Shown here one piece after another: positions 1 through 39,368 of a DNA stretch of 39,368 bases. The stretch lies in sequence record OR545379. The stretch is one strand, 5' to 3'. The notes beneath the pieces were generated by a model. That model had not been told where the DNA came from. It was given only the letters and a program-made list of their open reading frames with translations, and did no database searches. The position numbers and the translations under genes were made by a program. Source of the DNA: Escherichia phage Sekstaphage-1. Numbering within the stretch: position 1 is the stretch's first letter; every line of letters starts with the position of its first letter.

Positions 1-227
1 TCTCACAGTGTAAGAACCTCAAGTACCCCCATAGCCCTCTTAAAGCCACCAAAAGGAAGCCCTACCCCTAGGGTTTAACCTTCGGTTAACCTTGGGTCTC
101 TCATCAAGTGGCCTATAGGATAGCCTAAAGTGGTGCCTAAAGTCAATACCTAAAGTGATGGCTGCCTATTGGAGACTTAAAGAGTGTCCTAGTGTACCAG
201 TTCGATAGTACATCTCTATGTATCCCT
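1..227. repeat. Left direct terminal repeat (TR) of the linear phage genome
   Basis: Positions 1..227 are identical to 39142..39368 at the other end of the window; T7-group genomes carry 160-230 bp terminal redundancy. Confidence 0.9.
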
Positions 228-290
228 ATCTGTTAGCCTCCTAAAGTAAACCCTAAAGCCACTACCTAAAGCCACCACCTAAAGAGTGAC
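124..290. repeat. Arrays of the short heptamer CCTAAAG near the left end
   Basis: CCTAAAG occurs at 124-130, 136-142, 149-155 and again several times in 238-290; T7-group genomes have such arrays flanking the terminal repeat. Confidence 0.7.
228..234 (+). promoter_or_regulatory. ATCTGTT class II pause/termination signal for phage RNAP (concatemer-junction type)
   Basis: Exact ATCTGTT immediately after the end of the terminal repeat, the position of the CJ pause site in T7. Confidence 0.55.
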
Positions 291-374
291 GCTATCTTAA
301 AGACAACCAGACCGATAGACCCACTGTTAACCTGTAGTGCTGCCCTGTAGTTGTCTATAATATCCAACGTTGTC

Positions 375-397
375 TATTTACCCTCACTAAAGGGAAT
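375..397 (+). promoter_or_regulatory. Phage RNAP promoter (phiOL-like)
   Basis: tatttaCCCTCACTAAAGGGAat matches the T3-type consensus core; sits left of the early promoters as phiOL does in T7. Confidence 0.7.
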
Positions 398-451
398 AAG
401 GTGGATACTTAAAGAGGGAATAAAGATTTAATAAAAGATTAGAATTAAGTG

Positions 452-482
452 TTGACTTTAAGTTACCTTTAAGGCTATTATT
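452..482 (+). promoter_or_regulatory. Host sigma70 early promoter (A1-like)
   Basis: TTGACT -35 at 452-457 with an AT-rich -10 candidate (TATTAT, 476-481) at 18 bp spacing. Confidence 0.55.
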
Positions 483-580
483 CATCTCGTCAACGGGACA
501 ACGGCCTTAAAGCCACTCCCTGAGATACCGGAGTCAACCGGATAAGTAGACAGCCTGATAAGTCATACGAAAAACAGGCA

Positions 581-610
581 TTGACAACGCAAGGTAACAA
601 GTAGTAAGAT
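581..610 (+). promoter_or_regulatory. Host sigma70 early promoter (A2-like)
   Basis: TTGACA at 581-586 and TAAGAT at 605-610 with an 18-bp spacer; closely resembles the T7 A2 promoter as I recall it. Confidence 0.75.
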
Positions 611-691
611 GTACCACATAACGTTAACCACCGCTTCGGTGTCTTCTAGGTGACTTAAGCGCACCACGGCACATAAAGTTAAACAAAGTGG

Positions 692-720
692 TTGACAACA
701 TGAAGTAAGCACGGTACGAT
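692..720 (+). promoter_or_regulatory. Host sigma70 early promoter (A3-like)
   Basis: TTGACA at 692-697 and TACGAT at 715-720 with a 17-bp spacer, followed by GTACCACATGAAACGACAGTGAG as in T7 A3. Confidence 0.8.
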
Positions 721-837
721 GTACCACATGAAACGACAGTGAGGCGGGACACTGAAAGCCGCTAGGGTCTAACGAAACCAGACCGACACGCTCTTTAACA
801 ATCTGGATAATAGCTCTTGAGTGTACCATATAAGCGA

Positions 838-878
838 ATAACTCAAGGTCGCACTGAAAGCGTGGCCTTTATGATATT
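838..878 (+). promoter_or_regulatory. RNase III processing hairpin (R0.3-like)
   Basis: AACTCAAGGTCGC...GTGGCCTTTATGAT imperfect hairpin; the same motif recurs at 1374, 5676, 12809, 17268 and 35440. Confidence 0.65.
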
Positions 879-909
879 CACTTAACGAACTAACATGAGG
901 TAACACCAA

Positions 910-1368
910 ATGATTTTCACTAAAGAGCCTGCGAACGTCTTCTATGTACTGGTTTCCGCTTTCCGTTCTAACCTCTGCGATGAGGTGAATATGAGCAGAC
1001 ACCGCCACATGGTAAGCACTTTACGTGCCGCACCGGGTCTTTATGGCTCCGTTGAGTCAACCGATTTGACCGGGTGCTATCGTGAGGCAATCTCAAGCGC
1101 ACCAACTGAGGAAAAAACTGTTCGTGTACGCTGCAAGGACAAAGCGCAGGCACTCAATGTTGCACGCCTAGCTTGTAATGAGTGGGAGCAAGATTGCGTA
1201 CTGGTATACAAATCACAGACTCACACGGCTGGTCTGGTGTACGCTAAAGGTATCGACGGGTATAAGGCTGAACGTCTGCCGGGTAGTTTCCAAGAGGTTC
1301 CTAAAGGCGCACCGCTGCAAGGCTGCTTCACTATTGATGAGTTCGGTCGCCGCTGGCAAGTACAATAA
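910..1368 (+). CDS. 0.3: S-adenosyl-L-methionine-degrading anti-restriction protein (T3 gene 0.3 type, SAMase)
   Basis: 152-aa ORF with GAGGT ribosome-binding site; first gene after the early promoters; sequence matches the T3 SAMase as I recall it rather than T7 Ocr. Confidence 0.85.
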   Translation: MIFTKEPANVFYVLVSAFRSNLCDEVNMSRHRHMVSTLRAAPGLYGSVESTDLTGCYREAISSAPTEEKTVRVRCKDKAQALNVARLACNEWEQDCVLVYKSQTHTAGLVYAKGIDGYKAERLPGSFQEVPKGAPLQGCFTIDEFGRRWQVQ

Positions 1369-1373
1369 GTGTT

Positions 1374-1412
1374 AAACTCAAGGTCATGCACGATGCGTGG
1401 CCTTTATGATTA
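1374..1412 (+). promoter_or_regulatory. RNase III processing hairpin (R0.5-like)
   Basis: AAACTCAAGGTCATGCACGATGCGTGGCCTTTATGATT. Confidence 0.65.
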
Positions 1413-1438
1413 ACATTCTCTCCATATGAGGTATTGAA

Positions 1439-1636
1439 ATGCTCACAGCACTAATTGCACTGGTCTATCTGTGCATCGCTATGTACTTTATGCGAGACTT
1501 CAAGCGCGGTCTGGTAGTCCATAAGGCAACACTGAGTTACTTTAAGTGGGGATTCATCCCACGGTTTACGGTTCGTGAACGCAATGGACGCTTTAAGGCC
1601 AATAAGGTAGGAGTATTCTACATTGCTACGCACTAA
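1439..1636 (+). CDS. 0.6: Early protein, gene 0.6-like (function unknown)
   Basis: 65-aa ORF with GAGGT ribosome-binding site between 0.3 and 0.7; assigned by position. Confidence 0.5.
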   Translation: MLTALIALVYLCIAMYFMRDFKRGLVVHKATLSYFKWGFIPRFTVRERNGRFKANKVGVFYIATH

Positions 1637-1804
1637 CTCAAAGCACGTAAAGACCGCACTGTATGCGATGGCGTATGGTGCATCGAAACGCAAGGTCAAA
1701 CGCATCTTAACGAGACACCGCAAGATGACCGCACGACAGGCTGCAAGCGCTGTCAAATGGGCTGAATTTACTCTTTACTCTTACAGATAACAGGACACTG
1801 AACG

Positions 1805-2914
1805 ATGACTTTCACCGAAGCACAAGCCGCACTCGAAGCTATCCGCAACCTACCGATTGACCGATTGGATGAACGCCAGCCCATGCTGGTGGCTCTTGCG
1901 GCTGCTATCGTGAACGATGAGACCCAAGACGGCGAACTGACGCAGGCCAAGGGCAATTGGGGTCTGGAGTCGATGGACTACTGGCAGACACTGGCGGAGC
2001 GTATGCGTGATGTTGGCTTTGTACGCTTGGGTAACGGTCACTTTAGCGCAGCCTATGAGCACGCACTGCTACCGGGCAAGGTTATCAAGGTAGGCTTTAA
2101 GAAAGAGGATTCAGGCGCAGCCTATGCAGCATTCTGCCGTATGAATCAAGGGCGCGAAGGTATCCCTACGGTGTACGACATTCAGCGTCATGCAGGCTGT
2201 TACACGGTGGTTCTTGACTATCTGAACCCGCTTAACGATTGGTGCTATGGTGAGAGTGACAAGGTGCGTCACCACTTCAAAGCCGCACGGGAAATCATTG
2301 AGGAGGATTGCTTTGATGCTGCCGAAGAGTACCCAATAAGTGACGGGTTCATTGAGACCTGCAAGGATATTCGCAAGTTCTTCTTAGGCATCGCATCATT
2401 CGATTGTCACAGCGGTAACATGATGAAAGACCAGATGGGCCGCTTGATTATCACAGACCCGGTATCGTTCAGTGCAGACGACAAGTTAAAGCCTAACGAG
2501 TTCCACTGTGACCCGGATGAACTAATCGCCGAGATTGAGGCACTGAGGGCGCAGGAGGCTATCGAGCGCTGCAAGGCACGCAAGGCTAGACGTGACCCTA
2601 AAGGAACCTTTCAGGCAGCGCGTAAAGCACGCATCAAGTGGCGCAGAAAGGCCTCTAAGCGCGAGAAGCGCAACGCTAAGGTACTCGCTAGGATGCGCAT
2701 GGACGCCAATCAGAATCGCAGGGATGAGCCTAGGGCGCGTATGGTGTGGGGCGATAAGCACTGGCGCAACGCTTGGATGCACCACAACAACCTAAACTTT
2801 GCAGAACTGGAGCGCCGCGCTGCTGCGGTAATGATGCTGCATGATGAGGTGCGAATTCAGTGGGGCAAACCGTTACACATAGACGCATACCTTGACAAGC
2901 GTCTACAAGGCTGA
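1805..2914 (+). CDS. 0.7: Serine/threonine protein kinase / host transcription shut-off protein (gp0.7)
   Basis: 369-aa ORF; LGNGHFSAAY...VIKVGFKKEDSGAAYAAFCRM...HAGCYTVVLD is near-identical to T7 gp0.7 kinase motifs as I recall them. Confidence 0.9.
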   Translation: MTFTEAQAALEAIRNLPIDRLDERQPMLVALAAAIVNDETQDGELTQAKGNWGLESMDYWQTLAERMRDVGFVRLGNGHFSAAYEHALLPGKVIKVGFKKEDSGAAYAAFCRMNQGREGIPTVYDIQRHAGCYTVVLDYLNPLNDWCYGESDKVRHHFKAAREIIEEDCFDAAEEYPISDGFIETCKDIRKFFLGIASFDCHSGNMMKDQMGRLIITDPVSFSADDKLKPNEFHCDPDELIAEIEALRAQEAIERCKARKARRDPKGTFQAARKARIKWRRKASKREKRNAKVLARMRMDANQNRRDEPRARMVWGDKHWRNAWMHHNNLNFAELERRAAAVMMLHDEVRIQWGKPLHIDAYLDKRLQG

Positions 2915-2926
2915 TAGAGTCTTATC

Positions 2927-2960
2927 TTACAGGTCATCATTCGGTGGCCTGAATAGGTAC
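2927..2960 (+). promoter_or_regulatory. Possible RNase III site upstream of gene 1 (R1-like)
   Basis: CAGGTCATCATTCGGTGGCCTGAATAGG partly resembles the AAGGTC...GTGGCCTTTA motif; weaker than the other sites. Confidence 0.35.
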
Positions 2961-2984
2961 GATTTATTCACAATGAGGCAAGCA

Positions 2985-5639
2985 ATGAACATCATCGAAA
3001 CTATCGAAAAGAACGACTTCTCTGAAATCGAACTGGCTGCAATCCCGTTCAACACTCTGGCAGACCATTACGGTAGCGCATTGGCTCGTGAACAACTAGC
3101 TTTAGAGCATGAGTCTTATGAGCTAGGCGAGCGCCGCTTCCTCAAGATGCTTGAGCGTCAAGCGAAAGCTGGTGAGATTGCAGACAACGCAGCCGCTAAG
3201 CCATTACTCGCTACGCTTCTCCCTAAGTTAACCGCACGTATCGTCGAGTGGCTCGAAGAGTACGCATCGAAGAAAGGCCGCAAGCCTAGCGCTTATGCTC
3301 CGCTCCAGCTACTCAAGCCGGAAGCCTCCGCGTTTATCACCCTGAAAGTTATCCTTGCGTCACTGACCAGCACGAGCATGACAACCATTCAGGCCGCTGC
3401 TGGTATGCTGGGGAAGGCCATTGAGGATGAGGCACGTTTCGGGCGCATCCGTGACCTCGAAGCGAAGCACTTCAAGAAGCACGTTGAGGAACAGCTTAAC
3501 AAGCGCCACGGGCAAGTCTACAAGAAAGCCTTTATGCAGGTGGTCGAGGCCGATATGATTGGTCGAGGTCTGCTTGGTGGCGAGGCGTGGTCTAGCTGGG
3601 ATAAAGAAACCACGATGCACGTAGGGATTCGCCTGATTGAAATGCTGATTGAATCCACGGGTCTGGTGGAATTACAGCGCCACAACGCAGGTAACGCAGG
3701 CTCTGACCATGAGGCACTGCAACTGGCCCAAGAGTACGTGGACGTATTAGCGAAGCGTGCAGGCGCTCTAGCGGGTATCTCTCCGATGTTCCAGCCGTGT
3801 GTCGTACCGCCGAAACCTTGGGTAGCAATCACCGGGGGCGGCTATTGGGCTAACGGTCGCAGACCTTTGGCACTCGTTCGCACTCACTCTAAGAAGGGTC
3901 TGATGCGCTACGAAGATGTGTACATGCCAGAAGTTTATAAGGCGGTCAACATTGCACAGAACACCGCATGGAAAATCAATAAGAAAGTCCTCGCGGTTGT
4001 CAACGAGATTGTGAACTGGAAGAACTGCCCTGTAGCAGACATTCCTTCGCTGGAGCGCCAAGAGTTACCGCCTAAGCCGGACGACATTGACACCAACGAG
4101 GCAGCACTAAAGGAGTGGAAGAAAGCCGCCGCTGGTATCTACCGCTTGGACAAGGCACGAGTGTCTCGCCGTATCAGCTTAGAGTTCATGCTGGAGCAGG
4201 CCAACAAGTTCGCAAGCAAGAAAGCAATCTGGTTCCCTTACAACATGGACTGGCGCGGTCGTGTGTATGCTGTGCCGATGTTCAACCCGCAAGGCAACGA
4301 CATGACGAAAGGTCTGCTGACCCTCGCTAAAGGCAAGCCAATCGGTGAGGAAGGTTTCTACTGGCTGAAAATCCACGGTGCGAACTGTGCGGGTGTCGAT
4401 AAGGTTCCTTTCCCTGAGCGCATCGCGTTCATTGAGAAGCACGTAGACGACATTCTGGCTTGCGCTAAAGACCCAATCAATAACACTTGGTGGGCCGAGC
4501 AGGATTCACCTTTCTGTTTCCTCGCGTTCTGCTTCGAGTATGCAGGCGTTGCTCACCACGGTCTGAGTTACAATTGCTCTCTGCCGCTGGCGTTCGACGG
4601 GTCTTGCTCTGGTATCCAGCACTTCTCCGCGATGCTCCGCGATGAGGTAGGCGGTCGTGCGGTTAACCTGCTGCCAAGCGAAACCGTGCAGGACATTTAC
4701 GGCATCGTTGCACAGAAAGTAAACGAGATTCTCAAACAGGATGCAATCAACGGCACACCTAACGAGATGATTACCGTGACCGACAAGGACACCGGGGAAA
4801 TCTCAGAGAAGCTCAAGCTGGGAACCTCAACGCTGGCGCAACAGTGGCTGGCATATGGTGTAACCCGTAGCGTAACTAAACGTTCGGTCATGACGCTGGC
4901 CTACGGCTCCAAGGAGTTCGGCTTCCGTCAACAGGTACTGGACGACACCATTCAGCCTGCGATTGACAGCGGTAAGGGCTTGATGTTCACCCAACCTAAC
5001 CAAGCGGCTGGCTATATGGCTAAGCTGATTTGGGACGCGGTGAGCGTGACCGTAGTCGCAGCGGTTGAGGCGATGAACTGGCTCAAGTCTGCCGCTAAGC
5101 TGCTGGCTGCTGAGGTCAAGGACAAGAAGACCAAGGAGATTCTGCGCCACCGTTGCGCGGTTCACTGGACTACGCCTGACGGCTTCCCGGTCTGGCAGGA
5201 ATACCGTAAGCCACTCCAGAAGCGTCTCGACATGATTTTCTTAGGGCAATTCCGTCTGCAACCGACGATTAATACCCTCAAGGATTCAGGCATTGATGCG
5301 CACAAGCAGGAGTCTGGCATTGCGCCTAACTTTGTTCACTCACAGGACGGTAGCCACCTCCGTATGACAGTCGTTTATGCTCACGAGAAGTATGGCATTG
5401 ATTCCTTTGCGCTCATCCATGACAGCTTTGGGACTATCCCGGCAGACGCTGGTAAGCTCTTTAAGGCTGTGCGTGAAACGATGGTAATTACCTACGAGAA
5501 CAACGATGTGCTGGCAGACTTCTATGACCAGTTTGCAGACCAGCTACACGAGACCCAACTGGACAAGATGCCTCCGCTTCCGAAGAAAGGAAACCTGAAC
5601 CTGCAAGACATTCTCAAGTCTGACTTTGCCTTTGCATAA
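2985..5639 (+). CDS. 1: Single-subunit DNA-dependent RNA polymerase (T3-type promoter specificity)
   Basis: 884 aa from the ATG at 2985 (MNIIETIEKNDFSEIELAAIPFNTLADHYG); collinear with T7 RNAP. The track ORF at 2892 is an in-frame upstream extension. Confidence 0.97.
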   Translation: MNIIETIEKNDFSEIELAAIPFNTLADHYGSALAREQLALEHESYELGERRFLKMLERQAKAGEIADNAAAKPLLATLLPKLTARIVEWLEEYASKKGRKPSAYAPLQLLKPEASAFITLKVILASLTSTSMTTIQAAAGMLGKAIEDEARFGRIRDLEAKHFKKHVEEQLNKRHGQVYKKAFMQVVEADMIGRGLLGGEAWSSWDKETTMHVGIRLIEMLIESTGLVELQRHNAGNAGSDHEALQLAQEYVDVLAKRAGALAGISPMFQPCVVPPKPWVAITGGGYWANGRRPLALVRTHSKKGLMRYEDVYMPEVYKAVNIAQNTAWKINKKVLAVVNEIVNWKNCPVADIPSLERQELPPKPDDIDTNEAALKEWKKAAAGIYRLDKARVSRRISLEFMLEQANKFASKKAIWFPYNMDWRGRVYAVPMFNPQGNDMTKGLLTLAKGKPIGEEGFYWLKIHGANCAGVDKVPFPERIAFIEKHVDDILACAKDPINNTWWAEQDSPFCFLAFCFEYAGVAHHGLSYNCSLPLAFDGSCSGIQHFSAMLRDEVGGRAVNLLPSETVQDIYGIVAQKVNEILKQDAINGTPNEMITVTDKDTGEISEKLKLGTSTLAQQWLAYGVTRSVTKRSVMTLAYGSKEFGFRQQVLDDTIQPAIDSGKGLMFTQPNQAAGYMAKLIWDAVSVTVVAAVEAMNWLKSAAKLLAAEVKDKKTKEILRHRCAVHWTTPDGFPVWQEYRKPLQKRLDMIFLGQFRLQPTINTLKDSGIDAHKQESGIAPNFVHSQDGSHLRMTVVYAHEKYGIDSFALIHDSFGTIPADAGKLFKAVRETMVITYENNDVLADFYDQFADQLHETQLDKMPPLPKKGNLNLQDILKSDFAFA

Positions 5640-5650
5640 CAAGCACTTAG

Positions 5651-5673
5651 CATTAACCCTCACTAACAGGAGA
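5651..5673 (+). promoter_or_regulatory. Phage RNAP promoter (phi1.1-like)
   Basis: cATTAACCCTCACTAACAGGAGA, 21/23 match to the T3 consensus. Confidence 0.8.
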
Positions 5674-5675
5674 GT

Positions 5676-5712
5676 TAAACTCAAGGTCATCTTCGGGTGG
5701 CCTTTGTGATTA
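5676..5712 (+). promoter_or_regulatory. RNase III processing hairpin (R1.1-like)
   Basis: AAACTCAAGGTCATCTTCGGGTGGCCTTTGTGATT. Confidence 0.65.
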
Positions 5713-5746
5713 ACTTTCAATACACATCAACATGAGGTAAGATACT

Positions 5747-5887
5747 ATGCGTACCAACTTTGAGAAATTTACCAAGCGCGATTCAGTGGTCAACGAGAAT
5801 GGCGAACAGTGGCAAGAGCGCCGTGACCGCATGAAGAAACGCCACAAGCAACAGCGCGGTAACTCACAGAAACGGGAGTGGAACTAA
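5747..5887 (+). CDS. 1.1: Small basic protein, gene 1.1 homolog
   Basis: 46-aa ORF (MRTNFEKFTKRD...QKREWN) below the track length cut-off; resembles T7 gp1.1 as I recall it. Confidence 0.7.
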   Translation: MRTNFEKFTKRDSVVNENGEQWQERRDRMKKRHKQQRGNSQKREWN

Positions 5888-5889
5888 CG

Positions 5890-6162
5890 ATGGGACGTAT
5901 CTATAGCGGAAACCTGAACGATTACAAGGACGCCATTGAGCGCCTTAAAGAAGACCACGATGTAACAGTGTCGATGGAGACATTCAGCTACGAAAACCCG
6001 GCGAAGATGTGCAGGTCATGTGGTGAGGTTCTCCGTGTGTTCACACGCTCCGGGCATCTGGTGGCATCCAGAACCTTCGAGCATAGCGACAGCGATGTAC
6101 AAATCAACGCGCAGACTGCATGGCTCCGTAAGGTTCACAGCGAATTGAAACACTGGAAGTAA
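5890..6162 (+). CDS. 1.2: Inhibitor of host dGTP triphosphohydrolase (gp1.2)
   Basis: 90 aa from ATG 5890 (MGRIYSGNL...LKHWK); matches T7 gp1.2 at both ends. The track start at 5878 is a GTG extension. Confidence 0.85.
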   Translation: MGRIYSGNLNDYKDAIERLKEDHDVTVSMETFSYENPAKMCRSCGEVLRVFTRSGHLVASRTFEHSDSDVQINAQTAWLRKVHSELKHWK

Positions 6163-6182
6163 TAACCCTCACTAAAGGGAGA
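6160..6182 (+). promoter_or_regulatory. Phage RNAP promoter (phi1.3-like)
   Basis: tAATAACCCTCACTAAAGGGAGA. Confidence 0.85.
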
Positions 6183-6200
6183 ACGAAAGGAGGAAACATT

Positions 6201-6656
6201 ATGAGAATTTCATTTGACTTAATGAGTCCTTCCTTTCTCTCATGGGATACGGGTCGTCACACTGGCGGCTCTATTCGCAACGGCTATAGAAGGGTTCGTT
6301 ATGAAGGTAAGTGGTTAAACCATCACATACTCATTTGGGAACACTTCAACGGTGCAGTCCCGGAGGGAATGGAAGTAGACCACATTGACCGTAACAAACT
6401 TAACAACGCGCCTAGTAACCTTAGACTTGTGACCCGCTCTGAGAACAACCGAAATCGGTCAGTACACCGGAACAACAAGTCAGGAATCAAAGGTGTCTAC
6501 TGGCACAAACACCGCCAAGTTTGGTACGGTCAGTGTCGAAGGGGCAACAAAACATTTATCACCGCTGGTTGCTCCACGAAGGAACAGGCGGCAGAACTTT
6601 TAGAGAAACTCAAAGAGGAAATTAATTATGATGATTTTCAAAACCGTCCCGTATAA
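6201..6656 (+). CDS. Free-standing HNH homing endonuclease with C-terminal AP2-like DNA-binding domain
   Basis: 151 aa with AAAGGAGG ribosome-binding site; HNH_3-type core WLNHHILIWEHFNGAVPEGMEVDHIDRNKLNNAPSNLRLVTRSEN and AP2-like GIKGVYWHK...KTFITAGCSTKEQAAELLEKL; sits between gene 1.2 and the ligase. Confidence 0.85.
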   Translation: MRISFDLMSPSFLSWDTGRHTGGSIRNGYRRVRYEGKWLNHHILIWEHFNGAVPEGMEVDHIDRNKLNNAPSNLRLVTRSENNRNRSVHRNNKSGIKGVYWHKHRQVWYGQCRRGNKTFITAGCSTKEQAAELLEKLKEEINYDDFQNRPV

Positions 6657-7644
6657 GGCTGTGTCATTCGTAGAGTCTGCCGTTAAGAAAGCGCTGGAGA
6701 CCTCCGGCTACCTAATGGCTGACATTAAGTATGATGGCGTGCGCGGTAACATTGTGGTTGATAACGTGGCTGAGGCTGCGTGGCTGTCCCGTGTGTCCAA
6801 GTTTATCCCGGCGCTGGAACACCTGAACGGTTTCGATAAGCGCTGGCAACAACTGCTGAACGATGACCGATGCATCTTCCCGGATGGCTTCATGCTGGAT
6901 GGCGAACTGATGGTCAAAGGTGTAGACTTCAACACCGGGTCTGGCCTGCTGCGTACCAAGTGGCTCAAGAAGAACAACTTCATGTTTGACCGTGGTGGTG
7001 TTGAGCCGCTGAAAGGTTCCAAAGTAGCCTTTGAGTTAGACCCCAAGCTACTCAGTGTTCGCCTGTATGCTGTCATGCCGATTCACATTGCTGAGTCTGG
7101 CGAGGACTACGATGTGCAGAACCTCCTGATGCCATATCATGTGGAAGCCATGCGCTCCCTTCTGGTTGAATACTTCCCGGAAATCGAGTGGCTTATCGCT
7201 GAGACCTACGAGGTCTACGATATGGATTCGCTGACTGAATTGTACGAAGAGAAGCGTGCCGAAGGTCACGAGGGTCTCATTGTGAAAGACCCGCAAGGCA
7301 TCTACAAGCGAGGCAAGAAGTCTGGCTGGTGGAAGCTAAAGCCTGAGTGTGAAGCTGATGGTATCATTCAGGGTGTCAATTGGGGAACCGAAGGGTTAGC
7401 CAACGAGGGTAAAGTGATAGGCTTTAGTGTGCTTCTTGAGACTGGTCGTTTAGTAGACGCCAACAACATCTCTCGCGCACTGATGGACGAGTTCACAGCC
7501 AACGTTAAAGCCCACGGTGAAGACTTCTACAATGGGTGGGCCTGTCAGGTCAACTACATGGAAGAAACCCCTGACGGCTCCCTGCGTCACCCTAGCTTCG
7601 AGAAGTTCCGAGGCACTGAGGACAACCCTCAAGAGAAAATGTAA
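6628..7644 (+). CDS. 1.3: ATP-dependent DNA ligase
   Basis: 338 aa; adenylation motif KYDGVRG and long collinearity with T7 ligase; its start overlaps the end of the upstream HNH gene by 29 nt. Confidence 0.95.
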   Translation: MMIFKTVPYKAVSFVESAVKKALETSGYLMADIKYDGVRGNIVVDNVAEAAWLSRVSKFIPALEHLNGFDKRWQQLLNDDRCIFPDGFMLDGELMVKGVDFNTGSGLLRTKWLKKNNFMFDRGGVEPLKGSKVAFELDPKLLSVRLYAVMPIHIAESGEDYDVQNLLMPYHVEAMRSLLVEYFPEIEWLIAETYEVYDMDSLTELYEEKRAEGHEGLIVKDPQGIYKRGKKSGWWKLKPECEADGIIQGVNWGTEGLANEGKVIGFSVLLETGRLVDANNISRALMDEFTANVKAHGEDFYNGWACQVNYMEETPDGSLRHPSFEKFRGTEDNPQEKM

Positions 7645-7653
7645 CCGCGCACT

Positions 7654-7685
7654 GGCTCACCTTAACGGGTGGGCCTTTCTTCGTT
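7654..7685 (+). terminator. Rho-independent terminator after the ligase gene (TE-like, end of the early region)
   Basis: 8-bp stem GGCTCACC/GGTGGGCC with a short loop, followed by TTTCTTCGTT. Confidence 0.7.
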
Positions 7686-7692
7686 CCGGGGG

Positions 7693-7715
7693 CATTAACC
7701 CTCACTAACAGGAGA
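7693..7715 (+). promoter_or_regulatory. Phage RNAP promoter
   Basis: cATTAACCCTCACTAACAGGAGA. Confidence 0.8.
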
Positions 7716-7721
7716 CACACC

Positions 7722-7799
7722 ATGTGGACTATCCTATTTGCTATCGTCGCAACGCTTGGATTAATGGCTGCCGACGACAACATTTGGCCTGATTGTTAA
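7722..7799 (+). CDS. Very small hydrophobic ORF (gene 1.5 position)
   Basis: 25-aa ORF MWTILFAIVATLGLMAADDNIWPDC with AGGAGA 6 nt upstream, right after a phage promoter. Confidence 0.4.
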   Translation: MWTILFAIVATLGLMAADDNIWPDC

Positions 7800-7811
7800 G
7801 GAGACAACATC

Positions 7812-8381
7812 ATGCGTTTACACTTCAACACATCAAATGGTATCTTTTCGGTTCGCCGTGAAGACCGCTCTACAGCAGTGGCCTCTGAGCGCAACGCCAA
7901 GCTGCCGCTGATTGGTTCGGTCGTACCATTGTCGCCGCGTGTTCACCTACTGATCACTCGTGGAGAGTTCATTAAAGCGATGAACAAAAAGCGCCCGCAT
8001 CTGGAAGCCGTGGTCACTTACTGGCCTCGCATCCGTCTGTTCATTAAGTGGATTAAGGAGGTTCTTCCGAACAACCTGATTCCGCTGCCTAAAGCTGACG
8101 TTAAGACTCAGAACGTGGAAGCACCGAAGCCAGAAGTCAAGTCTGACGTGACCCACCCGAACCACTACATGCTGTTCGACAACGTGGAAGCCATTGAGAT
8201 TATCGCCCGGTCAATGACCGTCGAGCAATTCAAAGGCTACGTGCTGGGGAACATCCTGAAATACCGCCTGCGTGCTGGTAAGAAATCCGAACTGGCAACG
8301 ATGGAGAAAGACCTTAAGAAAGCTGCATTCTATCAGGAACTCTTTGACAAACACCGGGGGCTGTGTTATGACGCTTCGTGA
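7812..8381 (+). CDS. Single ORF joining a gene 1.6-like N-terminus to a gene 1.7-like (nucleotide kinase) C-terminus
   Basis: 189 aa; residues 1-85 resemble T7 gp1.6 ([20 protein letters not shown]...IKWIKEV); the C-terminus [26 protein letters not shown]...GKKSELA matches the conserved end of T7 gp1.7. Confidence 0.8.
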
Positions 8382-8514
8382 ATGCTGCGATTGGTGTGCC
8401 GCTAAGTGGAACCAAGCTATCGAGGCTGGTGATGAGGCTGCTGCCAACGCTTACCAACAACTGTACGCGCTGTGGGAGCGGCGCTTTAAGGAGGCTCAAA
8501 GTGGAGCAACGTGA
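8368..8514 (+). CDS. 1.8: Gene 1.8 homolog (small Cys-containing protein)
   Basis: 48 aa from ATG 8368 ([21 protein letters not shown]...); position between 1.7 and 2. Confidence 0.6.
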
Positions 8515-8665
8515 ACAGAAATACCTTCTGACAATGGAAGGTAACACCGAGTCCTTTGAGATTCCGGTATTCGCCCGGTCTCTCGAAGAGGCAACGCTAC
8601 AGGCTGAACATTACGAGGACGCAGGGTTCGTAGTGACTCGCATCCGTCCAGAAGTGAAAGCCTAA
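8501..8665 (+). CDS. 2: Inhibitor of host RNA polymerase (gp2)
   Basis: C-terminal [36 protein letters not shown] matches T7 gp2; likely GTG start at 8501 preceded by AAGGAGG 6 nt upstream (alternative ATG at 8534). Confidence 0.75.
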
Positions 8666-8685
8666 TTACCCTCACTAAAGGGAAC
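8663..8685 (+). promoter_or_regulatory. Phage RNAP promoter (phi2.5-like)
   Basis: tAATTACCCTCACTAAAGGGAac. Confidence 0.8.
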
Positions 8686-8717
8686 AACCCAATCATTAAC
8701 CACAAAGGAGAAACATT

Positions 8718-9416
8718 ATGGCTGGTTTCAAGAAGAAAATCTATACCTCTGGTCTTGGCACTGCTGAGCCTTATGCTTACCTGAGTAAGCCGGATTATGG
8801 CAACGAAGAGCGTGGCTTCGGCAACCCTCGTGGTGTCTATAAGGTAGACCTGACTCTTTCCAATAAAGACCCGCGCTGTCAGGCGATGGTCGATGAAATC
8901 GTGAAGACTCACGAAGAGGCTTATGCTGCTGCCGTGGAAGAGTTCGAAGCTAACCCGCCGCAGGTACAGCGTGGTAAGAAACCACTGAAACCTTACGAGG
9001 GCGACATGCCGTTCTTCGATAACGGTGACGGTACGACTACCTTCAAGTTCAAATGCTATGCGTCTTTCCAAGATAAGAAGACCAAAGAGACCAAACACAT
9101 CAATCTGGTCGTGGTCGATAGCAAAGGTAAGAAGATTCAGGAAGTTCCGATTATCGGTGGCGGCTCCAAGCTGAAAGTGAAATACTCTCTGGTGCCTTAC
9201 AAGTGGAACACCGCTGTGGGCGCAAGCGTCAAACTGCAACTGGAGTCCGTGATGCTGGTCGAACTGGCTACCTTCGGTGGTGGCGGTGAAGATGAGTGGG
9301 CCGATGAAGTCGAAGATGGTGGTTACACTGCGAGTGAATCCCGTCAGTCCCGCGATGAGCAGGAGTGGCAGGAAGACGAGCACGAAGAAACCCCGGATGA
9401 TGGCGAGGACTTCTAA
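8718..9416 (+). CDS. 2.5: Single-stranded DNA-binding protein (gp2.5)
   Basis: 232 aa, collinear with T7 gp2.5 including the acidic C-terminal tail ending ...DDGEDF. Confidence 0.95.
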   Translation: MAGFKKKIYTSGLGTAEPYAYLSKPDYGNEERGFGNPRGVYKVDLTLSNKDPRCQAMVDEIVKTHEEAYAAAVEEFEANPPQVQRGKKPLKPYEGDMPFFDNGDGTTTFKFKCYASFQDKKTKETKHINLVVVDSKGKKIQEVPIIGGGSKLKVKYSLVPYKWNTAVGASVKLQLESVMLVELATFGGGGEDEWADEVEDGGYTASESRQSRDEQEWQEDEHEETPDDGEDF

Positions 9417-9877
9417 TGGCTGGCGCATACGCTGCGCGAGGTGTACGCAAGGTCGGGGCTTTCCGCTCCGGCCTAGAAGATAAAGTCTCAAAGCAGCTTG
9501 AGAGTAAGGGCATTAAGTTCGACTATGAACTTTGGCGAATCCCTTACGTCATCCCTGAGAGTGACCACTTATACACTCCAGACTTCCTGCTACCTAACGG
9601 TATCTTCATTGAGACCAAAGGGCTGTGGGATTCCGATGACCGCAAGAAACACCTTTTGATTCGTGAGCAACACCCTGAACTGGACATTCGCTTGGTCTTC
9701 TCAAGCAGCCGCTCAAAGCTCTACAAGGGTAGCCCAACAAGCTACGGTGAGTGGTGCGAGAAGCATGGCATTCTGTTTGCTGACAAGCTGATACCAGTGG
9801 CGTGGCTCAAAGAACCCAAGAAGGAGGTTCCGTTCGATAAATTTAAGACTAAGAAAGGAGTAAAGAAAAATGGCTAA
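9416..9877 (+). CDS. 3: Endonuclease I (Holliday-junction resolvase, gp3)
   Basis: 153 aa; MAGAYAARGVRKVGAFRSGLEDKVSKQLESKGIKF... near-identical to T7 gp3. Confidence 0.95.
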   Translation: MAGAYAARGVRKVGAFRSGLEDKVSKQLESKGIKFDYELWRIPYVIPESDHLYTPDFLLPNGIFIETKGLWDSDDRKKHLLIREQHPELDIRLVFSSSRSKLYKGSPTSYGEWCEKHGILFADKLIPVAWLKEPKKEVPFDKFKTKKGVKKNG

Positions 9878-10325
9878 AGTTCAATTCAAACCACGAGCAA
9901 CCACGGAGGCAATCTTTGTGCATTGCTCTGCAACCAAACCGAGCCAGAACGTTGGTGTTCGTGAGATTCGTCAGTGGCATAAAGAGCAAGGCTGGCTGGA
10001 CGTAGGGTATCACTTCATCATCAAGCGCGATGGTACTGTGGAAGCAGGCCGTGATGAACTGGCTGTAGGTTCCCACGCTAAGGGCTACAATCACAACTCT
10101 ATTGGTGTCTGCCTTGTAGGTGGTATCGACGATAAAGGTAAGTTTGACGCTAACTTTACGCCAGCCCAAATGCAATCTCTTCGCTCACTGCTGGTCACAC
10201 TGCTGGCGAAGTACGAAGGGTCTGTTCTCCGTGCTCACCACGATGTTGCACCTAAAGCCTGCCCGTCCTTCGACTTGAAGCGCTGGTGGGAGAAGAACGA
10301 GCTGGTTACATCTGACCGAGGGTAG
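9870..10325 (+). CDS. 3.5: N-acetylmuramoyl-L-alanine amidase (T7-type lysozyme, RNAP inhibitor, gp3.5)
   Basis: 151 aa; MAKVQFKPRATTEAIFVHCSATKPSQNVGVREIRQWHKEQGWLDVGYHFII... matches T7 lysozyme. Confidence 0.95.
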   Translation: MAKVQFKPRATTEAIFVHCSATKPSQNVGVREIRQWHKEQGWLDVGYHFIIKRDGTVEAGRDELAVGSHAKGYNHNSIGVCLVGGIDDKGKFDANFTPAQMQSLRSLLVTLLAKYEGSVLRAHHDVAPKACPSFDLKRWWEKNELVTSDRG

Positions 10326-10329
10326 ACCT

Positions 10330-10437
10330 ATGAGGATGATTTGCATTCGTTGTGACAAGCCTTTGAAGAGTCGCGTACCATCACGTCAGTGTCAGTGCAA
10401 AGACCCGATCAAGGCTGAGGAACACACCGAGAAGTAA
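10330..10437 (+). CDS. Small Cys-rich ORF (gene 3.7 position), putative zinc-ribbon peptide
   Basis: 35-aa ORF MRMICIRCDKPLKSRVPSRQCQCKDPIKAEEHTEK with CxxC...CxC spacing; weak GAGGG ribosome-binding site; stop overlaps the next promoter. Confidence 0.4.
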   Translation: MRMICIRCDKPLKSRVPSRQCQCKDPIKAEEHTEK

Positions 10438-10458
10438 TTAACACTCACTAAAGGGAGA
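10436..10458 (+). promoter_or_regulatory. Phage RNAP promoter (upstream of gene 4)
   Basis: AATTAACaCTCACTAAAGGGAGA, one mismatch to the consensus. Confidence 0.8.
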
Positions 10459-10463
10459 CTTAA

Positions 10464-12250
<1,787 letters not shown>

Positions 12251-12252
<2 letters not shown>

Positions 12253-12273
12253 TTAACCCTCACTAACGGGAAC
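12251..12273 (+). promoter_or_regulatory. Phage RNAP promoter (phi4.3-like)
   Basis: AATTAACCCTCACTAACGGGAac. Confidence 0.8.
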
Positions 12274-12298
12274 AACCTCAAACCATAGGAGACACATC

Positions 12299-12511
12299 AT
12301 GTTTAAATTCATTAACACTTTAGGTAAGCTGGTAGTCAAACTGTACTTCATCGAAGCCAAGAAGCTGGGCAAGAAAGCCAAAGCTGATTCACAGCGTGCC
12401 ATTGAGTTGGCGAAACAGTCCCGTGAGAAATCCGATGCGGCTGTTAGTGGCGTCCATAAGTCGGCAGCGATTGCAGCCAAAGCGCAGTCCATGAGCAAAT
12501 TCTTTGAGTAA
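12299..12511 (+). CDS. 4.3: Gene 4.3 homolog (function unknown)
   Basis: 70-aa ORF with AGGAGA ribosome-binding site; same length and position as T7 gp4.3. Confidence 0.75.
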   Translation: MFKFINTLGKLVVKLYFIEAKKLGKKAKADSQRAIELAKQSREKSDAAVSGVHKSAAIAAKAQSMSKFFE

Positions 12512-12523
12512 TAGGAGCACAAC

Positions 12524-12808
12524 ATGAGTAAATCAATCAAGCACGCAAACACCATCCGTCTGCCGGACACTGCTGACCAGTTCGCTCGTCGGGTACACAT
12601 TAATGTGCGTGGCGAGAAGGTCACAATGGTCTACCGCTGGAAAGACCACAAGTCTCCGAAGGCACACACTCAGCGTATGACCTTGGACGACAAGCAGGTA
12701 GGCCGCCTGATGGGTGCCCTGACTATGGCTGCTGACAATGTGGTTGGGGATAACCGCGAGCGTCTGGTAGAGTTCGGCGCTGGTATGCAAGAGATTATCG
12801 AGAAGTGA
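12524..12808 (+). CDS. 4.5: Gene 4.5 homolog
   Basis: 94-aa ORF with AGGAG ribosome-binding site; position between 4.3 and the RNase III site before gene 5. Confidence 0.7.
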   Translation: MSKSIKHANTIRLPDTADQFARRVHINVRGEKVTMVYRWKDHKSPKAHTQRMTLDDKQVGRLMGALTMAADNVVGDNRERLVEFGAGMQEIIEK

Positions 12809-12846
12809 TAAACTCAAGGTCGCCCAAGGGTGGCCTTTATGATTAT
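12809..12846 (+). promoter_or_regulatory. RNase III processing hairpin (R4.7-like)
   Basis: TAAACTCAAGGTCGCCCAAGGGTGGCCTTTATGATT. Confidence 0.65.
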
Positions 12847-12875
12847 CATTTAGCACGAAACCAAAGGAGGGCATT

Positions 12876-14834
12876 ATGCTCGTAAGTGACATTGAGGCCA
12901 ACAACCTCTTAGAGAAAGTCACCAAGTTTCACTGTGGCGTCATCTATGACTACCGTGATGGTGAGTATCATAGTTATCGTCCGGGCGACTTCGGGGCGTA
13001 TCTGGATGCGCTGGAAGCCGAGGTGAAGCGAGGTGGGCTTATTGTTTTCCATAACGGTCACAAGTATGACGTTCCTACATTGACCAAACTGGCAAAGCTG
13101 CAATTGAACCGAGAGTTCCACCTTCCTCGTGAGAACTGTATCGACACCCTTGTGCTGTCACGCTTGATTCACTCTAACCTAAAGGACACCGATATGGGTC
13201 TTCTACGTTCCGGTAAACTTCCGGGGAAACGCTTTGGGTCTCACGCTCTGGAGGCGTGGGGTTATCGCTTAGGCGAGATGAAGGGTGAATACAAGGATGA
13301 CTTTAAGCGTATGCTTGAAGAGCAAGGCGAAGAATACGTTGACGGAATGGAGTGGTGGAACTTCAATGAAGAGATGATGGACTATAACGTTCAGGACGTT
13401 GTGGTCACTAAGGCTCTCCTTGAGAAGCTACTCTCTGACAAACATTACTTCCCTCCTGAGATTGACTTTACGGACGTAGGTTACACTACGTTCTGGTCAG
13501 AATCCCTTGAGGCCGTTGATGTTGAACATCGCGCTGCATGGCTACTCGCTAAGCAAGAGCGCAATGGATTCCCGTTTGACACGAAAGCAATCGAAGAGTT
13601 GTACGTAGAGTTAGCTGCTAGACGCTCTGAGTTGCTACGTAACTTGACCGAAACGTTTGGCTCGTGGTATCAACCTAAAGGTGGAACAGAAATGTTCTGC
13701 CATCCACGAACAGGTAAGCCACTACCTAAATACCCTCGCATTAAGATACCTAAAGTTGGTGGTATCTTTAAGAAGCCTAAGAACAAGGCACAGCGAGAAG
13801 GCCGTGAGCCTTGCGAACTGGATACCCGCGAGTACGTTGCTGGCGCTCCTTATACTCCAGTGGAGCACGTAGTGTTTAACCCTTCGTCTCGTGACCACAT
13901 CCAGAAGAAACTCCAAGAGGCTGGGTGGGTCCCAACTAAGTTCACCGATAAGGGTGCTCCTGTGGTGGACGATGAGGTACTCGAAGGAGTACGCGTAGAT
14001 GACCCTGAGAAGCAAGCGGCTATCGACCTCATTAAAGAGTACTTGATGATTCAGAAGCGAATCGGACAGTCTGCTGAGGGAGACAAGGCATGGCTTCGTT
14101 ACGTTGCTGAGGACGGTAAGATTCATGGTTCTGTTAACCCTAATGGAGCAGTTACGGGTCGTGCGACCCATGCGTTCCCCAACCTTGCGCAAATTCCGGG
14201 TGTACGTTCTCCTTATGGAGAGCAGTGTCGCGCTGCTTTTGGCGCTGAGCACCATTTGGATGGGATAACTGGTAAGCCTTGGGTTCAGGCAGGTATCGAC
14301 GCATCCGGCCTTGAGTTGCGCTGCTTGGCCCACTTCATGGCTCGCTTTGATAACGGTGAGTATGCTCACGAGATTCTTAATGGTGACATCCACACTAAGA
14401 ACCAGATGGCTGCTGAATTACCTACCCGTGATAACGCTAAGACGTTCATCTATGGGTTCCTCTATGGTGCTGGTGATGAGAAGATTGGGCAGATTGTTGG
14501 TGCTGGTAAAGAGCGCGGTAAGGAACTCAAGAAGAAATTCCTTGAGAACACACCTGCGATTGCAGCACTACGTGAGTCTATACAACAGACGCTTGTCGAA
14601 TCCTCTCAGTGGGTAGCTGGTGAGCAGCAAGTCAAGTGGAAACGCCGCTGGATTAAAGGTCTGGATGGTCGTAAGGTACACGTTCGTAGTCCTCACGCTG
14701 CCCTGAATACCCTACTGCAATCCGCTGGTGCTCTCATCTGCAAACTGTGGATTATCAAGACCGAAGAGATGCTCGTAGAGAAAGGCTTGAAGCACGGCTG
14801 GGATGGGGACTTTGCGTACATGGCATGGGTGCAT
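12876..14834 (+). CDS. 5: DNA polymerase gene 5, exon 1 (codons 1-653)
   Basis: Collinear with T7 gp5 up to ...[13 protein letters not shown]; the ORF then runs into intron sequence and stops after 7 unrelated codons. Confidence 0.95.
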
Positions 14835-15435
14835 AAACTATTTCATTGTGCACATTAAATCTGGTGAACTCGGTGAAACCCTACTGGGGCAATACCGAGC
14901 CAAGCCATAGGGAGGATATATGAGAGGCAAGAAGTTAATTCTTGAGGCCACTGAGACTGGCTGTATCATCCCTACGTCACACAAACTTAATGCCGATGGT
15001 TATTTCAGAAAGAAAACCAATGGCACATTGGAAATGTATCACAGAACGGTGTGGAAGGAGCATAACGGAGACATACCTGATGGCTTCGAGATAGACCATA
15101 AGTGTCGCAATAGGGCTTGCTGTAACATAGAACATTTACAGATGCTTGAAGGTACAGCCCACACTGTTAAGACCAATCGTGAACGCTACGCAGACAGAAA
15201 GGAAACAGCTAGAGAATATTGGCTGGAGACTGGATGTACAGGCATGGCACTCGGTGAGAAGTTTGGTGTGTCGTTCTCTTCCGCTTGTAAGTGGATTAGA
15301 GAATGGAAGGCGTAGAGACTATCCGAAAGGAGTAGGGCCGAGGGTGAGACTCCCTCGTAACCCGAAGCGCCAGACAGTCAACTCAAAGGCTGATGATATA
15401 GTCCGACACTCCTAGTAATAGGAGAATACAGAAAG
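14835..15435 (+). mobile_element. Group I self-splicing intron in the DNA polymerase gene, carrying an HNH endonuclease ORF
   Basis: 601 nt separate two in-frame polymerase segments; exon 1 ends in U (14834); GTGCAC at 14848-14853 can pair with the exon end GTGCAU giving the U-G pair typical of P1; the intron ends in G (15435). Confidence 0.85.
14920..15315 (+). CDS. Intron-encoded HNH homing endonuclease
   Basis: 131 aa with GGGAGGA ribosome-binding site; HNH/zinc motif DGFEIDHKCRNRACCNIEHLQMLEGTAHTVKTN; lies wholly inside the intron. Confidence 0.85.
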   Translation: MRGKKLILEATETGCIIPTSHKLNADGYFRKKTNGTLEMYHRTVWKEHNGDIPDGFEIDHKCRNRACCNIEHLQMLEGTAHTVKTNRERYADRKETAREYWLETGCTGMALGEKFGVSFSSACKWIREWKA

Positions 15436-15591
15436 GATGAAATCCAAGTAGGTTGCCGTACCGAAGAGATTGCTCAGGTGGTCATTGAGACAGCACAAGA
15501 AGCAATGCGCTGGGTTGGAGACCACTGGAACTTCCGGTGTCTTCTGGATACCGAAGGTAAGATGGGTCCTAATTGGGCCGTATGTCACTAA
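15436..15591 (+). CDS. 5: DNA polymerase gene 5, exon 2 (codons 654-704)
   Basis: Encodes DEIQVGCRTEEIAQVVIETAQEAMRWVGDHWNFRCLLDTEGKMGPNWAVCH, the C-terminus of T7 gp5; in frame with exon 1 once the intron is removed, giving 704 aa. Confidence 0.9.
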   Translation, partial: DEIQVGCRTEEIAQVVIETAQEAMRWVGDHWNFRCLLDTEGKMGPNWAVCH

Positions 15592-15610
15592 TTCTATAGG
15601 AGAAATTATT

Positions 15611-15910
15611 ATGGCTATCACCAAGAAATTTAAAGTGTCCTTTGATGTTACCGCAAAGATGTCGTCTGACGTTCAGGCAATCTTAGAGAAAGACATGCTG
15701 CATCTATGTAAGCAGGTCGGCTCAGGTGCGATTGTCCCCGATGGTAAACAGAAGGAAATGATTGTCCAGTTCCTGACCAACGGTATGGAAGGCGTGATGA
15801 CATTCGTAGTACGTACAGCATTTCGTGAGGCAATCAAGGACATGCACGAAGAGTATGCCGATAAGGACTCCTTCAAACTATCTCCTGCAACTGTACGGGA
15901 GGTGTTCTGA
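15611..15910 (+). CDS. 5.5: gp5.5 homolog (in T7 binds H-NS)
   Basis: 99 aa from ATG 15611 (MAITKKFKVSFDVTAKMSSDVQAILEKDMLHLCKQ...), near-identical to T7 gp5.5; AGGAGA ribosome-binding site. Confidence 0.9.
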   Translation: MAITKKFKVSFDVTAKMSSDVQAILEKDMLHLCKQVGSGAIVPDGKQKEMIVQFLTNGMEGVMTFVVRTAFREAIKDMHEEYADKDSFKLSPATVREVF

Positions 15911-16119
15911 TGTCTGACTACTTGAAAGTGCTGCAAGCAATCAAAAGTTGCCCTAAGACTTTCCAGTCCAACTATGTACGGAACAATGCGAGCCTCGTAG
16001 CGGAGGCCGCCTCCCGTGGTCACATCTCGTGCCTGACCACAAGTGGACGCAACGGTGGCGCTTGGGAAATTACTGCTTCCGGTACTCGCTTTCTGAAACG
16101 AATGGGAGGCTGTGTATAA
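15910..16119 (+). CDS. 5.7: gp5.7 homolog
   Basis: 69 aa MSDYLKVLQAIKSCPKTFQSNYVRNNASLVAEAASRGHISCLTTSGRNGG..., matches T7 gp5.7. Confidence 0.9.
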   Translation: MSDYLKVLQAIKSCPKTFQSNYVRNNASLVAEAASRGHISCLTTSGRNGGAWEITASGTRFLKRMGGCV

Positions 16120-16277
16120 TGTCTCGTGACCTTGTGACTATTCCACGCGATGTGTGGAACGATATGCAGGGCTACATCGACTCTCTGGAACGTGAGAACG
16201 ATAGCCTTAAGAATCAACTAATGGAAGCTGACGAATACGTAGCGGAACTAGAGGAGAAACTTAATGGCACTTCTTGA
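16119..16277 (+). CDS. 5.9: gp5.9 homolog (RecBCD inhibitor in T7)
   Basis: 52 aa MSRDLVTIPRDVWNDMQGYIDSLERENDSLKNQLMEADEYVAELEEKLNGTS, near-identical to T7 gp5.9. Confidence 0.9.
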   Translation: MSRDLVTIPRDVWNDMQGYIDSLERENDSLKNQLMEADEYVAELEEKLNGTS

Positions 16278-17172
16278 CCTTAAACAATTCTACGAGTTAC
16301 GTGAAGGCTGTGACGACAAAGGTATCCTTGTGATGGATGGAGACTGGCTGGTCTTCCAAGCGATGAGTGCTGCTGAGTTTGATGCCTCATGGGAGGAAGA
16401 GATTTGGCACCGCTGCTGCGACCACGCTAAGGCCCGTCAGATTCTTGAGGATTCCATTAAGTCCTACGAGACCCGCAAGAAGGCTTGGGTAGGTGCTCCG
16501 ATTGTCCTTGCGTTCACCGATAGTGTTAACTGGCGTAAAGAACTGGTTGACCCGAACTACAAGGCTAACCGCAAGGCAACCAAGAAACCTGTAGGTTACT
16601 TTGAGTTCCTTGAGGCTCTCTTTGAGCGTGAAGAGTTCTATTGCATCCGTGAGCCTATGCTTGAAGGTGATGACGTTATGGGAGTTATCGCTTCCAACCC
16701 GTCTGCATTCGGTGCTCGTAAGGCTGTAATCATCTCGTGCGATAAGGACTTTAAGACCATCCCTAACTGTGACTTCCTGTGGTGTACCACTGGTAACATC
16801 CTGACTCAGACCAAAGAGACCGCTGATTGGTGGCATCTCTTCCAGACCATCAAGGGTGATATGACCGATGGCTACTCCGGGATTCCCGGATGGGGCGATA
16901 CGGCAGAAGGTTTCCTGAACGACCCGTTCATTGTGGAGCCTGTAGAGTCCGTGTTGAAGTCCGGTAAGAACAAAGGGCAGACAGTAACCAAGTGGGTGAA
17001 GCGTGCTCCTGATGCGACTGAGACTCTGTGGGACTGCATTAAATCCATTGGTGCAAAGGCTGGGATGACCGAGCAGGAAATCATCAAGCAAGGCCAGATG
17101 GCTCGCATTCTTCGCTTCGAGGAATACAATTACATTGACAAGGAGATTTACTTATGGACGCCGCGAAGCTGA
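16264..17172 (+). CDS. 6: 5'-3' exonuclease (gp6)
   Basis: 302 aa collinear with T7 gp6. Confidence 0.95.
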   Translation: MALLDLKQFYELREGCDDKGILVMDGDWLVFQAMSAAEFDASWEEEIWHRCCDHAKARQILEDSIKSYETRKKAWVGAPIVLAFTDSVNWRKELVDPNYKANRKATKKPVGYFEFLEALFEREEFYCIREPMLEGDDVMGVIASNPSAFGARKAVIISCDKDFKTIPNCDFLWCTTGNILTQTKETADWWHLFQTIKGDMTDGYSGIPGWGDTAEGFLNDPFIVEPVESVLKSGKNKGQTVTKWVKRAPDATETLWDCIKSIGAKAGMTEQEIIKQGQMARILRFEEYNYIDKEIYLWTPRS

Positions 17173-17267
17173 TTACCGTCGCTGTGCTGGTAGGTATGCT
17201 GGCGTGAGGTCTCTGGATGTTCGCTCTCATAGTCCGAGACGTGAAGCGAGACTCCGAGATTAAGTGA
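17154..17267 (+). CDS. 6.3: Gene 6.3-like small membrane peptide, interrupted by an in-frame TGA at 17205-17207
   Basis: [39 protein letters not shown] in one frame; both halves resemble T7 gp6.3. Confidence 0.4.
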
Positions 17268-17325
17268 TAAACTCAAGGCTCTCTGTATTAACCCTCACTA
17301 AAGGGAAGAGGGAGCCTTTATGATT
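17268..17325 (+). promoter_or_regulatory. RNase III-type hairpin with a phage promoter in its loop (R6.5/phi6.5 region)
   Basis: TAAACTCAAGGCTCTC ... GAGGGAGCCTTTATGATT arms flank the promoter at 17286-17308. Confidence 0.5.
17286..17308 (+). promoter_or_regulatory. Phage RNAP promoter (phi6.5-like)
   Basis: tATTAACCCTCACTAAAGGGAag. Confidence 0.8.
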
Positions 17326-17359
17326 ATTACTTTAAGACTTAACCTTAAGAGGTGAATTT

Positions 17360-17605
17360 ATGTTACAACCAATTAATCATGTTTTATCTCATCCCGACGA
17401 TATTCCTAGTGTGCCTCGTGCCACAAAAGAGTATCTACAGGTGCGCTTCAATCAGGCTTACGTTATGGAGTCTGGTGAGTACCGTTCGCTTCGTGCTGCG
17501 GGTTACTCTGAGTCTTTCATTGCGGGTGTGATGCATGGTCTGTACCTTGCCTCTCGTACACTTGATGAGATTGAGGTGCGTAAAGAGCAACTGAGACAGG
17601 AGTAA
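17360..17605 (+). CDS. 6.5: Gene 6.5 homolog
   Basis: 81-aa ORF with AAGAGGTG ribosome-binding site; assigned by position and N-terminal similarity. Confidence 0.7.
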
Positions 17606-17609
17606 AGTT

Positions 17610-17858
17610 ATGTGCTGGCAACCTAAGGTGAAAGTCCCTAAGATGGACACAAACCAGATTCGTGCCGCTGAACCAGCACCTTTGATTGAGCCGCCTAAGT
17701 CTGTGGTATGGGGCGGTGACGATGAGGACACCAGCGTGTCTTCCTCTGAGGTCGCCAGCCGCCCAAGCAGCGGTAAGAACAGTCTAAAGGTAAAGCTGGA
17801 CGACAGCGCAGCCAAGAACAAGAGTAAATCCTCCATTCGCTCCAAGGCGTTTGGGTAA
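17610..17858 (+). CDS. 6.7: Small virion protein gp6.7 homolog
   Basis: 82 aa MCWQPKVKVPKMDTNQIRAAEPAPL...KSKSSIRSKAFG, similar to T7 gp6.7. Confidence 0.8.
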   Translation: MCWQPKVKVPKMDTNQIRAAEPAPLIEPPKSVVWGGDDEDTSVSSSEVASRPSSGKNSLKVKLDDSAAKNKSKSSIRSKAFG

Positions 17859-17884
17859 TTGTGACATAACATAGGGGACACATT

Positions 17885-18178
17885 ATGGGATTCTTCAAGA
17901 AAATCAAGAAAGCTGTTAAGAAAGTAGTTAAGGAAGTTGGTAAACCGATCGAGAAGGCTGGTAAGGAAGTCGGTAAAGCCGTTGGTGGGGCGCTGGGTGT
18001 TGGTAAGCAGGAGATTATCCAACAAGAGGCTCCAGCACAGGTTGTAGATGTACCTGAACAGGATAAGGCTGATGGTGAGGATGAGGCGCAAACCGAGAGC
18101 GCACGTAAGAAGGCCCGCGCTGGTGGTAAGAAGTCGCTGAGTGTAGCCCGTAGCTCCGGCGGTGGCATCAACATCTAA
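17885..18178 (+). CDS. 7.3: Tail/adsorption protein gp7.3 homolog
   Basis: 97 aa with C-terminus ...QTESARKKARAGGKKSLSVARSSGGGINI matching T7 gp7.3. Confidence 0.85.
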   Translation: MGFFKKIKKAVKKVVKEVGKPIEKAGKEVGKAVGGALGVGKQEIIQQEAPAQVVDVPEQDKADGEDEAQTESARKKARAGGKKSLSVARSSGGGINI

Positions 18179-18188
18179 GGAGGAATGA

Positions 18189-19796
18189 ATGGCTGACTCT
18201 AAACGTACAGGCTTAGGCGAAGACGGTGCTAAAGCTACCTATGACCGCCTAACTAACGACCGTAGAGCCTATGAGACTCGTGCGGAAAACTGTGCGCAAT
18301 ACACCATTCCGTCCTTGTTCCCGAAGGAGTCCGATAACGAATCTACCGACTACACGACTCCGTGGCAGGCTGTAGGTGCGCGGGGTCTTAACAATCTGGC
18401 CTCTAAATTAATGCTGGCACTATTCCCGATGCAGTCGTGGATGAAGCTGACCATTAGTGAATATGAGGCGAAGCAGCTTGTTGGAGACCCTGATGGACTC
18501 GCTAAGGTGGACGAAGGTCTGTCTATGGTTGAGCGTATTATCATGAATTATATCGAATCCAACAGTTACCGTGTAACACTCTTTGAGTGCCTCAAGCAGT
18601 TGATCGTGGCAGGTAACGCACTGCTTTACTTACCGGAACCCGAAGGTAGCTACAATCCGATGAAGCTGTACCGATTGTCTTCTTATGTTGTCCAAAGAGA
18701 CGCATACGGCAATGTGTTACAGATTGTCACTCGTGACCAGATAGCCTTTGGTGCTCTCCCGGAAGACGTTCGGTCTGCGGTAGAGAAAGCTGGCGGTGAG
18801 AAGAAGATGGACGAAATGGTCGATGTGTACACCCATGTGTATCTCGATGAAGAGTCCGGCGATTACCTCAAATACGAGGAAGTAGAGGACGTTGAGATTG
18901 ATGGCTCAGATGCAACCTATCCGACTGACGCGATGCCCTACATTCCGGTTCGCATGGTTCGCATTGATGGCGAGTCTTACGGTCGCTCTTACTGTGAAGA
19001 ATACTTAGGTGACTTAAGGTCGCTTGAGAATCTCCAAGAGGCTATCGTTAAGATGAGTATGATTAGCGCGAAGGTCATCGGTCTGGTCAACCCCGCTGGT
19101 ATTACACAACCGCGTCGATTAACCAAGGCTCAGACTGGTGACTTCGTTCCGGGTCGTCGAGAAGATATTGACTTCCTGCAACTGGAGAAGCAAGCTGACT
19201 TTACCGTAGCGAAAGCTGTGAGTGACCAGATAGAAGCACGCTTATCGTATGCCTTTATGTTGAACTCTGCGGTACAGCGCACAGGTGAACGTGTGACCGC
19301 CGAAGAGATTCGGTACGTTGCGTCAGAACTGGAAGATACGCTTGGTGGCGTCTATTCGATTCTGTCTCAAGAACTGCAATTGCCTCTGGTTCGTGTGCTC
19401 TTGAAGCAACTCCAAGCAACCTCGCAGATTCCTGAGCTACCGAAAGAAGCCGTTGAGCCTACTATCAGTACAGGTCTGGAAGCAATCGGGCGTGGTCAAG
19501 ACCTCGATAAACTGGAGCGCTGTATCTCCGCTTGGGCTGCTCTGGCTCCTATGCGGGGAGACCCGGACATTAACCTTGCTGTCATTAAGCTGCGCATTGC
19601 TAACGCAATTGGTATTGATACTTCTGGTATCCTACTGACGGACGAGCAGAAGCAAGCACTGATGATGCAGGATGCGGCCCAAACAGGTATCGAGAACGCT
19701 GCCGCCACTGGTGGGGCTGGTGTGGGTGCTCTAGCGACCTCAAGTCCAGAAGCTATGCAGGGTGCCGCAGCACAGGCTGGCCTAGACGCCACCTAA
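18189..19796 (+). CDS. 8: Portal (head-tail connector) protein
   Basis: 535-aa ORF with AAGGAGG ribosome-binding site; position and size of T7 gp8. Confidence 0.95.
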   Translation: MADSKRTGLGEDGAKATYDRLTNDRRAYETRAENCAQYTIPSLFPKESDNESTDYTTPWQAVGARGLNNLASKLMLALFPMQSWMKLTISEYEAKQLVGDPDGLAKVDEGLSMVERIIMNYIESNSYRVTLFECLKQLIVAGNALLYLPEPEGSYNPMKLYRLSSYVVQRDAYGNVLQIVTRDQIAFGALPEDVRSAVEKAGGEKKMDEMVDVYTHVYLDEESGDYLKYEEVEDVEIDGSDATYPTDAMPYIPVRMVRIDGESYGRSYCEEYLGDLRSLENLQEAIVKMSMISAKVIGLVNPAGITQPRRLTKAQTGDFVPGRREDIDFLQLEKQADFTVAKAVSDQIEARLSYAFMLNSAVQRTGERVTAEEIRYVASELEDTLGGVYSILSQELQLPLVRVLLKQLQATSQIPELPKEAVEPTISTGLEAIGRGQDLDKLERCISAWAALAPMRGDPDINLAVIKLRIANAIGIDTSGILLTDEQKQALMMQDAAQTGIENAAATGGAGVGALATSSPEAMQGAAAQAGLDAT

Positions 19797-19816
19797 TAAC
19801 CCTCACTAAAGGGAGA
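19794..19816 (+). promoter_or_regulatory. Phage RNAP promoter (phi9-like)
   Basis: tAATAACCCTCACTAAAGGGAGA. Confidence 0.85.
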
Positions 19817-19896
19817 CCTCATCTTTGAAATGAGCGATGACTAAAGGTTGGAGTCCTTTGGTTTCCCTTATCTTTAACAACTTAGGAGATTTAACA

Positions 19897-20829
19897 ATGG
19901 CTGAATCTAATGCAGACGTTTATGCGTCCTTCGGTGTGAACAACGCGGTAATGACCGGAAGCACACCTACTGAACACGAACAGAATATGCTGAGTCTCGA
20001 TGTTGCTGCCCGTGATGGTGATGATGCAATCGTACTTAGCGAGGAACCAATCTCCAATTCTGATGACCCATATGCATCCGGTGTAGACCCGTTCGCTGAT
20101 GGTGAAGATGATGAGGGCCGCATTCAGGTTCGTATCAGCGAAGATGGCAATGAAGCCGAGTTCGACACTGATGGCGATAACTCTGAGGTGGAGACCGAAG
20201 GTGCGGACGTTGAGTTTGAACCGCTGGGTGACACTCCAGAAGAACTAAGCCAAGTGACTGAGCAATTAGGTCAGCACGAAGAAGGCTTTCAGGCGATGGT
20301 AGAGCAGGCGGTTGAGCGTGGACTTAGCGCAGACTCTGTGACCCGAATCTACGAAGAGTATGAAGCCGATGGTATCTCTGAGAAATCCTACGCGGAACTC
20401 GAAGCTGCTGGCTATAGTCGTGCCTTTGTGGACTCCTACATCTCCGGTCAGGAAGCCCTTGTAGACCAGTACGTCAATCAGGTAGTTGCCTTTGCTGGTG
20501 GTAAGGAGCGCTTTAGCGCAATCCATACGCACCTTGAAGCAACCAACCCGGCTGCTGCTGAGTCCCTTGAGTCTGCCATGATGAACCGAGACTTGGCGAC
20601 CGTCAAAGCGATTATCAATCTGGCTGGTGAGAGCTACACGAAGAAATTCGGTAAGCCTGCCAACCGTAGTGTTACCAAGCGTGCTACTCCGGTTAAACCC
20701 GTAGCTCGTCAGAAAGAGGGCTTTACGAATCAGGCTGAGATGATTAAAGCTATGAGCGACCCGCGCTATCGTAGCGATTCTGCCTACCGCCAAATGGTAG
20801 AACAGAAGGTTATCGACTCCAGTTTCTAA
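19897..20829 (+). CDS. 9: Capsid scaffolding protein
   Basis: 310 aa from ATG 19897 (MAESNADVYASFGVN...), acidic, collinear with T7 gp9; AGGAGA ribosome-binding site. The track start at 19837 is an upstream extension. Confidence 0.9.
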   Translation: MAESNADVYASFGVNNAVMTGSTPTEHEQNMLSLDVAARDGDDAIVLSEEPISNSDDPYASGVDPFADGEDDEGRIQVRISEDGNEAEFDTDGDNSEVETEGADVEFEPLGDTPEELSQVTEQLGQHEEGFQAMVEQAVERGLSADSVTRIYEEYEADGISEKSYAELEAAGYSRAFVDSYISGQEALVDQYVNQVVAFAGGKERFSAIHTHLEATNPAAAESLESAMMNRDLATVKAIINLAGESYTKKFGKPANRSVTKRATPVKPVARQKEGFTNQAEMIKAMSDPRYRSDSAYRQMVEQKVIDSSF

Positions 20830-20850
20830 TTAACCCTCACTAAAGGGAGA
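20828..20850 (+). promoter_or_regulatory. Phage RNAP promoter (phi10-like)
   Basis: AATTAACCCTCACTAAAGGGAGA, exact consensus. Confidence 0.9.
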
Positions 20851-20985
20851 GACCATAGATGCCTACAATGGTTGAATCACCTGAGCACAGAACTTTGTGG
20901 TCACTCCCATAGGTGAAACATTGAGAACCAACTCGATTCAAGTAGTAACCAAACTTTTCTTTAAATTAACATAAGGAGATTCAAC

Positions 20986-22023
20986 ATGGCTAACATTCAA
21001 GGCGGACAGCAAATTGGTACTAATCAGGGTAAGGGTCAGTCCGCAGCGGACAAATTGGCGCTGTTCCTGAAAGTGTTCGGCGGTGAAGTCCTGACGGCTT
21101 TCGCTCGCACCTCCGTGACCATGCCTCGTCACATGCTGCGCTCTATTGCTTCTGGTAAGTCCGCACAGTTCCCTGTGATTGGTCGCACCAAAGCTGCTTA
21201 CCTGAAACCGGGTGAGAACCTCGATGACAAACGTAAGGATATCAAACACACCGAGAAGGTAATCCACATTGATGGCCTGCTGACTGCGGACGTTCTGATT
21301 TACGACATTGAGGACGCGCTGAACCACTACGACGTTCGCGCTGAGTACACCGCACAGTTGGGTGAATCTCTGGCGATGGCGGCTGACGGTGCTGTACTGG
21401 CAGAACTGGCTGGTCTGGTTAACCTGCCGGACGCCTCCAATGAGAACATTGAGGGTCTCGGTAAGCCAACCGTACTGACTCTGGTTAAACCGACCGCTGG
21501 CGACCTTACAGACCCGGTTGAGCTGGGTAAAGCGATTATTGCTCAGTTGACTATCGCTCGTGCATCCCTGACCAAGAACTACGTTCCGGCTGCTGACCGC
21601 ACCTTCTACACCACTCCAGACAACTACTCTGCGATTCTGGCTGCCCTGATGCCGAACGCTGCAAACTATCAGGCACTGATTGACCCTGAGCGCGGTACTA
21701 TCCGTAACGTGATGGGCTTCGAAGTGGTTGAGGTTCCACACCTGACCGCTGGTGGCGCTGGTGATACCCGTGAGGATGCCCCGGCTGACCAGAAGCACGC
21801 TTTCCCGGCGACTTCCAGCACTACCGTTAAGGTTGCTCTGGATAACGTTGTTGGCCTGTTCCAGCACCGCTCTGCGGTTGGTACGGTCAAACTGAAAGAC
21901 TTGGCTCTGGAGCGTGCTCGTCGTGCGAACTATCAGGCTGACCAGATTATCGCTAAGTACGCGATGGGTCACGGCGGTCTGCGTCCAGAAGCTGCTGGCG
22001 CTATCGTGCTCCCAAAGGCGTAG
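20986..22023 (+). CDS. 10A: Major capsid protein 10A
   Basis: 345 aa, highly similar to T7 gp10A (MANIQGGQQIGTNQGKG...LRPEAAGAIVLPKA); AAGGAGA ribosome-binding site. Confidence 0.97.
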   Translation: MANIQGGQQIGTNQGKGQSAADKLALFLKVFGGEVLTAFARTSVTMPRHMLRSIASGKSAQFPVIGRTKAAYLKPGENLDDKRKDIKHTEKVIHIDGLLTADVLIYDIEDALNHYDVRAEYTAQLGESLAMAADGAVLAELAGLVNLPDASNENIEGLGKPTVLTLVKPTAGDLTDPVELGKAIIAQLTIARASLTKNYVPAADRTFYTTPDNYSAILAALMPNAANYQALIDPERGTIRNVMGFEVVEVPHLTAGGAGDTREDAPADQKHAFPATSSTTVKVALDNVVGLFQHRSAVGTVKLKDLALERARRANYQADQIIAKYAMGHGGLRPEAAGAIVLPKA

Positions 22024-22286
22024 GAGTAATTCCCGACCCCACTGGAGTTGCGTTAAGTCAAAAGACTATGACGCTTGTTGAGGGTGCATCCCGTGCCCTC
22101 ACAGGAACAGTCCAGCCTTCCGATGCGAACCAGTCGCTAATCTGGACGTCTTCTGCTGAAGGTGTGGCTGTATGGGAAGCTGGAAAGGTTGTCGCTAAAG
22201 GTGTTGGAACAGCAGAGATTACAGCTACCACCGTCAATGGCCTGACCGCTTCCTGTAAGGTGACTGTTAACGCCGCAACGTCTTAA
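20986..22286 (+). CDS. 10B: Minor capsid protein 10B (frameshift product of 10A with a C-terminal Ig-like extension)
   Basis: The -1 frame downstream of the slippery site encodes about 90 aa including a Big_2-like segment (TVQPSDANQSLIWTSSAEGVAVWEAGKVVAKGVGTAEITATTVNGLTASCKVTVNA). Confidence 0.6.
22011..22017 (+). promoter_or_regulatory. Candidate -1 programmed ribosomal frameshift heptamer C_CCA_AAG
   Basis: X_XXY_YYZ slippery sequence 2 codons before the 10A stop; the -1 frame stays open from here to 22286. Confidence 0.6.
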
Positions 22287-22449
22287 AACACGTAGTGCCC
22301 AATTAGGGCATCATGTGGCGTGAAGCACTCTCAAGCCTCGAAGTGGCACATACGTCTGACTATGGGGACTACCAAGAGCTACGACTATCATTTGGGCAAC
22401 CACCCTGAAAGCTCGTTGTGATTGGGATAACAATCTACTAATATGCAAA

Positions 22450-22488
22450 CCCCTTGGGTTCCCTCTTTGGGAGTCTGAGGGGTTTTTT
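22450..22488 (+). terminator. Major late terminator (Tphi-like)
   Basis: 14-bp GC-rich stem CCCCTTGGGTTCCC / GGGAGTCTGAGGGG followed by TTTTTT; resembles T7 Tphi. Confidence 0.85.
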
Positions 22489-22489
22489 G

Positions 22490-22512
22490 CTTAAACCCTC
22501 ACTAACAGGAGG
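22490..22512 (+). promoter_or_regulatory. Phage RNAP promoter (phi11-like) directly after Tphi
   Basis: cTTAAACCCTCACTAACAGGAGg. Confidence 0.75.
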
Positions 22513-22519
22513 TATCATT

Positions 22520-23110
22520 ATGCGTTCTTATGAGATGAACATTGAGACCGCAGAAGAGCTATCAGCCGTCAACGACATTCTGGCTTCCATCGGTGAGCCA
22601 CCAGTATCGACCCTTGAGGGTGATGCAAACGCTGATGTTACAAATGCTCGACGTGTGCTCAACAAGATTAACCGACAGATTCAGTCACGAGGATGGACAT
22701 TCAACATCGAAGAGGGCGTGACTCTTCTACCAGATGCATTCTCTGGCATGATACCGTTTAGCTCTGACTATCTGTCAGTAATGGCTACAAGCGGTCAGAC
22801 CCAATATGTCAACCGTGGTGGCTATCTCTATGACCGCTCTGCGAAGACTGACCGATTTCCTTCTGGTGTTCAGGTCAACCTGATTCGTCTGAGAGAGTTC
22901 GATGAGATGCCTGAGTGCTTCCGTAACTACATCGTCACCAAGGCTTCACGCCAGTTCAACAACCGATTCTTCGGTGCGCCGGAGGTTGATGGGGTGCTCC
23001 AAGAAGAAGAACAGGAAGCGTGGCGTGCGTGCTTCGAGTACGAACTAGACTACGGCAACTACAACATGCTGGACGGTGACGCATTCACCTCTGGTCTACT
23101 TAACCGCTAA
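22520..23110 (+). CDS. 11: Tail tubular protein A (gp11)
   Basis: 196 aa from ATG 22520 ([35 protein letters not shown]...), collinear with T7 gp11. The track start at 22454 is an upstream extension. Confidence 0.95.
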
Positions 23111-23125
23111 TCACAAGGAGGCTCT

Positions 23126-25531
23126 ATGGCTCTCATTAGTCAATCAATCAAGAACCTCAAGGGTGGTATCAGCCAACAGCCAGATATTCTCCGGTTCGCT
23201 GAACAAGGTAGCGTACAGATTAACGGTTGGTCTTCTGAGTCCGAGGGTCTCCAGAAGCGCCCACCGATGATTCACCTTAAGACCCTTGGCCCTACCGGGT
23301 ACGTAGGTGCGCAACCTTACGTGCATCTTATCAACCGGGATGAGTTCGAGCAGTATTTCGTGGTGTTCACTGGTGAGGACATTAAGGTGTTCGATCTGGA
23401 TGGTAAGGAGTACCAAGTACGTGGAGACCGCTCTTATGTGCGCACAGCTAACCCACGGGAAGACCTTCGGATGGTAACGGTGGCTGACTACACCTTTGTG
23501 ACCAACCGTAAGGTGGTTGTGCAAAGTAACGACCAATCGGTCAACCTTCCGGGCTTTAAAGACCAAGGCGATGCATTAATCAACGTCCGTGGTGGACAAT
23601 ATGGGCGTAGACTCTCAATCGAGTTCAACGGGGCTGAGCGTGCTGCTGTTCAACTACCAGACGGCTCACAACCAGCACACGTCAATGAGGTTGACGGTCA
23701 GGCCATCGCTGAGAAGCTGGCGGCTCAGTTGCGGAATAACCTAGGGAACCCCAACAATGACCAAGACCCAAATAAGTGGCGGTTCAATGTTGGCCCCGGA
23801 TTCATCCATATCCTTGCGCCAAATAACGATAACGTTTGGGGACTACAGACTAAGGATGGTTACGCAGACCAGCTAATCAACCCTGTAACCCATTACACTC
23901 AGTCGTTCCAGAAGCTGCCTATTAACGCGCCAGATGGGTACATTGTGAAGATTGTAGGTGACACCTCCAAGACTGCCGACCAGTATTACGTTAGGTTCGA
24001 CCTCAACCGTAAGGTGTGGGTAGAAACAATTGGATGGAACACAAGGACTCACCTACATTACCACACGATGCCTTGGGCACTGGTACGTGCTTCTGACGGG
24101 AACTTTGACTTCAAGGTACTTGAGTGGGGTGCTCGTACTGTGGGTGATGATACAACTAACCCATACCCTTCCTTTACCGGACAGACAATCAACGATATTT
24201 TCTTCTTCCGCAACCGTTTGGGATTCCTTAGCGGGGAGAACATCATCTTGTCTCGCACCTCGAAATACTTCAACTTCTTCCCGGCCTCCGTGTCAAACTA
24301 CTCCGACGATGACCCAATCGACGTTGCGGTTAGCCATAACCGGGTGTCAACCTTGAAGTATGCCGTTCCGTTCTCCGAAGAGTTGCTCCTGTGGTCTGAC
24401 CAAGCGCAGTTCGTTCTGACAGCCTCTGGTATCCTATCGAGCCGCTCCGTAGAGTTGGACCTTACGACTCAGTTCGACGTGCAAGACAGGGCACGCCCAC
24501 ATGGTGTAGGGCGGAATGTATACTTTTCGTCACCTCGCGCTTCCTTCACATCCATTAACCGATACTATGCGGTACAGGATGTAAGCTCTGTGAAGAACGC
24601 AGAGGACATGACGGCTCACGTTCCGAACTACATACCGAATGGGGTATTTAGTATCTCAGGAACAACTGCTGAGAACTTCGTGGCTATCCTTACGAGCGGT
24701 GCGCCGAACCGAGTGTATATCTACAAGTTCCTCTACATTGACGAGGAAATCAGGCAGCAGTCGTGGTCTCATTGGGACTTTGGGGACAACGTTACGGTGT
24801 TCGCAGCACAGGCCATAAACTCAACAATGACAGTATTGATGAGCAATGAACATGCTGTGTGGATGGGGCGCTTACACTTCACGAAGGACTCCATAGACCT
24901 TCCGGGAGAACCTTATAGGTTGTATATCGACGCTAAGAGAAAGTACACCATCCCTGCTGGGACGTACAACGATGATACCTACCAGACGTCAATAAGCCTC
25001 TCAACGATTTACGGGATGAACTTCACGAAGGGTAGGGTTTCGGTGGTCTTTCCTGATGGGAAGATTGTAGAGATAGACCAGCCAATCAACGGGTGGAGTA
25101 GCGACCCAATGCTGAGACTTGATGGGAACCAAGAGGGCCAAGTGGTTTACATTGGGTTCAACATCCCGTTCACTTATACGTTCTCGAAGTTCCTCATTAA
25201 GAAGACTGCTGAGGACGGCTCGACGGCTACCGAGGATATTGGTCGCTTACAGCTTCGGCGTGCGTGGGTAAACTATGAGGACTCTGGAGCGTTCACCATC
25301 CGTGTGAACAACCTGTCCCGTGAGTTCATCTACACAATGGCTGGTGCTCGCTTGGGTTCTGACAATCTGCGTGTTGGCAGGTCGAACATTGGCACAGGGC
25401 AGTACCGCTTCCCGGTGGTGGGTAATGCGCAGACGAACCTAGTAACTATCGAGTCCGATGCGTCTACCCCATTGAACATCATTGGGTGCGGCTGGGAGGG
25501 GAACTACCTTCGTCGTTCTTCGGGCATTTAA
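23126..25531 (+). CDS. 12: Tail tubular protein B (gp12)
   Basis: 801-aa ORF with AAGGAGG ribosome-binding site; position and size of T7 gp12. Confidence 0.95.
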   Translation: MALISQSIKNLKGGISQQPDILRFAEQGSVQINGWSSESEGLQKRPPMIHLKTLGPTGYVGAQPYVHLINRDEFEQYFVVFTGEDIKVFDLDGKEYQVRGDRSYVRTANPREDLRMVTVADYTFVTNRKVVVQSNDQSVNLPGFKDQGDALINVRGGQYGRRLSIEFNGAERAAVQLPDGSQPAHVNEVDGQAIAEKLAAQLRNNLGNPNNDQDPNKWRFNVGPGFIHILAPNNDNVWGLQTKDGYADQLINPVTHYTQSFQKLPINAPDGYIVKIVGDTSKTADQYYVRFDLNRKVWVETIGWNTRTHLHYHTMPWALVRASDGNFDFKVLEWGARTVGDDTTNPYPSFTGQTINDIFFFRNRLGFLSGENIILSRTSKYFNFFPASVSNYSDDDPIDVAVSHNRVSTLKYAVPFSEELLLWSDQAQFVLTASGILSSRSVELDLTTQFDVQDRARPHGVGRNVYFSSPRASFTSINRYYAVQDVSSVKNAEDMTAHVPNYIPNGVFSISGTTAENFVAILTSGAPNRVYIYKFLYIDEEIRQQSWSHWDFGDNVTVFAAQAINSTMTVLMSNEHAVWMGRLHFTKDSIDLPGEPYRLYIDAKRKYTIPAGTYNDDTYQTSISLSTIYGMNFTKGRVSVVFPDGKIVEIDQPINGWSSDPMLRLDGNQEGQVVYIGFNIPFTYTFSKFLIKKTAEDGSTATEDIGRLQLRRAWVNYEDSGAFTIRVNNLSREFIYTMAGARLGSDNLRVGRSNIGTGQYRFPVVGNAQTNLVTIESDASTPLNIIGCGWEGNYLRRSSGI

Positions 25532-25551
25532 CTTAAAGTCTCCCTGTGGTG

Positions 25552-25574
25552 AATTAACCCTCACTAAAGGGAGA
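25552..25574 (+). promoter_or_regulatory. Phage RNAP promoter (phi13-like)
   Basis: AATTAACCCTCACTAAAGGGAGA, exact consensus. Confidence 0.9.
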
Positions 25575-25603
25575 CACTAATAGATACGAGGGGTTAAAGC
25601 ATT

Positions 25604-26014
25604 ATGTACATTACAAAGTGTTTACAAATCCATGCCGACAACTTTCAGCCGTCCATAGAGGACATTCTGGAAGCTGAGGCACTAGGTGTTGAACCAAAGG
25701 TAATTCCTGATGAGAACACTGTGGCGCTGCTGAGCGATAGCGCTGTGTTGGCAATCGGTGGCAATCAGGGAGACCGAGTATGGTTCCTTACCTCTAAGTA
25801 CGTCCCGCTGTTTACCTTGAAGGAGCGCTTAGAGTTTCGTAGACTTATCATTGAATATCGTGATATGATGCTGAGCCAGTACGAGTCCATTTGGAATTTC
25901 GTTTGGGTAGGCAATAAGTCACACATTCGTTTCCTAAAGACCATAGGTGCGGTATTCCATAATGAGTTTACCGCTGATGGTCAATTTCAATTATTTACTA
26001 TCAGTAGGAGGTAA
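25604..26014 (+). CDS. 13: Internal virion protein A (gp13)
   Basis: 136-aa ORF between genes 12 and 14 downstream of a phage promoter; assigned mainly by synteny. Confidence 0.65.
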   Translation: MYITKCLQIHADNFQPSIEDILEAEALGVEPKVIPDENTVALLSDSAVLAIGGNQGDRVWFLTSKYVPLFTLKERLEFRRLIIEYRDMMLSQYESIWNFVWVGNKSHIRFLKTIGAVFHNEFTADGQFQLFTISRR

Positions 26015-26016
26015 CT

Positions 26017-26610
26017 ATGTGCTGGATGGCAGCGATTCCTATTGCTATGGCGGGTGCCCAAGCTCTAAGTAGCCAGAACAGTGCTGACAAGGCGCGAGTG
26101 GCACAGACAGAAGCTGGACGCCGACAGGCAATTGAGATGGTAAAAGAGATGAATATCCAGAATGCAAACGCCTCGCTTGAACAACGAGACGCCCTTGAAG
26201 CTGCATCCTCTGAGTTGACTTCACGTAACATGCAGAAGGTACAGGCTATGGGAACCATCCGTGCAGCTATTGGCGAGGGTATGCTCGAAGGTGAGTCCAT
26301 GAAGCGCATCAAGCGTATCGAAGAGGGCAAGTACATTCGGGAGGCAAACAGCGTAACAGAGAACTACCGCCGAGACTACGCTAGTATCTTTGCGCAACAG
26401 TTGGGACGCACTCAGTCCACAGCAAGTCAAGTCGATGCAATGTACAAGAGCGAGGCAAAAGGTAAGTCTGGTCTGATGCGTGTACTAGACCCTCTGTCCA
26501 TTATGGGTCAGGGAGCTGCAAGTCAATATGCAGCTGGTGGATTTGACAAGAAAGGTGGAAACCAAGCAGCACCTATCAGTGCCGCCAAAGGAACCAAGAC
26601 CGGGAGGTAA
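26017..26610 (+). CDS. 14: Internal virion (core) protein B (gp14)
   Basis: 197-aa ORF with AGGAGG ribosome-binding site; size and position of T7 gp14. Confidence 0.85.
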   Translation: MCWMAAIPIAMAGAQALSSQNSADKARVAQTEAGRRQAIEMVKEMNIQNANASLEQRDALEAASSELTSRNMQKVQAMGTIRAAIGEGMLEGESMKRIKRIEEGKYIREANSVTENYRRDYASIFAQQLGRTQSTASQVDAMYKSEAKGKSGLMRVLDPLSIMGQGAASQYAAGGFDKKGGNQAAPISAAKGTKTGR

Positions 26611-26612
26611 TA

Positions 26613-28856
26613 ATGGCTAGTAAACTAAATAGCGTTTTAGGCAACATGGCGACTCCCGGTATGGAACGACTCCGGGGCGTCAAGGGTATGGACTACCGGG
26701 CAGCAACCATTCAGGCTGAACAACCAAGAGCGAGCCTTCTGGACTCCATTGGTCGATTCGCTAAGGCTGGTGCCGATATGTACATGGCGAAAGATGAACG
26801 TGATAAGCAACGAGCCGATGAGCGCTCCAACGAGATTATCCGTAAGCTGACCCCTGAGCAACGCCGACAGGCTATCCAGAATGGTACACTGCTGTATCAG
26901 GATGACCCATACGCAATGCAAGCCTTGAAGTTCAAGACCGGGCGTAACGCTGCGTTCCTCGTGGACGATGAGGTTCAACAGGGAATCAAAGAGGGACGCT
27001 TCCGTACCCGTGAAGAGTTGGAGCAGTACCGACATTCACGCCTACAGGAACACTCGAAGTCGTTCGCTGAGCAATTCGGCATCAATGAGATGGACGAGGA
27101 ATACCAGAAGGGCTTCAATGCGAACATCACCGAGCGTAACATTGCCCTGTATGGTGCACACGATTCGTTCCTGAGTGACCAAGCGCAGAAGGGTGCAATC
27201 CTGAACTCTAAGGTTGAACTCAACGGTGTCCTGTCTGACCCTGACCTGCTGTCTCGTCCTGAGTCCGGTGAGTTCTTCCAGAACTACATCGACAACTCTT
27301 TAGTTACCGGGATGACAGACAATCAGGCTCAACAGGTTATCTCTTCGTCCCTGAATGACGTGCTACAGCGTCCGGGTGGTGCCACCTTCTTGCAGAACGT
27401 TGAGAACCGCAAGGTGACTCTGAATGGCGCTACGACTACCTATCGTGAACTGATGGGTGACGAGCAGTGGCAGGCCATGATGATTAAGGCACAGCACACT
27501 CAATTCCAGAACAACGCGAAGTTAACCGAGAAGTTCCGATTGGATATTAACTCTGCGATTAACCAAGCGGACACTGGTAAAGGCTGGGAGACTCTTCAAG
27601 GCATCAAGGCTGAACTCGATAAGATTCAACCGGGCGAAGAGATGACTCCTGAGCGCGAGTGGCTAATTGCCGCACAGGAACAGATGCGCACCCGCTTCAA
27701 GCAGGAACAGGCTGAGACAGCCAAGCTAATGGACAAGCAACAGAAGACCCTGAATAAATCTATGGTCATCGACAAGCAGTTCCAGAAGCGCCTCAACGGT
27801 GAATACGTCTCGACCAACTATAAGGACATGCCGACCAACGAGAACACTGGTGAGTTTACACATAGCGATATGGTCAACTACGCGAACCAGAAGTTAGCGG
27901 AAATCGAAGCGATGGACTTAACACCTGAACAGAAAGACAAACTGAAATTGGACTACCTACGGGCAGACGCCAAGGAAGGTGCTTTCCGGGCGGCGTTTGG
28001 TGAGATGATTACGGACGCGGGTAACGAGTGGCAGGCTGCGGTGATTAACGGTAAGATGCCTGAGAGCACACCAGCGATGGACAACCTTCGTCGCATCCGC
28101 AACACTGACCCTGACCTGATTGCCTCTCTGTATCCTGACAAGGCCGAGTTGTTCCTGACGATGGACATGTTGGATAACCAAGGTATCGACACGCAGGTTC
28201 TTATCGACGCTGATAAGTCCCGCGCACAGAAGACCAAGGAGATGCAGTTTGAGGATGACCGAGCGTGGGCTGCTATGATGAACGATTCAACGAATCCTCA
28301 AATCAAGTACATGCCTGCGAGCGTCCAAGGGTATGCCCGGAAGCTTTATGATTCCGTGAAGTACCGGACAGGGAACCCTGACATGGCAACCGAACAGGTC
28401 GCAAAGTTCCTCTCCGATTCGACGACCACGTTCTCCAGTAGCGATGTTGAGGGTGATACCTATGGCGTCCTACCGAAGAACATCCTAACTGTTTCGGATG
28501 ACCCTAAGTCGTGGGAGCAAGGGAAGAACATTCTGGACGAAGCCATTAAGGGAATCACAGCGGCGAACCCTTGGATTACCAACAAGCAACTGACTGTGTA
28601 CCAGCAAGGTGATTCAATCTACCTGATGGACACAACCGGACAGGTTCGCATTCGGTATGACCAAGAGTTGCTCCAGCGTGAGTATCAGCGCACCGCACAG
28701 ATGCAAGCTGAGGCAGCACGAGAGAAAGCTCTCAAAGAGGCCAATAAGCGTGCTCCAATCAGTCGCGTATCGCAGGCTCGCAAAGAAGCACGTAAACGTG
28801 TCCAAGAGAAACGGAATCAGACTCCTAAGTTCATCTATGGACGTAAAGAAGACTAA
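26613..28856 (+). CDS. 15: Internal virion (core) protein C (gp15)
   Basis: 747 aa, the same length as T7 gp15; GGGAGG ribosome-binding site. Confidence 0.9.
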   Translation: MASKLNSVLGNMATPGMERLRGVKGMDYRAATIQAEQPRASLLDSIGRFAKAGADMYMAKDERDKQRADERSNEIIRKLTPEQRRQAIQNGTLLYQDDPYAMQALKFKTGRNAAFLVDDEVQQGIKEGRFRTREELEQYRHSRLQEHSKSFAEQFGINEMDEEYQKGFNANITERNIALYGAHDSFLSDQAQKGAILNSKVELNGVLSDPDLLSRPESGEFFQNYIDNSLVTGMTDNQAQQVISSSLNDVLQRPGGATFLQNVENRKVTLNGATTTYRELMGDEQWQAMMIKAQHTQFQNNAKLTEKFRLDINSAINQADTGKGWETLQGIKAELDKIQPGEEMTPEREWLIAAQEQMRTRFKQEQAETAKLMDKQQKTLNKSMVIDKQFQKRLNGEYVSTNYKDMPTNENTGEFTHSDMVNYANQKLAEIEAMDLTPEQKDKLKLDYLRADAKEGAFRAAFGEMITDAGNEWQAAVINGKMPESTPAMDNLRRIRNTDPDLIASLYPDKAELFLTMDMLDNQGIDTQVLIDADKSRAQKTKEMQFEDDRAWAAMMNDSTNPQIKYMPASVQGYARKLYDSVKYRTGNPDMATEQVAKFLSDSTTTFSSSDVEGDTYGVLPKNILTVSDDPKSWEQGKNILDEAIKGITAANPWITNKQLTVYQQGDSIYLMDTTGQVRIRYDQELLQREYQRTAQMQAEAAREKALKEANKRAPISRVSQARKEARKRVQEKRNQTPKFIYGRKED

Positions 28857-28874
28857 CAGTGATAAGGAGGCTCC

Positions 28875-31800
28875 ATGAGTTACGATAAGAACAAACCTAG
28901 CGAGTTCGATGGGTTATTTCAAAAAGCGGCAGACAATCATGGGGTCTCCTATGACCTGCTTCGTAAATTAGCATTCAACGAATCCAGCTTTAATCCAAAG
29001 GCCAAATCCCCAACTGGCCCGAAGGGTCTCATGCAGTTCACCAAAGGTACAGCCACTGCGCTTGGCCTCAAGGTTACTGACGCTGAGGACGATGACCGTT
29101 ACAACCCTGAGTTGGCTGTGGATGCAGCCGCTCGTCACCTGAGTGACCTCATTCGGAAATACGATGGGGATGAACTCAAAGCTGCCTTGGCGTATAATCA
29201 GGGCGAGGGACGCAACGGTGCTCCGCAGATACAGGCTTATGATAAAGGCGATTGGGCCTCAATATCTGAGGAAGGTCGTAACTACATGCGTAACCTGATG
29301 GATGTAGCCAATAGCCCACGTAAGGGAGACTTGGAGGCGTTCGGTGGTATCACCCCAAAGGCTAAGGGTATTCCCTCTGAGGAAGCCTTTGCGGGAATCG
29401 GGAAGAAGCAGACGGTAGGCACTGACCTGCCGGAGTCAACTGGATTCAAAGTGGAGGGTAAAGAGCAGCAAGCACCTAACATGCCTTATGCTAAGGACTT
29501 TTGGGAAAAGACTGGAACAACACTGGACGAGTTTAATTCGCGTTCAACCTTCTTCGGAATCGGAGATGCCACAAGTGCAGAACTTCACAACTCCGTATTG
29601 GGTGTGGCTTTTCGTGCCGCTCGTAGTGATGACGGTTTTGATTTATTCAAGGACACCATTACGCCGACTCGCTGGAACAGCCATACGTGGACTCCAGAAG
29701 AGTTAGAGCGTATCCGTAAGGAAGTGAAGAATCCAGACTACATTAACGTGGTCACTGGTGGTTCTCCTGAGAATCTGGATGCCCTCATTAAGATGGCTAA
29801 CGACAACTATGCGATGGACGCCCAAGCTGCTGATGCTGGTATTGGCGCTAGGCTGACTGCTGGTATCGTCGGTGCAGGTGTTGACCCACTGAGCTATGTT
29901 CCTCTAGTGGGTGTAGCCGGGAAGGGTCTCAAGGTGGCTAACAAGGCTTTCATTGTTGGTACTCAAAGTGCCGGACTCGCGGTTGCCTCTGAGGGTCTCC
30001 GTACATCAATCGCTGGTGGAGAATCCCACTATGCTGATGCTGCTTTAGGCGGTCTGATGTTCGGTGCTGGGATGAGTGCAATAAGTGATGCTATCGCGGC
30101 TGGTATTCGGCGTTCCCGTGGGAATGAGGTTGTTAATGACTTCGCTCCTATGGCACACCGATTGGAAGCCCGTGAGACCGCTCAGAACACTGGTGGGGAA
30201 GACCTGACCCGTATGCCTAGCGAGAACCGTGTGTTCGACCGTGAGCACGCTGGCGTTGAGTATTCACCTCTGGAGACCGAGCCGGGTGCCGTTGTGTTGC
30301 CTCAAGGTCAAATCCTGAGCGACACCAACCCGCTGAACCCTCAGACTCTTAGCGAGTTCGAGGCGGTCAACCCTGAGCGTGCAGCGCGTGGTATCTCTTT
30401 GGGTGGATTCACTGAGATTGGCTTGAAGACTCTACGCTCAGAGAACCCGACTGTTCGCTCCATTGCGAGTGACCTTGTGCGCTCTCCGACTGGTATGGAG
30501 TCCGGGACTTCTGGTAAGTTCGGCGCGACAGCTTCTGACATTAAGGAGCGACTCCACGCGAACAACCAGCGCACCTACAATCAACTTTATGATGCTGTAC
30601 GCGCTGCAATGAAAGACCCTGAGTTCTCCACTGGTGGTTCCAAGATGAGCCGTAAGGAAATCAGACAGGAAATCTACAAACGTGCAGCCCTAGCTATTGA
30701 GCGACCTGAGCTTCAAGCGAACCTGACAAAGGGTGAGCGGAATGTGATGAATATCCTCAAGCAGCACTTTGACCTAAAACGTGAAATCATGGAGAACCCA
30801 TCAATCTTCGGTAACACCAAGGCAACCAGTATCTTCCCCGGCTCACGCCATAAGGGAACCTACGTGCCTAACGTGTATGACCGAGCACTCAAGATTGATA
30901 TGATTAAACGGTATGGTAATGACGGCTTGCAGCGAGCAATCGCGGAGTCGTGGTTGACCTCTTATCGTGCTCGCCCCGAAGTCAAGGCGCGTGTCGATGA
31001 GTACCTGATGGAACTTAGCGGTCTCAAGTCTGTGCAGGAAGTTACGCCAGAGATGGTGCAGAAGCACGCAATGGATAAGGCGTATGGTATTTCACACACA
31101 GACCAGTTCTCTGCATCCTCTATCATTGAGGACAACATTGAGGGTCTGGTGGGAATCGAGAACAATAACTTCTTGGAAGCCCGCAACATGTTCGACAGTG
31201 ACATGGCGGTGACTCTCCCGGATGGTAACACGTTCTCTGTGAATGACCTGCGTACTTATGACATGGCTGAAATTCTACCTGCATATGACCGCCGAGTTGA
31301 TGGTGATGTTGCAATCATGGGTGGTTCCGGTAAGACCACCAAAGACCTGAAAGATGAAATCATGGCACTAGACAAGCAGTCAGAAGGCAACGGTACGCTG
31401 AAAGGTGAGGTCGAAGCCCTAAAGGACACCGTGAAGATTCTAACTGGTCGCGCTAGAAGGAACCCGGAAGGCGCTTGGGGCACAGCCCTACGCTCAGTCA
31501 ATGACCTTACGTTCTTCGCTAAGAACGCCTACATGGGTGCACAGAACATTACCGAAATCGCTGGTATGCTGGCTAAAGGTAACGTCTCTGCGATAACTCA
31601 TGGAATCCCTATGATTAACGATTGGGTCAACCGTGGGAAACCGCTGCGTGCCTCCGAGATTAAAGAGCTACACGGAATGGTGTTTGGTAAGGAACTAGAC
31701 CAGTTAATCCGTCCGGGACGTGAAGACCATGTACGCCGCCTTCGGGAGTCTACGGACACCAACGCTGCGGTTGCTAACGTGGTCGGTACGATTCGGTTCG

Positions 31801-32837
31801 GCACTCAAGAGTTGGCTGCACGTTCTCCTTGGACGTTGATGCTCAACGGCACCTCCAACTACATTCTAGATGCTGCCCGTCAGGGTGTGCTTGGAGATGT
31901 GGCTGGTGCAGCCCTAGCCGGGAAAGGCTCCAAGTTCGGCAAGGCGAATTACCTTAAGTCTGCCTCAATCAGCCCTGAGCAGTGGAACGGAATCAAGCAG
32001 TTGTTCCGCGACCACGCGACTCGTGAGGCTGACGGTAAGTTTACCATCAAGGATAAACAGGCTTTTGCTAATGACCCACGCTCAATGGACTTGTGGCGTC
32101 TGGCTGACAAGGTGGCTGATGAGACTATACTTCGTCCACACAAGGTTTCCTCACAGGATGCCAAGGCATTCGGTGCCGGAGTTAAGATGGTGATGCAGTT
32201 TAAGAACTTCGTCATCAAGTCCCTGAACTCCCGGTTTGTCCGTAGCTTCTATGAGGCAACGAAGAACAACCGAGCGTTAGACCAAGCGTTGACTCATGTC
32301 ATCTCCTTAGGTCTGGCTGGCGGTTACTACGTTGGTCAGGCACACCTCAAGGCTGCAAGCCTACAGGAACATAAACGTAAGGAGTACCTTAAGAACGCAC
32401 TTGACCCGAAGATGATTGCCCATGCATCAATCTCTCGTAGTTCGCACTTAGGCGCACCATTGGGTATCTATGACATGCTCGCTGGGATGGTTGGCAGCGA
32501 TACCTATAAGTATACACGCTCCACGGTACTCCCTAAAGAGTCTGAGAAGCGCGACCCTAGCAAGGCAGCAACGGGTAGACAGGTGGCTTCAACCATCGCT
32601 GGTGCGGTTGGTGAGCAGGTTCCGGGTTTGGGGTTTATTGGCTCTGTAGGAGCAACAGCAATTAATGCTGCTTCCCTACTGTCTTCTCCCAACAAAACAA
32701 CCGCTCTGGAGTTCCGTACAGGTCTCTTCAACACCTCTCGTGAGTTGATTCCTAATGACCCGCTCTCACAGCAACTCATCATGAAAATCTACGAGGCCAA
32801 CGGCATCCGCATAAAGGAGTCCCCGAAGAAACAATAA
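28875..32837 (+). CDS. 16: Internal virion (core) protein D with N-terminal lytic transglycosylase domain (gp16)
   Basis: 1320 aa collinear with T7 gp16; N-terminal transglycosylase-type segment GPKGLMQFTKGTA...AALAYNQGEG. Confidence 0.95.
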   Translation: MSYDKNKPSEFDGLFQKAADNHGVSYDLLRKLAFNESSFNPKAKSPTGPKGLMQFTKGTATALGLKVTDAEDDDRYNPELAVDAAARHLSDLIRKYDGDELKAALAYNQGEGRNGAPQIQAYDKGDWASISEEGRNYMRNLMDVANSPRKGDLEAFGGITPKAKGIPSEEAFAGIGKKQTVGTDLPESTGFKVEGKEQQAPNMPYAKDFWEKTGTTLDEFNSRSTFFGIGDATSAELHNSVLGVAFRAARSDDGFDLFKDTITPTRWNSHTWTPEELERIRKEVKNPDYINVVTGGSPENLDALIKMANDNYAMDAQAADAGIGARLTAGIVGAGVDPLSYVPLVGVAGKGLKVANKAFIVGTQSAGLAVASEGLRTSIAGGESHYADAALGGLMFGAGMSAISDAIAAGIRRSRGNEVVNDFAPMAHRLEARETAQNTGGEDLTRMPSENRVFDREHAGVEYSPLETEPGAVVLPQGQILSDTNPLNPQTLSEFEAVNPERAARGISLGGFTEIGLKTLRSENPTVRSIASDLVRSPTGMESGTSGKFGATASDIKERLHANNQRTYNQLYDAVRAAMKDPEFSTGGSKMSRKEIRQEIYKRAALAIERPELQANLTKGERNVMNILKQHFDLKREIMENPSIFGNTKATSIFPGSRHKGTYVPNVYDRALKIDMIKRYGNDGLQRAIAESWLTSYRARPEVKARVDEYLMELSGLKSVQEVTPEMVQKHAMDKAYGISHTDQFSASSIIEDNIEGLVGIENNNFLEARNMFDSDMAVTLPDGNTFSVNDLRTYDMAEILPAYDRRVDGDVAIMGGSGKTTKDLKDEIMALDKQSEGNGTLKGEVEALKDTVKILTGRARRNPEGAWGTALRSVNDLTFFAKNAYMGAQNITEIAGMLAKGNVSAITHGIPMINDWVNRGKPLRASEIKELHGMVFGKELDQLIRPGREDHVRRLRESTDTNAAVANVVGTIRFGTQELAARSPWTLMLNGTSNYILDAARQGVLGDVAGAALAGKGSKFGKANYLKSASISPEQWNGIKQLFRDHATREADGKFTIKDKQAFANDPRSMDLWRLADKVADETILRPHKVSSQDAKAFGAGVKMVMQFKNFVIKSLNSRFVRSFYEATKNNRALDQALTHVISLGLAGGYYVGQAHLKAASLQEHKRKEYLKNALDPKMIAHASISRSSHLGAPLGIYDMLAGMVGSDTYKYTRSTVLPKESEKRDPSKAATGRQVASTIAGAVGEQVPGLGFIGSVGATAINAASLLSSPNKTTALEFRTGLFNTSRELIPNDPLSQQLIMKIYEANGIRIKESPKKQ

Positions 32838-32855
32838 ACCCTCACTAAAGGGAGA
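32833..32855 (+). promoter_or_regulatory. Phage RNAP promoter (phi17-like)
   Basis: AATAAACCCTCACTAAAGGGAGA. Confidence 0.85.
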
Positions 32856-32916
32856 GAGGTCACATTCTGGCCTCTTCTCTCTCTATCGCTTAGTGCTAAT
32901 TTATAAAGGAGGTCAC

Positions 32917-34920
32917 ATGGCTACAACTATTAAGACCGTGATGACTTACCCACTGGATGGCTCCACTACGGACTTTAATATTCCGTTCGAGTATCTGGCG
33001 CGTAAGTTCGTCCGAGTGACCCTTATCGGTGTTGACCGAAAGGAACTCATCTTGAATCAAGACTATCGTTTTGCAACTAAGACCACAATCTCCACAACGA
33101 GAGCATTGGGGCCAGCGGACGGATATACTTTGATTGAAATCAGGCGATTCACCTCCGCTACAGATCGTCTGGTTGACTTTACCGACGGCTCTATCCTGCG
33201 GGCATATGATTTGAACATATCTCTGGTTCAGGCCCTTCACGTTGCTGAGGAAGCCCGTGACCTTACCGCTGATACAATTGGCGTTAACAATGATGGGAAC
33301 TTGGATGCTCGTGGTCGTAAGATTGTGAACCTAGCGTTCGCCACCAGTGACTATGATGCTGTCCCTCTGAAGCAGGTTAAGGAACGTGAGACCTCTGTGT
33401 GGAGTGCTGTTGCTAAAGCTGATGAACATGCTAACCGTTCTAACACTGAGGCTAACCGTTCTCGTGATGAGGCCAACCGTGCTCAACGTGAAGCTGACCG
33501 CTCAACGCAACAGGCAGGTGTCTCTACGCAACAAGCGGTTGAGTCCAAGAAGCAAGCTGACCGTTCCAACTCTGAGGCCAACCGTGCTAAAGGTTACGCT
33601 GATAGTATGCCAGCCAGTGTTGAAGCCGCAAAGGGTCACGCTGACCGTTCCAATAAGGAAGCTGACCGTGCTCGTGATGAGGCCAATCGTGCTGCTGGAG
33701 AAGTCACTAAGGCGGCTGCTGAGGTTGCCAAGGCTGCTGCACATGTTGAGACCGCTAAGGGACATGCTGACCGAGCCAACACTGAGGCAAACCGCTCCAA
33801 GAGTGAAGCTGACCGTGCAAAGACCGAGGCTGACAAGTTAGGCAACATGAATGCACTTGCAGGGGCTGTTGAAAGTGTATCAGGCAATGATGTACGCTTT
33901 AAGGGTAAAGTAAGTGGGCGCAGTCTGACTCTACATAATGATGCTAAAGGCGCTGGGACTCAACCAGTAGACCAAGTGTGGAATCAGTGGCGTGGTCAGG
34001 ACTCTAAGGAGACTGTGTGGGAACAGTGGATTCAAGCTGGGACAAAACGAATGGACTACTATGCGTTCACTAACACCGACCCGGCAACGTGGCCTGAAGG
34101 TCGTTCCAATAGCAAAGGACACCATAGCTTCTATGGTGACGTTCTGTTTGCTGGTGGTAACGTCGAGATGCACGGGAACCTTAAGGTAAACGCAGTTGAG
34201 TCTAGAAATAACGTGTTCATCTCCGACAAAGCCGCAAGTTTCAAGAGTAACACACATGGTGGTGGCTGGAACCAGTGGACTAGTAGCTTGAATCCAGACC
34301 TACAGCATGATATTGCTGGACAAGGGGACGTTGCATATCTCCTTGAGAGGGCTACAATTTGGGGCAAAGAACACCTGTATGCCAAGTGCTTATATAACAA
34401 CGGCACTGGCGCTAACTTCTTTATCAGGCAATATCTGCGAGGCACCTATTTCGACCTACGCTCCGATGGTGTCCTTGCCTGCTCTTCTGGTTGGAACATC
34501 CCAGCCGATGGTAACCTATATATCAAGAAGTACGGAATGTACATTGATGCGTGGGTAAATAATCGTCTGTCCGAACATGCCTACAACAAAGGAGAAGTGA
34601 ACAACTTGGTCAACGGTCGTCTTACCACTGGTCAGGGTGATGGTCGCTATGTCCGCAAGAACGCTGGGTGGGCTGAGGTCTGGAGCGGCCATGCTGGTGG
34701 TGGTGTTTCCGTAGGTCTCTCACAGGATGTCCGATGGAGAACTATCTGGATTCAAACTAATGGGCGCTGGAACGCTGTTCCTATTGGTGACGACGCACGA
34801 TACTTCATCTCGTCTGATGGTGGTTGGCTTAAGTTCACAATCTCTAACAACGGGAGAACTTTCCGTAATGATGCTGACCGTAGTTCTGTGCCTACGAGAA
34901 TCTTGATTCAAAACCAATAA
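32917..34920 (+). CDS. 17: Tail fibre protein (gp17)
   Basis: 667 aa from ATG 32917 (MATTIKTVMTYPLDGSTTDFNIPFEYLARKF...); N-terminal 150 aa and the C-terminal tip (...WSGHAGGGVSVGLSQDVRWRTIWIQ...) are T7 gp17-like; the centre is repeat-rich. Confidence 0.93.
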   Translation: MATTIKTVMTYPLDGSTTDFNIPFEYLARKFVRVTLIGVDRKELILNQDYRFATKTTISTTRALGPADGYTLIEIRRFTSATDRLVDFTDGSILRAYDLNISLVQALHVAEEARDLTADTIGVNNDGNLDARGRKIVNLAFATSDYDAVPLKQVKERETSVWSAVAKADEHANRSNTEANRSRDEANRAQREADRSTQQAGVSTQQAVESKKQADRSNSEANRAKGYADSMPASVEAAKGHADRSNKEADRARDEANRAAGEVTKAAAEVAKAAAHVETAKGHADRANTEANRSKSEADRAKTEADKLGNMNALAGAVESVSGNDVRFKGKVSGRSLTLHNDAKGAGTQPVDQVWNQWRGQDSKETVWEQWIQAGTKRMDYYAFTNTDPATWPEGRSNSKGHHSFYGDVLFAGGNVEMHGNLKVNAVESRNNVFISDKAASFKSNTHGGGWNQWTSSLNPDLQHDIAGQGDVAYLLERATIWGKEHLYAKCLYNNGTGANFFIRQYLRGTYFDLRSDGVLACSSGWNIPADGNLYIKKYGMYIDAWVNNRLSEHAYNKGEVNNLVNGRLTTGQGDGRYVRKNAGWAEVWSGHAGGGVSVGLSQDVRWRTIWIQTNGRWNAVPIGDDARYFISSDGGWLKFTISNNGRTFRNDADRSSVPTRILIQNQ

Positions 34921-34967
34921 TGGAATACAACGAGGCCACGGATGGTCTCAACAATAAGGAGGACACA

Positions 34968-35174
34968 ATGTTGTCTTTAGATTTTAACAACGAGGTAGTG
35001 AAGGCTGCTCCGATTGTAGGGACAGGTGTAGCCGATGGTGCTGCCCGTCTGTTCTTCGGACTGTCCCTTAACGAGTGGTTCTATGTAGCCGCAATTGCCT
35101 ACACAGTGGCTCAAATTGGTGCCAAGGTAGTCGATGTGATTATCAAATGGAAGAAGGAGGGTAAAGATGTCTAA
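34968..35174 (+). CDS. 17.5: Holin (gp17.5)
   Basis: 68 aa from ATG 34968 (MLSLDFNNEVVKAAPIVGTGVADGAARLFFGLSLNEWFYVAAIAYTVAQIGAKVV...), near-identical to T7 holin; AAGGAGG ribosome-binding site. Confidence 0.9.
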   Translation: MLSLDFNNEVVKAAPIVGTGVADGAARLFFGLSLNEWFYVAAIAYTVAQIGAKVVDVIIKWKKEGKDV

Positions 35175-35436
35175 CGATAAATCTTTGATTCAATTCCTTG
35201 AGATGCTGGACACTGAGATGGCTCAACGTATGCTTGCTGACTTGCAGAACGATGAACGACGCACACCTCAACTGTACAACGCAATCGGGAAACTATTAGA
35301 GCGCCACAAATTCCAAGTCTCCAAGTTACAGCCAGACCGTAACATCCTTGGTGGACTGGCAGATGGACTCGAAGAGTACCAGAACATGGTGGGCGCTGAT
35401 GGTCTCACTGAAGACGAGAAGTACACGCTTAACTGA
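35167..35436 (+). CDS. 18: Terminase small subunit (gp18)
   Basis: 89 aa, the same length as T7 gp18; GAAGGAGGG ribosome-binding site. Confidence 0.9.
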   Translation: MSNDKSLIQFLEMLDTEMAQRMLADLQNDERRTPQLYNAIGKLLERHKFQVSKLQPDRNILGGLADGLEEYQNMVGADGLTEDEKYTLN

Positions 35437-35439
35437 TGG

Positions 35440-35478
35440 TAATACTCAAGGTCATCTTAATGGTGGCCTTTATGGATT
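35440..35478 (+). promoter_or_regulatory. RNase III processing hairpin (R18.5-like)
   Basis: TAATACTCAAGGTCATCTTAATGGTGGCCTTTATGGATT. Confidence 0.6.
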
Positions 35479-35494
35479 ATCAATAGGAGGTGAT

Positions 35495-35896
35495 ATGGAA
35501 GGAATGTATAGAAGTGGTGGTTACTGGAAGGTTACTATAAACGGTAAAGTACACGGTGTACACAGGTTGTTGTGGGAAGCTGCCTATGGCTCAATACCAG
35601 ATGGTTATGTTATAGACCACATTGACAGAGATGGTCTTAATAATTCTCTTGATAACTTACGGTGCATACCGAAGGGAGCTAACAAGGCAAACACTGTATC
35701 CTCAAGGGACTTACCGAAGGGAGTATACTCTCGGTTTGCCAAGCGACTTAACTGCATTGTGTACTATGGGGATATTAGAATGGGAGGTGTGAAGAAAACA
35801 CATGCTCCTACTAAGAATCTGAAGGAAGTCGTGGACTGGTCTATTAAGACTCACAAGCAGATGCTGGGGGAAACATATGGGATTCAAAACAGTTAA
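35495..35896 (+). CDS. Free-standing HNH homing endonuclease with AP2-like domain
   Basis: 133 aa from ATG 35495 with AGGAGG ribosome-binding site; HNH core HRLLWEAAYGSIPDGYVIDHIDRDGLNNSLDNLRCIP; sits between gene 18 and gene 18.5. Confidence 0.85.
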   Translation: MEGMYRSGGYWKVTINGKVHGVHRLLWEAAYGSIPDGYVIDHIDRDGLNNSLDNLRCIPKGANKANTVSSRDLPKGVYSRFAKRLNCIVYYGDIRMGGVKKTHAPTKNLKEVVDWSIKTHKQMLGETYGIQNS

Positions 35897-36332
35897 GAGC
35901 TACGCCATCGCTGTGGCCTTTGCCTTGGGGATGACCCTTGCGTACAACCACGGCTATGACAAGGCTAACACTAAATGGGAACAGGAGGTGCACAATGAGT
36001 ACGTTAAGAAAGTTGAGGCGACTGCGGATAAACAGGCTGCTCTCAATGAAGTCTCACGACAATACCAAGAAGACCTTGCGGCGCTGGAAGGCAGCACTGA
36101 TAGGGTCATTAATGATTTGCGTAACGATGGTAAGCGGCTGTCAGTCCGCGTCAAGAACCTTACCGGACTACCGAAAGGTGACGGTCGATGCGAGTTTGAT
36201 GGTCGAGCCGAACTACACGAGTCAGATGCTAAGCGTATTATCGGAATAGCCCAAGCTGCTGATGCTCACGTAAGAGCGTTGCAGAAAACTATTAAGGAGA
36301 TGCAGAATGAGCGACACCCAAGCAAATCGTAA
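35877..36332 (+). CDS. 18.5: Inner-membrane spanin (Rz-like, gp18.5)
   Basis: 151 aa; N-terminal transmembrane segment [15 protein letters not shown], then [16 protein letters not shown]...[20 protein letters not shown] matching T7 gp18.5. Confidence 0.85.
35995..36249 (+). CDS. 18.7: Outer-membrane lipoprotein spanin (Rz1-like, gp18.7) embedded in gene 18.5
   Basis: 84 aa from ATG 35995 in the +1 frame of gene 18.5; signal peptide with lipobox (VSGC) and Pro-rich mature part; AGGAGG ribosome-binding site. Confidence 0.8.
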   Translation: MSTLRKLRRLRINRLLSMKSHDNTKKTLRRWKAALIGSLMICVTMVSGCQSASRTLPDYRKVTVDASLMVEPNYTSQMLSVLSE

Positions 36333-38070
36333 TGCGCTAATCATTGCGCAGCTTAAGGGTGACTTCGTGGCCTTCCTGTTCGTATTGTGGAAGGCTTTGG
36401 CTCTCCCGCCACCGACTAAGTGTCAGATTGATATGGCCCGGTGTCTGGCTAACGGAGACAACAAGAAGTTTATCCTACAGGCTTTCCGTGGTATCGGTAA
36501 GTCATTCATCACCTGTGCGTTCGTTGTGTGGACGTTATGGCGTGACCCTCAGTTAAAGATACTGATTGTCTCTGCATCCAAAGAACGTGCGGACGCTAAC
36601 TCCATCTTCATTAAGAACATCATTGATCTTCTGCCCTTCTTGGCTGAGCTAAAGCCTCGTCCCGGTCAGCGTGACTCTGTGATTAGTTTCGATGTTGGCC
36701 CTGCCAAGCCTGACCACTCTCCGTCTGTGAAGTCGGTGGGTATCACTGGTCAGTTGACTGGTAGTCGTGCTGATATCATCATAGCGGATGACGTTGAGAT
36801 TCCGTCTAACTCCGCAACTCAAGGTGCCCGTGAGAAGCTGTGGACTCTGGTGCAGGAATTTGCTGCGCTTCTGAAACCGCTGCCGACCTCTCGCGTTATC
36901 TACCTTGGTACGCCTCAAACCGAAATGACCTTGTACAAGGAACTCGAAGATAACCGTGGGTACACCACAATCATCTGGCCCGCGCTCTATCCGCGTAGCC
37001 GTGAGGAAGACTTGTACTATGGCGACCGTCTGGCCCCGATGCTCCGCGAAGAGTTCAACGATGGGTTCGAGATGCTCCAAGGTCAACCGACTGACCCCGT
37101 GCGCTTCGATATGGAAGACCTGCGTGAGCGTGAGTTGGAATACGGTAAGGCTGGCTTCACTTTGCAGTTCATGCTCAACCCGAACCTGAGTGATGCCGAG
37201 AAGTACCCCTTACGCCTCCGTGATGCTATCGTGTGCGGTCTGGACTTCGAGAAAGCCCCAATGCATTACCAGTGGCTTCCGAACCGTCAGAATCGCAATG
37301 AAGAGCTACCTAACGTGGGCCTTAAGGGTGATGACATTCATAGCTATCATTCATGCAGTCAGAACACTGGACAGTACCAACAGCGCATCCTCGTGATTGA
37401 CCCTAGTGGTCGCGGTAAGGATGAGACAGGTTACGCAGTGTTGTTCACCCTGAATGGCTACATCTATCTGATGGAAGCTGGCGGGTTCCGCGATGGTTAT
37501 TCCGATAAGACCCTTGAGTCCCTCGCTAAGAAAGCGAAGCAGTGGAAGGTTCAGACAGTGGTCTTCGAGAGTAACTTCGGGGATGGTATGTTTGGTAAGG
37601 TATTCAGCCCGGTTCTCCTGAAACACCATGCAGCGCAGCTTGAAGAGATTCGTGCTCGTGGTATGAAGGAACTACGCATTTGTGATACGCTGGAGCCTGT
37701 ACTCTCTACGCACCGCCTTGTGATTCGTGACGAGGTGATTCGTGAGGACTACCAGACTGCCCGTGACGCCGATGGCAAGCATGACGTTCGATACTCGTTG
37801 TTCTACCAGTTGACCCGTATGGCTCGTGAGAAGGGCGCTGTGGCCCACGATGACCGACTTGATGCGTTAGCATTAGGTGTGGAGTTCTTACGCTCTACGA
37901 TGGAACTGGACGCCGTGAAGGTGGAAGCTGAGGTGCTTGAGGCATTCTTAGAGGAACACATGGAGCACCCAATCCATTCGGCTGGTCACGTAGTTACCGC
38001 TATGGTTGACGGGATGGAACTCTATTGGGAGGATGACGATGTGAATAGCAACAGGTTCATTGACTGGTAA
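36307..38070 (+). CDS. 19: Terminase large subunit (gp19)
   Basis: 587-aa ORF; size and position of T7 gp19; overlaps the end of gene 18.5 as in T7. Confidence 0.95.
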
Positions 38071-38079
38071 GGAGGTAAT

Positions 38080-38514
38080 ATGTTTGACGTGAGGTATGAC
38101 CCGGATGTGCCGGGGTGCCTCTCTAACTCTAAGGGTGAGCAACTCGCAGTTCTACAAGGAGAATACTTCAAGTGGAACGGCGGGAGTGCTCATCGTATTA
38201 TATGGGAAGGCTTCAATGGGAGGATACCAGACGGTTACATGGTTGACCATATAAACCGCAACAAGCAGGACAATCGGATAGAGAACCTACGACTGGTCAC
38301 TCGGTCCCAGAATGTCCACAACTCCAAGCGTAAGAGGGCCGATGGGATGCCCAAAGGAATTACAGCACGCCAGCGGGACTTTAGGATTCTGGTCCATAAG
38401 GATTGTAAGAAGTACGTAAGGTACGCACCGACACTTGCGGAAGCCATAAAGGTCCGCGAGGAGCTTGTAGAGTCCTTGGGCCTGTCTGCATATTATGTCG
38501 ATTCATCCGCATAA
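38080..38514 (+). CDS. Free-standing HNH homing endonuclease with AP2-like domain
   Basis: 144 aa with AAGGAGG ribosome-binding site; HNH core HRIIWEGFNGRIPDGYMVDHINRNKQDNRIENLRLVTRSQN and AP2-like KGITARQRDFRILVHKDCKKYVRYAPTLAEAIKVREEL; starts 10 nt after the gene 19 stop. Confidence 0.85.
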   Translation: MFDVRYDPDVPGCLSNSKGEQLAVLQGEYFKWNGGSAHRIIWEGFNGRIPDGYMVDHINRNKQDNRIENLRLVTRSQNVHNSKRKRADGMPKGITARQRDFRILVHKDCKKYVRYAPTLAEAIKVREELVESLGLSAYYVDSSA

Positions 38515-38573
38515 GGATTCATTGAGACCACGGATGGTCACTTTAAGAAACTCCTTAAGAATCAATGAGTTTG

Positions 38574-38596
38574 CATTAACCCTCACTAAAGGGAGA
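38574..38596 (+). promoter_or_regulatory. Phage RNAP promoter (phiOR-like)
   Basis: cATTAACCCTCACTAAAGGGAGA. Confidence 0.85.
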
Positions 38597-38736
38597 GAGG
38601 GGACTTAAAGCTACTATATAGGTTAGTCATTCAGGTTATGCAATGACCCTTTATGCACTTTAAGTCTACCTCTGTGATTGGTGATATTATCATTGTATAA
38701 TCACCCTACCTTAGAGCAACTGAAAGGAGGTGGCTC

Positions 38737-38886
38737 ATGTTACGCTTGCTGATTGCCCTGCTGCGTCATAGAGTCACTTGGCGATTTCTTATTGTACTTG
38801 GTGCTGCCATTGGGTACGCAGGTCTTACTGACAACCTCAGTGAACTGGAAATGGCCTTTTGCTCTCTACTCTCTTGTAGCGATTAA
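38737..38886 (+). CDS. 19.5: Gene 19.5 homolog (small hydrophobic protein)
   Basis: 49 aa MLRLLIALLRHRVTWRFLIVLGAAIGYAGLTDNLSELEMAFCSLLSCSD, closely matches T7 gp19.5; AGGAGG ribosome-binding site. Confidence 0.85.
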   Translation: MLRLLIALLRHRVTWRFLIVLGAAIGYAGLTDNLSELEMAFCSLLSCSD

Positions 38887-39083
38887 GCTGCTTATGGGGG
38901 GGACAGACGCTTGTGAACACCGAGGGATTCGGAGGTATAGTTTCACTACACCACCTCATCCCTATAGAGTCAACCCTTAAGGGTTTACCTAAAGATGCCC
39001 TGTAGTTCCTAACGCTGGTCTACAGGGTCTCCTAGCTATCCCTTCGGGATGCGCCTATGGTCTCACCTATGGTGTGGCCTTAC

Positions 39084-39103
39084 CTAAAGTGGGTTCCTAA
39101 AGA
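39084..39103. repeat. CCTAAAG heptamer repeats near the right end
   Basis: TACCTAAAGTGGGTTCCTAAAGAG carries two copies of the heptamer just left of the right terminal repeat. Confidence 0.6.
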
Positions 39104-39141
39104 GACCCTTTAAGAATTTACTACAAAAATCTGAATGGGTA

Positions 39142-39368
39142 TCTCACAGTGTAAGAACCTCAAGTACCCCCATAGCCCTCTTAAAGCCACCAAAAGGAAG
39201 CCCTACCCCTAGGGTTTAACCTTCGGTTAACCTTGGGTCTCTCATCAAGTGGCCTATAGGATAGCCTAAAGTGGTGCCTAAAGTCAATACCTAAAGTGAT
39301 GGCTGCCTATTGGAGACTTAAAGAGTGTCCTAGTGTACCAGTTCGATAGTACATCTCTATGTATCCCT
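39142..39368. repeat. Right direct terminal repeat (TR)
   Basis: Identical to 1..227. Confidence 0.9.

Follow-up and report, generated by a model that had tools for sequence, protein, structure and literature searches.

The open frame ending at position 1790 of Escherichia phage Sekstaphage-1 is, judged by its sequence, the already known early gene 0.65 of bacteriophage T3, and nothing at the locus is new. It is probably expressed as a separate class I (early) gene of the Teetrevirus group, initiated at a UUG codon at 1623 that is served by its own Shine-Dalgarno sequence, and not as an extension of gene 0.6. The DNA analysed here (the window) is the whole stretch of 39,368 nucleotides in record OR545379.

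Gene 0.65 in the early region

Positions 1380–1830 are 100% identical by megablast to bacteriophage T3 (AJ318471, KC960671 and T7M), and the left 6 kb of the window is ~96% identical to T3. A segment of ~8 kb (28213–36316), which roughly covers the internal virion protein and tail fibre region going by T3 coordinates, gave no megablast match to T3; the remaining sequence is 90–99% identical. The ~96% identity of the left 6 kb together with the unmatched segment at 28.2–36.3 kb identifies the phage as a T3-like Teetrevirus and not T3 itself. These alignments show the window to be a mosaic relative of T3 in which a late-gene module appears to have been replaced.

The local gene order is 0.3 (SAM hydrolase, 910–1368), 0.6, the 0.65 frame, the 0.7 protein kinase (1805–2914, plus strand) and RNA polymerase, and the downstream kinase gene fixes the position of 0.65 within the early region. 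Gene 0.6 (1439–1636, plus strand) extends from an ATG to a TAA stop at 1634–1636 and is identical to T3 gene 0.6 (AJ318471 1430..1627). Its 65-residue product matches PHROG 2385 (E 9e-30) and contains a hydrophobic N-terminus and a conserved C-terminus, ...GRFKANKVGVFYIATH; the DNA encoding this C-terminus includes the ribosome-binding site and the start of gene 0.65. The sole match of gene 0.6 in Pfam, NCBIfam and PADLOC, to the Pfam family Sensor_TM1, was weak and below threshold (E 0.053, 13.7 bits against a cut-off of 26.6 bits). Scanning of 1300–1900 for promoters and terminators returned nothing above chance. On the minus strand, an antisense ORF of 101 codons with a TTG start (1451–1756) overlaps both 0.6 and 0.65; it is most likely a by-product of the sense coding constraints, as the annotated genes of T3 all lie on the plus strand.

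Gene 0.65 (1623–1790, plus strand) contains 55 codons between the UUG start at 1623 and the TAA stop at 1788–1790 and overlaps gene 0.6 by 14 nt (1623–1636). The frame is +1 relative to 0.6 and is open for 59 codons, from 1611 to the TAA. The initial annotation had described a frame open from 1605 to 1790 that overlaps the last 10 codons of 0.6. Its end at 1790 is correct, but a TAG at 1608–1610 (plus strand) closes the frame upstream, which places the opening 6 nt later, at 1611, and reduces the overlap to eight sense codons plus the stop (1611–1636). The in-frame ATG that it had noted at 1668 is present and, as stated there, has no Shine-Dalgarno sequence upstream; the in-frame TTG at 1623 had been overlooked. 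A comparison with T3 annotations, which it had proposed as a check on an extended 0.6 product, points the other way: the T3 record contains a separate gene 0.65 with a UUG start. The segment 1623–1790 is 100% identical to this T3 gene (CAC86262.1, AJ318471 1614..1781, 'UUG start codon'). They agree in start codon (TTG), in overlap with 0.6, in length (55 residues) and in lying between 0.6 and 0.7, with no difference at the locus. Residues 1–55 of the product align with positions 1–55 of the 55-position profile PHROG 10380 (E 2.4e-34).

A lone open frame of 59 codons has a chance probability of ~0.06, given by (61/64)^59. As openness alone is within chance, the frame is taken as a real gene because it is conserved. 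The 0.65 protein was detected by tblastn in 176 phage records, mainly of Teetrevirus, Przondovirus and Elunavirus, each at no less than 80% query coverage (at least 80% in every match). Across 24 unique sequences, compared over codons 6–50 (outside the overlap), pN/pS is 0.33 in the 0.65 frame (median dN/dS 0.21), and the two alternative frames give 0.98 and 1.27. Entropy is highest at the third codon position (0.90; first position, 0.45; second position, 0.37). Only five real relatives of 0.65 emerged when 1.84 billion representatives were searched with an HMM.

Start signal and start codons in relatives

The putative Shine-Dalgarno sequence of gene 0.65, AAGGTAGGAG (1604–1613, plus strand), lies inside the 0.6 coding sequence, and its GGAG ends 9 nt before the TTG at 1623. 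The duplex calculated for this sequence and the 3' end of 16S rRNA (-8.4 kcal/mol) is the strongest among the junctions compared; values for the other T3-type junctions and that of Kluyvera phage Kvp1 range from -6.5 to -8.1 kcal/mol, and that of T7 is -3.4. A ribosome-binding site at the equivalent position, followed by a TTG start, is annotated in the curated record of Klebsiella phage Poynor. Gene 0.65 is the sole TTG start among the 54 annotated CDS of the T3 record.

The junction between the two genes was read in 37 loci, out of 94 megablast and 176 tblastn records, and in two further loci (L043 and L044). All 37 have an identical geometry, with the 0.6 stop located +5 nt from the first base of the 0.65 Arg3 codon. 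An ATG is present at -9 relative to the Arg3 codon in all Przondovirus and Elunavirus loci and in the metagenomic L044, which shows 88% amino-acid identity to T3 0.65. This ATG of relatives outside the T3 lineage is one codon upstream of the T3 TTG and leaves the overlap geometry unchanged. Sekstaphage-1 carries an ACA codon (1620–1622, plus strand) at the same position, as the reading of these junctions including L043 and L044 revealed. The letters are ...TTC TATG TCG... in the relatives, starting at the ATG, versus ...TTC TAC ATTG... in T3, starting at the TTG; the corresponding 0.6-frame codons are TAT GTC or TAT GTT in relatives and TAC ATT in the T3 lineage. ACA TTG following AAGGTAGG[AG]G occurs in 14 of 14 T3-lineage loci and also in L043, a divergent member with only 83% amino-acid identity. 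Methionine occupies the ATG position, as the start or as an internal residue, in 25 of 27 database homologues, and the two without it (P0001 and P0009) both belong to the T3 lineage. Four distant relatives from the HMM search begin with M[LS]Q at this position.

Since the ATG occurs in every relative examined outside the T3 lineage, independent AUG initiation is regarded as ancestral and prevailing. The ancestral AUG was located one codon upstream of the present start, and the T3 lineage lost it by two substitutions, TATG to TACA, while keeping the UUG with a strong Shine-Dalgarno sequence. The most likely start of translation is UUG 1623, to which ribosomes would be directed by AAGGUAGGAG (1604–1613) in the last codons of 0.6. 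The UUG is 11 nt upstream of the 0.6 stop codon. On this geometry alone, translation of 0.65 is probably coupled to that of gene 0.6, and the weak UUG start would be fed by ribosomes that are still reading 0.6 or have terminated on it. Against the UUG start, UUG is a weak and rare initiator, used nowhere else in the T3 annotation, and a spacing of 9 nt from the Shine-Dalgarno sequence is close to the upper limit of what is usual. Neither ribosome profiling nor peptide data for T3 0.6 and 0.65 turned up in the searchable literature.

The main alternative is that the T3 lineage starts instead at AUG 1668 (Met16; 1668–1670, plus strand), producing a 40-residue protein without the first predicted helix. 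This is the only ATG in the 0.65 frame, Met16 is invariant across the family, and the start has been chosen by at least one annotator (Pantoea phage F2M1C). In the TTG lineage, codons 6–15 have a pN/pS of 0.91 and codons 16–50 one of 0.24; the same two segments give 0.53 and 0.40 in the ATG lineages. The value of 0.91 over the ten codons between the 0.6 stop and ATG 1668 weakly suggests that the N-terminus is perhaps no longer translated; however, it rests on ~10 events (~8 non-synonymous and 2 synonymous). The changes at the N-terminus of L043 are conservative ones to residues also present in ATG lineages, for example KHIRTALH, and argue against this start. Moreover, helix 1 (residues 6–17) is a confident part of the predicted bundle, and the sequence upstream of AUG 1668 (AAAGACCGCACTGTATGCG) contains no Shine-Dalgarno motif. 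Initiation at AUG 1668 is accordingly held to be unlikely, and UUG 1623 is retained as the preferred start.

The canonical start codon is gone throughout the T3 lineage, and several records of this lineage, such as that of Leclercia phage 10164-302, leave the ORF unannotated. Both would fit an ORF left untranslated after the loss of the ATG and now a slowly decaying remnant. Such decay is highly improbable, as the ORF is intact in 15 of 15 TTG-lineage loci examined, including L043 at 83% amino-acid identity, and the Shine-Dalgarno sequence is kept and is the strongest of the junctions compared. Within the TTG lineage alone, the low pN/pS of codons 16–50 (0.24) reflects purifying selection and indicates that the ORF is still translated there. 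Sekstaphage-1 and L043 differ by 11 synonymous and 6 non-synonymous substitutions.

The frameshift model, the T7 junction and the public records

The initial annotation had proposed that a +1 shift near 1605–1636 could extend gene 0.6 in the manner of T7 0.6B. Because of the TAG at 1608–1610, any such shift must fall between 1611 and 1633. Some of the ribosomes translating 0.6 would then slip within this interval to produce a programmed 0.6–0.65 fusion of ~119 residues, which would tether a three-helix domain to the hydrophobic N-terminus of gp0.6. The idea of a +1 frameshift is already present in databases: the record of Yersinia phage phiYeO3-12 reads 'putative +1 frameshift afford gp0.6B', and a 'possible gene 0.6B' is annotated at the homologous T7 junction. 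The 0.65 frame is indeed +1 relative to 0.6, and the ATG is gone in the T3 lineage. The +1 frameshifting of prfB (RF2) uses a Shine-Dalgarno stimulator, and the GGAG located 2 nt upstream of UUC 1616–1618 loosely resembles it. The likeness to prfB consists of this Shine-Dalgarno-like GGAG just ahead of a candidate P-site codon and of a second frame in +1. Different from prfB, the site contains neither a slippery codon of the CUU-U type nor, in the A site, a rare codon or an in-frame stop, and it is unconserved in relatives.

The details of the junction argue against the proposed shift, and no shifty motif is conserved in relatives, an outcome that the initial annotation had itself listed as counting against its proposal. 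The 0-frame codons of the overlap are GGA GUA UUC UAC AUU GCU ACG CAC, on which no tRNA re-pairs in +1; the respective +1 codons are GAG, UAU, UCU, ACA, UUG, CUA, CGC and ACU, none of which keeps first- and second-position pairing. The sole stop, UAA 1634, follows CAC, which would need to re-pair on ACU. There is no slow codon in the overlap, with rare Arg and Leu codons being absent. The junction itself is variable, reading GGA GTA TTC TAC ATT, GGG ATA TTC TAT GTC or GGG TTC TGG TAT GTT, and there is no conserved RNA structure: the fold of the single sequence is not significant (z = -0.41), and the alignment fold of 12 junctions (-6.7 kcal/mol) is without covariation. The locus also has an independent initiation signal, the Shine-Dalgarno sequence AAGGTAGGAG plus the UUG, and all examined relatives outside the T3 lineage start 0.65 at an ATG. 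The authors of the phiYeO3-12 record themselves gave the T3 ORF as a separate gene 0.65, and the +1 fusion is impossible in the T7-type relative L049 (see below). A programmed frameshift here is therefore given very little credence. Slighter still is the chance that the T3 lineage expresses 0.65 at least in part as a 0.6–0.65 fusion through a non-canonical +1 shift at UUC-UAC (1616–1621), stimulated by GGAG as in prfB; if true, one Shine-Dalgarno sequence would both signal initiation and stimulate frameshifting, and the hydrophobic N-terminus of gp0.6 would hold the fused three-helix domain at the membrane.

The analogy with T7 0.6B, on the other hand, is positionally correct. The T7 0.6A/0.6B junction (AAC AAG ATA GGT TCC GGC TAT GAC AGA ACG CAC TGA) is homologous at the nucleotide level to that of T3 (AAT AAG GTA GGA GTA TTC TAC ATT GCT ACG CAC TAA), and in both phages the second ORF is in the +1 frame and starts at the homologous position within the last codons of 0.6 (0.6A in T7). 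T7 0.6A and T3 0.6 have only the last ~13 residues in common, K.NK.G..Y..TH (pairwise E 0.003), and this shared C-terminal stretch bears the start of the next gene. The T7-type N-termini, MTERTD and MLQRTD, resemble the M[LS]QRTD of 0.65 relatives; one difference is that the ACA of the T3 junction is replaced in T7 by an ATG at exactly this position. Apart from the junction and about six initial residues, the second ORFs of the T3 and T7 types have nothing in common. Homology of T3 0.65 with the body of the T7-type protein was considered and rejected (hhalign probability 0.15%, printed as 0.15, E 0.4; best BLASTP segment, E 0.53).

The 'possible gene 0.6B' of T7 (NC_001604; NP_041957.1) is annotated as a two-piece join spanning 1636..1972 with a change to the +1 frame. 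The earlier T7 left-end record V01127 gives the same ORF as a separate '0.65 protein' with an ATG at 1781. The T7-type second ORF contains 72 codons, and its pN/pS is 0.13 versus 1.56 and 2.35 in the other frames. Comparison of NC_001604 (L003) with AY264774 (L039), L040 and L046–L050 showed that one A is missing from the former at ~1895/1896 (AAGG-ACAAG versus AAGGAACAAG), a position within the ORF that follows 0.6A. When this A is present, T7 and its relatives encode a conserved protein of 72 residues that extends from ATG 1781 to just before gene 0.7; the missing A makes the C-terminal half of the annotated 0.6B (NP_041957) differ from this conserved protein. The 0.6A homologue in L049, also of the T7 type, shares the frame of the ATG and ends with a TGA 12 nt ahead of it, which is what makes a +1 fusion impossible there. 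These sequence comparisons suggest that the 'possible 0.6B' of T7 is better read as a separate conserved gene of 72 codons than as a frameshift product.

Kluyvera phage Kvp1 (L040, FJ194439 1464..1863) combines a T3-type 0.6 (...GRFKANKVGIFYVATH) with a T7-type ORF of 72 residues, which is annotated as 0.62. The junction of the 0.6 end and the next start appears to be a boundary at which alternative downstream gene cassettes exchange.

The public records describe the T3-type ORF in several ways. The 0.6A/0.6B pair of phiYeO3-12 (AJ251805; CAB63589.1/CAB63588.1) is the same pair of ORFs with the identical junction AAGGTAGGAGTATTCTACATTG, and its 0.65 part is 96% identical. The difference is in the annotation model only, the two ORFs being joined there as a 119-residue fusion, which is also the form contained in BFVD. 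In the T3 record, as in most later records and papers on Teetrevirus, 0.6 and 0.65 are two genes. Within the T3 lineage, the records of SALSA (L037) and Poynor (L033) have a TTG start and 56 residues, that of Pantoea phage F2M1C (L036) has the internal ATG start and 41 codons, and the 0.65 ORF of Leclercia phage 10164-302 (L038) is unannotated. One ORF has thus four public descriptions, namely a frameshift fusion, a UUG gene, an ATG-truncated gene and none, and the value of the present comparison is one of annotation hygiene. The sequence data favour one consistent model, in which 0.65 would be a gene of its own, with AUG as its start codon in most Studiervirinae and UUG in the T3 lineage.

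Two further groups of records deserve comment. The 0.6 and 0.65 homologues of Erwinia phage vB_EamP-L1 (L008/L030, NC_019510 1239..1585) each align to T3 in two pieces in different frames, and the annotation of this phage gives a truncated gp0.6 (45 residues) and a gp0.65 of 39 residues. The closely related Pantoea-phage sequences P0014 and P0015 encode an intact 60-residue protein. The split frames of vB_EamP-L1 reflect either sequencing errors or real decay. In many Przondovirus genomes (L032, Klebsiella phage SH-Kp 152410; P0019, P0002 and P0027), the 0.65 frame is open far upstream because there is no TAG in the Shine-Dalgarno region. Gene callers consequently give N-terminally extended versions of 68–95 residues that read 0.6 in the wrong frame; these versions are annotation artefacts and not fusions.

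Predicted product of gene 0.65

The gp0.65 protein has 55 residues (6.4 kDa) and a pI of 11.4, with 14 Lys and Arg residues and a single acidic residue. Searches of Pfam, NCBIfam and PADLOC gave no matches for 0.65, and no paper with experimental data on the gene was found in the searchable literature. Residues 8–29 (HVKTALYAMAYGASKRKVKRIL; 1644–1709) resemble motif B (O-helix) of the phage DNA polymerase (14433–14498) with 36% identity, and PHROG 15971 (DNA polymerase I) matches residues 5–33 with an E of 0.02. The motif B likeness was judged not significant (within-window E ~0.1) and is probably due to chance.

AlphaFold, supplied with the family alignment, predicts a three-helix bundle (pLDDT 88) with helices at residues 6–17, 22–33 and 37–54. 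The top Foldseek matches of this model in the PDB are mostly helix-turn-helix (HTH) domains, including the N-terminal domain of the small terminase, Mu transposase, sigma region 4 and the LuxR type, but all have E values of at least 1 and TM-scores of 0.5–0.6; no PDB match had an E below 1. In BFVD, the fold search retrieved nothing beyond family members and small phage proteins that are uncharacterised. Given the early position among the host-takeover genes 0.3–0.7, the charge and the weakly HTH-like fold, gp0.65 is predicted, with low confidence, to be a small host-takeover protein whose early target is a nucleic acid or a protein of the host. Its place among the host-takeover genes makes it a sensible, if ordinary, choice for functional screens.

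Follow-up and report, generated by a model that had tools for sequence, protein, structure and literature searches.

Between gene 1.2 and the DNA ligase gene of Escherichia phage Sekstaphage-1 (Sxt1) lies an open reading frame of 151 aa with an ATG start (6201..6656, + strand), which on the combined evidence of the ORF call, profile searches and a structural model encodes an HNH endonuclease of the HNN type with an AP2-like domain. With a probability of roughly three in four, it is interpreted here as a free-standing HNN-AP2 homing endonuclease gene (HEG) of a lineage specialised for the phi1.3 promoter/ligase junction of T7-like phages. Coordinates refer to the window, the whole stretch of DNA that was analysed (39,368 bp), which is a complete T3-like phage genome with terminal repeats of 227 bp and, across 94% of its first 25 kb, shares 96.6% identity with T3. 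In Table S1 of the published Sxt1 genome, ORF 8 (6201-6656) is listed as "HNH endonuclease" and ORF 9 (6628-7644) as the gp1.3 DNA ligase, and its authors reported four homing HNH nuclease genes that are absent from T3 and T7 (PMC11680406). The source of Sxt1 was a therapeutic cocktail.

Organization of the gene 1.2/ligase junction

The upstream neighbour of the ORF is gene 1.2 (5890..6162, + strand), encoding the dGTPase inhibitor (Pfam T7-like_gp12, E 1e-13; PHROG 2949, E 3e-37). It is followed by a T3-type phage RNA polymerase promoter, phi1.3 (TAATAACCCTCACTAAAGGGAGA, 23 nt, 6160..6182, + strand), identified by a pattern search and by homology to T3, with a predicted +1 at G6177. The pattern for T3-type promoters gave 12 matches within the window against 0 expected by chance, and the phi1.3 promoter of the window is the positional homologue of the annotated T3 phi1.3 promoter at T3 6498-6520. 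Direct reading of the sequence places a Shine-Dalgarno element, AAAGGAGG, at 6186..6193 (+ strand), 7 nt from the ATG of the HNH gene. The original prediction, made from the sequence of the window, had given the ORF a ribosome-binding site of its own and a position after a phi1.3-type promoter, and both features are indeed present.

Downstream lies gene 1.3 (6628..7644, + strand), encoding an ATP-dependent DNA ligase of 338 aa with the Pfam domains DNA_ligase_A_M and DNA_ligase_C. From the ORF coordinates, the 3' end of the HNH gene at 6656 runs past the ligase start at 6628, giving the 29-nt overlap in different reading frames that had been predicted (6628..6656, + strand). The overlap has this length in the window because the T3-type ligase lacks the ATTAAG which is the source of the stop codon in other lineages. 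The ligase Shine-Dalgarno, read from the sequence as GAGG (6615..6618, + strand; 9 nt to the ATG at 6628), is located inside HNH codons E139-E140, an arrangement common to all homologues. A precise deletion of the ORF would therefore harm the translation signals of the ligase, as the prediction had also held.

Comparison of the junction with T3 confirmed that the gene is wedged between gene 1.2 and the ligase. A segment of the window at 6184..6626 (+ strand) was left uncovered by blastn against T3, and junction alignments indicate that this inserted cassette has no T3 counterpart and replaces T3 6521-6594, which holds the R1.3 stem-loop and the ligase ribosome-binding site. Divergence from T3 runs on through approximately ligase codon 11 (~6660), with near-identity thereafter, and the N-terminus of the ligase reads MMIFKTVPYKAV in the window versus MNIFKTNPFKAV in T3. 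Judged from these alignments, the cassette has displaced R1.3 together with the native ribosome-binding site of the ligase and roughly its first 11 codons. In genomes with an empty site the gap from the promoter to the ligase ATG is ~74 nt and contains the ligase ribosome-binding site as well as R1.3, an annotated RNase III site. The claim that the T7 ligase directly follows the promoter was thus incorrect, as these ~74 nt intervene in both T3 and T7. The junctions of T7 and of the T7-type carriers were read by eye, the MAFFT alignment having misplaced the short T7 sequence.

The site is empty in T3, phiSG-JL2, ZCEA1 and 59 of the 60 best-matching T3-like records, with a junction span of 589-591 nt in the empty-site records versus 960 nt in Klebsiella phage ChM-G5. 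Universal presence by vertical inheritance, which would have spoken against mobility, is not what is seen among these relatives.

Predicted RNA structure around the translation signals

A pyrimidine tract, GTCCTTCCTTTCTCTC, occupies codons 9-14 of the HNH gene (6227..6242, + strand), and RNA folding predicts that in the phi1.3 transcript it base-pairs with the Shine-Dalgarno of this gene. In a single-sequence fold of the window, the predicted leader hairpin (6179-6242) has a minimum free energy of -20.2 kcal/mol (z -2.0). Similar pairing of the Shine-Dalgarno with a conserved pyrimidine tract was predicted in four of five lineages (z -1.5 to -2.0) and was absent from the T7-type lineage. A consensus fold of the 5' leaders of nine loci gave no covariation support for the hairpin and returned a different, weak structure instead, and for these reasons the hairpin, a hypothetical translational damper of the HNH gene, remains only a hint. 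Such damping has been reported for homing endonuclease genes of T4, which the predicted hairpin recalls. The 3' end of the HNH gene together with the ligase start showed no structure in the RNA fold (z -0.2).

Domain composition and predicted fold

The original prediction described the 151-aa product as an HNH_3-type protein, and the profile searches agree. Pfam HNH_3 (PF13392) matches residues 42-84 with 72.2 bits, well above the gathering cut-off of 24.8 (E 2.6e-20), and matches to PHROG HNH families reach E 7e-44. The catalytic core defined by Pfam and by the alignment (aa 42-84; 6324..6452, + strand) is the most conserved part of the protein, and no family member was found without it. In an alignment of 45 homologues, D60, H61, N69 and N73 do not vary, while the conservation of N82 and N85 is at least 90%. 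By these residues the nuclease of the window is an HNN variant of HNH without Cys dyads.

An AlphaFold model with a mean pLDDT of 91 comprises N-terminal strands at residues 3-40, a beta-beta-alpha core and a C-terminal domain of three strands plus a helix. The core, with strands at 57-61 and 74-78 and a helix at 79-85, corresponds to the beta-beta-alpha metal-finger fold. The profile, the model and Foldseek all relate the N-terminal beta-strand region (aa 1-40; 6201..6320, + strand) to the N-terminal DNA-binding region of I-HmuI. The family profile matches I-HmuI (PDB 1u3e) over residues 10-114 (E 1.3e-17), covering the N-terminal region and the catalytic core, and the same structure is the top Foldseek match (probability 1.00, 30% identity over 99 columns), with AP2 domains coming next.

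The AP2 part of the prediction stood only in part. For the single protein, the match to Pfam AP2 (PF00847) is sub-threshold (17.5 bits versus 33.3, E 0.005), and the homologues of the five lineages gave either 14-18 bits, always sub-threshold, or no match to this model. At the level of the family, positions 101-163 of the profile built from the alignment (A3) match solved plant AP2/ERF domains, namely WRI1 (E 3e-9), TEM1 (1.1e-5) and ERF096 (4.9e-4), and precomputed PF00847 matches are present on more distant homologues. The AP2-like DNA-binding domain assigned by profile, model and Foldseek (aa 94-141; 6480..6623, + strand) is modelled with strands at 99-102, 107-114 and 117-120 and a helix at 127-140, all with pLDDT above 90. 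Foldseek superposes it on the TEM1 AP2 domain with an rmsd of 2.0 A over 53 columns (probability 0.97) and on a T. gondii AP2 protein with an rmsd of 2.4 A over 58 columns. As the single protein falls below the Pfam threshold, the HNH-AP2 label is correct only when judged by the family profile and by the confidently predicted fold, which agree.

Distribution and site fidelity

Among 50,697 phage records only three carriers were identified, all with the gene at the gp1.2/ligase junction. These are Klebsiella phage ChM-G5 (100% nucleotide identity to the gene of the window), in which the copy is already annotated as an HNH endonuclease in GenBank, VSG32 (99.8%) and the T7-like Yersinia phage vB_Yep_9 (about 75%). 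Further homologues, found in a large protein database and in metagenome assemblies and included in alignment A3, form clusters at 64-82% protein identity. In every copy examined, from five phage lineages including those of ChM-G5, VSG32 and vB_Yep_9, the gene is located between gp1.2 and the ligase. Four promoter types occur among the carriers (T3-type, T7-type, AATTAAGACTCACTATTGGAGG and TAATACGACTCACTAATGGAGG), with the HNH ATG lying 9-18 nt past the phage promoter in every carrier examined and the 3' end of the gene overlapping the ligase ATG by 11, 17 or 29 nt. The relatives recovered by a scan of IMG/VR with the HNH protein were all distant, not exceeding 45% identity across most of its length, and none lay at the junction; the family was found at none of the 21 informative IMG/VR ligase loci.

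A frameshift interrupts the AP2 region of the vB_Yep_9 copy, and so decaying copies also exist, as expected late in the life cycle of a homing endonuclease. In VSG32, the ligase is cut short at codon 31, immediately ahead of the KYDG adenylation motif, and continues as a fusion with a second HNH ORF.

Divergence of the cassette and its flanks

If the gene is mobile, the cassette should be more similar between carriers than the DNA on either side, and this was observed in each of the comparisons that follow. The window and ChM-G5 are identical at 456 of 456 nt of the HNH gene, compared with 92.7% identity in gp1.2 and 96.9% in the ligase. In the pairwise comparison, the tract of 100% identity extends over 6001..6701 (+ strand), beyond which 24 mismatches occur in the 262 nt to its left and 21 in the 235 nt to its right. 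Against VSG32 there are four mismatches across 6178-6720 as opposed to 40 in the 439 nt directly upstream, and the break in similarity falls in the promoter initiation region. Three other lineage pairs behave alike: in the first (L114 and L116) the HNH gene is 99.5% identical with flanks at 89.5% and 92.4%, in the second (L117 and L119) 96.6% with flanks at 88.1% and 79.3%, and in the third (L122 and L123) there are three mismatches in 444 nt of HNH sequence versus 141 in 600 nt of left flank. Overall, the four lineage pairs differ by 0-15 mismatches in ~440 nt of HNH sequence versus 8-23% in the flanks. Cassette identity is 96.6-100% for phages that diverge by 3-23% in flanking sequence, and the tracts of low divergence mostly begin near -50 and end between about +25 and +135 relative to the ORF. 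The cassette is bracketed by conserved sequences, namely the promoter and the 5' end of the ligase, through which it could be exchanged by ordinary homologous recombination with no nuclease involved.

A homing gene is expected to occur sporadically at one position between conserved genes and to be more similar than its flanks, a mark of horizontal spread, and both features are seen here. The cassette data fit an active or recently active free-standing homing endonuclease, with cleavage and homing being putative activities. The ORF is intergenic, has its own Shine-Dalgarno and ATG and is not embedded in an intron or intein. Since a search of the whole window against Rfam at gathering thresholds gave no match, no intron or riboswitch is tied to the ORF. 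A scan at a laxer E-value, restricted to 14700-15600, gave the only group I intron signal, which lies in the DNA polymerase gene.

Proposed mechanism of homing

Under the homing endonuclease reading, the gene would be transcribed early to middle in infection from phi1.3 and by read-through from upstream, with its own strong Shine-Dalgarno directing translation, which the hairpin may damp. During co-infection, the protein, presumably an elongated monomer made up of the N-terminal beta region, the HNH core and the AP2 domain, would bind the empty allele of a relative, most likely within the ~110 bp between R1.3 and the ligase 5' end, a segment which in the carrier has given way to the cassette. 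It would then nick or cut the DNA at that site, and the analogy with I-HmuI and MobE makes a strand-specific nick turned into a break by replication plausible. Phage recombination would repair the break from the HNH-carrying genome and copy the cassette, carrying over promoter-proximal flanking sequence and the first 40-135 nt of the ligase as well. An incidental consequence would be the loss of R1.3, with translation of the ligase coming to rely on the Shine-Dalgarno within the last HNH codons.

The minimal tract common to Sxt1, ChM-G5 and VSG32 (~6178-6665) suggests a site in or next to the replaced T3 6521-6632. The original prediction had put the target in the ligase or gene 1.2 region of relatives lacking the insert. 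The comparative data point to the stretch from R1.3 to the ligase 5' end of such relatives as the probable target, rather than to gene 1.2, and since this segment is absent or altered in the carrier, the carrier would be immune. Ligase codon 7 was also considered as a target or immunity polymorphism, being Asn in 15 of 17 empty alleles and never in the five carrier lineages; this correlation, while suggestive, was not used as evidence for the site because linkage to the cassette and the shared phylogeny of the alleles both confound it.

In an extended form of the homing endonuclease reading, the gene would be an entrenched, site-locked element that has usurped part of the expression signals of the operon by deleting R1.3 and supplying the ligase Shine-Dalgarno, and that is kept under purifying selection as strong as that on the ligase for its use as a weapon against HEG-less T7-like co-infectors, with its dose tuned by the hairpin. 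This extension is regarded as unlikely.

Selection and alternative explanations

The gene is under purifying selection, with dN/dS of 0.04-0.29 (dS being saturated) comparable to that of the ligase. Divergence between lineages is likewise similar in the two proteins, at 66-82% aa for HNH and 66-78% for the ligase, and therefore long co-residence and vertical descent with occasional loss fits this divergence as well as repeated homing does. Purifying selection at the level of the ligase could also point to a function that is beneficial to the phage.

One alternative is a domesticated nuclease that serves the phage, for example by cutting competitor genomes (exclusion), by promoting recombination or replication around the primary origin region or by acting against host defences, with homing being secondary. 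Both the low dN/dS and the divergence that tracks the ligase would be accounted for, as would the strong promoter and Shine-Dalgarno and the tight integration with ligase expression, and phage homing endonucleases have recently been reported to be able to affect host defences (PMC13096335; bioRxiv 10.1101/2025.09.07.674715). However, nearly all close relatives, T3 included, thrive without the gene, and one natural copy is frameshifted. In other phages the same position is taken by an unrelated HNH gene, a pattern characteristic of homing hot spots but not of functions that a phage requires. A primarily beneficial role is considered rather improbable.

Still less probable is a passive cargo, that is an inactive or non-specific nuclease gene moved by ordinary homologous recombination via the conserved promoter and ligase 5' sequences. 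The genomes are mosaic with many exchange tracts, other tracts of 100% identity being found between the window and ChM-G5 (e.g., 3100-3800), and the boundaries of the cassette tracts coincide with the conserved flanks. An inert passenger should decay, though, whereas here the catalytic residues do not vary and the gene is under strong purifying selection, and in four lineage pairs the tract of low divergence is centred on the HNH gene.

That the protein is instead a DNA-binding regulator, with a vestigial HNH core and an AP2-like domain that binds near phi1.3 and the ligase start to modulate transcription or translation, is very improbable: AP2 domains are sequence-specific DNA binders and the gene is placed at a promoter and runs into the start of the ligase, but the conservation described above is greatest in the HNH core, which every HNH-AP2 family member retains, and relatives control their ligase without any such protein.

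A terminase-associated HNH protein (an HK97 gp74-like packaging factor) was rejected, given that the ORF is located in the early/middle region ~29 kb from the terminase genes. The HNH gene described in a Hafnia phage paper is a different gene which adjoins the terminase and is irrelevant to the gp1.2/ligase site.

Significance

The element is an ordinary selfish nuclease gene of a known class which had already been annotated. What is added here is its strict site fidelity across lineages, the exact boundaries of the cassette, the loss of R1.3 and the dependence of ligase translation on the cassette. Beyond annotation its import is small, the result being a clean, well-bounded family of one-site homing endonucleases across several T7-like genera. 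For the engineering of T3-like and T7-like phages or their use in cocktails, the 1.2/1.3 junction should be regarded as a natural insertion hot spot at which precise removal of the HNH ORF would take the ligase ribosome-binding site with it. Co-infection with HEG-less relatives may, in addition, bias the inheritance of the gene 1.2 to ligase region.

Comparison with known systems

Free-standing HNH homing endonucleases that spread by "intronless homing" have been described previously (PMC2790892, PMC2988022), and MobE of T4 is one such protein, nicking the neighbouring nrdB of phages without mobE (PMC2790892). The HNH gene of the window resembles the MobE type in lying between conserved genes, in its sporadic occurrence, in the co-inheritance of its flanks and in having its expression tied to its neighbours. 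It differs in being found in a T7-like podovirus, as opposed to a T4-like myovirus, and at a different target locus. Unlike the promoterless mobE, it is also promoter-proximal with a strong Shine-Dalgarno, and its cleavage and homing activities are putative.

I-HmuI (PDB 1U3E) is a nicking HNH endonuclease of a group I intron in Bacillus phage SPO1. The protein of the window shares with it the homologous N-terminal beta DNA-binding region and the HNN-type catalytic core, but unlike the intron-encoded I-HmuI it is free-standing, which places it outside the I-HmuI-like intron-encoded class, and nicking by it is presumed by analogy. The match to I-HmuI ends at about residue 114, and the C-terminal DNA-binding part of that enzyme, a helix-turn-helix domain, has no counterpart here, the AP2-like domain being found instead.

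Free-standing genes for HNN-AP2 endonucleases are common in phages, having been reported from Xp10, OP1, Xop411, T1, T5, RB16 and RB43 (PMC2248197, which cites Magnani et al., 2004). The features shared with those genes are an HNN core without Cys dyads joined to AP2, multiple copies per phage genome and the existence of degenerate copies. The HNN-AP2 genes of Xanthomonas phages, however, were described as dispersing without conserved flanks (PMC2248197), whereas the family described here is strictly confined to one site in five lineages.

A parallel in location is the Patroon-type HNH gene of the Teetrevirus phages Patroon, E-2, ECA2, ESh12 and others, whose product of 138 aa combines HNH_3 with zf-His_Me_endon. 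Like the gene of the window, it directly follows the phi1.3 promoter, replaces R1.3 and supplies the Shine-Dalgarno of the ligase, overlapping the ligase ATG by 4 nt. Its product, unlike that of the window, has a Cys-containing zinc loop and no AP2 domain, and the two are only distantly related (~29% identity over 73 aa). Two unrelated HNH genes compete for the gp1.2/ligase site, and since the Patroon-type gene occupies exactly the same position, the junction can be described as a homing hot spot.

Occupants of the Promoter/Ligase Junction

The junction between the phi1.3 promoter and the ligase gene, occupied in Sekstaphage-1 by the 151-aa HNH-AP2 endonuclease gene (6201–6656), is used by more than one type of HNH gene. 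In Klebsiella phage Patroon (locus L003, 1434–1850) the same promoter/ligase site holds an unrelated HNH protein of 138 aa, with HNH_3 and zf-His_Me_endon domains, and this Patroon-type gene was found there in about nine T3-like phages and in four IMG/VR contigs (L090–L092 and L096). The Patroon-type cassette likewise takes the place of the RNase III site R1.3 and overlaps the ATG of the ligase gene by 4 nt. Both cassettes have ACGAAA as the first bases after the promoter, a common start which may be due to chance.

Where the exchanged tract has its left edge there is a variant in the initiation region of phi1.3 (6174–6179), which has the consensus AAAGGGAGA in Sekstaphage-1 and Klebsiella phage ChM-G5 and reads AACAGGAGA in T3, Klebsiella phage VSG32, Patroon and the empty relatives. 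As VSG32 and Patroon share the form of T3 and the empty relatives, this variant is independent of the presence of an HNH gene. On the ligase side, comparison of 6646–6656 with the homologous ligase codons 7–9 showed codon 7 to be Asn in 15 of the 17 empty-site loci, T3- and T7-like. The five lineages having the HNH gene of the Sekstaphage-1 type have Val, Ile, Met, Ala or Ser there. This difference may be a polymorphism tied to the target or to immunity, or may reflect nothing more than linkage to the cassette.

An Apparent Nested Insertion and a Frameshifted Copy in Related Phages

The ligase gene of VSG32 (locus L005, 2244–2804) retains only its first 31 codons and ends just short of the KYDG adenylation motif. 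The resulting stub continues without a change of frame into a second HNH_3 (AP2-like) endonuclease ORF, with the remainder of the ligase being absent. This arrangement suggests that a second insertion is nested here, at a conserved catalytic motif. The T7-lineage copy of the HNH gene in Yersinia phage vB_Yep_9 (locus L006, about 2130–2223) has a 1-nt deletion when compared to another pair of carriers (L117 and L119), so that the AP2-like domain is read in another frame and the C-terminus becomes KKMVKHLEHPAATQRN... in place of KKNGKTFRTSCCHTKEQAA...; either this copy is in decay or the deletion is an error of sequencing.

HNH Genes Elsewhere in the Sekstaphage-1 Genome

An HNH_3 ORF of 182 aa (35348–35896; E = 1.6e-17) lies between the small terminase subunit and spanin genes, its site being in a segment (35478–35967) with no counterpart in T3. 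The TTG start listed for it overlaps the upstream gene, and its true start is uncertain. Another, of 144 aa (38080–38514; E = 8e-23), is found immediately 3' of the large terminase gene, again at a segment (38070–38508) with no counterpart in T3; ChM-G5 possesses an HNH gene, orf046, at the matching position.

The DNA polymerase gene is interrupted by a group I intron of ~600 nt (14825–15425), inserted between the AWVH and DEIQV of a conserved polymerase motif and bearing an HNH_3 ORF of 131 aa (14920–15315). Its match to Rfam RF00028, obtained in a laxer E-value scan of 14700–15600, scored 44 bits (E = 8.7e-10), below the gathering score of 50. The polymerase ORF terminates at 14858, with its C-terminal 52 aa continuing in frame from ~15437 in a second exon (about 15437–15594). 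The gene table of the published phage Sxt1, which is this genome, gives 15478–15591 as a "hypothetical protein" (PMC11680406), and so the intron appears to have gone unannotated.

Identity among the four HNH ORFs of the genome ranges from 28 to 61% over the HNH core, and they are distant paralogs only.

Other Differences from T3

Sekstaphage-1 lacks gene 1.05 of T3. At 5640–5746 its sequence is about 340 nt shorter than those of T3 and ChM-G5, T3 5717–5989 being missing, and a single site (5654–5673) seems to be a fusion of the promoters of phi1.05 and phi1.1 type. Neither T3 nor ChM-G5 matches Sekstaphage-1 at the nucleotide level over the C-terminal part of the tail fiber region (33337–34932), in agreement with the description of Sxt1, in which recombination is stated to be the source of the tail fiber and internal virion proteins (PMC11680406).

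Follow-up and report, generated by a model that had tools for sequence, protein, structure and literature searches.

A group I intron with an HNH reading frame between the motif C histidine and aspartate codons of the DNA polymerase gene of Escherichia phage Sekstaphage-1

The interrupted polymerase gene

The DNA analysed here, a stretch of 39,368 nucleotides from Escherichia phage Sekstaphage-1 (record OR545379; "the window" below), is a T7-like phage genome (Teseptimavirus) in which the coding sequence of the DNA polymerase is found in two parts. A 660-codon open reading frame (ORF; 12876-14858) encodes a T7-type DNA polymerase up to the residues ...FAYMAWVH, then continues through KLFHCAH and ends at a TAA codon, and the remainder of the polymerase, DEIQVGCRTEE...NWAVCH followed by a stop codon, restarts at 15436 and ends at 15591. 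When 12876-14834 and 15436-15591 are joined, the result is a 704-aa protein that aligns with the T7 gp5 chains of the PDB (6n7w_H and others) from residues 1-704 to residues 1-704 with zero gaps. Residue numbering therefore transfers one to one from T7 gp5, and the junction lies between H653 and D654. The features of the locus are collected in Table 1.

Residues 652-655 of the spliced product, VHDE, are motif C of the family A polymerases. An original prediction, made from the letters of the window alone, had placed the insertion exactly between the histidine and the aspartate of this motif and had suggested a comparison with T7 gp5 as a check; the gapless alignment puts the junction inside motif C, at precisely that point, and the contiguous CAT/GAT of intronless relatives agrees (here and below, a slash within a sequence marks the insertion point). 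The same prediction named Asp654 as one of the two metal-binding aspartates of T7 DNA polymerase, and the literature bears this out: D654 and D475 coordinate the catalytic Mg2+ ions in T7 gp5 (PMC8715121, PMC5984650). Its description of the preceding residue as a "catalytic His" holds in part, in that H653 is an invariant residue of motif C, but this residue is not a catalytic metal ligand.

Table 1. Features of gene 5 and its insert in the Sekstaphage-1 window
Feature	Position	Strand	Details
Gene 5 (family A DNA polymerase), exon 1	12876..14834	+	codons 1-653; ORF list and gapless T7 gp5 alignment
Gene 5, exon 2	15436..15591	+	codons 654-704 and stop; first codons GAT GAA (D654 E655)
Group I intron, subgroup IA2	14835..15435	+	601 nt, phase 0; AAAC at start, omega-G at 15435
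P1 hairpin	14829..14853	+	exon GUGCAU 14829-14834 with guide GUGCAC 14848-14853; 13-nt loop; U14834.G14848 wobble at 5' splice site
P3	14860-14866 with 15368-15374	+	Rfam alignment, hand-drawn structure, covariation
P4	14870-14875 with 14893-14898	+	Rfam alignment, hand-drawn structure, covariation
P5	14879-14882 with 14886-14889	+	Rfam alignment, hand-drawn structure, covariation
P6	14899-14901 with 15309-15311	+	Rfam alignment, hand-drawn structure, covariation
P6a	14905-14908 with 15303-15306	+	Rfam alignment, hand-drawn structure, covariation
Shine-Dalgarno GGGAGG of intron ORF	14910..14915	+	start of P6a loop, 4 nt 5' of ATG; read directly
HNH-family homing endonuclease gene (predicted)	14920..15315	+	131 aa; P6a loop
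P7	15317-15321 with 15399-15403	+	GACUA/UAGUC
P7.1	15322-15331	+	
GUA linker between P7.1 and P7.2	15332-15334	+	
P7.2	15335-15363	+	
P8	15375-15392	+	
P9	15409-15424	+	
Omega-G	15435	+	last intron base
P10	14841-14847 with 15436-15442	+	UUUCAUU (guide half) with GAUGAAA (first 7 nt of exon 2)
Ribozyme core halves	14860..14908 (5'), 15303..15424 (3')	+	

The insertion point can be fixed to the base. Exon 1 ends in GTG CAT (V652 H653), so that the 5' junction (14834/14835) reads ...GCA TGG GTG CAT/AAACTATTTCATTGTGCAC..., and the 3' junction (15435/15436) reads ...ACAGAAAG/GAT GAA ATC CAA.... In the intronless Yersinia phage YpsP-G and in T7 the sequence is contiguous across CAT/GAT (...GGGTACAT/GATGAAATCCAAG...), and the flanks in the window match the ...ATGGCATGGGTACAT/GATGAAATCCAAGTAGG... 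of these two genomes, with 601 additional bases between CAT and GAT. The first base of the intron (A) differs from the first base of exon 2 (G), and the last base of the intron (G) differs from the last base of exon 1 (T); a shift of the insertion point by a single base in either direction is therefore impossible. A MAFFT alignment of the window with the intronless allele left the position of the gap ambiguous, and the junction was settled by direct reading of the flanks. One synonymous change, from GTA to GTG in the codon of V652 (window 14831), may go with the intron in T7-like hosts.

Structure of the intron RNA and its covariation across relatives

The insert matches the group I intron model of Rfam (RF00028) at positions 14825-15425 with a score of 44 bits (E 2.4e-9, or 3.8e-8 when the whole window is scanned), and this is the sole RNA family match in the whole window. 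The gathering score of the model is 50; that the match falls below it is probably due to the ORF of about 400 nt that interrupts P6, and against the same model the homologues at this site reach 30-61 bits. A secondary structure from P1 to P10 was drawn by hand from the window sequence; each of its 64 pairs, P7.1 and P7.2 included, is a standard one there. The interval to which the original prediction was attached, 14829-14853, is exactly the P1 hairpin. A 13-nt guide sequence (14841-14853) pairs with both exon ends, with the V652-H653 codons in P1 and with the D654-E655-I656 codons in P10. A mark of subgroup IA2 is a pair of extra helices, P7.1 and P7.2, that lie between P7 and P3' and are linked by G-U-A (PMC3428280); the window shows this arrangement, with GUA between P7.1 and P7.2.

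The structure was compared across 12 other phages with an intron at this site, namely 13a, PC127, K1F, CHRF_10037, PT2, RCIP0053, DT115P1, SU7, ECBP2, PAS59, Vp_R1 and MQM1. The ORF was removed from each of their introns, and pairs were counted on a MAFFT alignment; Citrobacter phage NS1 was left out of the set because its intron copy looks rearranged at the start of the record. Across the relatives, 97% of the cells are paired, as against 38-44% when the partners are slid by one to three columns, a comparison in which the window-derived structure in itself favours the unslid register. That register does not, however, account for how many double changes the other sequences contain: compensatory changes, in which both sides of a pair differ, occur in 25 of the 64 pairs, as against 3-10 in the slid controls. 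None of 500 shuffles reached the observed percentage paired, either of two counts of both-sides changes, or the covariation score; on a fifth measure, the number of further pair types, 34 of the 500 reached the observed value.

Compensatory changes are abundant in P3, P6a, P8 and P9 and are also present in P7.2, while P7 and P7.1 are invariant and hence uninformative for covariation. Overall, covariation backs the core helices P3-P9, with their P3/P7 pseudoknot. The helices that involve the exons follow the same pattern. P10 is 91% paired across the relatives and contains two compensatory pairs, and the U.G wobble of P1 is invariant in all 13 sequences. The exon base at position -6 covaries with the guide, forming a G-C pair in eight sequences and an A-U pair in four, so that P1 is GUGCAU/GUGCAC in hosts with a Val codon and AUGCAU/GUGCAU in hosts with a Met codon (the slash here separating the two strands). 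Given the Rfam E value of 2.4e-9 and the compensatory changes in 25 of the 64 pairs, the match over the P1 interval is not a matter of chance. The suggestion that the insert is of a self-splicing type is thus upheld by the Rfam match, the structure and the covariation, which together identify it as a group I intron.

The HNH reading frame and the distribution of the intron

The ORF in the P6a loop is intact, and its final codons and stop extend into the 3' strands of P6a and P6 and into J6/7. Residues 40-75 of the predicted protein match the Pfam family HNH_3 with 58 bits (cut-off 24.8; E 7e-16), and the protein is 78-100% identical to the annotated intron or homing endonucleases of K1F, 13a and VSG32. 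A T7-promoter-like stretch at 14891-14917, picked out by eye, was dismissed since its spacing is 3 nt too long.

Relatives of the intron-encoded protein also occur as free-standing genes. In a T3-like Klebsiella phage, an HNH gene directly follows an uninterrupted polymerase gene (...AWIHDEIQV...), and its product is 56% identical to that of the intron ORF over 90 aa. Gene 5.3 of T3-like phages resembles the intron ORF in encoding a homologous HNH protein, and it lies just downstream of an uninterrupted polymerase gene, but it differs in standing outside any intron and in encoding 100 aa rather than 131 aa, with the C-terminal region missing. No gene occupies the 5.3 position in the window, and homology between the intron endonuclease and T7 gp5.3, although expected, was not found in a direct comparison (E 0.18). 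Bonocora and Shub reportedly found in 2009 that one position in the intronless polymerase gene is the cleavage site of both T3 gp5.3 and I-TslI, the latter being the endonuclease of the polymerase introns of phages PhiI and W31; the free-standing HNH gene of the T3-like Klebsiella phage fits this account.

A total of 743 phage records match the region, and only 55 of them contain at least 80% of the intron. Over positions 14300-15900 the closest intron-bearing record, Klebsiella phage VSG32, is 99.9% identical to the window, and the intronless T7 and Yersinia phage YpsP-G are about 95% identical to it in the exon parts. Presence of the intron varies between near-identical genomes; such patchiness in the sequence records is consistent with the behaviour of a mobile element.

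In every case examined, the intron lies between the His codon of motif C and the Asp-Glu codons. The junction is AWVH/DE in 13a, K1F and PT2, ANVH/DE in RCIP0053 and DT115P1, DMH/DE in SU7, ECBP2 and PAS59, MMH/DE in Vp_R1 and NIH/DE in MQM1. Among the Autographiviridae, the hosts are found in Teseptimavirus, Kayfunavirus and Berlinvirus and among Aeromonas, Edwardsiella and Klebsiella phages; further hosts belong to Gordonclarkvirinae and to the 110-kb Grimontviridae Vibrio phages, and one is the unclassified phage MQM1. The intron-bearing polymerases of SU7, Vp_R1, DT115P1, RCIP0053 and MQM1 are only about 28-33% identical to T7 gp5, and these divergent polymerases come from Gordonclarkvirinae, Grimontviridae or unclassified phages. 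We see about an even chance that a single IA2 intron/HNH lineage has spread horizontally into family A polymerase genes in four or more phage groups, in each case at the His/Asp site of motif C, and that its guide has been re-tuned from host to host to match the Val, Met or Ile codon found there. We know of no systematic survey of the breadth of this intron lineage; single genome papers mention split polymerase genes.

The original prediction had also proposed that self-splicing introns and inteins tend to target invariant catalytic codons because such a target is conserved across relatives. This is the standard view (PMC3943268), and the occurrence of the same lineage at the same H/D site in polymerases as divergent as those just described argues in its favour.

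Known relatives, alternative explanations and a model

The intron in the window is the same element as the one in the polymerase genes of phages PhiI and W31, which was already published in 2004; the identification with the I-TslI intron was made by way of a citing paper (PMC3428280). As that paper describes them, the PhiI and W31 polymerase introns are group I introns of subgroup IA2; the HNH endonuclease I-TslI is encoded in their P6a, and their insertion site is 881 in E. coli Pol I numbering (PMC3428280). Compared by published description, the PhiI and W31 introns (AY769989 and AY769990) show no qualitative difference from that of the window: all lie in a T7-type gene 5 and at the same site, all are IA2 introns with P7.1 and P7.2 joined by GUA, and all have an HNH ORF with its own ribosome-binding site (RBS) in P6a. 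Site 881 we take to be H881/D882 (Klenow numbering H881, D882, E883 in QVHDE) and, by the shared VHDE motif, T7 H653/D654.

Two further relatives can be compared directly. Phages 13a (EU734174) and K1F (DQ111067) have the same AWVH/DE junction as the window, and both records already give the polymerase coding sequence (CDS) as a join of two segments, between which an endonuclease gene is annotated. Their introns are 86% and 80% identical, respectively, to that of the window. K1F, of the genus Kayfunavirus, differs in that its P1 and P10 sequences are slightly different and in that its intron starts with UAAC, which creates an immediate stop codon.

Introns in other phage polymerase genes lie elsewhere. 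Those of SPO1, SP82, Bastille and Pf-WMP3 are found at E. coli position 674 and that of phiL7 at 676, and the first four encode the endonucleases I-HmuI, I-HmuII, I-BasI and I-PfoP3I, respectively (PMC3428280). These four resemble the element in the window in being HNH-bearing group I introns within conserved functional regions of phage family A polymerase genes (PMC3428280), but their site is in the fingers subdomain rather than in motif C, and they belong to other hosts and other intron lineages. The comparison with other phage polymerase introns that the original prediction called for thus places the window with PhiI and W31 at site 881, as far as the published descriptions of these two go, and apart from the introns at 674 and 676.

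Taken together, the analysis makes it very probable that the insert is a mobile IA2 intron, still active or active until recently, which would splice at 14834/15436 to restore motif C and whose HNH protein would promote homing. The junction, the RNA architecture with its covariation, the intact ORF and its family, the distribution and the shared site in distant hosts were obtained directly, and what is said of splicing and of endonuclease action in Sekstaphage-1 is carried over from the intron family.

Three other explanations have to be weighed against this one. Insertion of a free-standing HNH gene might simply have fractured the polymerase gene or left it a pseudogene; there would then be no splicing, and the two pieces would act separately or the phage would be defective. 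The many GenBank records that list two "DNA polymerase" CDS and a "hypothetical protein" lend this some colour, but the 653-aa fragment would lack the catalytic D654, and the ORF is flanked by roughly 200 nt of conserved non-coding sequence, which fold into a group I core supported by covariation and carry a guide that fits the ends of both exons. Moreover, PhiI and W31 have close homologues that reportedly self-splice, to go by the title of the paper of Bonocora and Shub from 2004. These are also cited as DNA polymerase group I introns (PMC3428280), and a broken gene seems very unlikely on all these grounds. Inteins, like introns, are generally known to prefer the catalytic motifs of replication proteins, and the insert might on that account be removed by protein splicing rather than by RNA splicing. 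Two lines of evidence, however, rule this out. Reading on from exon 1 meets an in-frame TAA (14856-14858) after seven intron codons, and at the RNA level the insert matches the group I model and its helices covary. Nor would an intein account for a length of 601 nt, which is not divisible by three and would take any read-through out of the frame of exon 2, or for an endonuclease ORF with its own RBS and start codon.

There is, finally, the matter of where such a group I intron would be cut out. The true splice sites might lie a few bases away from 14834/15436, and cryptic sites are possible in principle for group I introns, but no support for a shift was found. Only 14834/15436 restores both the frame and the invariant VHDE with flanks identical to those of T7, and the H/D junction is common to all 13 relatives. 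The U14834.G14848 wobble that closes P1, the omega-G at 15435 that ends the intron and the 7-bp P10 all point to the same two sites, which are those named in the original prediction, and displaced sites are accordingly very unlikely.

For the mobile group I intron, then, the following course of events can be proposed. The gene 5 transcript would fold into a ribozyme in which the guide sequence forms P1 with the final 6 nt of exon 1 and P10 with the initial 7 nt of exon 2. An external guanosine would attack after U14834, and the freed 3'-OH of exon 1 would then attack after omega-G15435. Ligation of the exons would restore the adjacent CAT-GAT codons, and with them an intact 704-aa polymerase with the catalytic Asp654. 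In mixed infections, the HNH protein translated from the intron may cut or nick intronless polymerase alleles near the site, and repair off the intron-bearing genome would copy the intron in, a process known as homing. Since the coding target in motif C is nearly invariant, the lineage would be able to enter the polymerases of several distant phage groups. It is also plausible, as the original prediction argued, that the host could not tolerate imprecise loss of the intron, since the product would be a 653-aa polypeptide without D654.

The finding is a correct re-discovery of a published element, and its value lies mainly in correct annotation. Gene 5 of Sekstaphage-1 should be entered as join(12876..14834, 15436..15591), together with an intron-encoded HNH endonuclease, and in many related GenBank records the polymerase has wrongly been entered as two fragments. 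The element opens no new question and is a textbook case of a mobile intron in the invariant catalytic codon pair of an essential gene. Its wide host range at one catalytic-site target would be modestly interesting, if indeed so far unsurveyed, and illustrates why such elements choose conserved targets.

Features at the exon junction and the end of the endonuclease gene

In the 30 nt that flank the splice junction of the Sekstaphage-1 polymerase gene on each side, the sole difference from the intronless T7 and YpsP-G is a synonymous change in the V652 codon, from GTA to GTG (window 14831), and G14831 is paired with C14851 of the guide sequence in P1. This GTG, in a codon comparison that covers three intronless alleles only, could be an exon change that is adaptive for splicing, or else a co-conversion marker of homing.

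Further into the intron, the HNH endonuclease ORF runs on into the ribozyme core: its final codons and TAG stop (window 15303-15315) share bases with the 3' strands of P6a and P6 and with the joining segment that leads into P7. The core therefore cannot fold in full independence of the translation of this ORF. A homologue of this ORF (56% identity) is found as a free-standing HNH gene at the 5.3 position of T3-like phages, whereas T7 has gene 5.3 at that position, which is unrelated to the intron ORF. The window has no gene at this position (15592-15612), with the stop codon of gene 5 at 15591 and the start of gene 5.5 at 15613.

Records of related phages

The intron copy of Citrobacter phage NS1 (MN715150.2 577-1779) has a damaged or rearranged appearance. 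Exon 1 carries an insertion directly ahead of the junction, the 3' strand of P7 is GATATACTCC, and the sequence beyond ...AGAAAG is something other than polymerase exon 2. Because this copy lies close to the start of the record, this appearance may be an artefact of assembly or permutation.

Many GenBank phage records, including OR287811, OR352934, MZ342906 and OM716005, give no spliced join for the interrupted polymerase: they list a pair of unjoined "DNA polymerase" CDS, or use the label "hypothetical protein". Some records supply the small exon 2 with an artificial start codon placed inside the intron. In Klebsiella phage RCIP0053, the Rfam tRNA family (RF00005) matches 4314-4391 of the phage's locus (L005) with 35 bits, on the downstream side of the polymerase region.

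A second intron in polymerase motif B

In three relatives, motif B of the polymerase gene is split by another group I intron, distinct from the one in motif C. It is located at F524|I525 (T7 numbering), between K522 and Y526, with Rfam scores that reach 75 bits.

Group I introns in polymerase motif B (coordinates are those of each phage's locus)
Phage	Locus	Position
Aeromonas phage PT2	L004	about 1420-2097
Klebsiella phage RCIP0053	L005	about 1418-2092
Aeromonas phage MQM1	L007	1697-1948

The motif B intron is missing from the window. The motif B site would be an additional insertion site in family A polymerase, besides E. coli positions 674, 676 and 881.

Follow-up and report, generated by a model that had tools for sequence, protein, structure and literature searches.

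The DNA polymerase genes of phages PhiI and W31 contain self-splicing group IA2 introns that carry an HNH open reading frame (ORF) in P6a and lie at position 881 in the numbering of E. coli Pol I, as summarized in passages of PMC3428280 that cite Bonocora and Shub (2004, J Bacteriol 186:8153). Group I introns with HNH endonucleases have also been described in the family A polymerase genes of SPO1, SP82, and Bastille (I-HmuI, I-HmuII, I-BasI) and of cyanophage Pf-WMP3 (I-PfoP3I); the same passages place these introns at site 674 of the E. coli numbering, not at 881. Closer to the locus studied here, 13a (EU734174), K1F (DQ111067), and Bas102 (PQ850620) have a homologous intron at the identical site, with the polymerase coding sequence (CDS) annotated as a join and an internal endonuclease CDS. 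T3 shows another arrangement, in which gene 5.3, a free-standing HNH homing endonuclease gene, lies just downstream of gene 5. Arrangements of this type are discussed in sections of PMC10448857, where the interplay of introns and free-standing endonucleases is termed collaborative homing (citing Bonocora and Shub 2009).

Here we describe the gene 5 locus of Escherichia phage Sekstaphage-1 (record OR545379; 39,368 nucleotides, analyzed as a whole and referred to below as the window). The window is a complete linear T7-type, T3-like genome with direct terminal repeats at 1-227 and 39142-39368. Judged from its sequence, the segment that interrupts gene 5 between the codons for His653 and Asp654 is almost certainly a mobile self-splicing group IA2 intron. 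The intron is already known, being essentially the same element as the one described in phage PhiI in 2004.

Gene 5 is uninterrupted in T7, phiA1122, and T3, all three of which are without the 601 nt that separate the two gene 5 segments of the window (Table 1). When the segments are joined, the 704-residue product is identical to T7 gp5 at 688 positions (97.7%) and to phiA1122 gp5 at 685, with no gaps in either alignment. The initial annotation, which had described a two-piece gene 5 with these coordinates and a 704-residue polymerase collinear with T7 gp5, was therefore exact, and the 601-nt insert splitting gene 5 is confirmed as an observation. The junction reads GTGCAT|GATGAA in the window and GTACATGATGAA in T7. 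Its placement is unambiguous and cannot be shifted because the bases at the two boundaries differ, with none common to both. If the insert is left in place, the exon 1 frame reaches a TAA stop at 14856-14858, seven codons into the intron, and yields a product of 660 residues without Asp654. Asp654 of T7 gp5 is a catalytic residue, and VH|DE, the motif restored at the junction, is the polymerase active-site motif.

Table 1. Coordinates of the gene 5 exons, the predicted intron, its helices, and its ORF in the window
Feature	Position	Strand	Extent or basis
Gene 5 (DNA polymerase) exon 1, residues 1-653	12876..14834	+	1959 nt, 653 codons, ending ...FAYMAWVH; last base U14834
Predicted group I intron, subgroup IA2	14835..15435	+	601 nt, last base G15435; Rfam RF00028, helices, absence from T7/T3/phiA1122
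P1, exon/intron GUGCAU|AA (14829-14836) with guide sequence UUGUGCAC (14846-14853)	14829..14853	+	8 bp
P10 guide half AUUUCAUU	14840..14847	+	8 bp with the first 8 nt of exon 2, 15436-15443
P3	14860-66 with 15368-74	+	4/7 pairs covary
P4	14870-75 with 14893-98	+	Hand-drawn, fold
P5	14879-82 with 14886-89	+	Hand-drawn, fold, covariation
P6	14899-901 with 15309-11	+	Hand-drawn, fold, covariation
P6a	14905-08 (CCAU) with 15303-06	+	Pair types differ in Aeromonas PT2, SU7, RCIP0053
Shine-Dalgarno-like GGGAGG	14910..14915	+	4 nt upstream of the endonuclease start codon; invariant in the intron alignment
Predicted HNH homing endonuclease, I-TslI orthologue	14920..15315	+	131 aa; Pfam HNH_3, PHROG 6254, I-TslI identity
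P7	15317-21 with 15399-403	+	Hand-drawn
P7.1, GAAA loop	15322-31	+	Hand-drawn, fold
GUA linker	15332-34	+	Joins P7.1 and P7.2
P7.2	15335-63	+	Hand-drawn, fold, covariation
P8	15375-92	+	Hand-drawn, fold, covariation
P9, GUAA loop	15409-24	+	Hand-drawn, fold, covariation
Gene 5 exon 2, residues 654-704 and stop codon	15436..15591	+	51 codons + stop, DEIQVGCRTEE...NWAVCH; first residue Asp654

A scan of the whole window against Rfam at gathering thresholds reported nothing, and the intron becomes visible only under E-value thresholds. The match is then to RF00028, at 14825..15425 on the plus strand and over model positions 1-253 (full length), with 44.0 bits against a gathering score of 50. Its E value is 7e-10 in a local search and 3.8e-8 for the whole window, in which it is the only Rfam match. 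The group I core, whose recovery by covariance modeling the initial annotation had set as a check, is matched over the full length of the model with a highly significant E value but a score under the curated cutoff. The shortfall is probably due to the 394-nt insert in P6a and to the lack of P2; the same model also matches the intron homologues, at 26-45 bits. The insert does not owe its resemblance to chance, since the E value is low for the whole window and the same 601-nt element recurs in 39 phage records.

The unconstrained minimum-energy fold of the intron with its ORF deleted has a free energy of -70.3 kcal/mol (z = -4.16; none of 200 shuffles was as stable) and recovers P1, P3, P4, P5, P6, P6a, P7.1, P7.2, P8, and P9, but not the P7 pseudoknot. 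By these predictions the pre-mRNA is able to fold into a group I core made up of P1, P3-P9, and P7.1/P7.2. P2 is absent from the window intron, whose 5' core strands lie within 14860..14901. In the window P7.1 and P7.2 stand between P7 and P3' and are connected by the GUA linker, an arrangement that PMC3428280, in its passages on these introns, gives as the signature of subgroup IA2.

Comparison with related introns lends support to this fold. The 5' splice site is marked by the U14834·G14848 wobble within P1, which is invariant in 15 introns, as are the presence of all eight P1 pairs and the insertion site itself, CAT|GAYGAR (His|Asp-Glu), in 15 of 15. The exon end GTGCAU finds its complement in GTGCAC at 14848-14853, and the boundary features that had been put forward for this intron (a 5' exon ending in U, a P1 pairing with a terminal U·G, and a final G) are all present. 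Among 12 close homologues, 99.4% of the pair cells are standard, compared with 39-45% when the partners are slid. Changes on both sides of a pair occur in four pairs among these closest homologues (P1, P5, P7.2, P9), all of them from the K1F clade, whose guide region is also 3 nt shorter than that of the window.

A search with the ribozyme alone led to more distant relatives in the polymerase genes of Aeromonas phage PT2, SU7, Klebsiella phage RCIP0053, and Edwardsiella phages, and their introns match RF00028 at 26-39 bits. Because a MAFFT alignment of four distant introns misaligned SU7 in P7.2 and P8, the helices were taken from sequence anchors and local folding. Across the 15 introns, compensatory changes were found in P1, P10, P3, P5, P6, P6a, P7.2, P8, and P9. 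P8 is represented by four unrelated sequences, each of which forms a hairpin, and P9 by five versions. P4, P7, and most of P1 are invariant and hence uninformative on pairing either way. In SU7 the exon end ATGCAT faces the guide GUGCAU, such that a G-C pair of P1 has become A-U with exon and guide changed together. At the guide position that faces the third base of the Glu655 codon, introns next to a GAA codon have U and those next to a GAG codon have C (U-A to C-G across the relatives), and P10 is supported because the guide follows the codon in this way.

Several of these relatives have features of their own. SU7 is a 77-kb phage of the Gordonclarkvirinae with its intron at the same His|Asp-Glu site, and a P2 hairpin, unlike in the window copy, is present in RCIP0053 and Edwardsiella phage DT115P1. 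In the intron copy of Citrobacter phage NS1 (193-803 of the NS1 locus), P6 contains 10 extra nucleotides and pairs are disrupted in P7, P7.1, and P7.2; the copy stands at the start of its record, has no recognizable exon 2 past the terminal G, and may be either an intron in decay or an artifact of assembly.

The endonuclease gene, which was absent from the initial annotation, is placed in the loop of P6a. Its product matches Pfam HNH_3 over residues 40-75 (E = 7e-16) and PHROG 6254 (E = 2.9e-47), with weak helix-turn-helix matches at the C-terminus. It shares a 90% cluster with I-TslI of phage PhiI (AAV53690.1), to which it is identical at 129 of 131 residues (98%). The two amino-acid differences separate proteins of different isolates, and the likeness to PhiI I-TslI is known at the protein level. 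A PDB sequence search with the endonuclease matched no solved structure, the solved HNH structures included. The dN/dS of the ORF is 0.05-0.10 against most homologues, from which we conclude that the protein is maintained under purifying selection; against the near-identical Bas102 copy it is 0.25. No T3- or T7-type promoter was found within the intron, while 13 T3-type promoters occur elsewhere in the window, and we therefore presume that the gene 5 transcript serves as the mRNA of the ORF. Among coliphages, T4 has self-splicing group I introns in conserved parts of nucleotide-metabolism genes, namely, td, nrdB, and nrdD (sunY), most with homing endonuclease ORFs that are looped out of the core, are of GIY-YIG or other types, and have late promoters of their own. 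The window intron differs from these in its host gene and in having no internal phage promoter.

The ORF and the ribozyme surrounding it have diverged to different extents. Relative to 13a, K1F, and Bas102, the ribozyme parts of the window intron are 92-99% identical, whereas the endonuclease is only 78-86% identical at the protein level. In the comparison with 13a, where the ORF (14920-15315) corresponds to 2534-2929 of the 13a locus, the ribozyme parts are 97.6-98.3% identical, the center of the ORF is 63-80% identical, and the ends are 87-100% identical. The synonymous divergence of the ORF (dS 1.70; dN/dS 0.05) is ∼6-7 times that of the gene 5 exons (dS 0.26). Uneven divergence of this kind hints at an exchange of endonuclease alleles within a conserved intron.

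Of the free-standing proteins encoded near gene 5 in related phages, T3 gp5.3 is a homologue of the intron endonuclease (48% identical over residues 6-94, E = 2e-32) and comes from the same genome neighborhood. It is shorter (101 aa), is not housed in an intron, and is without the C-terminal helix-turn-helix-like tail. T7 gp5.3, considered as a second candidate relative, is unrelated (E = 9), leaving T3 gp5.3 as the only homologue of the two. A literature text search for F-TslI found nothing. The window also encodes three more free-standing HNH_3 ORFs on the plus strand, at 6201-6656, 35348-35896, and 38080-38514 (Pfam E = 2.6e-20, 1.6e-17, and 8.3e-23), located upstream of the ligase gene, between genes 18 and 18.5, and past the terminase gene, in segments without a T3 counterpart.

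With these features in hand, the locus can be set beside the introns of PhiI and W31, as described in the relevant passages of PMC3428280. It shares with them the gene, the site after the His of VHDE (881), P7.1 and P7.2 with GUA between them, and the HNH ORF in P6a. The initial annotation had pointed to gene 5 introns in PhiI and W31 (Bonocora and Shub) and had suggested that the element may be known rather than new. The reference to PhiI and W31 is borne out by the citation in that source and by the identity to I-TslI, and the suggestion by the same identity together with the records of 13a, K1F, and Bas102, which are already annotated as spliced. The interpretation as a gene 5 group I intron is supported.

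Other accounts of the insert can be weighed against these data. The records of VSG32, SYGE1, Ro45lw, Sal_R1S, and PC127 list a truncated polymerase and small ORFs, which speaks for a gene 5 that is truly split by a free-standing endonuclease gene, with a polymerase assembled from two associating polypeptides (residues 1-660 and a C-terminal piece) and no RNA splicing. We consider this very improbable, since there is neither a start codon nor a ribosome-binding site at 15436, and the first in-frame start, GTG at 15478, would give a peptide of 37 residues from which Asp654 and Glu655 are lost. The sequences on both sides of the ORF, moreover, make up a group I core with covarying pairs, and among homologues the conservation of the ribozyme parts (92-99%) exceeds what would be expected of a neutral spacer.

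It might also be proposed that the insert is the decayed remnant of an intron that no longer splices, leaving the polymerase gene a pseudogene; the Rfam score lies below the gathering score, and splicing of the window copy is predicted from its sequence. The window copy, however, has retained all its helices along with a complete ORF that is under purifying selection, and a near-identical copy is present in the independently isolated phage VSG32. T7-type phages depend on gp5, which likewise argues against a pseudogene. The endonuclease, in addition, is 98% identical to that of PhiI, and the PhiI and W31 introns self-splice according to the passages of PMC3428280 that treat them. Taken with these points, loss of splicing appears highly unlikely. 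Nothing was found in favor of an intein or of a group II intron, and the chance of either is negligible, as both are refuted by the in-frame stop and the RF00028 match: exon 1 stops after seven codons such that an intein could not be translated in frame, the ORF contains an HNH domain only and no reverse transcriptase, and the 601 nt match RF00028 and no other Rfam family.

For the group I intron, which we prefer over these accounts, the following course of events can be proposed. By analogy with group I chemistry, an external guanosine would attack after U14834, the guide sequence would hold the freed exon 1, and P10 would align exon 2. Exon 1 would then attack after G15435 to restore the 704-residue frame at VH|DE; without splicing, translation would end at the stop seven codons into the intron and the polymerase would be without its active-site Asp. 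The HNH endonuclease gene in the P6a loop would be read from the gene 5 transcript by means of its own putative ribosome-binding site. By homology to I-TslI, the endonuclease would be expected to cleave polymerase genes that lack the intron, close to the insertion site, and repair from an intron-bearing copy would spread the intron along with adjoining exon sequence. We infer homing because the endonuclease resembles I-TslI and because the distribution of the intron is patchy, with copies in 39 of the 778 phage records that match gene 5. The carriers belong to Teseptimavirus, Teetrevirus, Kayfunavirus, and Berlinvirus.

The surroundings of the insertion site are mosaic. Exon 1 is 99.9% identical to T3 gene 5 as far as 14828, and the 5.4 kb from 9404 to 14828 contain only 5 mismatches to T3. 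This near-identity ends abruptly at 14829, 6 nt ahead of the intron, and the switch, like the patchy distribution, is indirect evidence of mobility. Exon 2 is 94.9% identical to T7 and 78% to T3, as part of a T7-type patch that comprises the intron, exon 2, and most of gene 5.5 and extends to about 15880 (95-96% identical to T7/YpsP-G, about 76% to T3). Beyond about 15880, identity to T3 returns to 97-99%. The free-standing HNH gene 5.3 of T3 is absent from the window, with the intron cassette in its place. T3 gene 5 has clustered silent differences around the insertion site, and this silent-site variant of the target is gone from the window genome. The loss of gene 5.3 and the silent differences of T3 fit the interplay of introns and free-standing endonucleases set out in the pertinent sections of PMC10448857. 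As a tentative proposal, which we hold to be possible rather than probable, two rival selfish cassettes may have been swapped very recently, in either direction, at this one locus, and, separately, endonuclease alleles may have been exchanged inside a fixed ribozyme scaffold. Elsewhere in the genome, identity to T3 falls to just 64-73% in the internal core protein genes (about 27000-33300), and the tail-fiber region (33337-34932) has no T3 match; the genome is therefore mosaic well past the gene 5 locus.

The practical value of these results lies in the annotation of gene 5 introns. Default Rfam scans miss the intron (44 bits against a cutoff of 50), and many GenBank records consequently mis-list the locus. 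VSG32 is 99.9% identical to the window across gene 5 and yet is annotated with a truncated polymerase, as are SYGE1, Sal_R1S, PC127, and Ro45lw. In such relatives the polymerase has been ended at the stop within the intron, exon 2 has been entered as "gp5.4" or as a "DNA polymerase" fragment, or the gene 5.5 ORF has been over-extended upstream across exon 2, from TTG 15470 (15470-15910 in the window). For the biology of these phages the locus adds little, as one more copy of the gene 5 intron of PhiI, W31, 13a, and K1F. Comparative material on the competition and coevolution of homing endonucleases and introns in T7-like phages may nonetheless come from three features of the locus: the break in T3 identity at the insertion site, the substitution of the intron cassette for gene 5.3, and the unusually high divergence seen in the endonuclease core.

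Follow-up and report, generated by a model that had tools for sequence, protein, structure and literature searches.

The polymerase introns of phages PhiI and W31 are 601 nt long and contain a 131-aa ORF named I-TslI (table in PMC1995217). Their insertion site is 881 (E. coli Pol I numbering), they belong to subgroup IA2 and they carry the endonuclease gene in P6a (PMC3428280), and the title of Bonocora & Shub 2004 describes the PhiI/W31 intron as self-splicing. Passages of PMC8845596 and PMC8136825 that cite Bonocora & Shub 2009 describe I-TslI as a nicking enzyme of the homing type, responsible for the mobility of the intron and with a core site of 9 bp. A comparable arrangement is found in the T7-like cyanophage Pf-WMP3, whose DNA polymerase gene has an IA2 intron with the HNH nicking enzyme I-PfoP3I encoded in its P6a region; that intron is inserted at site 674 instead of 881, and I-PfoP3I differs from I-TslI in its length of 161 aa and in having its HNH motif near the C terminus (PMC3428280).

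We analyzed a window of 39,368 nt, the whole stretch of DNA taken from Escherichia phage Sekstaphage-1 (OR545379), in which an ORF on the + strand (14920-15315) extends for 131 codons from an ATG start to a TAG stop. The ORF is not a chance reading frame, since it matched Pfam HNH_3 (PF13392) over residues 40-75 with 58 bits and E 7e-16 (gathering cut-off 24.8) and had 183 homologues in the database. Comparison with I-TslI of PhiI (AAV53690.1) revealed 129 identical residues of 131 and 0 gaps (~98%). The sole differences, T36V and M109L, are both conservative and fall at positions that vary among the 50 homologues compared. Our protein and the entry 'I-TslI [Phage PhiI]' were grouped in one 90% cluster, and an exact-sequence look-up revealed that Klebsiella phage VSG32 encodes the same protein too. 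The following features of the protein were assigned.

14920..15315, + strand: I-TslI allele, an HNH homing endonuclease of 131 aa (129/131 against AAV53690, common 90% cluster)
15037..15144, + strand: HNH_3 catalytic core, residues 40-75 (PF13392, E 7e-16; conservation in 50 homologues)
15208..15309, + strand: helix-turn-helix-like C-terminal tail, residues ~97-130 (weak Pfam matches, model helices, fold matches)

The present allele shares with the PhiI and W31 proteins (AAV53690, AAV53693) a length of 131 aa, a 601-nt IA2 intron, a place in P6a and an insertion at the His/Asp codons of motif C; it differs from PhiI I-TslI in T36V and M109L and in residing in a T3-type genome rather than in PhiI. 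We are therefore dealing with the already known, experimentally characterised I-TslI in a known intron, a real but ordinary case, and an earlier sequence-only reading of this locus erred in treating a protein 98% identical to I-TslI as uncharacterised. That the ORF is an allele of I-TslI, situated in the P6a loop of the self-splicing IA2 intron of T7-like polymerase genes, is in our judgment nearly certain. Bonocora & Shub (2004, 2009) reportedly described the enzyme and its intron, where the ORF is placed and how it is related to T3 gene 5.3, and little new is added here.

The HNH_3 core includes D59-H60, C62, C67, C68, N69 and H72, and contains the motif DGFEIDHKCRNRACCNIEH quoted in the sequence-only reading, which was found at residues 53-72. 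Across the 50 homologues, C15, H60, C62, H72, H81 and N86 are among the invariant residues, all of which are kept in the intron ORF, and H21, C67 and C68 are at least 90% conserved. The same reading had spoken of Cys ligands: the Cys residues of the core are indeed conserved, but a role as zinc ligands is suggested by that conservation only. On this basis, the Cys cluster may bind zinc, with C15, H21, C62 and C67/C68 as candidate ligands.

Gene 5, which encodes the DNA polymerase, is interrupted by a group I intron, and the ORF lies inside this intron. The boundaries were assigned as follows.

12876..14834, + strand: exon 1 of gene 5 (DNA polymerase), 653 codons, the last being CAT (His653) (spliced frame compared with T3 gp5)
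14835..15435, + strand: group I intron of IA2 type, 601 nt (RF00028; spliced reading frame; published length; covariation)
15436..15591, + strand: exon 2 of gene 5, 51 codons plus TAA, starting GAT GAA (Asp654, Glu655) (spliced frame)

In unspliced RNA the frame of exon 1 reads into a TAA at 14856-14858. Joining the two exons gave a polymerase of 704 aa with no internal stop, identical to T3 gp5 at 694 of 704 positions. The junction reads AWVH|DEIQV (CAT|GAT) between His653 and Asp654, the H|DE junction predicted from the sequence alone; we take these residues to be His881/Asp882 of E. coli Pol I, in motif C of family A. The intron is preceded by an exonic U (14834) and its last base is G15435. 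Exon ends at 14828/15426, obtained from a pairwise alignment to T3 across diverged flanks, were replaced by 14834/15436 on the basis of the reading frame. Searching the whole window with Rfam at gathering thresholds returned nothing, and the intron was seen only when an E-value threshold was used: RF00028 then matched 14825-15425 over its full model span with 44 bits (E 9.7e-10), below the gathering score of 50. Related introns scored 61 (MQM1, with an ORF) and 58.9 (Arash, ORF-less) against the same model, and the ~400-nt ORF that interrupts P6 is probably the cause of the score below 50. The insertion site, the IA2 subgroup and the P6a placement were derived independently in this analysis, and all fit PMC3428280.

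Public records often show gene 5 as two polymerase genes flanking a 'hypothetical protein', as in Sekstaphage-1 and close relatives including VSG32, and some annotate the polymerase as truncated at the stop codon within the intron. Among the records compared, a joined polymerase CDS was present only in K1F, 13a and MQM1. The practical value of the present assignment is for annotation: gene 5 should be given as one CDS spliced at 14834/15436, and the ORF should bear the name I-TslI.

The window is a genome of T3 type (96.6% identity to T3 in the first 25 kb), and its relation to T3 changes at the intron site. Only 3 mismatches were found over 12300-14828. Another 3 (14829, 14831 and 14834) fall in the 6 nt at the end of exon 1, inside P1, and the 156 nt of exon 2 contain 35 (22% divergence); divergence from T3 then runs on through gene 5.5 to ~15900, ~450 nt downstream, before it drops. 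In the polymerase, 9 of the 10 amino-acid differences from T3 are located at or past codon 652. On sequence evidence, this mosaic looks like the pattern expected from homing with one-sided co-conversion into a T3-type genome, and the sharp boundary with T3 at the intron site would provide a tidy natural example of that process. Ordinary recombination between phages, not initiated by an endonuclease, could also produce such a mosaic.

The comparison with T3 further revealed that gene 5.3, which adjoins the intron-less gene 5 of T3 just downstream, is absent from the Sekstaphage-1 window. The T3 gene 5.3 protein aligns with the intron protein across 95 aa at 48% identity (E 1e-32), possesses the same DH-C-NR-CCN-EH core and N-terminal TGC...SHK segment, and has PHROGs 1872 and 6254 as its top two matches, as does the intron protein. 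It differs in being free-standing, in its length of 101 aa and in having no helix-turn-helix-like C-terminal tail. By these alignments, the free-standing gene 5.3 of T3 is the nearest relative of the intron gene in this phage group, a kinship that the sequence-only reading had overlooked. The two enzymes, gp5.3 and I-TslI, reportedly share their cleavage positions in the intron-less polymerase gene. A passage on Bonocora & Shub 2009 in a review (PMC3984707) speaks of a free-standing enzyme that was 'pre-adapted' to the site at which the intron is inserted. We tentatively entertain a specific history, for which the case falls somewhat short of balanced: a natural I-TslI homing event into T3, with a conversion tract of at most 6 nt upstream and ~450 nt downstream, that deleted the resident gene 5.3 in the same step. 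If this were true, the intron-borne and free-standing forms of one lineage would displace each other in nature, beyond sharing a target in the laboratory. In Edwardsiella phage WAG25P1, an HNH gene that follows the polymerase was considered as a gene 5.3 homologue next to a copy of the intron, and rejected (PHROG 59, BLASTP E 0.065).

The fold of the intron was examined in an alignment, with ORF interiors removed, that included K1F, 13a, PC127, Sal_R1S, SU7, RCIP0053, Vp_R1, MQM1, WAG25P1 and the ORF-less Salmonella phage Arash. The structural elements are given below.

14829..14853, + strand: P1 helix, GUGCAU|AA (14829-14836) with UUGUGCAC (14846-14853) (sequence and Rfam alignment)
14860..14898, + strand: 5' strand of P3 (14860-14866), P4 (14870-14875/14893-14898) and P5 (14879-14882/14886-14889) (covariation)
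14899..14908, + strand: 5' strands of P6 (GCC, 14899-14901) and P6a (CCAU, 14905-14908) (covariation)
15303..15316, + strand: 3' strands of P6a (AUGG, 15303-15306) and P6 (GGC, 15309-15311), and J6/7 (GUAGA, 15312-15316)
15317..15403, + strand: P7 (15317-15322/15398-15403), P7.1 (15323-15330), P7.2 (15335-15363), 3' strand of P3 (15368-15374) and P8 (15375-15379/15388-15392)
15409..15435, + strand: P9 hairpin (15409-15414/15419-15424) with a GUAA loop, and the 3' tail to the terminal G15435 (5/6 pairs compensatory)

In the nine core helices, which together comprise 41 pairs, 99.5% of cells were paired and 20 of the 41 pairs were compensatory, with changes on both sides. None of 500 shuffles reached the observed value, and sliding the partners by 1-3 columns gave 34-44% pairing. 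Compensatory pairs numbered 5/7 in P3, 2/6 in P4 and 2/3 in P5, all cells of these helices being paired, with 2 more in P7 and 3 in P7.2. The P3-P9 core, including the P3/P7 pseudoknot, is thus supported by covariation. P1 places a U14834-G14848 wobble pair at the 5' splice site, and a GUA linker (15332-15334) joins P7.1 and P7.2, which is the IA2 signature according to PMC3428280. The register of P6/P6a was kept in 7 of 8 distinct sequences, with P6a formed by CCAU/AUGG, CUAU/GUGG, ACUG/CAGU or CCUU/AAGG.

This fold puts almost all of the ORF, together with its start codon and Shine-Dalgarno sequence, in the terminal loop of P6a. The peripheral loop proposed from the sequence alone is therefore correct for the start and body of the gene, but not for its end, where the final four codons (E-W-K-A) also supply the 3' strands of P6a and P6 and where the TAG (15313-15315) lies in J6/7, 1 nt from P7. 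Rfam's alignment of the window put the ORF between P7 and P3'; this placement was ruled out by the relatives and by covariation, the true 5' strand of P7 being just past the stop codon. For MQM1, Rfam places the ORF in P6. In RCIP0053 and WAG25P1 the ORF ends 4 nt earlier and J6/7 GUAGA is still present, so the UAG is conserved as RNA structure and not as a stop codon alone. The homologous ORF of Aeromonas phage MQM1 (locus piece 441-869) continues through the 5' strand of P7 and ends in the P7.1 loop.

The sequence-only reading had also credited the gene with its own strong ribosome-binding site, and this was borne out.

14910..14916, + strand: Shine-Dalgarno GGGAGGA, 3 nt before the ATG, in the P6a terminal loop (read from the sequence; conserved)

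Both GGAG and ATG form invariant columns in the 10 homologous introns. Local RNA folding gave no significant sequestration of the Shine-Dalgarno sequence (z-score 0.10). A search for T3-type promoters found 11 in the window and 0 in the intron, the nearest being at 12251 and 17286; since there is no promoter within the intron, the endonuclease gene must be read from the gene 5 transcript. The stretch around the ribosome-binding site, ATAGGGAGGA (14907-14916), resembles the 3' end of T7/T3 promoters and was also considered as one, but gave no match within 3 mismatches.

Taken together with the published work on I-TslI, these features are consistent with the following mechanism. The intron would be transcribed within the gene 5 message, with no phage promoter inside it, and the endonuclease would be translated from its own Shine-Dalgarno sequence, on either the precursor or the excised intron RNA. 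In a mixed infection, the enzyme would nick or cut an intron-less gene 5 near the His|Asp codons of motif C, and recombinational repair from the intron-bearing genome would copy the intron and flanking markers into the cut allele (homing). The intron would then be spliced from the RNA to leave an intact polymerase. In this scheme the Sekstaphage-1 genome would be the product of such homing in a T3-type phage, with T3 gene 5.3 replaced as well. The identity of the protein, the boundaries and fold of the intron, the place of the ORF and the mosaic against T3 come from the present data; that the enzyme is active, that the intron is spliced and in what order the events took place are drawn from the literature or from what we infer.

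At least 80% of the intron was present in 55 of 50,697 phage records, with carriers that include Teetrevirus, Teseptimavirus, Kayfunavirus and Berlinvirus. Copies with 65-70% nucleotide identity were found in the polymerase genes of 77-kb Gordonclarkvirinae coliphages, a 112-kb Vibrio phage, a 63-kb Aeromonas phage and others, and the CAT|GATGA junction is common to SU7, RCIP0053 and WAG25P1. This survey revealed a spread of the intron-plus-ORF unit among several phage groups that are unrelated, and such a distribution implies transfer across phage families. The same distribution bears on whether homing is the main present role of the intact ORF. Its occurrence in distant phage groups means that selection could favour another function, such as marker exclusion or maturase-like help in folding, and the overlap of the 3' end of the ORF with P6, P6a and J6/7 physically links protein synthesis and RNA folding. 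Marker exclusion is reportedly established for related intron endonucleases, those of SPO1 and SP82; it is, however, a consequence of the cleavage itself and not an alternative to homing. Against a maturase, the intron is called self-splicing in the title of Bonocora & Shub 2004, and no HNH protein is known to act as one. A chief role other than homing is unlikely.

In the Salmonella phage Arash (locus piece 849-1120), a 272-nt relative of the intron splits a family A polymerase gene, apparently at another site. Its long P6a hairpin keeps a Shine-Dalgarno sequence and an ATG, from which a stub of 16 codons runs as far as the loop of P7.1; this appears to be what is left of an endonuclease gene after its deletion. 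In the intron copy of Citrobacter phage NS1 (locus piece 657-1257), P6 is altered and enlarged and no polymerase exon 2 follows; possible reasons are permutation of the record, misassembly or degeneration of the copy.

The relation of the intron gene to the other HNH genes of the genome was also examined. Taken literally, the sequence-only reading would assign the intron gene to a different HNH family (zinc-finger, not HNH_3) from three free-standing genes described as HNH_3 plus AP2. When Pfam was searched with HMMER, the check suggested in that reading, the intron ORF and all three free-standing genes (6201-6656, 35348-35896 and 38080-38514) matched HNH_3, the latter with 63-80 bits, so that all four are well above its threshold. 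BLASTP tied the intron protein to each of the three with E 3e-8 to 1e-10 (28-37% identity over 49-72 aa); among themselves the three are 38-61% identical (E ~1e-15). What remains of the claim is a distinct lineage. The best PHROG of the intron gene is 6254 (E 2.9e-47), versus 99 for the free-standing genes, which fall in PHROGs 99 and 4578, and its core, DH-C-NR-CCN-EH, has three Cys and ends in His, versus DH-x-RN-xxN-xxN, with no Cys and a final Asn. The tail is also unlike that of the free-standing three, which further differ in lying outside introns. A zinc-finger assignment would find some encouragement in a weak zf-His_Me_endon match of the intron ORF (E 0.025) and in weak matches of the modelled fold to I-PpoI, which contains zinc, and Smad MH1. 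Taking these data together, the intron gene as an uncharacterised enzyme of a different family is very improbable, given the shared Pfam family and the 98% identity to a named enzyme. By these profile and pairwise comparisons, the four genes belong to one Pfam family with a homologous core, in which the intron gene is an outlier of separate lineage.

The description of the free-standing three as HNH_3 plus AP2 is overstated. AP2 (PF00847) gave no match in the intron ORF, consistent with the absence of an AP2-like tail noted from the sequence, but among the free-standing genes it was detected in 6201-6656 only, at 17.5-20.8 bits and below the cut-off of 33.3, and the tails of 35348-35896 and 38080-38514 gave no match at E up to 10. 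The free-standing three do share an architecture, because common PHROG profiles match them over their full length; naming their tail AP2 is tentative.

Of the free-standing HNH genes, one precedes the ligase gene, another separates genes 18 and 18.5 and the third follows gene 19; they lie in stretches (6184-6626, 35478-35967 and 38070-38508) that have no counterpart in T3 Luria. Because each of the four HNH genes is in sequence absent from T3, they represent four separate insertions. The earlier proposal of an intron-encoded HNH homing endonuclease, acquired separately from the others, is in this respect well supported, both by the HNH_3 match of an ORF inside the group I intron of gene 5 and by a T3-type genome that diverges from T3 at the intron site.

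Least probable of all is that the ORF is a decaying, inactive remnant retained because its 3' end belongs to the ribozyme: decay is a frequent fate of homing endonuclease genes when no unoccupied allele is left (PMC3984707) and the Arash relative has been reduced to its stub, but the present ORF is full length, its two substitutions fall at variable positions with every invariant residue kept, and its Shine-Dalgarno sequence and ATG are conserved.

The structure of the I-TslI allele was modelled with AlphaFold from 50 homologues (pLDDT 85.5). The model has strands at its N terminus, the HNH core, one long helix and, at the C terminus, a pair of helices (108-115 and 119-130). The tail gave sub-threshold Pfam matches to HTH_28, HTH_23 and HTH_Tnp_4, and when modelled it matched helix-turn-helix DNA-binding domains with an rmsd of 1.3-2.0 A. 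A search of PDB sequences with the intron protein returned no real match. The top Foldseek match of the model was I-HmuI of Bacillus phage SPO1 (1U3E), a weak one (E 7e-3, probability 0.96, 150 columns, TM 0.38, rmsd 9.8 A). I-HmuI is likewise an HNH nicking homing endonuclease from a group I intron of a phage DNA polymerase gene, and shows the same succession of N-terminal strands, HNH core, helices and C-terminal helix-turn-helix as the modelled protein. In contrast, it is only 16% identical, has 174 aa and no Cys cluster, and its intron occupies another insertion site in the polymerase.

Elsewhere in the window, a 189-aa protein (7812-8381) combines an N-terminal match to Pfam BC10 ('bladder cancer-related protein', E 1.6e-21) with a C-terminal DUF3310; BC10 is an odd family name for a product of the T3 gene 1.6/1.7 region.

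Follow-up and report, generated by a model that had tools for sequence, protein, structure and literature searches.

Two predicted hairpins and an A/U-rich ribosome-binding region in the 141-nt leader of a T3-type capsid mRNA

At the junction of genes 9 and 10, the window (the whole 39,368-bp stretch of DNA analysed here) encodes, as judged from its sequence, the 5' untranslated leader of a T3-type major-capsid (gene 10) mRNA, made by the phage RNA polymerase from the promoter phi10. Predicted folds divide this leader into three modules: a 5'-terminal stem-loop (hairpin I), an irregular second hairpin (hairpin II), and an A/U-rich spacer with the ribosome-binding sequence UAAGGAGA. We propose, with moderate confidence, that the modules form a functional stack, in which hairpin I would shield the 5' end, hairpin II would serve as a barrier or insulator, and the A/U-rich region with its strong Shine-Dalgarno (SD) sequence would direct initiation. 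By analogy with the T7 gene 10 (g10) leader, the most likely function of the whole would be mRNA stabilization combined with efficient translation. The anatomy of the leader, its conservation and its covariation are observed directly, and from them we infer the stabilizing, insulating and enhancing roles; all structures of the leader are predictions. The T3 leader sequence, with its promoter and gene annotation, has long been known. The leader is a variant of the g10-leader kind, and for the window alone it is a correct but ordinary finding on known T3 sequence.

The window is 100% identical to phage T3 over the gene 9-10 junction (20700-21100), and the leader alone is identical in T3 and T7M. 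In the first 25 kb the identity to T3 is ~96.6% across 94% of the sequence, as for a T3 relative, and the perfect match at the junction marks the window, on sequence comparison, as a mosaic one. The T3 genome is 38,208 bp long, with roughly 1.1 kb extra in the window. Gene 9, for the scaffolding protein, occupies 19897-20829 on the plus strand, as do all features described below (open reading frame list; T3 annotation of the identical sequence), and its stop codon (20827-20829) overlaps the first bases of phi10. This promoter, AATTAACCCTCACTAAAGGGAGA at 20828-20850, is a perfect match to the T3-type late consensus (-17 to +6) and carries the annotation 'T3 promoter phi10' in NC_003298; the window contains 12 T3-type promoters, where chance would predict 0. 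Because the T3 reference annotates the identical 23 bp as phi10 from -17 to +6, transcription is expected to start at G20845, which would give a leader of 141 nt (20845-20985). T3 shows the same arrangement, its 23-bp promoter being followed by gene 10, which begins 141 nt after +1. The first-pass annotation had counted about 135 nt from 20851; that position is the first base past the 23-bp promoter element, and the start had been placed 6 nt too far downstream. Gene 10A, encoding the major capsid protein of 345 aa, follows at 20986-22023 (open reading frame list; T3 annotation). No terminator-like site was found in 20400-21400, and the leader is therefore also internal to phi9 transcripts, which read through.

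For comparison, the phi10 promoter was located in each of 80 loci with capsids 78-99% identical to the window capsid. The 72 distinct leaders of these capsid relatives range from 64 to 260 nt in length, with a median near 137, and length differences among close relatives arise through gain or loss of blocks. The T7 leader is 63 nt long by both annotation and sequence, and leaders of the T7 lineage span 63-68 nt. A length of 141 nt is thus typical for the phage group, and T7 is the short outlier. The leader had been called long, and longer than that of T7 gene 10: the comparison with T7 holds (141 vs 63 nt), whereas relative to the group the length is unexceptional. The modules occur in the order GGGAGA, a variable segment closing in CUCCC, a conserved block, optional inserts, an A/U-rich spacer and ACAUAAGGAGAUUCAACAUG, the last being nearly invariant in the T3, KP32 and Berlin lineages.

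Hairpin I (20845-20908) is defined by its predicted fold and by a closing stem that is kept in relatives. The stem pairs 20845-20859 with 20894-20908 (GGGAG.GACCAUAGA / UUUGUGGUC.CUCCC, predicted), that is nt 1-15 with nt 50-64, in 14 bp with one A.A mismatch, and encloses a 34-nt interior, the 'cassette', which in T3 belongs to family F4. The folding energy of -21.9 kcal/mol (z = -2.95) was equalled by 1 of 200 shuffles. Both the minimum free energy (MFE) and the centroid structure of the T3 leader pair nt 1-5 with nt 60-64 (P(unpaired) 0.00 for nt 1-5), and the helix is thus predicted to start at nt 1. The 5' stem is retained despite sequence change: in the MFE structures of 64 of the 71 distinct leaders GGGAG pairs with a downstream CUCCC, however different the interiors (about 15 unrelated types). 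Nt 1-5 have a median P(unpaired) of 0.004 across leaders and of 0.287 with the downstream sequence shuffled, a comparison between mutually related leaders in which the p-value is indicative only. By these models hairpin I is more than a chance fold. Within the window, five of the seven GGGAGA-initiated transcripts begin with a predicted 5' hairpin of this kind. The T3-type late transcripts starting at 6177, 10453, 19811 and 32850 also have predicted hairpins from nt 1-3. That of the 10453 transcript (GGGAGACUUAACGUUUCCC) corresponds to R3.8 as annotated in T3 and closely resembles the T7 phi10 5' hairpin.

The interior of hairpin I is strikingly variable. Clustering at 70% yields about 15 unrelated cassette families (single linkage at 60% joined unrelated sequences). 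Phages of the KP32 lineage have a median identity of 92% in the gene 9 3' end, 100% in hairpin II and 98% in the gene 10 5' end, compared with 44%, which is chance level, in the hairpin I interior. Unrelated cassettes occur in 374 of the 482 phage pairs with both flanks at least 93% identical. Hypervariable cassettes were found in loci L010-L083, for example at L015:1382-1420, L016:1378-1422 and L061:1323-1418. At the same time, four families (F1, F7, F9 and F10) recur across lineages or genera with different promoters, at 70-83% identity. In family F1, 10 of the 22 predicted internal pairs are kept through two-sided changes between KP32-like and Berlin-like members (alignment A3; L010:1291-1381, L061:1323-1418), and these compensatory changes indicate that some cassettes at least are conserved structured RNAs. 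F1-type cassettes matched no Rfam family and no tRNA. In the L073 cassette (about 1355-1414), GAAGGTTCGAGTCCTTC resembles a T-arm and the closing stem an acceptor; a search of the cassettes with ARAGORN, L073 among them, found no tRNA.

In 97 Teetrevirus records, from many host genera, each genome has a single copy of the T3 cassette or of a sequence at least 95% identical to it. The cassette matched neither E. coli genomes nor any other position in phage genomes. Serratia phage SM9-3Y, also a Teetrevirus (L204, 417-541), is identical to the window in promoter core, hairpin II, spacer and ribosome-binding site and keeps the closing stem, but its interior, of family F7, differs and is 83% identical to the KP32-like cassette of L016; by sequence, SM9-3Y looks like a natural cassette swap inside Teetrevirus. 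A pure model in which anything that closes the stem will do would leave both the conservation of cassettes across genera and the compensation in F1 unexplained. Close relatives differ in cassette, the same family spans genera with different RNA polymerases and promoters, and at least one family keeps its helices by compensation. For these reasons we can envisage the 5' hairpin of the capsid-mRNA leader as a polymorphic locus, in which the fixed GGGAG and CUCCC enclose one of 15 or more alternative structured RNAs, with cassettes and hairpin II functional beyond end-protection; we regard this broader reading as speculative and quite unlikely. If true, the cassettes and hairpin II would be among the most abundant RNAs of late infection and could be host-specific stabilizers, decoys or anti-defence RNAs, the T3 cassette being one allele. 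We found no earlier report that hairpin I varies between genera in this cassette-like manner.

Hairpin II (20911-20951) is a conserved irregular hairpin, delineated by predicted fold, covariation and a covariance model. It consists of an outer GGU/ACC stem, a 2-bp middle AC/GU stem and a 6-bp inner AUUGAG/CUCGAU stem, with the hexaloop AACCAA and a 3' bulge UCAA. The block is found in the T3, KP32-like, Berlin-like and L046/L054-type lineages, in single copy and always upstream of gene 10, and all 15 sequence variants adopt the same architecture when folded alone. Covariation was scored on an in-register alignment of trimmed sequences (A2), in which 92.7% of cells are paired, compared with 26-48% when the partners are slid. 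Two-sided changes occur in 8 of the 15 pairs across four lineages, and an A-U to U-A swap is private to T3. Covariation scores 0.318, whereas shuffles give 0.125 +/- 0.025 (0 of 500 reach the observed value) and slid controls at most 0.036; only about four lineages underlie the score. The covariation thus argues that hairpin II is more than a chance fold. The T3 version is the weakest (-6.0 kcal/mol, z about -1), with a partly decayed outer stem. Unpaired bases are conserved as well, namely the UCAA bulge and loop positions xAxCAx, and the loop as a whole varies by lineage (AACCAA vs UAUCAC).

A 41-nt, 15-pair covariance model (R1) gives 57.6 bits for the window copy (E about 1e-14), a value that is not independent, the window sequence being in the training alignment. 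By this model neither the window nor the T3 genome has another copy, none of the annotated T3 RNase III sites matches, and no match at E <= 10 occurs in T7-like leaders or other leaders without the block. A degenerate pattern search of IMG/VR returned mostly chance matches and, after filtering, known sequence types only; a metagenome scan anchored on the T3 hairpin II gave two contigs only, both with the T3 cassette. Rfam 15 searched with the leader gave a best E above 1, far under gathering scores, and the leaders of nine relatives gave no match. No feature is marked at the leader in the hand-annotated relatives T3, Yepe2 and BA14, and a literature search returned nothing specific on the T3 gene 10 leader, on conserved leader structures in T7-like phages or on the hairpin II sequence. 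We thus found no published description of hairpin II. The first-pass suggestion that the leader may hold structure elements gains support from the two predicted hairpins, both backed by comparison with relatives.

The ribosome-binding region begins with the A/U-rich spacer AACUUUUCUUUAAAUUAACAU (20952-20972), identified from the sequence and by comparison with the T7 leader and its enhancer element Enh. It is followed by the SD sequence AAGGAGA at 20973-20979, which had been singled out as strong and is indeed there, 6 nt before the gene 10A ATG. UAAGGAG provides seven contiguous matches to the anti-SD, and the 6-nt spacer TTCAAC leads to the ATG at 20986. The 34 nt before the ATG (20952-20985) are 76% A/U. 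T7 carries the exact 9-nt Enh UUAACUUUA, which is absent from the T3-type leader, where only the 6-nt pieces AACUUU (20952-20957) and CUUUAA (20959-20964) are found. The g10 Enh is A/U-rich and boosts translation (PMC8748333), and A/U-rich leaders in general enhance translation, according to the passages of PMC6146998 and PMC8748333 that cite Komarova 2005. The leader may, on this sequence likeness, have a translational-enhancer role. It resembles A/U-rich S1-dependent enhancers in having its A/U-rich segment directly upstream of and around a strong SD, and differs from them in that this segment is predicted to pair weakly with its own SD. The sequence AUUCAA occurs three times in 65 nt, at 20936-20941 (the hairpin II bulge region), 20979-20984 (between SD and AUG) and 20995-21000 (gene 10 codons 4-5), which may be chance.

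The predicted pairing joins UUUCUUUA (20956-20963) to UAAGGAGA (20972-20979) in a weak SD-occluding hairpin (20956-20979; -4.3 kcal/mol, z = -1.9). With a P(unpaired) of 0.02, the T3 SD is the least accessible of 74 leaders (median 0.36), a prediction that fits poorly with maximal translation; ribosome binding should outcompete such pairing easily. We considered the SD-occluding pyrimidine tract as a conserved regulator and rejected it as a general one, because outside T3-type leaders the pairing is strong in no more than a few.

These features can be arranged into a model of leader function. Hairpin I would pair the obligatory GGGAG start with CUCCC and leave no single-stranded 5' end. By analogy with the T7 g10 stem-loop and with ompA-type stabilizers, it should in this way protect the mRNA against RppH and RNase E where these attack through the 5' end. 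The closing stem would then be the part retained across relatives, and the interior a replaceable cassette. Hairpin II would most likely provide a second structural barrier, or an insulator separating the variable cassette from the ribosome-binding region, and its conserved unpaired bases would leave room for a specific binding partner. Finally, the A/U-rich spacer and UAAGGAGA, 6-7 nt from the AUG, would allow very efficient initiation.

The model draws on two known systems. A helix that begins at the 5' end or at most 2 nt from it, with no single-stranded tail, blocks the 5'-end-dependent entry of RNase E and RppH. Stabilizing 5'-terminal stem-loops of this sort, of the ompA type, were reportedly described in E. 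coli mRNAs by Emory, Bouvet and Belasco in 1992. Hairpin I is predicted to share with them the helix from the 5' end and the lack of a single-stranded 5' tail; its sequence is unrelated, and its closing strand is dictated by the GGGAG with which transcription from the phage promoter begins. With the T7 g10 leader, the T3-type leader shares the phi10 late promoter, the GGGAGA start, a GGGAG-based 5' stem-loop, an A/U-rich stretch and a strong GGAGA SD before the capsid gene. The T7 leader differs in its 8-bp, 21-nt hairpin within 63 nt, where the T3-type leader has a 64-nt branched hairpin within 141 nt, and in having no hairpin II (no covariance-model match at E <= 10). The T7 5' stem-loop raises mRNA abundance and expression and stabilizes the mRNA, as stated in the passage of PMC6146998 that cites Mertens 1996.

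Other readings of the leader give weight to different parts of it. The first-pass annotation had drawn attention to a 17-codon upstream open reading frame (uORF), and this frame exists within hairpin I (MPTMVESPEHRTLWSLP*, 20859-20912), with an ATG at 20859, 17 sense codons and a TAG at 20910-20912. If translated and relevant, it could yield a micropeptide, or act on gene 10 translation by coupling or attenuation; a GGAG precedes the ATG by 9 nt, and none of the T3-type cassette variants seen interrupts the frame. Yet both the SD-like GGAG (+2 to +5, P(unpaired) 0.00) and the AUG (+15, 0.24) are buried in the predicted 14-bp stem of hairpin I, and the frequency of such frames is that of chance: 6 of 16 cassette families have an ATG-initiated frame of at least 10 codons, compared with 6.0 +/- 1.8 in shuffles, and a quarter of shuffled T3 cassettes yield one of at least 17 codons. 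The substitutions seen in T3-like phages are mostly nonsynonymous (P2T, T3I and E9D, against two synonymous), and the SM9-3Y cassette has no ATG and no uORF while the remaining leader is identical. Coupling to gene 10 also lacks the geometry, because 73 nt separate the uORF stop from the gene 10 ATG. A translated leader peptide is thus extremely improbable, and the uORF, which does not stand out as a notable feature, looks like an accidental by-product of T3's particular cassette sequence. Cleavage offers a further reading, in which hairpin I, hairpin II or both are sites where RNase III, or another endonuclease, cuts gene 9-10 read-through transcripts. T3 and T7 RNase III stem-loops such as R1.1, R1.3 and R3.8 are likewise intercistronic hairpins directly downstream of late promoters, the T3 sites R1.1, R1.3, R3.8, R6.5 and R13 adjoin late promoters, and the leader does lie inside phi9 read-through transcripts. 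When the ten annotated T3 sites were folded beside hairpins I and II, however, they formed unbranched helices, most of them with 19-20 predicted pairs (range 11-24) and most with a common CUCAAGGUC...GGCCUUUAUGA internal-loop core. Neither leader hairpin has this core. Hairpin I is branched, and hairpin II has 11 bp at -6 kcal/mol, with a model that matches no annotated site. None of the ten sites in the T3 reference falls in the leader, and no such annotation is found there in Yepe2 or BA14 either. The folds disfavour an RNase III role, which we consider very improbable.

The extra length relative to T7 might also be functionless, a historical residue of insertions or recombination at the promoter-gene junction, with only the ribosome-binding site of importance. 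T7 achieves massive gene 10 expression from a 63-nt leader with a 21-nt hairpin and without hairpin II, and the extra 78 nt are therefore dispensable in principle. The gain and loss of blocks among close relatives, and hairpin I interiors at chance identity between phages with flanks at least 93% identical, point the same way. Against this stand the compensatory changes that uphold hairpin II and the F1 interior, the retention of 5'-end pairing far above chance, and the near-identity of the T3 cassette in so many records and host genera. We judge a functionless leader improbable. A further reading makes hairpin II an operator, whose loop and bulge would be read by a phage or host protein, or by another RNA, that times or tunes capsid translation or mRNA fate. 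Its stems covary while the unpaired UCAA and xAxCAx stay conserved, a pattern that suggests sequence-specific recognition rather than a passive barrier; it is single-copy and gene 10-specific, and it lies 21 nt upstream of the SD. The analysis turned up no candidate partner, however, the loop depends on the lineage, T7 and several other lineages do without hairpin II altogether, and neither the literature nor Rfam yielded a record of it. An operator is therefore rather unlikely, and we retain the stack of 5'-end shield, barrier or insulator, and initiation region as our working model.

The T7 g10 leader, which is heavily used in biotechnology, is the stripped-down exception, most relatives including T3 having longer and modular leaders. 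If the modules control mRNA stability or translation, they would be ready-made, naturally diversified parts for expression design and a handle on capsid synthesis of T7-like phages in different hosts.

Several observations were made in passing among the relatives. In Klebsiella phage VSG32 (L209, 230-480), a 50-nt deletion fuses gene 9 to the uORF frame, with loss of the gene 9 stop, of phi10 and of the hairpin I 5' strand. We rejected it as a natural deletion of promoter and uORF: gene 10 in the same record is broken by a further, frame-breaking deletion, and an assembly artefact or a defective genome is the probable explanation. The record of Klebsiella phage PoeticCupcake (L208, 240-553) places two minus-strand 'hypothetical proteins' over the gene 10 region, where the plus-strand capsid gene belongs; these calls over the cassette are spurious, a mis-annotation. 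Some leaders, but not that of T3, contain a third module, a short hairpin with a covarying stem that can be written UGG-stem-GCGUAA-stem-CUAA (GGUCAGCGUAAUGACUAA, GGCUCACGAAACGAGCUAA, GGCCCACGUUACGGGCUAA and GGUCCACGAACGGACCAA). It occurs in L050, L074, L009 and L058 and in insert-bearing KP32-like leaders; in L010, for example, it lies about 60 nt ahead of the gene 10 ATG.

Follow-up and report, generated by a model that had tools for sequence, protein, structure and literature searches.

The closest described system to the locus studied here is gene 10 of bacteriophage T3 (Condreay, Wright & Molineux 1989), in which the same slippery heptamer stands at the same place and leads to a 433-aa minor capsid protein, 10B, carrying a Big_2 domain (91% amino acid identity). 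T3 10B consists of 347 + 86 aa and is thus 86 aa longer than the major capsid protein, 10A (PMC3276506); citing Condreay 1989, that article reports both proteins, 10A and 10B, in T3 particles and describes 10B as dispensable. Similarly, Atkins et al. 2016 (PMC5009743), with reference to Fraser et al. 2006 and to Condreay et al. 1989, describe the extension of the T3 coat protein by -1 frameshifting as Ig-like and that of T7 as not Ig-like. The slip is also present in public annotation. GenBank record X17255 (T3) splits the 10B CDS into two pieces and notes a 'frameshift at 19084', a position that corresponds to 22014 of our sequence, and a further T3 record (AJ318471) describes the product as 'minor capsid protein 10B, frameshift due to ribosome sliding'. 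For Yersinia phage phiYeO3-12 (AJ251805) the entry reads 'ribosome slippage at 22682-22687; -1 frameshift', corresponding to our positions 22011-22016.

We analysed the 39,368-nt DNA of Escherichia phage Sekstaphage-1, which is referred to in full as the window. A gene 10 region of 1515 nt aligned without gaps to phiYeO3-12 and to several T3 records with 96% nucleotide identity, and phiYeO3-12 10A/10B shares the heptamer and the flanking phi10, Tphi and gene 11. Over 25 kb, the window was 92-95% identical to the genomes of Klebsiella, Serratia and Enterobacter phages of Teetrevirus, the closest being Klebsiella phages such as VSG32 (95%). Gene order corresponded one-to-one to that of Teetrevirus (gene 9, phi10, 10A/10B, Tphi, phi11, gene 11). 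Judged by sequence identity and gene order, the window is that of a T3/phiYeO3-12-like phage of the genus Teetrevirus, a relationship that was overlooked in the first-pass annotation, made from the letters alone. Because the window is T3-like, the feature at the end of gene 10 corresponds to the classical T3 gene 10A/10B frameshift, the Ig-like nature of which is already in the literature. The feature is therefore described and annotated rather than new, and our additions to it are minor: a shorter 10A tail, the absence of a canonical stimulator and a conserved distal hairpin.

Gene 10, its slippery site and the open -1 frame

Gene 10A appears in the list of open reading frames on the + strand (20986..22023), reading in the 0 frame from 20986 to a stop codon at 22021-22023. 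The 345-aa product is the major capsid protein, with a match to the Pfam family Gp10A-like (PF21703, E = 5e-111), the T7-group major capsid family, and the gene has 96% nucleotide identity to gene 10 of T3 and phiYeO3-12. Upstream on the same strand, the T3-type late promoter phi10 (20828..20850; AATTAACCCTCACTAAAGGGAGA) was read directly and falls, within the ungapped 1515-nt match, on the annotated phi10 of T3 and phiYeO3-12; a strong ribosome-binding site lies between this promoter and the 10A ORF. The gene 10 transcript ends at Tphi (22447..22485, + strand), a rho-independent terminator for the phage RNA polymerase, the sequence of which was read and which maps onto the annotated Tphi of T3. 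Between the 10B stop and Tphi there are ~160 nt (22287-22446) that are apparently non-coding, gave no Rfam match and are also found in T3 and phiYeO3-12. This spacer is missing from T3-like phages with a short T7-type 10B (phiSG-JL2 and LL2), in which the terminator follows directly after the stop.

The 3' end of 10A reads GCT ATC GTG CTC CCA AAG GCG TAG in the 0 frame and contains the slippery heptamer C_CCA_AAG (22011..22017, + strand). The heptamer is in phase with the 0 frame, as checked by reading, so that slippage would convert P-site CCA to CCC and A-site AAG to AAA. Its AAG lies two codons ahead of the 10A stop, exactly where the first-pass annotation had placed it. The heptamer is identical in T3, phiYeO3-12, KNP3, SH2 and IMG/VR relatives, and is invariant across the T3-type relatives sampled. 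From 22011 the -1 frame runs for 91 sense codons to a TAA at 22284-22286, in agreement with the opening of about 90 codons that had been estimated, and encodes the peptide PKGVGVIPDPTGVALSQKTMTLVEGASRALTGTVQPSDANQSLIWTSSAEGVAVWEAGKVVAKGVGTAEITATTVNGLTASCKVTVNAATS. The -1 frame part of gene 10B itself (22017..22286, + strand) comprises 89 codons and the TAA, and the T3 10B CDS is annotated alike. Predicted 10B is join(20986..22017, 22017..22286), giving 344 + 89 = 433 aa.

Chance was assessed by scoring in-phase X_XXY_YYZ heptamers in the 28 long + strand ORFs of the window (~10,860 codons). Fourteen were found; for 13 of the 14 the -1 frame closed within 2-13 codons, and the sole long opening was at 22011. 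Across all codon positions, the -1 frame was open for at least 92 codons at 0.46%, with a median of 6. The combination of a heptamer with a long -1 frame exceeds chance expectation. A second in-phase C_CCA_AAG is present at 29354-29360, inside a large ORF for an internal virion protein (28875..32837), but the -1 frame is shut there after three codons and a slip would merely truncate that protein.

With a probability of about 93%, we interpret this locus as the programmed -1 ribosomal frameshift site between 10A and 10B in a T3-like phage, yielding a minority of Ig-bearing 10B. The majority of ribosomes would read CTC CCA AAG GCG TAG and release the 345-aa 10A. A minority would slip back one base on C_CCA_AAG by standard tandem slippage, with tRNA-Pro moving from CCA to CCC and tRNA-Lys from AAG to AAA, and would continue for 89 codons in the -1 frame to produce the 433-aa 10B. 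As 10B would contain the whole 10A shell fold, it could be expected to co-assemble into the capsid, such that a fraction of subunits would display the Ig-like domain on the outside of the particle. What Sekstaphage-1 itself shows is an in-phase site, a -1 frame that is open and conserved, and an extension whose fold class can be assigned. The earlier proposal of a frameshifted minor capsid protein is supported in each of its elements, and the T3 (X17255, AJ318471) and phiYeO3-12 (AJ251805) records annotate the slip at the same bases. By analogy with the T3 literature, 10B of Sekstaphage-1 would also be made, present in virions and dispensable.

Comparison with T3 bears on how the downstream sequence is read. 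Across the extension there are 22 nucleotide differences, concentrated at third positions of the -1 frame (13/22); 13 of the 22 lie in codons that are synonymous in the -1 frame, the corresponding counts being 5 and 4 for the other two frames. Just after the heptamer, T3 has GGTGTCGGAG where Sekstaphage-1 has GGCGTAGGAG, a difference of two substitutions. In the 0 frame these change GTG TCG GAG TAA of T3 to GCG TAG (Val->Ala and Ser->stop), and GTG->GCG together with TCG->TAG thereby shorten 10A from 347 aa in T3 to 345 aa here. Both of these stop-moving substitutions are silent in the -1 frame (GGT->GGC and GTC->GTA). The early 10A stop also occurs in Klebsiella phage ChM-G5, and an independent GTG TAG version is found in other relatives. 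At the protein level, the extension is 100% identical to that of ChM-G5 and 91% identical to that of T3 (eight amino acid differences). The A_AAG slip, the linker KGV(G/S)V(I)PDPTGVTLSQKTM and the Big_2 domain are kept, with synonymous variation, as far as the Pseudomonas phages of Pifdecavirus. This pattern of substitutions is indicative of purifying selection acting on the -1 frame. The GenBank entry for ChM-G5, the closest relative (OR287804; our locus L004, 940-1770), divides the capsid gene into three short CDSs, each named 'major capsid protein', and these breaks of frame probably come from sequencing or assembly errors.

The predicted Ig-like extension of the capsid protein

In the 10B extension, the linker GVGVIPDP is short and leads into a single Big_2 Ig-like beta-sandwich. 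Confirming the bacterial Ig-like pattern that the first-pass annotation had noticed, Pfam Big_2 (bacterial Ig-like, group 2; PF02368) matched residues 11-84 of the 91-aa peptide (22041..22262, + strand) with E = 5.2e-8 and 33.2 bits, against a curated gathering cut-off of 22.8; the extensions of relatives scored 39.8 bits in T3 and 58.3 bits in the KNP3-type variant. The peptide also matched PHROG 215 (1.4e-17), a family described as 'structural protein with Ig domain', and its sequence matches among solved structures include phage and surface proteins bearing such domains (7z47, Hoc-like protein). AlphaFold2 produced an all-beta model of seven strands (E18-23 through E79-87) after a disordered linker of 15 residues; the best model had a pLDDT of 73.5 and a pTM of 0.62, the remaining four of five being at ~41 pLDDT, and the underlying alignment was shallow. 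A search for homologous proteins with the extension returned four near-identical 72-aa ORFs and nothing else, and this scarcity, which accounts for the shallow alignment, follows from frameshifted extensions being seldom called as genes. The top Foldseek matches of the model in the PDB, with a probability of 1.00 and query-normalised TM-scores of 0.62-0.64, were a Big_2-CBM56 protein (7r3t), Leptospira LigA (8gyr), the lambda tail-tube protein gpV (2l04) and the Big_2 domain of a GH10 xylanase (4hu8), with further matches to T5 pb6 and intimin. Agreement between Pfam, PHROG, AlphaFold2 and Foldseek supports assignment of the extension as a Big_2 Ig-like domain.

The Ig-like domain could alternatively be made as a separate 72-aa protein starting at ATG 22068, with no extension of the capsid protein. 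An ORF with these limits (22068..22286) is in the list of open reading frames, related records call a separate gene at this place ('hypothetical protein', 'major tail protein', 'structural protein with Ig domain' or 'minor capsid protein'), and the protein database holds the extension solely in its 72-aa form. However, the sequence upstream of this ATG (AAGTCAAAAGACTATG) is without a Shine-Dalgarno sequence, and the ATG falls within the Big_2 match, which begins nine residues further upstream. Moreover, the -1 frame protein encoded between the heptamer and this ATG is conserved, with synonymous changes, in both Teetrevirus and Pifdecavirus; the -1 frame is the only one in which the two substitutions adjoining the heptamer are silent; and a larger capsid species is established for T3 (PMC5009743, PMC3276506). 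We therefore regard separate translation of the 72-aa ORF as very unlikely. The predicted tryptic peptide GVGVIPDPTGVALSQK, specific to 10B, is located upstream of ATG 22068.

Under the preferred reading, an Ig-bearing 10B, the displayed domain may serve as an accessory adhesin, binding weakly to carbohydrates or to mucin-like surfaces. The parts of PMC13320782 and PMC5009743 that cite Fraser 2006 and Barr 2013 regard the T3 extension as Ig-like and as possibly interacting with mucins or carbohydrates. Such a domain is thought to aid weak sticking to carbohydrate-rich surfaces, for example mucus, and none of this is new for T3. The main value of recognizing the site lies in correct annotation, as it gives the proper 433-aa 10B. 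For many related phages, such as ChM-G5, SH2, LL2 and Kanksi, the genome records omit the frameshift and list the extension ORF as a gene of its own, labelled 'hypothetical', 'tail' or 'minor capsid'. Correct annotation is relevant to phage therapy with T3-like phages that infect Klebsiella or E. coli, and to the engineering of capsid display.

RNA structure around and beyond the shift site

A downstream stimulatory hairpin or pseudoknot, a possibility raised in the first-pass annotation, was not found at canonical spacing, the one candidate element being a conserved hairpin 61 nt past the heptamer. Folding of 22018-22080 and 22018-22140, and RNAalifold on nine relatives, gave no canonical stimulator 5-9 nt downstream; reading of the sequence ~10 nt upstream of the heptamer revealed no Shine-Dalgarno-like element, just UGGCG; and an Rfam scan of 20700-22700 produced no match. 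The fold of 22018-22080 had a free energy of -15.3 kcal/mol and a z-score of -1.57. Two weak local hairpins predicted by folding lie nearest the shift site, at 22028-22049 and 22050-22074 (22028..22074, + strand). They were rejected as stimulators as they are weak and show no covariation, and the 5' arm of the first is deleted in a natural variant (L005/L087). An outer stem starting right after the heptamer was also set aside, being too near the ribosome to matter and weakened here by the TAG mutation. The natural variant (IMGVR_UViG_3300038674_000011; L005:1194/L087) has a 15-nt deletion immediately 3' of CCCAAAG, such that 10A stops at a TGA directly after AAG while the -1 frame still runs into the Ig domain (86 aa).

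The distal hairpin (22079..22103, + strand; UGAGGGUGCAUCCCGUGCCCUCA) lies in the Ig coding sequence, within the codons for VEGASRAL, and is found in T3-type, KNP3-type and Pseudomonas lineages. In RNAalifold and pair counts, 94% of cells were paired as compared to at most 57% with a slid partner, and the covariation score was 0.50 as compared to at most 0.10 with a slid partner. Compensatory changes were of the wobble-wobble kind; the stretch encoding NVGDSKSLT in both Kanksi and PFP1 differs between them by five synonymous changes, and every one of these (5/5) keeps pairing. In 6/6 lineages the hairpin was more stable than synonymous-codon shuffles, of which 1-29/500 were equally stable. An explanation of the hairpin purely as a by-product of the peptide was rejected but is partly true: the peptide alone accounts for -7 to -11 kcal/mol, versus -14 to -18 observed. 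Control scans of other Big_2 coding regions reached best-window z-scores of -2.5 to -3 somewhere along their length, and the evidence for the hairpin is therefore moderate. In one IMG/VR contig (L110), the same hairpin stands at a different distance from a different site, G_GUU_UUC, which argues against a spacing-dependent role. Given the peptide bias, the control z-scores and the L110 spacing, we take the hairpin as a candidate RNA element and not as a demonstrated stimulator. It could be a distal modulator of 10B frameshifting, for example by slowing the leading ribosome or nucleating a larger fold, or it could stabilize the 3' part of the gene 10 mRNA, which is rarely translated, although we consider such a role doubtful. 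To our knowledge, neither a modulator nor an mRNA-stability role of this kind has been described for T3.

The efficiency of the site bears on whether the heptamer and the -1 ORF might be an inherited relic, with negligible frameshifting and an Ig ORF that is effectively untranslated 3' sequence. In E. coli reporters C_CC.A_AA.G was the most efficient heptamer, reaching 54% frameshifting with the IS3 pseudoknot, and the best heptamers without a stimulator gave ~0.3% (Sharma et al., PMC4066793). The yield of 10B in Sekstaphage-1 is uncertain in view of this baseline, and a baseline of that size where there is no nearby stimulator would be consistent with a relic, as would the dispensability of 10B reported for T3 (PMC3276506). 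Against this, the ORF is intact over 91 codons with substitutions that point to purifying selection in the -1 frame, the heptamer does not vary among the T3-type relatives sampled, and the extension protein is preserved at the levels of identity to ChM-G5 and T3 given above. A dead relic is thus highly unlikely, still more so than separate translation.

RNA polymerase slippage requires homopolymer runs much longer than the three A's present here (CCCAAAGG). Slippage of the polymerase on this run, instead of slippage of the ribosome, is the least likely origin of the frame change, because the motif is a perfect in-phase tandem-slippage heptamer and nothing specific to this locus speaks for what is otherwise a known alternative route to trans-frame products (PMC5009743).

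Extension modules among relatives and in other phages

We compared 80 IMG/VR loci with a related capsid gene, together with GenBank records, and found three kinds of -1 extension at the homologous position. In the first, A_AAG-type sites, which take the form C_CCA_AAG in T3-like phages, are joined to Big_2. The second combines G_GUU_UUC, or G_CCA_AAG in phiSG-JL2 and LL2, with a T7-type extension of 45-58 aa (...LTPxQKAARTRAANKA...) that gave no Pfam match. In the third, seen in many Klebsiella-type contigs, G_GUU_UUC leads into a 98-aa extension of PHROG 7473. These contigs (~34 distinct IMG/VR sequences, L011-L064) have the site and the conserved extension around locus position 2220; PHROG 7473 is a function-unknown family, the extension had no Pfam match, and a strong conserved hairpin starts ~19 nt past the shift site (alifold energy of -39.6 kcal/mol for a 140-nt alignment).

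Individual phages cross these categories. The contig L110 (IMGVR_UViG_651703077_000001, 550-816) has the T7-type G_GUU_UUC joined to a Big_2 extension (35 bits), indicating that the type of shift site and the type of extension are not strictly linked. Conversely, phiSG-JL2 and LL2 (L091 and L092, ~1225-1381) belong to Teetrevirus and have G_CCA_AAG or ATG CCA AAG, at which the P-site tRNA cannot re-pair, followed by a T7-type 10B; the Ig module is therefore present in only part of the genus. From these sequence comparisons, extension modules are shuffled among the relatives. Such shuffling fits the view put forward in PMC5009743 that recombination brings Ig modules in and that their expression then relies on any recoding mechanism at hand.

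The Pifdecavirus phages phiIBB-PF7A, PFP1 and Kanksi resemble Sekstaphage-1 in that the corresponding codon offers an A_AAG for slippage by -1, and share the first Big_2 domain with 52-60% amino acid identity. Their capsid genes end in ATC GAA AAG GCG TAA or ATC GCA AAG GCG TAA, and the -1 frame then encodes the same linker, KGVSVPDPTGVTLSQKTM, and Big_2, with many synonymous differences from the T3 type. This indicates that both genera have conserved the A_AAG slip in the A site together with the trans-frame Ig module. They differ in that, at C_GAA_AAG and C_GCA_AAG, the P-site codon cannot re-pair, unlike at C_CCA_AAG, and in that an extension may contain a single Big_2 domain, two of them, or Big_2 combined with a GDSL esterase domain. 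In Pseudomonas phage vB_PpuP-Kanksi (PP496424; L094:1286-2710) the -1 frame is open for 482 aa after C_GAA_AAG and encodes Big_2, then a GDSL/SGNH lipase-acylhydrolase (Pfam PF13472, 1e-9), then ~200 residues, annotated as a separate CDS. Kanksi may thus display an enzyme on its capsid through frameshifting.

T7 (Condron, Atkins & Gesteland 1991) likewise has a -1 frameshift a few codons ahead of the 10A stop of a homologous capsid gene, giving a minor capsid species. It differs in its site, G_GUU_UUC, and in an extension of ~53 aa with the motif LTPAQKAARTRAANKA that has no Pfam or Ig match; the T7 frameshift, moreover, needs a distant 3' element near the terminator (PMC5009743). The site given for T7 in the first-pass annotation, G GUU UUC, was accurate, in that T7-type relatives carry G_GTT_TTC at the homologous place, and its statement that the T7 extension is not Ig-like agrees with the absence of a Pfam match for the 45-58 aa extensions and with PMC5009743. 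Beyond this group, the phages described by Fraser et al. 2006, such as Lactobacillus phage A2 with its capsid protein, are alike in having a Big_2-class beta-sandwich at the C terminus of a major structural protein, displayed on a fraction of subunits, but differ in the host proteins that carry it and sometimes in the shift direction, which is +1 in Listeria phage PSA. Finally, the C-terminal Ig-like domain of lambda gpV has a related fold, which the AlphaFold2 model of the Sekstaphage-1 extension matched (2l04), but lambda carries this domain in frame.

Follow-up and report, generated by a model that had tools for sequence, protein, structure and literature searches.

A probable free-standing HNH-AP2-type homing endonuclease gene in the gap between genes 18 and 18.5 of Escherichia phage Sekstaphage-1

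The open reading frame (ORF) between the small terminase gene (gene 18) and the spanin gene 18.5 of Escherichia phage Sekstaphage-1 is probably a free-standing homing endonuclease gene (HEG) of the HNN/HNH-AP2 type, carried on a 411-bp cassette in the 18/18.5 gap. An intact catalytic core, an AP2-like domain, sharp boundaries, empty sites, a patchy spread across genera and decaying copies together form the classical homing pattern, and this is the reading best supported by the sequence comparisons. The window, that is, the whole stretch of DNA analysed (39,368 bp), is a complete genome of a T7-group phage.

The left 25 kb of the window is 96.6% identical to coliphage T3 (Teetrevirus), and twelve T3-type promoters are present in the window. 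The right arm is mosaic: positions 31000–33336 and 36063–39368 share 91–94% identity with VSG32 (Teetrevirus), and positions 34486–35483 and 35895–36254 share 89–95% identity with the Berlinvirus phages BSP161, BA14, PYPS50 and Kvp1. Judging from these alignments, the cassette sits in the genome of a T3-like Teetrevirus whose right arm is Berlinvirus-like, and the gp18 of this genome has 98.9% amino acid identity to the gp18 of Kvp1 and BSP161. Block 33337–36062, which is unlike VSG32 although it lies inside an otherwise T3/VSG32-like genome, comprises the C-terminal part of the tail fibre, the holin and gene 18 as well as the 5′ portion of gene 18.5; it is not Teetrevirus-like, most of it being Berlinvirus-like (89–95%), and the right-hand return to VSG32-like sequence at 36063 lies 168 bp beyond the cassette. 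As for the holin ORF in this block (34920–35174), it was called mechanically at 84 aa; since its Pfam match begins at residue 20 and the proteins of relatives have 67–68 aa, the true start is probably the ATG at 34968 (MLSLDF…).

The initial annotation had placed a 133-aa HNH-AP2 ORF between genes 18 and 18.5, and the ORF was indeed found there, with both neighbours confirmed by profile matches (Table 1). The AGGAGG site assigned to it is present at 35485–35490, 4 nt ahead of the ATG, and (A)AGGAGGT is kept 3–5 nt ahead of the ATG in all orthologous loci. The first Met is conserved in all orthologues, and the start at 35495 was therefore retained; the in-frame ATG at 35504, which was considered as another start, was rejected because, unlike the first Met, it is not conserved. 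At the other end, the 20-nt overlap with gene 18.5 that had been described (35877–35896) is correct, as the ATG of gene 18.5 lies at 35877. That T7 has no ORF at this place also holds: none occurs in the 18/18.5 gap of T7 or T3, and the T3 record annotates R18.5 there. Further downstream, the o-spanin ATG at 35995 is preceded by AGGAGGT.

Table 1. Positions of the features in and around the cassette, and of the HNH_3 gene downstream of gene 19, in the window.
Feature	Position	Strand	Basis or remark
Gene 18, small subunit of terminase (flanks the insert on the left)	35167..35436	+	Pfam DNA_Packaging_2, E 2.9e-17; PHROG 1351, E 5e-43
R18.5-type RNase III processing hairpin (predicted)	35437..35482	+	Fold z = -4.4; aligns with annotated T3 R18.5
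Inserted cassette, 411 bp	35484..35894	+	Comparison with empty-site Berlinvirus genomes
Shine-Dalgarno AGGAGGT of the HNH gene	35485..35491	+	Read in the sequence
HNH(HNN)-AP2-type endonuclease gene, 133 aa	35495..35896	+	ATG to TAA (35894-35896); profile matches
HNH_3 core, residues 21-63, with D41, H42, N54, N63	35555-35683	+	Pfam
AP2-like domain, residues ~73-128	35711-35878	+	Fold and remote homology
Purine-rich RBS GGGGGAA for gene 18.5, within the last HNH codons (…G-E-T-Y-G…)	35863..35869	+	Sequence, alignment
Gene 18.5, i-spanin (Rz-like)	35877..36332	+	PHROG 1327, E 1e-60; Pfam Phage_lysis
Gene 18.7, o-spanin, embedded in gene 18.5	35995..36249	+	Pfam O_Spanin_T7 (PF17531), E 3.6e-26
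HNH_3 gene, 144 aa, between the gene 19 stop (38070) and phiOR (38575)	38080..38514	+	Pfam HNH_3, E 8e-23

The protein is predicted to be a nuclease, in which a catalytic core of the I-HmuI-like His-Me (HNH_3) type precedes a DNA-binding domain that is AP2-like. The profile searches, by which the HNH fold was to stand or fall, matched Pfam HNH_3 (PF13392) to residues 21–63 with E = 8.8e-18 (64.1 bits against a cut-off of 24.8), and PHROG 99 ‘HNH endonuclease’ matched the protein with E 1e-23; the match is to HNH_3 only, as the general Pfam HNH model gave none at E ≤ 1, and NCBIfam holds no model for it. The sole sequence match in the PDB is I-HmuI (1U3E), whose D74/H75/N87/N96 align with D41/H42/N54/N63, and each of these four residues is at least 90% conserved across 119 relatives. 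The AlphaFold2 (AF2) model built from the alignment of relatives is confident (pLDDT 94.3); it contains the beta-beta-alpha-metal fold of the HNH_3/I-HmuI-like enzymes, and in its C-terminal region a three-stranded antiparallel sheet packed on one helix, which can be superposed on solved AP2 domains. In I-HmuI (structure 1U3E), the C-terminal DNA-binding region is helical (HTH) and not AP2-like.

The label ‘HNH-AP2’ given in the initial annotation is thus right, its first half by Pfam and its second by fold and remote homology. Pfam AP2 (PF00847) gave no match to the protein itself at E ≤ 1; it matches 31 of the 119 relatives of similar length, and hhalign of the C-terminal profiles against these AP2-positive relatives gave P = 5.5e-4 with a probability of 30% in the correct register. 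A Foldseek search against the PDB returned nothing significant. That is to say, the AP2 assignment is a modelled one, drawn from fold and weak profile similarity without a Pfam match.

With an HNH_3 match and a dN/dS of 0.05, the ORF is not a chance one, and the gene is intact, with its own ribosome-binding site (RBS) and under strong purifying selection. Against its closest relative, the metagenomic phage contig L011 (39,955 bp; 93% amino acid identity), 40 differences are synonymous and 11 non-synonymous (dN/dS 0.048), and against TM1 the dN/dS is 0.074; this purifying selection is as strong as that on the essential neighbours. The dS of the gene between the window and the nearest relative is 0.74, within the range of the flanking genes (0.49–1.35). 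It is very unlikely that the ORF is an untranslated or decaying remnant devoid of current activity, as its frameshifted or truncated orthologues might suggest, because in the window the reading frame is unbroken and no catalytic residue is missing, the RBS is strong and conserved, the differences from L011 are mostly synonymous and the AF2 model is confident.

The boundaries of the insert are sharp when compared with BSP161, BA14 and PYPS50, to which homology runs up to 35483 and resumes at 35895. What the cassette replaces is 65 bp holding the conserved spacer as well as the native RBS and ATG of gene 18.5 and the first five of its codons. Along with the 18–18.5 spacer, the cassette takes away the native start of the spanin gene, for which its 3′ end gives a replacement: the end of the HNH gene (…G-E-T-Y-G-I-Q-N-S) also encodes the purine-rich RBS, the ATG and six codons of the spanin, so that the start codon and first six codons of gene 18.5 fall inside the cassette. 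Relatives have GGAGGAA or AAGGAGA at the position of this RBS, and GAAACATATGG does not vary among the four aligned loci that carry the HNH gene.

The lost spacer (…CTACGTGAAATCTGA…) is conserved in the HNH-free T3, T7, VSG32 and Berlinvirus genomes, and the motif CTACGTGAAATCTGA occurs nowhere in the window. This spacer, non-coding and situated between R18.5 and the start of gene 18.5, has a core, GCTA-CGTGAAATCTGA, which is conserved across Teseptimavirus, Teetrevirus and Berlinvirus (positions 2096–2138, 1375–1417 and 892–936 of the compared sequences L001, L002 and L010, respectively). Since this spacer is exactly what the HNH cassette removes, it is a candidate recognition site of the enzyme.

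As for its distribution, full-length orthologues with 59–80% amino acid identity occur in the phage collection at the same junction, likewise overlapping the spanin gene: in Helsettvirus, the fPS-53 group of Yersinia phages, including fPS-54-ocr; in Kayfunavirus, Escherichia phages TM1, YZ1 and BUCT788; and in Przondovirus, Klebsiella phages IME321, P509 and dozens more. The same 18/18.5 site is occupied by orthologues in four genera, and those in TM1, IME321, fPS-53 and others also share the length (132–134 aa), the RBS and the placement just past the R18.5 hairpin and over the spanin start. The synteny comparison of the 18 to 18.5 junction that had been proposed shows it empty in the Berlinvirus relatives and filled by orthologues in other genera. 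In total, the gene occurs in about 55–75 records, compared with about 1,250 records in which a T7-type gp18 is present (about 5%). Within the phage collection, amino acid identity to the HNH protein is never above 80%; two uncultured metagenome proteins reach 93–95%, and the gene order is the same on the full-length phage contig that encodes one of them. An IMG/VR scan gave only distant HNH_3 relatives (at most 55% identity) and no orthologues.

Two features of this distribution are those of free-standing HEGs: the gene is sporadically present at one site that is empty in close relatives (flanks 89–95% identical), and degenerate copies exist in some lineages, as in a cycle of gain and decay. 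Copies in the fPS-53 group are frameshifted, and those in fPS-26, -19 and -7 are truncated to 51% coverage. The fPS-53 orthologue itself (L004 1201–1600) is frameshifted and annotated as an 84-aa HNH, and the same phage has another ‘homing endonuclease’ directly upstream of gene 19 (L004 2340–2735). In TM1, the i-spanin frame (L005 1583–2035) is broken by an in-frame stop, and the annotation splits it into two short ‘endopeptidase’ genes, the stop being either a real disruption or a sequencing error.

If the ORF is indeed a homing endonuclease gene, then in mixed infections the enzyme would nick or cut cassette-free genomes at or near the 18/18.5 junction, and recombinational repair would copy the cassette with some flanking DNA into the cut genomes. 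The insertion would destroy the likely target, the spacer CTACGTGAAATCTGA, and carriers would be protected for this reason.

The dS close to that of the flanks and the strong purifying selection fit long vertical residence and retained function as well as they fit recent spread. It could be argued that the gene is a once-mobile endonuclease gene that is now retained as beneficial, for example by excluding co-infecting relatives, or simply locked in. The low dN/dS and the flank-like dS give it the appearance of a long-resident, constrained gene, its amino acid identity to the TM1 orthologue (78%) is higher than that of gene 18 (46%), and the start, RBS and six codons of the spanin lie within the cassette in all four genera; as the i-spanin has no RBS and start codon other than those in the 3′ end of the cassette, a lock-in is possible. 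Nevertheless, this explanation is judged unlikely, for the gene is missing and the spanin start normal in about 95% of T7-type phages, among them the closest relatives of the flanks, copies decay in Helsettvirus phages, and an exclusion of competitors through cuts in their genomes would work by the same mechanism as homing. Equally doubtful is the broader idea that the cassette is more than a selfish passenger, having perhaps become difficult to delete through the spanin start and then been kept for long by vertical descent under strong purifying selection, and acting either as an excluder or as part of a ‘HEG island’: it may exclude competing T7-like phages, or, together with the HNH gene that follows gene 19, it may bracket and mobilise the spanin-terminase block.

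The cassette starts directly past the 3′ strand of the R18.5 element, and this element is intact in the window. The initial annotation had put an RNase III-type hairpin at 35440–35478 just 5′ of the ORF; the hairpin and its position stand, and only its extent is larger (Table 1). An upper stem (35448–35470) is followed by an asymmetric internal loop and by a lower stem in which 35437–35443 pairs with 35476–35482, with weaker pairing that extends as far as 35426 and 35492; the hairpin folds with an energy of -24 kcal/mol, and none of 200 shuffles folds as well. It aligns with the T3 stem-loop annotated ‘RNase III recognition site R18.5’ and with the R18.5 element of T3 and T7 (ACTCAAGG…CCTTTATGGAT). 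All seven sequences folded singly (T3, T7, VSG32, fPS-53, TM1, IME321 and the window) take the same two-stem shape, and a ten-sequence alignment contains compensatory changes in both stems. An Rfam search found no family for R18.5-type hairpins. In summary, the two stems with an internal loop and the homologous sequence and position mark the hairpin as a putative R18.5 site, and its intactness is concluded from an architecture common to T3, T7, VSG32 and three HNH-carrying phages with compensatory changes.

No T3-type promoter and no excess of sigma-70-like sequences was found inside the cassette, the nearest T3-type promoters being phi17 (32834) upstream and phiOR (38575) downstream, so that the HNH gene must be read from the late 17–19 transcript. 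It would be transcribed late, from phi17 and upstream phage promoters within the 17–19 message, and RNase III cleavage at R18.5 would set the 5′ end of its mRNA. Unmasking of the Shine-Dalgarno sequence by this processing was considered as a general mechanism and rejected: in the window, the sequence is mostly paired in computed folds of the RNA before processing (mean P(unpaired) 0.24), and cleavage leaves it free (0.79), but this pattern is not conserved in L011, TM1, IME321 and fPS-53, where P(unpaired) is 0.45–0.79 whether the RNA is processed or not.

The window contains four HNH_3 genes. The one between the gene 19 stop and phiOR (38080–38514) is absent from T3 and present in VSG32 and L011, and it shares 41% identity with the gene at 35495–35896 over the HNH core. 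Its RBS, AAGGAGGTAATATG, nearly equals that of the cassette gene, and the two genes bracket genes 18.5–19 in the manner of the ‘HEG islands’ (PMC10448857). Another HNH_3 gene (6201–6656, 151 aa, E 2.6e-20) lies between promoter phi1.3 (6161–6182) and the ligase gene, which starts at 6628; it replaces T3 positions 6522–6593, the site of the annotated R1.3 RNase III hairpin, so that R1.3 is lost in the window, and it overlaps the ligase start by 29 nt, an overlap of the same design as that of the cassette gene. The fourth HNH_3 gene (14920–15315, 131 aa) is at the gene 5.3 position past the DNA polymerase gene, where T3 has a 101-aa HNH endonuclease in a region only partly alignable to the window.

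The point past R18.5 has also been entered by an unrelated gene. Gene 18.2 of Kvp1, which encodes an Endo VII-type nuclease (L007 841–1194), is inserted at the same point, and its 5′ junction and Shine-Dalgarno sequence are identical to those of the window up to the start region (ATTATCAATAGGAGGTG); it belongs, however, to a different nuclease family, and the native spacer and spanin start are kept downstream of it instead of being replaced. From this identity it follows that two unrelated nuclease genes share one entry point and leader. BA14, BSP161 and PYPS50 moreover have extra ORFs between genes 18.5 and 19. Taken with the HNH cassette and the HNH gene of Hafnia phage Ca, these cases make the interval between the small and large terminase genes a hot spot for nuclease cassettes.

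A location between two terminase genes, with gene 18 adjoining and gene 19 lying 411 bp downstream, raises the question of a packaging accessory nuclease that acts with terminase, like the HNH protein gp74 of HK97; as cited in PMC8861465 and PMC10448857, cos phages are known to have packaging factors among the HNH proteins encoded near their terminase genes. Such a role is nonetheless improbable in the extreme. The protein belongs to HNH_3 with an AP2-like domain and gives no match to the general Pfam HNH model; the large terminase (gene 19) is of the T7 type, matching PF22530 and Terminase_6N and no Terminase_1 model; and T3, T7 and about 95% of relatives package their DNA while lacking the gene. 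Membership in the HK97 gp74-type terminase-associated HNH proteins, which in cos phages are conserved partners required by a Terminase_1-type large terminase, was rejected on the same grounds.

For annotation, homing being the preferred reading, the value of the result is that the ORF can be entered as a genuine HNH(HNN)-AP2 homing-type gene and the 18/18.5 gap as a place where nuclease cassettes land repeatedly in T7-like phages. The cassette also illustrates how a mobile gene may avoid polar damage by supplying a substitute RBS and start codon for the downstream gene. The defined empty and filled junction sequences are a ready substrate for homing tests in the T7 group, in which, to our knowledge, only the gene 5/5.3 homing system has been studied; experimental characterisation of the orthologues at the 18/18.5 junction was not found in the literature searched.

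With regard to known systems, I-HmuI of Bacillus phage SPO1 is intron-encoded and nicking, whereas the gene of the window is free-standing in an intergenic gap. A closer counterpart is found in the HNN-AP2 endonucleases, a recognised class of phage HEGs (PMC2248197, PMC10448857), whose HNN-AP2/IPA-HNH members include those of Xanthomonas phages Xp10, OP1 and Xop411, of ICP1 and of T5, T1 and RB43. Like the protein of the window, they combine an N-terminal HNN-type HNH with a C-terminal AP2 domain and are encoded by small free-standing genes; the class occurs in multiple copies per genome, often beside essential genes such as terminase, and some copies are degenerate (PMC2248197, PMC10448857). 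The window protein differs in that its AP2 domain is too diverged for the Pfam model.

Nothing in the 18/18.5 HNH cassette challenges current understanding. The type of gene is ordinary, as the same gene is already annotated at the same spot, as an HNH or homing endonuclease, in dozens of related phages; what is new here is such a cassette in a T3-like genome, its kind being widely annotated already. Within the T7-like phages, Hafnia phage Ca (Kayfunavirus) has been reported to carry an HNH HEG that separates the lysis gene 18.5 from gene 19 and overlaps the start and stop codons of its neighbours; the population is polymorphic for this 397-bp insert (PMC8861465). Both phages are T7-like and carry an HNH gene between the two terminase genes, but they differ in the junction, which in phage Ca is 18.5/19 instead of 18/18.5, and in the HNH protein itself.

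Follow-up and report, generated by a model that had tools for sequence, protein, structure and literature searches.

The genome of Escherichia phage Sekstaphage-1 (sequence record OR545379) carries, directly downstream of its large terminase gene, an ORF encoding a 144-aa protein (positions 38080-38514, plus strand), which is probably a free-standing homing endonuclease gene of the HNH/AP2-like type that is still active or was so until recently. The gene would be expressed late, together with the terminase, and its product is predicted to promote cutting and copying near the junction of gene 19 and the phiOR promoter. The best reading of the sequence alignments is that it was acquired from a phage of the Przondovirus group. 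The window, i.e. the whole stretch of DNA that was analysed (39,368 bp; G+C content of 50.5%), constitutes the complete genome of a T3-like phage (Teetrevirus). It is 96.6% identical to T3 over 94% of its first 25 kb, its ends are formed by an exact direct terminal repeat of 227 bp, and it contains 12 exact matches to the consensus of T3-type promoters (ATTAACCCTCACTAAAGGGAGA), with 0 expected in shuffled sequences.

The large terminase subunit (587 aa) is encoded by gene 19 (36307-38070, plus strand; Pfam Terminase-T7_RNaseH-like, E=3.3e-40), which shares 97-99% nucleotide sequence identity with its counterparts in phages LL2 and VSG32 and ends with a TAA stop codon (38068-38070). This codon is separated by 9 nt from the ATG start codon of the HNH ORF (the ATG begins at the 10th base), and it is overlapped by the Shine-Dalgarno sequence of the latter, AAGGAGGT (38069-38076, plus strand), recognized by reading of the sequence. 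The spacing between the GGAGG core of this site and the ATG, 4 nt, is rather short, and little RNA structure is predicted around the site (-2.2 kcal/mol). The 3′ side of the ORF is followed by a native T3-type hairpin (GACCA-cgga-TGGTC; 38526-38539, plus strand), identical in T3 and LL2, whose Przondovirus counterpart (GGCC-acggaa-GGCC) occupies the same place. The phiOR promoter for the phage RNA polymerase (38575-38596, plus strand), an exact match to the T3 consensus, is separated by 60 nt from the end of the ORF and forms the downstream limit of the intergenic gap; phiOR is annotated at the homologous position in T3, and the next gene beyond it is gene 19.5 (38737-38886). The initial annotation had described a 144-aa ORF that follows immediately after gene 19, fills the gap up to a phiOR-type promoter and is preceded by a strong ribosome-binding site, and each of these elements is present.

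The nearest phage promoter upstream of the HNH ORF is located at position 32834. Since the 9-nt gap leaves no space for a promoter or a terminator, the ORF should share the late transcripts of the terminase gene, and translational coupling is possible. The G+C content of the ORF (50.6%) is close to that of the genome (50.5%), so that its composition gives no sign of a foreign origin. A second HNH_3 gene is located at 35495-35896 and, together with the ORF at 38080-38514, it brackets genes 18.5 and 19.

The only Pfam family matched by the 144-aa protein is HNH_3 (PF13392), which scored 80.2 bits (cut-off, 24.8; E=8.3e-23) over positions 3-45 of the 46-position profile. Among the PHROGs families, the protein was assigned to phrog_99, "HNH endonuclease" (E=7e-33). 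The catalytic core (residues 37-79; 38188-38316, plus strand) contains residues D56, H57, N69 and N78, which align onto D74, H75, N87 and N96 of the homing endonuclease I-HmuI (1U3E), the sole sequence match in the PDB (E=0.003), and do not vary among 20 aligned homologues. Judging from this correspondence, the predicted beta-beta-alpha-metal catalytic residues (general-base His, metal-binding Asp/Asn and structural Asn) are all intact; the roles of the catalytic residues of I-HmuI were reportedly established by Shen et al. in 2004. I-HmuI, from Bacillus phage SPO1, is a strand-specific nickase. It is intron-encoded, comprises 174 aa and has a helix-turn-helix C-terminal domain, whereas the protein described here is free-standing, comprises 144 aa and ends with a predicted AP2-like domain. 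The classical HNH family PF01844, to which we take the HK97 gp74-type packaging HNH proteins to belong, was not matched by the 144-aa protein, which contains just two cysteines (C13 and C108) and therefore no zinc-binding CxxC pairs. Foldseek comparison with viral models retrieved many phage "HNH (homing) endonucleases" aligned over the full length of the protein, with E-values down to 1e-9.

The initial annotation labelled the product of the ORF as HNH-AP2. The HNH part of this label agrees with the Pfam match, whereas the AP2 part was not recovered by a sequence profile and is supported by the predicted fold and by AP2-positive homologues. Pfam AP2 (PF00847) gave no match at E<=10 with either the whole protein or the isolated C-terminus, and HNH_3 was the only one among the precomputed Pfam domains in six members of the clade found between the terL stop codon and phiOR (the 144-aa protein, P0001, P0003 and P0005-P0007). 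Pfam AP2 was matched at the corresponding position in 8 of the 20 aligned homologues, and an hhalign comparison of the C-termini of the close clade with the AP2-positive C-termini yielded a probability of 75% (E=2.6e-5). In the AlphaFold2 model, which is of moderate confidence overall (mean pLDDT 76, pTM 0.43) and reaches pLDDT values of 87-94 across residues 91-130, the C-terminus consists of three strands followed by one helix. The predicted DNA-binding domain of three beta strands and a helix spans approximately residues 92-132 (38353-38475, plus strand). Foldseek comparison of the model with the PDB returned nothing significant (best E=0.13), and an hmmsearch of the C-terminal profile against PDB sequences yielded nothing beyond noise (kinesin light chains, E>0.2). 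The C-terminal domain is thus modelled as AP2-like in fold, and it is probably an AP2 homologue that has diverged past the Pfam model.

HNH-AP2 homing endonucleases were reportedly described by Magnani, Sjolander and Hake in 2004. The ORF resembles such HNH-AP2 or "IPA-HNH" genes (the latter name being that of Barth, Nguyen and Seed 2023) in (i) the combination of an N-terminal HNH_3 core with a C-terminal, here predicted, three-strand-and-helix DNA-binding domain, and (ii) its free-standing position adjoining an essential phage gene, in this case that of the terminase, at a boundary of genetic exchange. It differs from them in that its C-terminal domain is too diverged for Pfam AP2. Within the family, the 144-aa protein stands at the small end, and its clade is tied to one intergenic site, from the terL stop codon to phiOR. 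When the five alleles of this site were compared, their N-terminal and HNH parts were well conserved and the AP2-like part was highly diverged.

We also performed a detailed comparison of the region with Klebsiella phage SH-Kp 152410, which delimited a Przondovirus-type cassette of approx. 450 bp (38070-38519, plus strand; defined by alignment), composed of the ribosome-binding site, the ORF and a few nucleotides of 3′ flank. The cassette shares 96-99% nucleotide sequence identity with SH-Kp 152410 when the ORF is divided into three large bins, and 93-100% identity across all segments of 38071-38514. The corresponding values are 74-84% for the main part of gene 19, 56% for its last 120 nt and 60-76% for the region downstream of the cassette. 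Because the flanks are only 56-84% identical and the cassette 96-99%, both breakpoints are sharp. The left one is placed within 38065-38070, where GAC TGG is of T3 type and the TAA stop codon is common to all occupied alleles (at empty sites gene 19 ends with TAG or TGA, not TAA). The right one lies within 38519-38523, where GGATTCATT, of Przondovirus type, is followed by GAGACCACGGATGGTCAC, of T3 type. Recombination breakpoints on either side of the ORF, which were among the features proposed for inspection in the initial annotation, are thus present at both ends of the cassette, and on the alignment both flanks are of T3 lineage.

These junctions leave no co-conversion tract on the left of the cassette and one of approx. 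5-9 nt on the right. Such a tract would be unusually tight for double-strand-break repair between genomes of 56-84% identity; recombination that is microhomology-mediated or selected agrees with it no less well than classical homing. The left edge may owe its sharpness to selection against a foreign C-terminus of the terminase; in T3, gp19 contacts the prohead with its C-terminal end. An allele encoding a protein of 140 aa (see below) has approx. 45 nt of foreign 3′ flank, including the GGCC-type hairpin, and in phage KLB4 it is also accompanied by six changes within the last 20 nt of gene 19. The flank lengths of the 144-aa and 140-aa alleles therefore differ, and co-conversion tracts vary between events. 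The dS between this phage and SH-Kp 152410 is 0.05, and that between either of them and phage IME321 is 0.23-0.27, which indicates deeper allele diversity within Przondovirus. From this diversity, and from the Przondovirus-type bases kept 3′ of the stop codon, we infer that the transfer ran from Przondovirus to the T3 lineage.

The presence or absence of the ORF among close relatives, on which the initial annotation had made its reading depend, proved to be polymorphic. In Teetrevirus phages T3 and LL2 the sequence runs straight from the gene 19 stop codon into the phiOR region; T7 and two Przondovirus phages, K11 and KP32, likewise have an empty site, and among the 40 best-matching Teetrevirus records the matched region is in most cases devoid of an HNH feature. 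The 144-aa allele was found in only three T3-like genomes, i.e. in this phage and in VSG32 and ChM-G5 (Klebsiella phages from Russia), which carry the same ORF with 99% identity and with identical junctions. Of the recipient phages, VSG32 and ChM-G5 infect Klebsiella, and the phage analysed here is a coliphage; like T3, it grows on laboratory strains of E. coli. The 140-aa allele (59% aa sequence identity) occupies the identical junction in six T3-like Klebsiella/Serratia phages (KLB4, PoeticCupcake, mtp14, Poynor, SM9-3Y and SALSA), and all occupied alleles, whether of the 144-aa or of the 140-aa type, share the junction TAAGGAGG.

Many Przondovirus phages are also occupied. A tblastn search yielded 59 phage records at >=90% aa sequence identity, nearly all of them Klebsiella phages of 40-42 kb, and homologues are labelled "HNH homing endonuclease" in dozens of GenBank records. 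In the three Przondovirus records that were opened (SH-Kp 152410, K5 and IME321), the gene is likewise located 9 nt past the terL stop codon. Three metagenomic alleles (P0003, P0005 and P0006, with 66, 62 and 55% aa sequence identity, respectively) each directly follow a T7-like terL, whose product shares 71-74% aa sequence identity with gp19, and each precede a phiOR-type promoter of another specificity. As far as these sequences indicate, the clade is confined to the interval from the terL stop codon to phiOR in T7-like phages. The less closely related homologue P0009 precedes the portal gene of another T7-like contig and was assigned to a different site family. Several copies are damaged: the gene of Przondovirus K5 has a 19-nt deletion that leaves an ORF of 123 codons, further copies, 5′-truncated or frameshifted, occur in 175005, JB48 and K16PH164C3, and P0004 encodes only 91 aa. 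Such copies fit the cycle of invasion, decay and loss of homing endonuclease genes.

The 144-aa protein is under purifying selection. The overall dN/dS is approx. 0.06-0.28 (0.09-0.28 across the 144-aa allele and 0.06-0.16 between alleles), which indicates that the protein is maintained by selection. Purifying selection on homologues in more than 60 phage records, the Pfam match (E=8e-23) and the strong Shine-Dalgarno sequence together make it extremely improbable that the ORF is a fortuitous reading frame or an artefact of annotation without a product, a view for which nothing speaks further than its small size.

The same data bear on whether the element is still mobile. It could have entered the T3 lineage from a Przondovirus in a single recombination event, legitimate or illegitimate, and have since been inherited vertically, encoding a protein that no longer spreads itself, so that its intactness would reflect a recent arrival. 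A single event is indeed expected to leave the identical junctions and 99% identical cassettes seen in this phage, VSG32 and ChM-G5; flanking co-conversion is essentially nil, decayed copies exist in Przondovirus, and the 3 changes that separate this phage from VSG32 are too few to reveal selection inside the T3 lineage. Against a passive or retired element stand the full set of intact catalytic residues, the low dN/dS values both across the 144-aa allele and between alleles, and the exact trimming of the transferred segment to the ribosome-binding site and ORF. The five diverged alleles at one genomic site in different genera are also hard to explain without site-specific mobility. We consider a passive element to be rather unlikely.

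In the favoured interpretation of an active or recently active homing endonuclease gene, the AP2-like and N-terminal domains would, upon co-infection with a phage devoid of the gene, recognize and bind a specific sequence located at the empty gene 19/phiOR junction or close to it, and the HNH site would then nick or cut the DNA of that phage. Repair of the break by the T7-type recombination machinery, using the gene-carrying genome, would copy the cassette into the recipient. The allele most likely originated in a Przondovirus, with the transfer occurring during a co-infection of Klebsiella, and it may then have reached this phage, VSG32 and ChM-G5 by descent or by further homing.

The initial annotation called the large terminase gene a recurrent target of free-standing homing endonucleases in phages. 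The insertion is intergenic, just past the stop codon; the terminase coding sequence is at most a candidate target of cleavage. Inspection of the empty sites of T3, LL2, K11, KP32 and T7 revealed that the terL stop codon is followed at once by the sequence TTATGCA-N7-TGCATA(A/G)GGA and then by a second short hairpin. The first hairpin is part of the minimum-energy fold in all three empty sites tested (T3, K11 and T7) and is lost in this phage. The fold z-scores of the empty sites range from -0.6 to -2.3 and are not significant alone, so that the hairpin is to be regarded as a conserved sequence with a predicted structure. The 3′ end of the ORF, comprising its nine final codons and the stop codon (38487-38514, plus strand; TGCATATTATGTCGATTCATCCGCATAAGGA, compared with TTATGCATATTGAGTGCATAAGGA in LL2), overlaps an apparent altered remnant of it. 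This alteration hints, indirectly, that the occupied allele may be immune to cutting.

Since the two cassette-sharing genera show poor conservation at the 3′ end of gene 19, we hypothesize that the endonuclease would more plausibly recognize the intergenic hairpin element than the coding sequence of the terminase. The specific proposal that the whole terL-site clade recognizes the hairpin TTATGCA-N7-TGCATAA/G of T3-, T7- and K11-type phages, and not coding sequence, is a speculative one, to which we give a low probability. If it were true, one small endonuclease could home across genera (from Przondovirus to Teetrevirus, and from a Klebsiella phage to a coliphage), and the cassette of approx. 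450 bp would constitute a natural broad-range gene-drive element for T7-like phages, with the fast-diverging AP2-like domain retuning its specificity lineage by lineage.

The position of the ORF next to the terminase gene, with which it is probably co-translated, and the bracketing of genes 18.5 and 19 by two HNH_3 genes would also suit a nuclease that serves the phage itself, either as a packaging accessory of the terminase, like HK97 gp74, or as a weapon against competitor or host DNA or a counter-defence factor, with mobility as a side effect. Packaging and homing have been considered compatible for terminase-adjacent HNH genes by Barth et al. (PMC10448857), who also discuss the HK97 gp74-type HNH proteins of packaging modules studied by Kala et al. 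(2014). The 144-aa protein and gp74 are both small HNH proteins encoded beside terminase genes. However, the former belongs to HNH_3 rather than PF01844 and has no CxxC pairs, and its gene adjoins the terminase genes on the other side: it follows terL in a phage that has direct terminal repeats and no cos site, instead of preceding terS next to a cos site. Unlike a conserved packaging component, the ORF is also dispensable: T3, T7, K11, KP32, LL2 and most relatives package their DNA without it, and broken copies are present in viable phages. A function in the service of the phage is therefore improbable.

A location beside the terminase gene is common among homing endonuclease genes, in line with the initial annotation. 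Terminase genes are found in 35% of the neighbourhoods of T5orf172 homing endonuclease genes and in 14% of those of HNH-AP2 genes (Barth, Nguyen and Seed 2023; PMC10448857), and the latter cluster beside essential genes, including terminase, and mark the boundaries of genetic exchange (PMC10448857). In T4, a free-standing intergenic endonuclease gene of the Seg or Mob type cuts a relative devoid of the gene and is copied during repair, sometimes with flanking markers (PMC10448857). The mechanism proposed here is the same as in this "intronless homing" (marker exclusion). The systems differ in that Seg proteins are GIY-YIG enzymes, in that the HNH enzymes of the Mob type possess other DNA-binding modules, and in that the co-conversion tracts of Seg/Mob extend over tens to hundreds of nucleotides, compared with close to zero in this case.

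Within the same phage subfamily, the HNH endonuclease of T3 gene 5.3 and the phiI/W31-type endonuclease of a DNA polymerase intron were reportedly characterized by Bonocora and Shub (2004, 2009). These are likewise HNH homing endonuclease genes, free-standing or intron-borne, that adjoin an essential gene; they occupy another locus (after or inside gene 5) and belong to phrog_6254, as opposed to phrog_99. T3 gp5.3 and the 144-aa protein share approx. 31% identity across 71 residues. This type of endonuclease has been mentioned as an example of "collaborative homing" (PMC10448857).

The element is thus an ordinary one, known in outline, since both its class and its habit of adjoining terminase genes have already been described (PMC10448857). 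In T7-like phages it is routine to find small HNH homing endonuclease genes next to essential ones, and the present gene carries little weight for basic biology. Literature searches for a biochemical study of the terL-site HNH clade found none. Escherichia phage Sxt1, isolated from the Sextaphage cocktail, has been reported to contain four "homing HNH nuclease" genes that are absent from T3 and T7 (PMC11680406); the HNH genes were already noted there as parasitic, almost certainly on the basis of this same phage. What appears to be added to the earlier sources comprises (i) the boundaries of the cassette at base level, (ii) its Przondovirus origin, (iii) the site-specific family of five alleles and (iv) the AP2-like fold. 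The cassette provides a clean example of inter-genus transfer with base-level breakpoints, which bears on DNA exchange among the phages of therapeutic cocktails.

A family-profile scan of all reading frames revealed exactly 4 HNH_3-like ORFs in the genome. A search of the whole genome against Rfam gave no match at the gathering thresholds, and a DNA polymerase intron surfaced only under an E-value threshold. Another of the HNH endonuclease genes of this phage is located inside this intron.

In addition to the HNH_3 gene located downstream of gene 19 (large terminase gene), the Sekstaphage-1 genome contains a second gene of this type (35495-35896; 133 aa; Pfam E=1.6e-17), flanked by the small terminase gene (gene 18) and the spanin gene (gene 18.5). 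This gene is missing in T3, VSG32 and LL2, and its G+C content is 42.8%, versus 50.5% for the genome. Together with the HNH gene at 38080-38514 it brackets genes 18.5 and 19, an arrangement resembling the "HEG islands" described by Barth et al. (PMC10448857). The gene 18/18.5 region is of a non-T3 type; its closest matches (80-93%) are in Kluyvera phage Kvp1 and in Salmonella and Pectobacterium phages. The Yersinia fPS phages (approximately 73% in this region) carry an HNH gene at the position equivalent to 35495-35896.

The third extra HNH_3 gene (6201-6656; approximately 151 aa) lies ahead of the ligase gene, directly 3′ of a phage promoter (6161-6182), where it replaces approximately 70 nt of T3. 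Visual inspection suggests that the C-terminus of the predicted protein is AP2-like. The segment containing T3 gene 1.05 (T3 5677-5985) is absent from the Sekstaphage-1 genome.

Mapping of T3 gp5 onto the genome revealed that the DNA polymerase gene (12876-15591) is interrupted. The first exon (12876-14834) corresponds to gp5 residues 1 to approximately 653 and the second (15436-15588) to residues 654-704. The 601-nt insert between them (14835-15435) covers the full length of the Rfam group I intron model RF00028 (E=9e-10), with a score of 44 bits, which is slightly below the gathering score of 50. U is the final base of the exon and G the final base of the intron. A loop of the intron accommodates an HNH ORF (14920-15315), whose product shares 48% identity with T3 gp5.3. 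This intron is similar to the polymerase introns of phages phiI and W31. The word "intron" is absent from the paper describing Escherichia phage Sxt1 (PMC11680406).

Gene 19/phiOR junctions devoid of an HNH gene contain a predicted hairpin, found in T3 (L005 3353-3400), LL2 (L002 2572-2620), K11 (L010 4424-4470), KP32 (L009 4543-4590) and T7 (L017 1832-1880). This element, TTATGCA-N7-TGCATA(A/G), begins 0-1 nt past the terminase stop codon; across three genera its arms are kept, while the loop varies. A second predicted hairpin, located 3′ of the first, displays compensatory differences (GACCA/TGGTC versus GGCC/GGCC). Neither hairpin is annotated in the T3 and T7 records examined. In VSG32 (L001, approximately 3080-3110, homologous to 38569-38596 of Sekstaphage-1), which carries the same HNH cassette, approximately 27-28 nt are nevertheless missing, including the entire phiOR promoter; this gap could be a true deletion or an assembly error.

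Positions 33337-34932, which hold the distal portion of the tail-fibre gene along with the beginning of the lysis/packaging region, gave no blastn alignment to T3 of 100 nt or longer. This result is consistent with the replacement of the tail fibre described for Sxt1 (PMC11680406). The genome is bounded by an exact direct terminal repeat of 227 bp (1-227 and 39142-39368), which shows 92% identity to the 231-bp repeat of T3.
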